In this document: piece after piece, positions 1 to 64,000 of the stretch | How the letters are laid out: each line of letters begins with the position of its first letter | Position numbering within the stretch: position 1 is the first letter of the stretch | Origin: Lama guanicoe | Lineage: Eukaryota | Reading direction: 5' to 3' | DNA length: 64,000 nt | NCBI GenBank assembly: GCA_013239625.1 | Contig: MU055753.1 | Span: 2,596,702-2,660,701 of the forward strand | Program-made: the position numbers and the translations under genes | The notes under the pieces: model-generated | Database searches by the model: none | Told to the model about the DNA's origin: nothing | The model's input: the letters and a program-made list of their open reading frames with translations, nothing else

Positions 1-54
1 CCCCGCACAGCCTGGGCAGTGTGTGGAAGATCCGCGTGTGGCATGACAACAAAG
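1..54 (+). CDS. PKD1: PKD1 exon 27 (partial)
   Basis: PHSLGSVWKIRVWHDNK(G); donor AAAG|GTCTGT. Confidence 0.95.
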
Positions 55-3000
55 GTCTGTGCAGCACCAGCTGCTGCTCCTCAGGCCACTGGCCCTGGCG
101 CCCTGACCCGGCCCCACCCCCTCAGCGGCTCCACCCCCTGACCCAGCCCTGGCCCCTCTGCAGGACTCAGCCCCGCCTGGTTCCTGCAGCACGTCATCGT
201 CAGGGACCTGCAGAATGCCCGCAGCACCTTCTTCCTGGTTAACGACTGGCTGTCGGTGGAGACTGAGGCCAACGGGGGCCTGGTGGAGAAGGAGGTGCTG
301 GCAGCAAGTAAGGCCTCATCCTGACTAGGCAGCTGAGGGCAGCCTTGCCCTTGGACCTCCTGCAGCTGTCCTGTGCCCTTTCCCAGGCGACGCGACCCTG
401 CGGAGATTCCGGCGGCTCCTCGTGGCTGAGCTGCAGCGCGGCTTCTTTGACAAGCACATTTGGCTTTCAATATGGGACCGGCCACCTCGGAGCCGCTTCA
501 CTCGTGTCCAGAGGGCTACATGCTGTGTCCTCCTCATCTGCCTCTTTCTGGGTGCCAATGCTGTGTGGTATGGCGTTGTGGGAGATGCTGCCTACAGGTG
601 GGCGCCTGTGGGGGTCAGGACAGATTCCCTCTGTGCAACCCTTCCTGCCCCTCCCCGCCTCTCCCAGCCTGCTCTCTCTCCTCTCTGGCTACAGCCTGGG
701 GCCTGTGTCCAATCTGATCCCTCTGAGCTTCGATACAGTCGCTGTTGGCCTGGTGTCCAGTGTGGTTGTCTACCCCGTCTACTTGGCCATCCTGTTCCTC
801 TTCCGGATGTCCCGGAGCAAGGTAGGTGGGGCTGGGGCCCCGGAGCTCATGGAGCATGGGCACCGCTGCCCCCGCCAAGGGCTGTGCTGTCCAGTACGGC
901 AGCCAGAGAGGGATGGTCACTGAGGTCAACCACACAGACTGGCTATACTGAACCAGGGAAAGAGAAATGCAGAGTCGAAATCAGGAATGAACGGGGGATA
1001 TCCCTGCTGACCTCACAGACAGGCCTGGCCAGGTAAGGTGACTTAGGAGACACAGACAAGTTCCTAGAAAGACAAACTACGAAAACCTACACGTGAAGGA
1101 ATAGGAAGTCTGAGCAGACCTGTAGCAAGTAAAGAAGTTGAATCGGTAATTTAAAACCTCCCACAAAGAAAAGACCATATGGCCTCACTGGTGATTGTAC
1201 TAAGCAGTTATGGAAGAATCAACACCGATTCTTCACAAACTCAAAAAACCTAAGAGGGAGCATTTCCTAAAATATCCCACGATGCCAAAAGCCGACAAAG
1301 ATGTGACAAGAAAAAGAAACTGCAGATTACCATCCCTTAGGGACCTACAGGCAAAAATCCTCAACAAAATAGCAACAAATCAAGTCCACCCTCGTGAGAA
1401 AGGATCTCGCACCACGACCAAGTGGCATTTTCCCCAGGAACCCAGTACAGTCATCTTTAGCTACGTGTGGCTGTTTACATTTAAGTTAATTAAAATGAGA
1501 TTAAATTAAAACTTCAGTCTCTTTGTTACGCCAGCCACATTTCAGGTGCTCTGTAGCAGCACGTGGCTAGTGGTCACTGTGCTGGACAGTGTAGATGTAG
1601 AATGTGTGCCTTATTCTAGAACCTTTACCAGGACAGCAGTGCTCCAGACTGCCCACTCAGGAGGGAGCATGCCTCCTGTGCAGAGGCCTAAGCTGCCTCC
1701 CACCGGCTTCTCCCCACAGGTGGCTGGGGGTCTGAGCCCCACCCCCGTGGGGCCACAGGCACTGGATGTGGACAGCTGCCTGGACTCGTCTGTGCTGGAC
1801 AGCTCCGTCGTTGCATTCCCAGGACTCCGTGCAGAGGTGAGGGCTCCACCAGGGTCCGCCTGGGTAGGGGCTGCTTTCTGGGCAGCCCGGGGTCAGACTG
1901 TCTCTGTGCTTCTCAACAGGCCTTTGCTGGACAAGTGAAACAGGACTTATTTCTGGAGGATTCTAAAAGGTGGGGGTCCCTAGGGAAAATGTTTCTCATG
2001 TAGGTTAGCTGCACCTCATGTGTGCCCTGTCGTGTGTCCTCATCCAGTGTTGCTGGCTGTGTGTTGTGTACCTGGCCCAGGAGTGTGTGCATTTAGCAGC
2101 CTTGCATGTCCATCTGGGCCTAGACTTGGGTTGGGTGTCTGCGCACACAGTTCCCCTGGGCTCCTCTCTCTCTGACCTGTCACCTGCAGCCTGGTGTGCT
2201 GGCCATCCAGCGAAGGCACGCTCAGTTGGCCAGACTTGCTGAGTGACCCATCTGTCATGGGCAGCACCCTGCAGCGGCTGGCCTGGGGCCAGATGGGCTG
2301 CACACTGGGCCCAGAGGAGGACAGTGTCTCCCTAGTCAGTCCCTCCTCCCCTGCCAAATACTTCTCAGCTTCAGGTGAGCAAAGGTGGGGAGGGTGGTGT
2401 CCTCCAGTCTCCCCAGGAAGGCACCATGACATGTTCTGCTCCCTCTAGATGAAGACCTGATCCGGCAGATCCTGGCTGAAGGGGTCAGTAGCCTGGTCCC
2501 TACCCAGGACACTCTGGGAGAAACGGACCTGCGCACTGGCCTGTGAGTGCCTGGCTCCTTGGGGTGGGAGCAGTGAGGAGCCCAGGGCAAGGGCCCTGCT
2601 CCCGGTCTGGGGCCATCCTTGTGCTGTCTGTCCAGTGCATGGTTGGGGTGAAGTTGTTGGGCCTCTGAGCCCCTCATTTGTTGAAAGGACCTCTTGGGGC
2701 TACCTAGGCCCTGTCAGTGTCCCCTTTAGGGCAGCAGGAGTGAAGGATGTTTGAATAACAAAAGGCCACTGATGTGGGGCAGGCAGGGCTTGGTTGTGAG
2801 GAGCAATCATTGACAGACTTTTAAATACCTAGTTTTTTTCTTCTGAAAGTATTTCGATTTTATGTTTTTAAGAATTTCTCAATTTCTTGGCTGGTTTCCA
2901 ATTTAGTAACAAACATTCATATAGAATTACCTCTTAACATCTTTGCTCATCTGTATGTAATTTGGGGGTGCCTTGGAGGGGGGTAATTAGGTTTATTTGT

Positions 3001-6000
3001 TTATTTAAATGGAGGAGGTACTAGGGATTGAACCCAGGACCTCATGCTTGCTGAGCACGTGCTCTATCTCTGAGCTCTACCCTCCCCCTGAATTTACTTC
3101 TTTTTTAAGGCAGAATAATATTCCACTGTATGGATGGACCATGTTTTTGTTGGAGGTGGGGTGGGTAACTTGATTGACTGATTGATTGATTTTAATGGAG
3201 TTACTGGGGATTGAACCCAGGACCTCCATGCATGCTGAACATGCGCTCTACCACCAAGTTCTACCTTTCCCCCGTGTCTATTTTAATACCTATATTTCCA
3301 TTCATTTTAACTCTTCTAGTTTTTAAGCAACCAAAAATTACTGAGATACATGAACTGTCCCAGAACACAAGCTTCTCAAAGTAGTAGTAATTAGCAGTGA
3401 CCACCCCAGTACCTCTAGTCCCAAAGCCCAAAGTCCCAGACCAAACTCTGGATTCATTTTTGACTCTCTTTTAGTATTTCCTCACTTGAGATTCTGTCAG
3501 CTACTTTGCAGGTCCAGAATCTGCCTCTTCTCTCCATCTGCCCAAACATCCTCCTCTACCTGGACCATTCTGCTCATCCTCTGCAGCTCATCCCCACTCT
3601 GTGCCAGAGAGAGCCTGTTCCCTGCAGCAGGCCCCGTCACTCCACCCCTGGGGCCGTGGTATCTACTGCCACTTAATAGGTCAGCCCCAAATGCTCACTT
3701 GCAGCAAGGTGGCTGGCAGGCTGTCATGGGAGTTCCCAGCTCCTCCCTCTCTGGACCTCACTGCTAGGTTGCTTGAACATCCTCAAAACATGGCACTCCA
3801 CCAACCACACCTGACCGGCCAGCCCCACCACCTCCCCTGCTGTCTCCTGCCACCCTCGCTCCTGTCTTCACCTTTCACGTCTGCTGCTCCCTCTGCCTTG
3901 AGTTCCCCACCAAGACCAGAGCTGCGTGTTCTGCTTCCTCCAGGTCCTCCTTCAGATGCTGCTGGTCAGCGTCTGCCTTCCTGTCTCATGTAAATACCGT
4001 CAGGCACGAGCCTCTGTCTCCGTGTCCTCCCTGCTTCACTCGTGTGACTGTCTGCTTCCCCCACCAGCATGTGCACACGATATGTGCACAGACTGTGTTC
4101 TTGTCACTCAGTGCTGGGAATGGTGCCTGGCATTCAGTTAGGGGATAACGTACTTGTTGGTGACTAAAGGGATCAATGAATATTAATCCAGTAACACACA
4201 TAGTCAGCTGTCATGCAGCTCAGAGTCTAACATAAAGTTCTGCAAATTCTATGCTAGATCCACTATATGATCCTGATATGCCATGTTCATATCCATGTGT
4301 GAAATACAAACACACATACAGAAAAGGGACAGAAAAAAACTAACACTGCTGTTCCCTGCATGACGGAAATGCTGTTAGATGTCTGTTCTCGGTTGTATTC
4401 CTACTTTCTACAGTTTATGCTACTTTTCATCAGAAAAGTCCATTTCATGAAGAAAATGTGTCCCATGACTTCCTACCTTCAGAAAACACAGTGCCTTTTA
4501 TTCTCTAGGAGACGCATAAAACCAGAAACATTTGCTGCAGCTCAGTGGCAGGCACGTGCCAGAGCTCGGGGTGGGGGGGCCCACCCTCTTCTTCCTCTGA
4601 CACATTCAGGGCACAGCTGTGCAGAACCACTGCTCAGTGTGTGCACTTTTTTCCTAGAAGTGCCTCTCATGGTTTTGCTTCCCTCTTTTCTTTCTCTTCC
4701 ATACTTTCTCCCGCCCCTGTAGCTCCCTGCCTCCCGTCTGTAGTGGCCCTGGCTCTGGGCAGGTCAGGGTGGCTCCATGGGGCAGGTAGCTCTCTGGGGT
4801 CTGTGGCACTTGTTGGAAGGTTGAGAACCCAGTCATGATTCACTAGCATGAAGAGCAGGCAGGGAGACGAGGCCGGTGGCTGGATGGTCATGCTCTGAGG
4901 TGATGGCTGCTGGGGTGGCGGCAGGATGGGGTGCAACAAGTCCCAGAGGTGCGAGGCCAGGACTTGGTTGCGGACTAAGCTGGAAGTGAGGGGGAGATGG
5001 ACAGAAGCTGATGGCATTTCCTGGCCTGAGGAGCAGGGTGGATGTGGGCCCCTCCCCAGAGTGACCAGTGGTGTTCTGAGCCCCAGCACCATGCGCCATG
5101 TCCACTCTGGTTTGGGGCACTGTCCTTTCTCTCCATGGGCAAGAGGAAAGGAGACACACAGAGCCAGAGGCTCAAGGGACCTTTGGTGCCGAGGAAGTGG
5201 GTTGGCTGCATCCCGGGGCAGTGTACAGGCTGCCAGGTGAGCATGGGCTGGTCCCTCTTCCTGTGCCTCAGGTCCAGCACTCCCGGGGACAGGACTCAGA
5301 CGCTGATGCTGCAGAAACTGGAGGAGAGAGGGTCGCCTAGTCCGGGCCCGACGTGGGAGCAGCTCCAGTCAGCCAAGCTTTCCAGGACAGGTGTGCTCCC
5401 GCATCCCCCAGATGACCCTCCTTGTCCCTTCTTCTGGGCTGCCAGTAACCTGTCTGTGTCTGCCTCCCCAGGGCTGGTGGAGGGTCTGCGGAAGCGACTG
5501 CTGCCTGCTTGGTGTGCTCCCCTGGCTCATGGGCTCAGCCTGCTCCTGGTGGCCATGGCCGTGGGGGTGGCGGGGTGGGTGGGTGCCAGCTTCCCACCCA
5601 GTGTGTCCGTCATGTGGCTCCTCTCAAGCAGCTCCAGCTTCCTGGCCTCATTCCTCTGCTGGGAACCGCTCAAGGTAAGTGGGATGCGAGGGGCCACACT
5701 GCTGGCTGCCGGCACCCGAGGGCCCTTCTGATGCCACTCCTGGCCCAGATCCTGCTGGAAGCCCTATACTTCTCACTGGTGGCCAAGCGGCTGCACCCCG
5801 ATGAGGATGACACCCTGGTGGAGAGCCCGGCTGTGACGCCTGTGAGCGAGCGTGTGCCCCGAGTGCGGCCACCCCATGGCTTTGCGCTCTTCCTGGCAAA
5901 GGAGGAAGCCCGGAAGGTCAAGAGGCTGCATGGGATGCTAAGGGTGAGCTCGGGCCCTCCCTCTCTGGCCTGCTGGCCAGGGCAGCATCTTCCAGGAGGT

Positions 6001-9000
6001 CTGCCTTTCTCAAAAATCTCATATGTGCCCTTCTCCTGACCACTGAAGGCCCCTCAGCAGGGGTTCTGGGGCACTGTAGCCTCTGTGCCCACTCCCTCTC
6101 ATCACCTTGGATCCTCTGCCCCTAGTCCTTGTTTGGCTTCTCATGCCCAACTCAGATGCATGCTCCTGCCTGGCCTCAGGGGCCCTGGTGCGGCTCCTCG
6201 GCCTTCACTGACCCTGTCTGTCCCCAGGCCTGGCTCTCTCAGCACTAGGCCCCCTGGCTATGGACACTTTGCTGCCCATTGTCCATAAGTCTGCTCTGTT
6301 ATGGGGGGCCAGGCTGGGATTGGCTGACCCCACGGCTACCCCTGCCCCCCAGGGCCTTCTGGTATACATGTTCTTCCTGCTGGTGACGCTGCTGGCCAAC
6401 TATGGGGACACTTCATGCCACAGCCATGCCTACCACCTGCAGAGCGCCATCAAGCAGGAGCTGGACAGCCGGGCCTTCCTGGCCATCACCCGGTATGATG
6501 CACGCACCTCTCTGTACGCATGTCTGTCTGCTGGGCCAGGGTGGTGCTCTTGCCAACCAGGGTCACTTTGGTCCTGCCCTTGTCCAGTCCAGCCCCTGGG
6601 GTAGTGGGAAGCATCTCAATACATTTTTGGTTATCAGAACTGGAGTGGGTGCTGCTGGCAATGGGTAGAGACCACAGATTCTGCTCAGCACCCTACGTGC
6701 CCAAGTATAGCCCCACAGCAGCGTATCTGCCCCCATGTGTCAGGAAGCTGAGGTTGAGGAACCAGCACTGGCAGCTGCCTGTGAGCTGGGCAGGGCTTCA
6801 TAGCTGAGCTCTCTGGGCCTCTGACCCCCGTGGGTGTGGTGGCCACAGAGGGCTGAGGGATGGAGCATGTGACTCTGTTTTGTGTGGGTAGGTCTGATGA
6901 GTTCTGGCCGTGGATGTCCCATGTGCTGCTCCCCTACATCCATGGGAACCAATCTAGACCAGAGCTGGGGCCCCCACGACTACGGCAGGTGCGGCTGCAG
7001 GAAGGTGAGTGGGGGAAGGGTACTCTGGCACTTAACCTTGCTTTTTTCCAAAGAGAAGCCTTTGGCTGGGGGCTGGTTCCAGCTCCCTTAGCTGGCAGAC
7101 CTCCTCCTGCCTTTGTTTCCTGATCTTAAATGAGACTATGACATCTATCTTCTGCATAGTTAGGAGGGTTTGGTGAGATCATGAAGAGCTCAGCCCAGGA
7201 GGCTGGTAGACAGTAAGTGTTCCTGGGTCAGCCATGCTAATTCCCTGGTTGTCTGCCCAGCACTTTGCCCAGAACCTCCTGGCTCAGGGGCCCTCACATG
7301 CTCAGCAGCCTCAGGGAGCTTCAGCACCGGTGACTATGCCATTGGCTGGGGGAGTGCTGCCCATAACGGCTCTGAGACATGGGCCTACTCCGCACCAGAC
7401 CTGCTAGGGTGAGCAGGGAGGGCGGGCCAGGGTGCCGGGGAGGGAGGAGGGAGGAGTTCTCCAGAGCAGCCCCTGGCCCCAGCATGCTTCGGGTTCCCAC
7501 AGGGCAGGGCACCACTCTGACACTGCCCCCTCACCTGCAGCGTCTGGTACTGGGGCTCCTGTGCTGTGTATGACAGCGGGGGCTACGTGCAGGAGCTTGG
7601 GCCCAGCCTAGAGGAGAGCCGCGCGCAGCTGGGCTTCCTGCAGCTGCATAACTGGATAGACAACAGGTGGGCGCTTGGCCCCTCCCTGCCCCCACCCTCT
7701 CGGCACACCGGCCACAGCTGCATCCCCCTGCCCTCTGCAGGCACCATGCAGCAGTGGTCCAGTCCACTCCCACACCCCAGGTTTGCTGGTCTTGATCATT
7801 CCCCAGAGTGGCCCAACGAGCCCCACTGCAGCCCCACGTCCTCTCCAGGGCATGCCCCACCCTTCCCCAACACCTGCCGTCCAAGCCCCTTACTCTGCGA
7901 TGGCACCAGCCGTTCCGTTCCACACACTCCGACTCCAGCCCCTCTTCCGCCCCATTCTAACGCGCAGGAGCCGCGCAGTGTTCGTGGAGCTCACGCGCTA
8001 CAGCCCAGCCGTGGGGCTGCACGCCTCAGTCACGCTGCGCCTTGAGTTCCCAGCCGCCGGACACGCCGTGGCGGCCCTCAGCGTCCGCCCGTTCGCCCTT
8101 CGCCGCCTTAGCGCCGGCCTCTCGCTGCCACTGCTCACCTCGGTAGGCCCCGCCCCCGCGGTACTGGCCCCGCCTGCCCACTCAGCCCGGCACTGGCCAC
8201 GCCCACCCAGCCTGGCCCTGATCCCCTCCCCACCCCGCCGTGCAGGTGAGCCTGCTGCTGTTCGCGGTGTATTTCTCGGGGGCCGAGGTACGTGCCTGGC
8301 GCCGGGAGGGGCGCGGGCGTGCGGCGCGGCCTGGGACCTGGGCACGGTGGCTGCTGGTGGCGCTGACGGCAGCCGCTGCGCTGGTGCGCCTGGCCCAGCT
8401 GGGCGCCGCCGACCGCCAGTGGACCCGCTTCCTGCGCCGCCGTCCTCGCCGCTTCACCAGCTTTGAACAGGTGGCACAGCTGAGCGCCGTGGCCCGCGGC
8501 CTGGCGGCCTCGCTGCTCTTCCTGCTTTTAGTCAAGGTGAGGGCTGGTTTGGCGGGGCGGGGCAGGGCAGCTGGCGTTAGCAGGTTGGTCAGCTGATGCC
8601 ACTTGTCTACAGTCCGCCCAGCAGCTGCGCTTTGTGCGCCAGTGGTCGGTTTTCGGCAAGACACTGTGCCGCGCCCTGCCGGAGCTCGCGGGGGCAGCCT
8701 TGGGCCTGGTGGTGCTTGCCGTGGCCTACGCCCAGCTGGCTGTTCTGGTAGGTGTTCTGTGGGGCTGTGGGAGAGGGTGGCTTAGCCTGTGCCAGCCCCT
8801 CACTCTTGCCGTCTTCCTGCAGTTGGTCTCCTCCTGTGTGGACTCCCTTCGGAGCGCAGCTCGGACCCTCTTGGTGCTGTGCCCAGGTGCTGGGAGTCCT
8901 GCCCTGTGCCCTGCCGAGTCCTGGCGCCTGTCCCCCGTGTTGTGCACCGGGCTCTGGGCCCTGCGGCTGTGGGGTGCCCTGAGGCTGGGGGCAGTCCTTC

Positions 9001-9703
9001 TGCGGTGGCGGTACCATGCTCTGCGGGGGGAGCTCTACCGCCCAGCCTGGGAGCCGCAGGACTACGAGATGGTGGAACTGTTCCTGCGCAGGCTGCGCCT
9101 CTGGATGGGCTTCAGCAAGGTTAAGGAGGTGGGTACGGCCCAGTGGGGGGGAGAGGGACGCACCCTGGGCGCAGCTGAGCCCAGGGCGCAGCCGGACTGA
9201 CCGAGCCCCTGTGCCGCCCCCAGTTTCGCCACAAAGTCCGCTTTGAAGGGATGGAGCCATTACCCTCCCGCTCATCTAGGGGCTCCAAGTCTTCTCCGGA
9301 CATGCCCCCACCCAGTGGGGGCTCCGACGCTTCTCGCCCCTCCACCTCCTCCAGCCAGCTGGACGGGCTGAGCGTGAACATGGGCCTGGGCCGGCCAGGG
9401 CCCCGAGGGGAGACAGAGCCTGAGCCCTCCCGCCTCCAAGCTGTGTTTGAGGCCTTGCTGGCCCAGTTCGACCGACTCAACCAGGCCACGGAGGACGTCT
9501 ATCAGCTGGAACGCCGGCTGCAGAGCCTGCGTGGCCTCAGGAACAGTGGGCCCCCAGCTTCCACTCCCACCTTCCCCCTCCCAGGCCTGCGGCCAGCCCT
9601 GCCCAGCCGCCTGGCCCGGGCCAGTCGAGGGGTTGGCCTGACTACAGGCCCCAGCAGGGTGTCCCTGCGGGCCAAGAATAAGATCCACCCCAGCAGCACT
9701 TAG
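1..9703 (+). CDS. PKD1: Polycystin-1, 3' part (exons 27-46, 5'-truncated by window; about 1136 aa: end of PLAT domain, TM2-TM11, TOP domain, C-terminal tail)
   Basis: 20 exons with GT-AG ends join in frame (3411 nt from position 3). Recognisable peptides: VWKIRVWHDNKG, ELQRGFFDKHIWLSIWDRPPRSRFTR, WEPQDYEMVELFLRRLRLWMG, QFDRLNQATEDVYQLE, AKNKIHPSST-stop. Confidence 0.99.
164..307 (+). CDS. PKD1: PKD1 exon 28
   Basis: LSPAWFLQHVIVRDLQ...EKEVLAA; 144 nt; CAG| and |GTAAGG. Confidence 0.96.
387..597 (+). CDS. PKD1: PKD1 exon 29
   Basis: DATLRRFRRLLVAELQRGFFDKH...GDAAY; 211 nt. Confidence 0.96.
695..821 (+). CDS. PKD1: PKD1 exon 30
   Basis: LGPVSNLIPLSFDTVAVGLVSSVVVYPVYLAILFLFRMSRSK; 127 nt. Confidence 0.96.
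940..1440 (+). mobile_element. Degraded LINE-1 ORF2 fragment in PKD1 intron 30
   Basis: A-rich block; ORF 1210-1509 (PILHKL...PKADKDVTRKRNCRLPSLRDLQAKILNKI) resembles L1 ORF2p PILLKL...[28 protein letters not shown]; boundaries approximate. Confidence 0.85.
1455..1645 (-). mobile_element. hAT-Charlie DNA transposon remnant (MER33/MER3-like)
   Basis: Characteristic AGCCACATTTCA.GTGCTC...GTGGCTAGTGG...TGGACAG segments with an AT-rich core. Confidence 0.7.
1720..1836 (+). CDS. PKD1: PKD1 exon 31
   Basis: VAGGLSPTPVGPQALDVDSCLDSSVLDSS...; 117 nt. Confidence 0.95.
1920..1969 (+). CDS. PKD1: PKD1 exon 32
   Basis: AFAGQVKQDLFLEDSK(S); 50 nt; phase fits both neighbours. Confidence 0.93.
2190..2374 (+). 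CDS. PKD1: PKD1 exon 33
   Basis: LVCWPSSEGTLSWPDLLSDPS...YFSAS; 185 nt. Confidence 0.96.
2449..2542 (+). CDS. PKD1: PKD1 exon 34
   Basis: DEDLIRQILAEGVSSLVPTQDT...; 94 nt; |GTGAGT. Confidence 0.95.
2976..3088 (-). mobile_element. tRNA-derived SINE (Vic-1-like)
   Basis: Reverse complement of GGGGAGGGTA.AGCTCAG...GGTTCAATCCC with AAACCTAATTAC tail; Pol III A and B boxes. Confidence 0.85.
3145..3273 (-). mobile_element. tRNA-derived SINE (Vic-1-like), second copy
   Basis: GGGGATTGAACCCAGGACCTC...GCATGCT...CTCTACCAC; (TGAT)n tail. Confidence 0.85.
3490..4190 (+). mobile_element. Ancient LINE-2 3' fragments
   Basis: CCAGAATCTGCCTCTTCTCTCCATC and terminal GTGCCTGGCA...TTGTTG..AATGAA resemble the L2 3' end; approximate. 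Confidence 0.5.
5272..5390 (+). CDS. PKD1: PKD1 exon 35
   Basis: SSTPGDRTQTLMLQKLEE...KLSRT(G); 119 nt. Confidence 0.95.
5472..5674 (+). CDS. PKD1: PKD1 exon 36
   Basis: LVEGLRKRLLPAWC...WEPLK; 203 nt; |GTAAGT. Confidence 0.96.
5749..5943 (+). CDS. PKD1: PKD1 exon 37
   Basis: ILLEALYFSLVAKRLHPDEDDTLVESP...HGMLR; 195 nt. Confidence 0.96.
6353..6492 (+). CDS. PKD1: PKD1 exon 38
   Basis: GLLVYMFFLLVTLLANYGD...AFLAIT(R); 140 nt. Confidence 0.96.
6892..7004 (+). CDS. PKD1: PKD1 exon 39
   Basis: SDEFWPWMSHVLLPYIHGNQSRPELGPPRLRQVRLQE; 113 nt. Confidence 0.96.
7261..7408 (+). CDS. PKD1: PKD1 exon 40
   Basis: ALCPEPPGSGALTCSAASGSFSTGDYAIGW...WAYSAPDLL(G); 148 nt. Confidence 0.94.
7541..7666 (+). 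CDS. PKD1: PKD1 exon 41
   Basis: VWYWGSCAVYDSGGYVQELG...LQLHNWIDN(R); 126 nt. Confidence 0.96.
7968..8142 (+). CDS. PKD1: PKD1 exon 42
   Basis: SRAVFVELTRYSPAVGLH...LPLLTS; 175 nt. Confidence 0.96.
8246..8536 (+). CDS. PKD1: PKD1 exon 43
   Basis: VSLLLFAVYF...AASLLFLLLVK; 291 nt. Confidence 0.96.
8613..8747 (+). CDS. PKD1: PKD1 exon 44
   Basis: SAQQLRFVRQWSVFGKTLCRALPEL...AQLAVL; 135 nt. Confidence 0.96.
8823..9128 (+). CDS. PKD1: PKD1 exon 45
   Basis: LVSSCVDSL...RRLRLWMGFSKVKE; 306 nt. Confidence 0.96.
9129..9223 (+). ncRNA. MIR1225: Mirtron miR-1225 ortholog (entire PKD1 intron 45)
   Basis: 5' end GTGGGTACGGCCCAGTGGGGGG (9129-9150) matches miR-1225-5p as I recall it. 3' end CGAGCCCCTGTGCCGCCCCCAG (9202-9223) matches the 3p arm except at position 1. 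The two ends are complementary. Confidence 0.88.
9224..9703 (+). CDS. PKD1: PKD1 exon 46 coding part (C-terminal tail with coiled coil)
   Basis: FRHKVRFEGMEPLPSRSSR...KIHPSST-TAG. Confidence 0.97.
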   Translation, partial: FRHKVRFEGMEPLPSRSSRGSKSSPDMPPPSGGSDASRPSTSSSQLDGLSVNMGLGRPGPRGETEPEPSRLQAVFEALLAQFDRLNQATEDVYQLERRLQSLRGLRNSGPPASTPTFPLPGLRPALPSRLARASRGVGLTTGPSRVSLRAKNKIHPSST

Positions 9704-9789
9704 CCTCCGGGCATCTGGGCTCATGCCTCTTCCCTGGGGTGGGCCTGTGACTTTACTCCGGCCCCTCAGAGCCAGAGCAGACGCCGCTT

Positions 9790-9970
9790 AGTATTATCTT
9801 CTGCCACCCTCCAGGTTTCGGGCCAGGCAGAACAGCTGCACACAGGTCCCCCAGAGAATGGACAGCACTTGTCTGTCTCTCTGTGGGCTTCAGCACTTTA
9901 AAGAGGCCATGTGGCCAGCCAGGACCCAGGGTCCCCTCCTCAGTTCCCTGTGGGAGGACACAGCAGTATT
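9790..9970 (+). promoter_or_regulatory. Two miR-200b/c/429 seed matches (AGTATTA 9790-9796; CAGTATT 9964-9970)
   Basis: 7mer-A1 and 7mer-m8 matches; miR-200 regulation of PKD1 is reported in mammals. Confidence 0.6.
9893..9900 (+). promoter_or_regulatory. miR-17 family 8mer site (GCACTTTA) in PKD1 3'UTR
   Basis: Exact 8mer complement of the miR-17/20/93/106 seed; PKD1 repression through a 3'UTR miR-17 motif is established. Confidence 0.8.
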
Positions 9971-10763
9971 GGACTGAGTGCCCAGCCTCTGAGATGCTAA
10001 TTTATTTCCCAAGTCCTCAGGTACAGCGGGCTGTGCCCGGCCCCACCTCCTGGGCAGACATCTATCTCCCCTTGCTAAGGATCCAGGCTGCGGGGAGGGA
10101 ATCTGCACTTCCTGTTATCCTCCCCCTAAATTATTACCTCCTGCCCCCTTGCTGAGTGCACTCACCTCCAGCCACCGCTGTGTGTCTATTGTCAGTAATT
10201 TATGTGGGGTTAAAATGTATATATTTTTGTACGTCGCTTTTTTTCAGTAGGGTCAAGGGGCTTGGTGGCTGAACCAACCTGCACCCACTGTCACCCACAG
10301 CGAGGGGGAGCTGGGACTGCAGAGCTGGCCTTCTTCCCCAGACACCTGCCTTTATGGCTGGGGAAGCAACAGCTGCTTCTTGGAACCAAGTCTGGCCTTG
10401 GGCAGATGGGGCTGTTGGATGGGGCACCATCACCACTGTGGCCTTATTTTCCTGCCCTGCCCAAGGTGGGGCAGGGAGAAGGAAGGCCTAGGGCCTGCTG
10501 GCGTCAGGTCTAGGGGAGGGACAGGGCCCGTGCATGGCACAGGACCCCAGGGTAGGTAAGGGGAAAGACCTCTCCCCGGGAGCTGGCTCTCGGGCCAGGA
10601 GAGGTGAGTGTGACAGTGCATGTGTGAAAACCCGCATGGTGGCACGTGAGGCTTTCCTGAGGGTGAGGCCCCACTAGCAGCCAGATAGGCCACTGCCCTT
10701 GTCCAGTGGGCATGGCCAAAGCTACAGCCTTAATCCCACCCTGTCCCCTGATAGACGAAGTCA

Positions 10764-10769
10764 AATAAA
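10764..10769 (+). terminator. PKD1: PKD1 polyadenylation signal AATAAA (proximal, probably main)
   Basis: AATAAA about 1.06 kb after the stop codon, followed by GT-rich CGTCTGTCTGTCT. Confidence 0.8.
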
Positions 10770-10834
10770 TGAGTTGGCTGACTTGACCGCTCCCGTCTGT
10801 CTGTCTAAGCGCACAGGCCTGGGAACAATGGCAC

Positions 10835-10840
10835 TTTATT
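10835..10840 (-). terminator. TSC2: TSC2 polyadenylation signal (AATAAA on minus)
   Basis: TTTATT on plus about 140 nt beyond the TSC2 stop; 65 bp from the PKD1 signal, matching the known tail-to-tail arrangement. Confidence 0.85.
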
Positions 10841-10978
10841 TGCGCAAATAAATACCTCCCAGCGCCTCCTGGGAGCAGAGAGGGACCAGCAGCACGGCTG
10901 CTCAGGTGACAGGAGCCTGGGCACATACTCAGCATCTGGGAGACCCCAGTGGGGCTGGGCAGCCGCTCACGCACAGCC

Positions 10979-47131
<36,153 letters not shown>

Positions 47132-47579
47132 CTAGGTCTCTAGTGGGCACGTACTTTCCTCCCACAGCCCCTGGGAGAACTTAACCACAACCCGGAGGTC
47201 CCGCCCAGAAATAAACGTGGGAAATGCCAGGCCGCACACCCGCATAGTCTGACTCAATGCATGGAGTGAGGGAGGGGAACTGGGGACGGGGGCGGCCGCC
47301 GTGGGGTCCAAGGAGCCCTGACGTTTGCCATCTCCCCCTGTGGAGGACTATCAGGGGATGCCGGAAGCAGGGACTCCCTCGCACCAGACATGACTTAAAA
47401 CCAAAGAAAGCTTGGAGCTCCAGGGTCAGGCTGCAGTGGGCGCGGACACTGCGGGGTCCGCCCCCGCCGCCTTAGCGCGAAGCAGGCCCGGAGAGGCCGC
47501 CTCCCCTGCGGCCCTGTCGGGGCCGGCCACCCCGCGGTCGGAGCAGGCGCCAGCGGTCGGAACGCCGCGAGCCACTCAC

Positions 47580-47680
47580 CACTGACCGCGCCTGCCGCGC
47601 ACCGGGCCGTCCCGGAGCGGAGAACCGAGCACACCCCCGGCCCCAAGCCGCCGCCGGAAGCGCGACCCGCGCTTCCGGCA
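47580..47680 (-). other. TSC2: TSC2 non-coding exon 1 (5' end approximate)
   Basis: Donor GTG|GTGAGT at 47580/47579 within the CpG island; TSS inferred near the ETS pair. Confidence 0.65.
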
Positions 47681-47798
47681 GCGGGAGGGCGCCGGGGGCT
47701 GGCGTAGGGCTTGCTGGGAGTCGTAGTTCTGGGTGGATCTCCCGCGGAAAGGCTGGGCAGGTGTCGAGTAACGTGACGGGGCCGCGGGCGTCGCCGGG

Positions 47799-53536
<5,738 letters not shown>

Positions 53537-53616
53537 GGGCCATGGGGCCTCTGCCTGGGCGCCACTTTGGCTACTATCTGTTCTGTGCCTTTGCTGGGGA
53601 GCCACAGCCTGTTTAT

Positions 53617-53622
53617 AATAAA
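53617..53622 (+). terminator. NTHL1: NTHL1 polyadenylation signal
   Basis: AATAAA 80 nt after the stop codon, with GT-rich sequence downstream. Confidence 0.85.
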
Positions 53623-54392
53623 GCTTGGGGGTTGTTTGCAGTTAAGGTCTGGCTGACTTCTACCCCTAGGGGATGGGGGCAGGCTGGGAAGCACATGCAT
53701 GAGCTGTGTGCCTGTGCTCACGTGTGTCTGGAATGGGGCCGCCTGGGAGGCCGGGATGGGGACGTGACAATCTGGGCTGCGAGCTCGAGGGGAGGTGGGG
53801 GAGCAGAAGCCCGGGAGGGCTGGGGAGCTGGATCGTGGGAGCCAGCTGCAGCCAGCTGTCAGAAGCCTCGGGATACTGGAAGCCTGGGCTGCCTCCCTCA
53901 GCATCTGGCTGGGGACCTAGAAACACAGCCCCCTCCTGAACTTGTGCACCCTGAGAGCCCAGCCTCTGCCAGGAGGCCCCACCCCCAGTGTTTACAGAGC
54001 CACCTGGCCTCAAAGGAATACTAGCAGGCCTAGGCAGGGCACCACAGGGCCGAAGGCGTGACCTGTGTGTACCTGCTGGGGGTGTCAGGGGCCCAGAAGG
54101 CTTCACAGGGAGATGCGAGTGAGAGGGGGTAAGGTTTCTGAGGCATGGGGATCCCAAGTAGGCTGGGGAGGAGAGGGGGATAAAAGAGGAGCTAGAACTA
54201 AGAGGGGCCTGGGCTTGGCTGCCAGGCAGACGGATTTGGGGAGGGAAGGCTTAGGAATGGGACTCAGTTTCCAGCAGCTGAGACTTGGGGAGCTGCTCGG
54301 CTGCACCCCCCTGCTTGGACCATGACGCCCTTATCCCCGCCCAAACTGAAGGTTCAGCAAGGACAGAGACAGCCAAGGCTCCAAGGAAAGAC

Positions 54393-54398
54393 TTTATT
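54393..54398 (-). terminator. SLC9A3R2: SLC9A3R2 distal polyadenylation signal
   Basis: AATAAA on minus, about 965 nt past the stop codon, followed by GT/T-rich sequence. Confidence 0.7.
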
Positions 54399-54896
54399 CC
54401 TAGGGCGCGCATGCGCTATGGCTTACAGGGCAGACAGCGATGTCGGTCAGTTGGTCAGGTTCTGGGCAGGGGGGAAGGCAGAGTTGGTGGGGTTTCCTCA
54501 AGGAGGGCTCCCAGCGGGGGCCAAGCCCAGAGCCTGAGGTCCTTCCTGGGGACAGGCCCTCACAGTCACACCTCGAAGACCTGAGGCTGCTGTTCAGGGA
54601 CAAAGGGTCTGTCCAGAGGCTGCCCTCTTCAGGGGCACAGGGCCTCCATCCTCAGGCCCATCAAAGAGCCCAGGCCCTGCACCCCAGACATCCCCACCCC
54701 AGGGAGGGCAGGGATGGAGCAGAGGGGCAGTTCCTACAGCCATGTGAACTGGCAACCCCAGCCTCACCCAAAGCCGGCATGAACACAGCCTGGGAGCCCC
54801 CCAGCTCTGTCCCTGGAAGTTCCTGGGACTGACTTCCACTTGCGATGGCTGCTGCTGAGGGGGTGGGGAGGAAACGGTTTGCAGAGAAAGGTTTGT

Positions 54897-54902
54897 TTTA
54901 TT
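54897..54902 (-). terminator. SLC9A3R2: SLC9A3R2 proximal polyadenylation signal
   Basis: AATAAA on minus, about 460 nt past the stop codon. Confidence 0.7.
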
Positions 54903-55361
54903 GCAATTATTTAGAGAGCATGTCCTGAGGGTGGTGGAGGCGGGGGCTCTGGTGTAAGTGGAAACATGTGTGGAGCTAGAGCTCTTTTTGGAAAAAAAGC
55001 AGTAACACAAATTCCTTTAAGTCAGCAGGCCCAGGCAGAGCAGCAAGGGCCCGGCCCACGATCACCACTGCCTCTCCCTCTCTCTTCTCTGATCACTTTC
55101 TCTCTGGGTGTCTCTCACATCTTAGGGGCTCCCTGTCCCCATCTTGCTGCCATGCTCCCCCAGCACCCAGCAGGGAGGAGGCAGCATCAGGGCTCGCTAG
55201 GGCACGGGTTCCTGGGTGGTGGTGGGACCACCATAGCTTAGGGGGTGAGGATGCCCCCCTCCTGTCCACTGAGGCTTGGGGAGCTGTGGACAGGGCCCAA
55301 GGGGCAAGGCCCAAGGTCCGTGCGGGGAGGAGGCCCGGCCGGGGGACAGGCAGGGAGGGGC

Positions 55362-55520
55362 TCAGAAGTTGCTAAAGATCTCTCGCTTCCGGTTCCAGTC
55401 CATCTGCGGTGCCCGCTTGTTGACCCTAGTGGCTCTTGCCTTCTCCTTGGCCTCAGCCGCAGTGGGGCTCAGGTGGAGGCCACTCTCCTGAAAAGGGTCG
55501 CGTTTCCAGGTGCTGCTGTC
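55362..55520 (-). CDS. SLC9A3R2: SLC9A3R2 exon 7 coding part (alternative in-frame acceptor at 55487)
   Basis: [27 protein letters not shown]...REIFSNF-TGA. Confidence 0.94.
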
Positions 55521-58500
55521 CTAGGGGCGGACACGGTAGGCAGGTGGCCAGAGTGAGCCCTGGACCCAAGCCCCTGGACAGGTGACCCTTCCCAGAGAGC
55601 TCACACCAGAGGCCACCTGGTAGGGCTGGGGCAGCAGGCCCAGGAGGGCTTCCTAGAGGTGGTGGCCTCACAGCCCAGGCTGTCAGTTCCAGACACCCGC
55701 TCCCAGGGCCTCAGGCCCCCCAGTGTGTGAACATAGCAGTGGAGGTGGACAGGCACCCGCTACCTCAGTGTCCTTGTCTAAGTCAGGCAGATAGCTTCGG
55801 GATGAGCATGCTGAGCCACCATTGAGCTGGGAAACCAACGGTAAGGCGTGGCTTTAGGGGCCCCGCCCAGGAGCTGCTGGCGCACACACAAGCTTACACG
55901 CACACACACATACACACATGCATACACCAGAGCTGCATTTCCTCCTTGGTTTGGCAATGGCCACTGAGCCTCCACTATATTGTCCTACGGGGCTGGGGTG
56001 TAGCTAACCCAGGACCCAGGATGCACAGGGCACTAAAGCTGGAAGTGACAGGGCCACTGTAACTACACAAGGACAGAGATCTCGGGAGGGACTCTGTCAA
56101 GCCTGGGGACCCCCCAGAGGGGCCCACCTGGGTCCACCCTGTCCACTTCCACCCTCTCACCTGGGAGGAGCTGGTCCCGTTGGTGACTGGTGATGGCAAT
56201 GGACCTGTGGGGACAGTGTGTCAGTGGCCACCCAGCCCCTCAATGCTGTACCCCAGCCCTGGCCCCCAGGGCAGCAGCCCACCTTCTACATGTTCCTCGG
56301 TGGGTGTGACCCGCAGCCTCTTGAAGTACTCATCCGATTCGGGGTCCACCACCAGCAGCCGGGCCTCGTCCTCCCGTGCCTTGATGATGGCCACCACCTC
56401 TGCATGGCGCAGCCCCTCCACATTCTGCCCATTCACCTGCCGCCACCAACATAGGGTCAGTGTTGCCTGAGGGCAGGCCCCAGCCAGCCCCCCAAGCCAC
56501 CCAGCCAGGGGTGGTATCAAATATTCATCAATACTGTCACCAGCTACAGCAGCAAGAGGAGTGACAGCTCAGGTTCCCGGCATCTCCCCTCCACCCAGTG
56601 AGGACCCAGGGCCCAGACACACACACACACACACACACGGAAGGGCATGGGTGAAGACACATACAGAAAGGACACAGACACAGACACAGACACTCACACA
56701 CGGGGTACCCGGAACCCCAAGTCCCGGCAGCAGGTACCTCGATGAGTCGGTCCTGGGCACGGAGGCCAGAGTGAGCGGCAGGTGAACCTGGGTCCACAGA
56801 GCGGATGTACTGTCCAGGCCGGGACTTGTCACTGTGCAAGTTAAACCCGTAGCCCTGGGGACCTTTTCGCAGGTGGCAGAGTCTCGGGCGCAGCTCCCTC
56901 AGGGGCCCATTGACATCCTGCAGGCACAGGGAATGCGGGTAAGGCTCCAGCCCTGACCTCCCACCCTTAGAGGCACTGACCCCACCCCTGAGGCCTCCCG
57001 CCCAGTGTGTGAACACAGCCACAAAGGTGGCAGGAGGGAGCCCCAACCCCACACTTGGCATCATGCCCTCACCCACCCCCTCAGCAATCCCAGATGGCAG
57101 AGATCAACACTGCTGCTTCACACCCATGCCCCAGGGGACCCTTGAGGCTGCCTGTGACCAATCCAGCTTCAGGATCTTGGACAAAGTCTCAGTTTCCAAA
57201 CCCCAAAATCACTAGCAATGGGATCAAGGGCCTTACGGGGGTGCTGGGAGAATCAGTGGGCTCAAGGATAGAGCTGAGCACAGACCAGGGTCCTAGGAGA
57301 GACCAGGTGAGATGAGCTAGTGTTCTAGGAGGGCTGTCCCCTTGGGCCCCACCTGCTCCCCACCAACCCCCCCCTCACAGCGTGGGACTGGCCGGGTTGG
57401 ACCTGGCAGTTTTGTTTTCTCTCCCAAAGGTCTCCATAGGACTGGTGGCAGTGTGGCTAGCCGTTTTTGTGTTTGCTTTCACATTCCAGAGCAAACTGGA
57501 GCTGCCCTCACCCCCACAGGGCCCAGAGATGCCTGAGCTGGAGCCCAGGGAGGGAGAGAGTGAGAGGGCCGAGGATGGAGCCTGCCCTCCCACCTTCTCT
57601 GCCCACCCAGCAGGCCCAGGGTGCCCCCATCCACACCCCAAGCCCCTGCCTCCCTTACCTCTGGCATCCTGCAGTAGGGCTCTGGCTGTGGGGTGCGGGG
57701 AGCCGTGCAGGCAGGGGCCAGACCCCAGTACCCCCACCCAGCTGGGGCCTGAGGCAGTGACCACAGTGCTGAGTGGCCAGCAGCCGCTGCTGCTCAACTC
57801 AACATGGCGGTGGCCGGAGTGAGCGGGCAGCCAGCAGCTCAGGTTTCCTGGACGCTCGGGGCCCAAGTGCGCATGTAGGTGAGACTATGCGAGGTGGGGG
57901 TGCTCACCGGGGCCCCTTCCTTTCCTTCCACCTCCCTGTGTGTGGTGACAGACAGACCCTGGGCCAGGCCGGGGGTAGTACTGAGGGAGGGCCAGCTTCC
58001 AGGCCTCCGAGCTCCTTCCAAATCCCAAATCCGACTGAGGCCGCCTGGCTGTGGAACCAAGCATGTCTTTCTTCACAGGGTGGTAACTTGCCCTGGTCTC
58101 TGGGCCTTCCTACCTATGGGGAACACCTTCTGGTTTAGCCTGTGTCCCTTCTCCAGGACTCCTTCCCCGACCCTCAAAGCCTGCCCCCTCGGACTCCCAC
58201 TGCAGGCCACCATCTGCCCTGAAACCCCAGGAACTCTGGGGACTGGGCTGCTGCTCCTCCAGCCCCCAGCGGCGTGGCCAGGCAATGTGGGCTGAACTGG
58301 GGGTTGTGAGACCCCCAAGTTCTCCAGGACCTCATTTACAGACTCATCCCCTCCCCCAGACACACCTGGAAGTACAGGTGTGCAGCTCTGTGGCGGGCCC
58401 ACACCTCCCCAGGAGGTGCCTCTCAGGTTTGGGCTGTCAGAGCACAGGTCCCAAGCTGGGCCAGATGGAGCAGAGCCAGGGCTAGGGCCATGCATGGAAC

Positions 58501-61500
58501 GTGGAGGTGCTACAGGACCACACTTCGCATGTGGCCATGGGCCCAAGTGGCAGAAGCAAATCACAGAGTCGCAGAGACCAGACAGCCAAACATATGCTTG
58601 CAAACAGACGTGCACAGTGACCTATTGCATGAAAGGACGTCCCTCTGCGGCGGGCCCTGTGGCCTCTTCCCACGCCCTCCACAATGGTTCCAGGGCGGGG
58701 TCTCTCAAGGCCCCCAAACGGGAAGCAGGATTGGGGGGGCATCCAGGGCCATGAGGCCAGGCTGAATGAAATCACATCCGGTTTGAGACCATAGTGGCTG
58801 TCTCCCTGCCTCAATCCAGCATGGCCAAGAGATTTCTCCTAATATCTGGCCTAAATCCCTCTCTTACGGTCAGGGTCCAAGGAGTGCCAAACTAGGCCCT
58901 AGACCCTCAGGTTGAGGGGCTGCAATGGGAATTGGGGGAGCCTGGCTGCGTGGAGACCCAGCACGGAGGACCAGTGGGGAGGCGGAGAGAGCAGTGGATC
59001 AGGAGGGGGCGCAGGCTTGGCCCCGCATTGCTCACATTCCTGGCTCCTGCCCTAGCTCAGAGCACTTCCTGCCACCTCCCAGCTGGGCCCTCGGGCTCCC
59101 ACAGGCTCCCAAGCCCCAGTTCCCATCCTGGCGGTCCCAGAGCTGGACAAGCCTGAATCTCCCAGCCATGCCTGTGATCAGACAAAGAGGCTAGCATGAG
59201 AGTACCCCCAAGCCGGGCTGTGCCCCCCCAGATGGTGACTCACCAGCCCTGGCAGAGAAAGGCCCCCATTGTTGCTCAGGGTCCAGCCTGCTCCTACCAT
59301 GGTCACCAGGGTCCCTAGAGTCCCTTCTCCCAACCCTGGGGGACACAGGCTAAGCTGGCTGCTGGGGTCCTTACGTCCCACCCCACCCTCACCCCACCTG
59401 ACCTGCACAAGCCCCCGGGATGGGCTCCGTGGAGGGCCTCCTGAGGCCAGGGTGGGTGGTGTAGCCTTCCCAGAGCGGGCCATGGGAGGCGGGACAGCAG
59501 TGGCAGGCAGGGAGCGTCCAGCTGGAGTGGCCTGAGCTCTCTGGCCTGCTCAGGCTGCCACCCCATTTATCTGCCTCCAACTGTGGCACAGGTTCCCCAG
59601 GGATGGGTGGGGGCATGGGGCTGAGTCACTTTGGGGAGCCCCCCTCCCTGCTCAGGCTCCAGCCAGGCACCCCCCACCAGCTGGGTTTCCGTCCCAAGAA
59701 AGTAAGGAAGGAAACTGCTGGGAGGCCCTGCCCTGCTCCCAGGACCCAGGGCTGGGGAGACAAGGAGGTGACTCTAGCCCTGAAACATAAGACAGTCCTG
59801 GTGCAGTTCATGGGGGGACGGGGAGCAGGAACCAGGGAGCCCCAAAGCCCTCTTGTAGACATAGAAACCTATAGTAGGCAGCCACCCTCTGCAGGACTGT
59901 GGCACCTCACTATCTCTCTGCCCCCGAAGGCCTCCAGAACTGGAGGTGGAGGGATGGGCTGGGCATGAGGGACAGGAGGGCTCAGCACCTATCACACCCC
60001 CACAGCCCTGGCACCGCTAGCTGCCCCATCTCCGTCTGGGGGCGGTCCCCTATCATCACTGTCAGGATCAGCTGCACTGCAGCTGCAGCCACCCCAGCCC
60101 AGTCTGGCCCGGGGCTGAGTCACCACTGACGAGGCCCTGACCAGCCCCCCGAAGGGAGGGCCCAGCGATATCAGTGTCCTTCTCTGTGCCACCTCCCCTA
60201 TCCCTGCCCAGGACAGAGGAAACTTAGGCTGAAAGGGGGCCCATAGGGCCCTGACTCCCACCTTAGTCTGTCCCTCCCCTAGGGCACCAGGGGTGGTCCC
60301 CTTCATCCTACACCAAAGCAAACCACACACACCCCACCTCAGTTCTCCAGTCCTGCTGCCTCGGAGGCCCATAAGGGCACAGCCCTGCATTTAAGCATCA
60401 TCCTCCCAGGCTCCCTGGCAGCCCATGGTGGGTGAAAGTTAAGCTTTGTTTGTGGAGGTCAGCAGAGGCCCATTTGTCCTTCCAGTGCTCTGAGCTCATA
60501 TAATTAAATACTGGGTCTCTGGCCTGGAGGGAAGAGAGAGACCCTGTCCTCAGAGACTCCCCTGACCTTCTGGGGTCCCTGTCCCCAGGCCAGCCCCAAC
60601 CACAGAGGGACCGGACAGGCCTCACTTTGTTCCTCTAAAAATACACCCAGAGGAAGACCCCTCCTAGGGCTTCCTGCAGTCCCCAGAGCCTGAAATAGTG
60701 GAGGGGGAAGGTCCCACCCAAGGACAAGGTGCCTCCCCACCCTCCAGATAAGGCCCAAGGGCAGATTTTTCCACAGGAAGGTGAACTCAGCCATTTGTGT
60801 CTAAATCAATGGACAAACGCCGAGGGGGAGGGGGCGCTTCCTCCTGGGGATGAGATGCCCTGGGAAGGAGGGGAGCCCCAGCCCTCAGGTTGGCGACAGC
60901 AGTCAATCAGCACGCGGTCCCAGGGCTCCCCTGAGAACACAGATCTGACCCGAACACCCCCTACTCTGGCTGTCAGTGGCTCCTGGGACAAAGTCCAGCC
61001 TCCAGGACTTGGCACTGTGGCCCTCACCACCCCTACACCTGCCCTCAAGCCACAGGGAACAAAAAGGGTTGCAGGGGTTCATGCTCAGGCCTGTGCCCGG
61101 GGCTGCCTTCCCACTGGGAAGGCGGTCTCCCCTAGAAAAAGCCCCAGGCCCTGCAGCATCCAGGTCACAGGCACAACCAGCTAGCGCAAAGGCGACATTT
61201 AAGAAAGGCACAAGGCAGATGTCAGGGTCCCCTGCACATCCAGAAACTTCAGATCTCACACCTCCACCAGCCCTAGGCCACTGGTTCTCAAAGTGGGATC
61301 TGGGAACCCCTGCTCTTGAATCCCCTTTTAACAGATTTTTCTCTTTAGGGGGAAAAAAAAAAGGGTAGAGGGAGCATGAGAGACAGTAACAAGGGGCTTC
61401 CAGGACAGCAGAACAAAAAGCCCCAGGCTCCTGCGCCTGGCTTCCAAGTGCTGCCCAGGGAGGGGCACCCCCGAGGCCCTGCTATCTAGAAAGAGGTAGG

Positions 61501-62338
61501 GCAAGGCACCCCGTCCTTCTTTCCTAGCTCTTCCTGACTGGGGCGAAGGGAGGGTGGGGTAGCAAGAAGGGGGAGGGGCCCCAGTCCTTACAGACCCCAA
61601 GCTGAGTACCCAGCTTAGAGAGTCTCCTCAGCTGCCCCCATGGAGGAGGGCCATCCCCCTCTGAGGTCTTCACAGCACAAGCGGGCTCCTCAGACAAACA
61701 GACAGGGATGGAGCCACAAGCAGACAGACGCCCAACACAGGCACTGAGCTGAGCACACTCAGTCCCAGGACCTCCCAGCAGCCCCTCCCTGGGTTCCTCA
61801 GCCCCTAGGCCAGGGAGCGGGAGGCTTGTCAGAGTGACCCCTCCTTGGACAAGTGGCTCTGATGAGCATTCTGGGGAAGAGGGCTGGAGTCGGGGGCTAG
61901 GGACCAGAGCAAGGCTGCCCTGACCCCAGCTGGTTTAGAACACAGGCTGAGGGCAGAAAGAGTGGCTCCAAGTGGCCAAGAGGGTAGTAACCAGGGGCAG
62001 AGAAGGGGCTCAGAGACGCAGAAGAGTTGGAGACAGATACTTCCGGAAGGGACCAGAGGCAGAGAATGCCATCAAGAGGCAGGGAAGGTGGTTCTAGGAG
62101 AGGCCAGGGTGGTCCCTGTGGGCAGAGCCCGCCATACCTTCTGGCCAACCTCAGAGCTGAGGCTGCCTGCACGGGGCCAGTCCAGCTTTGGCTCCCAGGG
62201 GTCATGAGCAGGCGGCAGCCCTCGCTGAGCCATCTCCTCAGTGCAGGTCAGCTGCCGCCGGCGGAGCTCCTCATCTGTCTCCTTGTCCACCACCAGCAGC
62301 CGAGTCTGCCCCTCCACAGCCTTGATCCTCTGCACCAC
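55362..62338 (-). CDS. SLC9A3R2: Na+/H+ exchanger regulatory factor 2 (NHERF2), exons 2-7; exon 1 outside the window
   Basis: C-terminal half of PDZ1, PDZ2 with GYGF loop ([15 protein letters not shown]) and ERM-binding tail [13 protein letters not shown]-stop; in-frame joins. Confidence 0.98.
55764..55826 (-). CDS. SLC9A3R2: SLC9A3R2 exon 6
   Basis: [21 protein letters not shown]; 63 nt. Confidence 0.92.
56161..56204 (-). CDS. SLC9A3R2: SLC9A3R2 exon 5
   Basis: [15 protein letters not shown]; 44 nt. Confidence 0.93.
56283..56436 (-). CDS. SLC9A3R2: SLC9A3R2 exon 4
   Basis: [22 protein letters not shown]...TEEHVE; 154 nt. Confidence 0.96.
56617..56638. repeat. (AC)11 microsatellite in SLC9A3R2 intron 3
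   Basis: Read directly; followed by degenerate (GACACA)n. Confidence 0.9.
56738..56917 (-). CDS. SLC9A3R2: SLC9A3R2 exon 3
   Basis: [28 protein letters not shown]...QDRLIE; 180 nt. Confidence 0.96.
59403..59483 (-). CDS. SLC9A3R2: SLC9A3R2 alternative internal first coding exon (PDZ2-only isoform)
   Basis: [27 protein letters not shown], then donor CAG|GTCAGG in phase 0 with exon 3; resembles the N-terminus of the human short isoform as I recall it. Confidence 0.75.
62138..62338 (-). CDS. SLC9A3R2: SLC9A3R2 exon 2
   Basis: [30 protein letters not shown]...EVGQK; 201 nt. Confidence 0.96.
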
Positions 62339-63284
62339 CTGGGACAGGTAGGTGGTGGGAGCAGGTCACGGCCAGCACTCCGGGCAGCATATCACAGTGG
62401 TACCACCCAGGGCTGACCCAGGGTGGCAGGCAGGGGCAGGGGTGGGCGGCTGGACCGAGAGGCCCGCTGGCTCCACCCCCCACCCCCAGGCTCTGGCAGC
62501 TCCCTCCCTCTTCTCTTGGGGCTCCCGACACCAGGGCCCAGGCTGCAAGGGCTGCCAGGGACTTGCAGGGCCTCGGCTCAGCCCAGGGTCTTCTCCAGGA
62601 GGGGCTGGGAAGTGACAAAGACAGTGTCTGCTGTGTGCATCTTTCTGCATCAAGGTCTGTCTCCATCTGGGTTTGAGGGAGAGAGGTGTCTCCCTGAGTC
62701 CCAGTCTCAGTGTGTCTGTGCCTACTTCTGTCTTTTCTGGTGGTGAGACGTGGAAATCTAAATCTCTGCCTCTAGGCCTTCTGTTCTCTTTCAGACCATG
62801 ATCTTGGACCTATTGCTGCTGGACCTGCAGAGAGAACATCTGGGTTCCTGAGACAAAACACCTACTCAGGTACCCACAAAACACCCAATAAGCCGAATCG
62901 AGACCCAGCAGGCAGAGGTAGGGAGGGGCAGATCCACCTGAGGGAGAGGTGTGATTTGCAGGTGTCTGTGAAGTGTCAAGAGCATGCGTATGGCCACGGA
63001 GCATACATGCCAGTGTGTGCCCGCAGGGGAAGGAGCAGTGCCCACTGGGCATTGCAGTAGGAAGGGCAATACCTCAACCCCTACCGGAGCCCTGGGGGAG
63101 GGCAGACAGGATCCCCACCAGTTGCTCAGTAGATGTTGTCAACAAATAGGAGAGTTTGAACCAGACCCATGTTTGCCCCAGCCCTCCTCTGTACCTCCCT
63201 CTCCCCATGACCCATAGAGTCACAGGAGGACCCCAGCACCCTGATGCTTCCTGATTGTGAGACCTAGATGAGTCATCCGGTATC

Positions 63285-63400
63285 TCCAAGCTTCAATTTC
63301 CTCATCTGTAAAATGGGAGCTGTAACTGAACCTCCTCTCTCCCAGGATAGTGGGAAGGTGTCACATGGTCCCGTGTCTTAAGTTCTTAGAGATTAGCACT
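63285..63400 (+). mobile_element. MIR fragment
   Basis: CTTCAATTTCCTCATCTGTAAAATGGG core motif. Confidence 0.7.
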
Positions 63401-64000
63401 CCAGGAGGCCTGGGGTAAGCATCACCCTTGGGTTAATGATGGCACTGGCTGCTACACAGAGGCCAGGTACTAGGTCTGCCAGGCCCTCCCCATGGCCTAT
63501 CAAGCCAAACTCTCTGGCCCTGACATCCACCCTCCTTCAGCAAACTGCCTTACCCAGCTGACACTGAGTAAAAGAAAGAAGGTTGCTAGACAGATGGATA
63601 TACAAAAGCTCCAAGGGTAGAAGAGTTCAGCTCCCAGCCCAGCCAAGAACCGATTTACTAATCCCTAGGTCCCAGGGCTAGCCACACACTCTCAGGTGCT
63701 GGGGGAACACAGAAGACCGTGAGCTAAACAGGTGGAGGAAGACTGGACCCGAGCCAGGTGAGTCTCAGTAAGAGATGGAGACCCCCGTCAGGGGGTCAGG
63801 GGTCAGAACCTGCAGAGAACCTCCCCCTAGTCTTTATCTACAGCTGCAGGGGGCCAATGGGCTGTGGCGAGTGACCCTGCCAGGCTGCCCAGCAGCCTCC
63901 TATGAGAGGATCATGCTGCCACCACCGGCGACATCCCCCAGGACACAGACACCATCAGACAGGACACACACTAGTATATCGGCCTGCAGACACACTGGCA

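Follow-up and report, generated by a model that had tools for sequence, protein, structure and literature searches.

The tail-to-tail junction of PKD1 and TSC2 in Lama guanicoe carries a perfect 18-bp palindrome (10835-10852) that is most likely an incidental by-product of the probable TSC2 poly(A) signal and not a two-gene switch. All positions are those of the window, i.e., the whole 64-kb stretch of DNA that was analyzed. According to the account we favor, which we hold to be probable though well short of secure, PKD1 ends mainly at a proximal signal, TSC2 uses the left arm of the palindrome, and the right arm is the U-rich stretch upstream of the TSC2 signal, completing the palindrome by chance. 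PKD1 transcripts would be cut mainly 10-30 nt after 10769, using a GU-type run at 10795-10806, so that most PKD1 mRNA would never contain the palindrome or the second miR-17 site that overlaps it. TSC2 would use the left arm as its poly(A) signal, with the right arm providing the U-rich stretch just upstream that poly(A) sites normally have. This stretch happens to be complementary to the TSC2 signal and therefore would read AATAAA on the PKD1 strand, where it could be no more than a weak back-up, and just four more letters would then be required for the miR-17 8mer. The palindrome may have arisen by point changes or by perfecting through a template switch. In the pre-mRNA of TSC2, a GC-rich outer stem would hold it together, with the AAUAAA base-paired; the resulting penalty of ~2.8 kcal/mol is probably tolerated. 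The most likely effect, if any, would be a predicted RNA hairpin that partly hides TSC2's own signal. Sequence, gene identities, background frequencies and downstream base composition were established directly, and signal usage is what we infer.

The identity of the locus is clear. The last coding exon of PKD1, a stop-to-stop open frame on the forward strand (9179-9703; stop TAG 9701-9703), matches human polycystin-1 (E 3e-69), and the last coding exon region of TSC2 on the reverse strand (10979-11221; stop 10981-10979) matches tuberin (E 7e-20). With convergent last exons and closely spaced signals, this is the PKD1/TSC2 tail-to-tail junction. The palindrome and the signals sit between both stop codons, which bears out the layout proposed in an earlier, sequence-only reading of this DNA. 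The main PKD1 hexamer and the main TSC2 hexamer lie 65 nt apart, and the spacing at the human and mouse junctions is presumably ~60 nt. To our knowledge, the human junction has neither the palindrome nor a facing hexamer. The tail-to-tail orientation itself is already known from human and mouse (PMC2781793, PMC12574933). The present junction shares gene pair and orientation with the published ones, but differs in that a second AATAAA opposes the TSC2 signal within a perfect palindrome. In the literature searched, no description of this junction's poly(A) signals was found, which is a weak negative.

The junction stretch is single-copy in the whole source genome, and neither a tandem repeat nor an Rfam match was found at the junction; an origin from a repeat or mobile element was accordingly rejected. 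Orthologous mammalian junctions were also sought in public contigs, with two matches among metagenome contigs and none among genome or viral contigs. Both metagenome matches represent one and the same non-mammalian-looking TSC2 end, which has no DNA match to the window. A tuberin-like C-terminus ending in DDFTEFV is encoded on these contigs (L002:153-179 and L003:1501-1527) without DNA similarity to the window, and this terminal motif seems to be retained well beyond mammals.

The palindrome is real in the sense that 10835-10852 equals its own reverse complement, as the sequence-only reading had stated, and no other perfect palindrome in the window is as long (the runner-up measures 16 bp). 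The claimed hexamers are likewise present: AATAAA occurs on the forward strand at 10764 and, 83 nt further on, at 10847 (10847-10852), while the TTTATT at 10835 gives AATAAA on the reverse strand (10840-10835). These features are not separate surprises, however. Any palindrome through TTTATT must carry an AATAAA on the opposite strand, and the miR-17 8mer ends in the same TTTA with which TTTATT begins, so that these two features are not independent; the probability of GCAC given TTTA is ~0.006 for the miR-17 family alone, other families not counted. Palindrome, paired signals and 8mer are thus a single coincidence, not three. When the 64-kb window was subjected to block-wise dinucleotide shuffling, 113 of 300 shuffles contained a palindrome of at least 18 bp, so that finding one in a window of this size does not exceed chance. 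At one given poly(A) signal, the chance of such a palindrome is 2e-5 to 2e-4 under independent letters, which corresponds to 0.3-4 cases expected per 20,000 poly(A) signals. A palindrome on a real signal is therefore rare for a named gene, yet expected somewhere in a wide scan.

Genome-wide counts were also obtained for the motif. TTTATTT-N4-AAATAAA occurs at 689 genome sites versus 717 for the mirror control, with four perfect palindromes among the first 50 sites listed. When the spacer is bounded by C/G, 61 sites are found against 60 for the mirror control; six of the first 50 listed are perfect, compared with ~6 expected at 1 in 8. The motif is therefore not enriched genome-wide. Within the window, a facing pair TTTATT-GG-AATAAA lies at 21970-21983, far from the junction, and such pairs recur by chance. 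All three junction hexamers are embedded in the 8-mer CAAATAAA (10762-10769, 10835-10842 and 10845-10852), of which the window holds only two further copies.

The sequences around the two PKD1-strand hexamers differ markedly. The proximal AATAAA (10764-10769, forward strand) is likely the main PKD1 poly(A) signal, with cleavage expected at ~10780-10800 on the basis of published distances after the hexamer (PMC3647115). It is followed by a GTCT-repeat run (10795-10806), a candidate GU-type downstream element; at +16..+35 the U fraction is 0.30 and seven GU/UC-type tetramers occur, a count based on an ad hoc tetramer list picked after the sequence was seen. Mammalian poly(A) sites require two core elements, the hexamer and a U/GU-rich sequence downstream of it (PMC3647115, PMC5546720). 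The distal hexamer (10847-10852, forward strand), which on TSC2 RNA forms the U-rich stretch just upstream of the signal, is a canonical AAUAAA but lacks such a downstream element within the ~40 nt that follow the cleavage zone. By simple counts rather than a trained model, U amounts to 0.05-0.15 downstream: 0.05 at +16..+35 and 0.075 at +21..+60, the latter being the window's 7th percentile, and no U-rich pentamer follows out to +100. Among auxiliary features, an upstream U-rich stretch and a CA at +24 are present and UGUA is absent. The absence of upstream UGUA extends to all three junction signals, including the 100 nt before the proximal hexamer. With almost no U downstream of the distal AATAAA versus a GU-type run at the proximal one, substantial use of the distal hexamer by PKD1 is unlikely, although minor use is possible. 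The proposal that the right arm works as a PKD1 signal thus finds no support, given its U-poor downstream sequence and the proximal signal ahead of it, which does have a GU-type run. The geometry attached to that proposal does hold: with cleavage distances of 10-30 nt, distal use would give a PKD1/TSC2 overlap of ~40-80 nt. By geometry, the mature 3' ends may overlap only with distal or unusually late cleavage.

On the reverse strand, the AATAAA at 10835-10840 is the first canonical hexamer after the TSC2 stop (138 nt) and likely the main TSC2 poly(A) signal. Its own near-downstream element is weak (U 0.12 at +21..+60), so a poor downstream element does not exclude use. The U-rich stretch downstream of this signal is the complement of the proximal PKD1 hexamer, ~65 nt on. 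Indeed, when either gene's main signal is read on the opposite strand, it gives the other gene its nearest downstream U-rich stretch, ~65 nt from that gene's signal, and the main signals of PKD1 and TSC2 may double as each other's downstream elements. A further reverse-strand AATAAA (10001-10006) lies inside the PKD1 3' UTR, ~830 nt past the main TSC2 signal, and is predicted to be open (0.07 kcal/mol); if used, it would create a long antisense overlap ending ~100 nt before miR-17 site 1 is reached. We also considered whether the right arm could free the proximal PKD1 signal by sequestering the complementary left arm, and rejected this idea, as the difference is only 0.63 versus 0.87 kcal/mol.

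Two miR-17-family 8mers, both GCACTTTA, occur on the forward strand at 9893 and 10831. Site 1 (9893-9900) belongs to the constitutive PKD1 3' UTR and is likely the orthologue of the published conserved miR-17 site. Site 2 (10831-10838), which the sequence-only reading had pointed out, takes its last four letters from the TSC2 signal read on the forward strand. The source genome contains eight mir-17-family hairpins, and five of the six listed carry the seed that matches the 8mer, in agreement with that reading. Taken in isolation, site 2 pairs as well as site 1, the energies with miR-17-family RNAs being -18 to -20 and -16 to -19 kcal/mol, respectively. The predicted cost of opening is 5.1 kcal/mol for site 2 versus 2.5 kcal/mol for site 1, so site 2 does not lie in an accessible context by this prediction. 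Moreover, PKD1 mRNA would include site 2 only when the distal signal is used, and two or more copies of GCACTTTA are found in 24 of 100 window shuffles. In mouse and in human cells, two studies describe control of PKD1 dosage via a single conserved miR-17 seed match (PMC9376183, PMC12818905). The published element has the same 8mer as 9893-9900 (PMC9376183, PMC12818905). Unlike it, site 2 lies past the likely main cleavage site, shares half of its letters with the TSC2 signal and is located in a predicted stem.

The palindrome had further been proposed to fold as a 7-bp stem in either RNA. As a hairpin on its own, this stem does not hold up: the isolated 18-mer folds at just -0.3 kcal/mol, and an outer stem, absent from the sequence-only reading, is required. 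With it, the palindrome becomes the apex of an imperfect 53-nt predicted hairpin (10815-10867), whose outer arms lie at 10815-10824 (+11..+20 after the AAUAAA on TSC2 RNA, the usual cleavage zone) and 10857-10867. Its predicted energy is -21.3 kcal/mol for the TSC2 strand, compared with -17.2 kcal/mol for the PKD1 strand. For the inner pairs, the predicted P is 0.8-0.9 across four folding windows on the TSC2 strand, against 0.1-0.6 across two on the PKD1 strand. Folding is hence well predicted for TSC2 RNA, while the claim was overstated for PKD1 RNA, where the outcome depends on the folding window. The RNA that matters for the predicted hairpin would be that of TSC2, which always contains the element. 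On this strand, the stem-loop is predicted to occlude the AAUAAA: opening the hexamer costs 2.8 kcal/mol, or 0.12 kcal/mol if the partner arm is kept from pairing, and the hexamer is the fourth most occluded of 34 scored in the window (35 were found, and one was dropped owing to a nearby N). Neither its stability nor its occlusion exceeds what base composition gives, however. Equal occlusion is reached by nine of 150 flank shuffles; a 63-nt window chosen around the hairpin has a z of -1.6, with 13 of 200 shuffles folding as well on the TSC2 strand, and 91-nt windows around it give z +0.2 and -0.4. During transcription, the TSC2 hexamer is predicted to remain ~70% unpaired until the outer arm, 15-20 nt further, has been made.

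Several other readings of the palindrome have to be weighed against that of an incidental by-product. It is unlikely, though not far-fetched, that PKD1 genuinely uses the right arm as a minor or fail-safe site, which would be ordinary tandem alternative polyadenylation with no special coupling. Read-through from 10764 would be caught there, and the resulting PKD1 isoform would be slightly extended, include the second miR-17 site and overlap TSC2 mRNA by 40-80 nt. The canonical hexamer, the upstream U-rich stretch and the CA at +24 are consistent with such a site, as is the low predicted cost of opening the distal hexamer (0.8-1.1 kcal/mol). Distal canonical sites serve as a last option against read-through (PMC3647115), 8% of RefSeq 3' UTRs overlap opposite-strand genes (PMC3371698), and a site found in primates alone, 75 bp away from a conserved site, illustrates that lineage-specific canonical hexamers can be used (PMC3371698). 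The junction resembles these tandem 3' UTR systems with lineage-specific hexamers (PMC3371698, PMC3647115) in having two same-strand canonical hexamers 83 nt apart and in that the PKD1 extension would add a miRNA site. It is unlike them in that the candidate distal hexamer is followed by no U/GU-rich element and falls within the 3' UTR of the partner gene. This lack of U- or GU-rich sequence out to +100 tells against a fail-safe site, as do the proximal signal that precedes it with a candidate downstream element and the 5.1 kcal/mol needed to open the added miR-17 site. A functional TSC2 poly(A) hairpin is a distinctly less probable reading. Here, the stem-loop at 10815-10867 would pair the AAUAAA and the cleavage zone and tune 3' processing in the manner of HIV-1, such that cleavage may shift deeper into the junction or some transcripts may run to the AATAAA at 10006-10001. 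The high inner-pair probabilities in all four TSC2-strand folding windows, the -21.3 kcal/mol, the rank among the 34 hexamers and the dependence of occlusion on the partner arm (2.8 to 0.12 kcal/mol) argue for it; the 13/200 and 9/150 shuffles that match its folding and its occlusion, and the delayed pairing, which leaves CPSF time to bind, argue against it. The HIV-1 polyA hairpin likewise pairs the AAUAAA in a stem-loop, predicted in our case, and its total energy is in a similar range: -17.5 kcal/mol for the wild type and -24.7 kcal/mol for an inhibitory form, computed with a different folding program (PMC2645353). The viral hairpin has been probed and mutationally tested and answers a clear need, namely repression at the 5' end and use at the 3' end (PMC2645353), whereas that of TSC2 is a prediction, does not stand out beyond shuffles and belongs to a signal without an evident need for repression.

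The remaining readings are more ambitious or more skeptical. A lineage-specific 53-nt hairpin acting as a two-way 3'-end rheostat, which would mask the TSC2 AAUAAA and cleavage zone as a cellular counterpart of the HIV polyA hairpin while offering PKD1 a second signal, is a long shot. PKD1 read-through RNA would then gain the miR-17 site and the antisense overlap, and one short element would tune the dosage of two mTOR-linked cyst/tumor genes. The model drawn from the sequence-only reading, in which a two-way element under selection would link the 3' processing of PKD1 and TSC2 and switch PKD1 between one-site and two-site miR-17 isoforms, is in our view very improbable. Every part is present where it was said to be, and the governing of PKD1 dosage by a single miR-17 seed match (PMC9376183, PMC12818905) would favor the idea. 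Nonetheless, the parts are interdependent, the context of the distal hexamer is poor and such palindromes show no genome-wide excess. Since the two RNAs fold separately, the palindrome by itself would yield no coupling, and the human junction, so far as we are aware, has no facing hexamer. An assembly artefact in the form of a short inverted misjoin can be practically dismissed. Template switching during library preparation can create short perfect palindromes, but all 105 sampled words of 10250-11230 are present in three of six DNA-scale runs from two studies, one of which may be the window's own source, and the other three runs contain 0.96-0.97 of them, making an artefact unlikely. Runs of a second organism contain 0.35-0.41 of the words, a figure that does not address the palindrome itself. 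The by-product reading also has points against it: the prior chance at a named signal is as low as computed above, and this palindrome falls in a dosage-sensitive gene pair; the distal hexamer has an upstream U-rich stretch and a CA at +24, and the proximal one is without UGUA within 100 nt; lineage-specific canonical hexamers are used elsewhere (PMC3371698); and site 2 pairs with the miR-17 family as well as site 1 does.

Overall, the element is a real but probably incidental variant of the known PKD1/TSC2 junction. If so, it is a useful warning that at convergent gene ends the same few letters can supply an antisense AATAAA, a U-rich stretch ahead of the signal, a hairpin and some of a miRNA seed. 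Should the hairpin or the distal signal prove functional, it would offer a natural cellular case of structure-tuned access to a poly(A) signal and would imply a species difference in the miR-17 control of PKD1 dosage. Targeting miR-17 with drugs is a strategy under pursuit against polycystic kidney disease (PMC9376183, PMC12818905). Elsewhere in the window, a mir-1225 hairpin scores above the Rfam cut-off in the last PKD1 intron (9129-9223, forward strand); this microRNA is already known from human and mouse (PMC12574933). Finally, weak tRNA matches lie at 3013-3084 (reverse strand), 33674-33745 (forward strand) and 40097-40168 (forward strand), with AATAAA hexamers close behind them on their own strand; these three are likely copies of tRNA-derived SINEs rather than tRNA genes.
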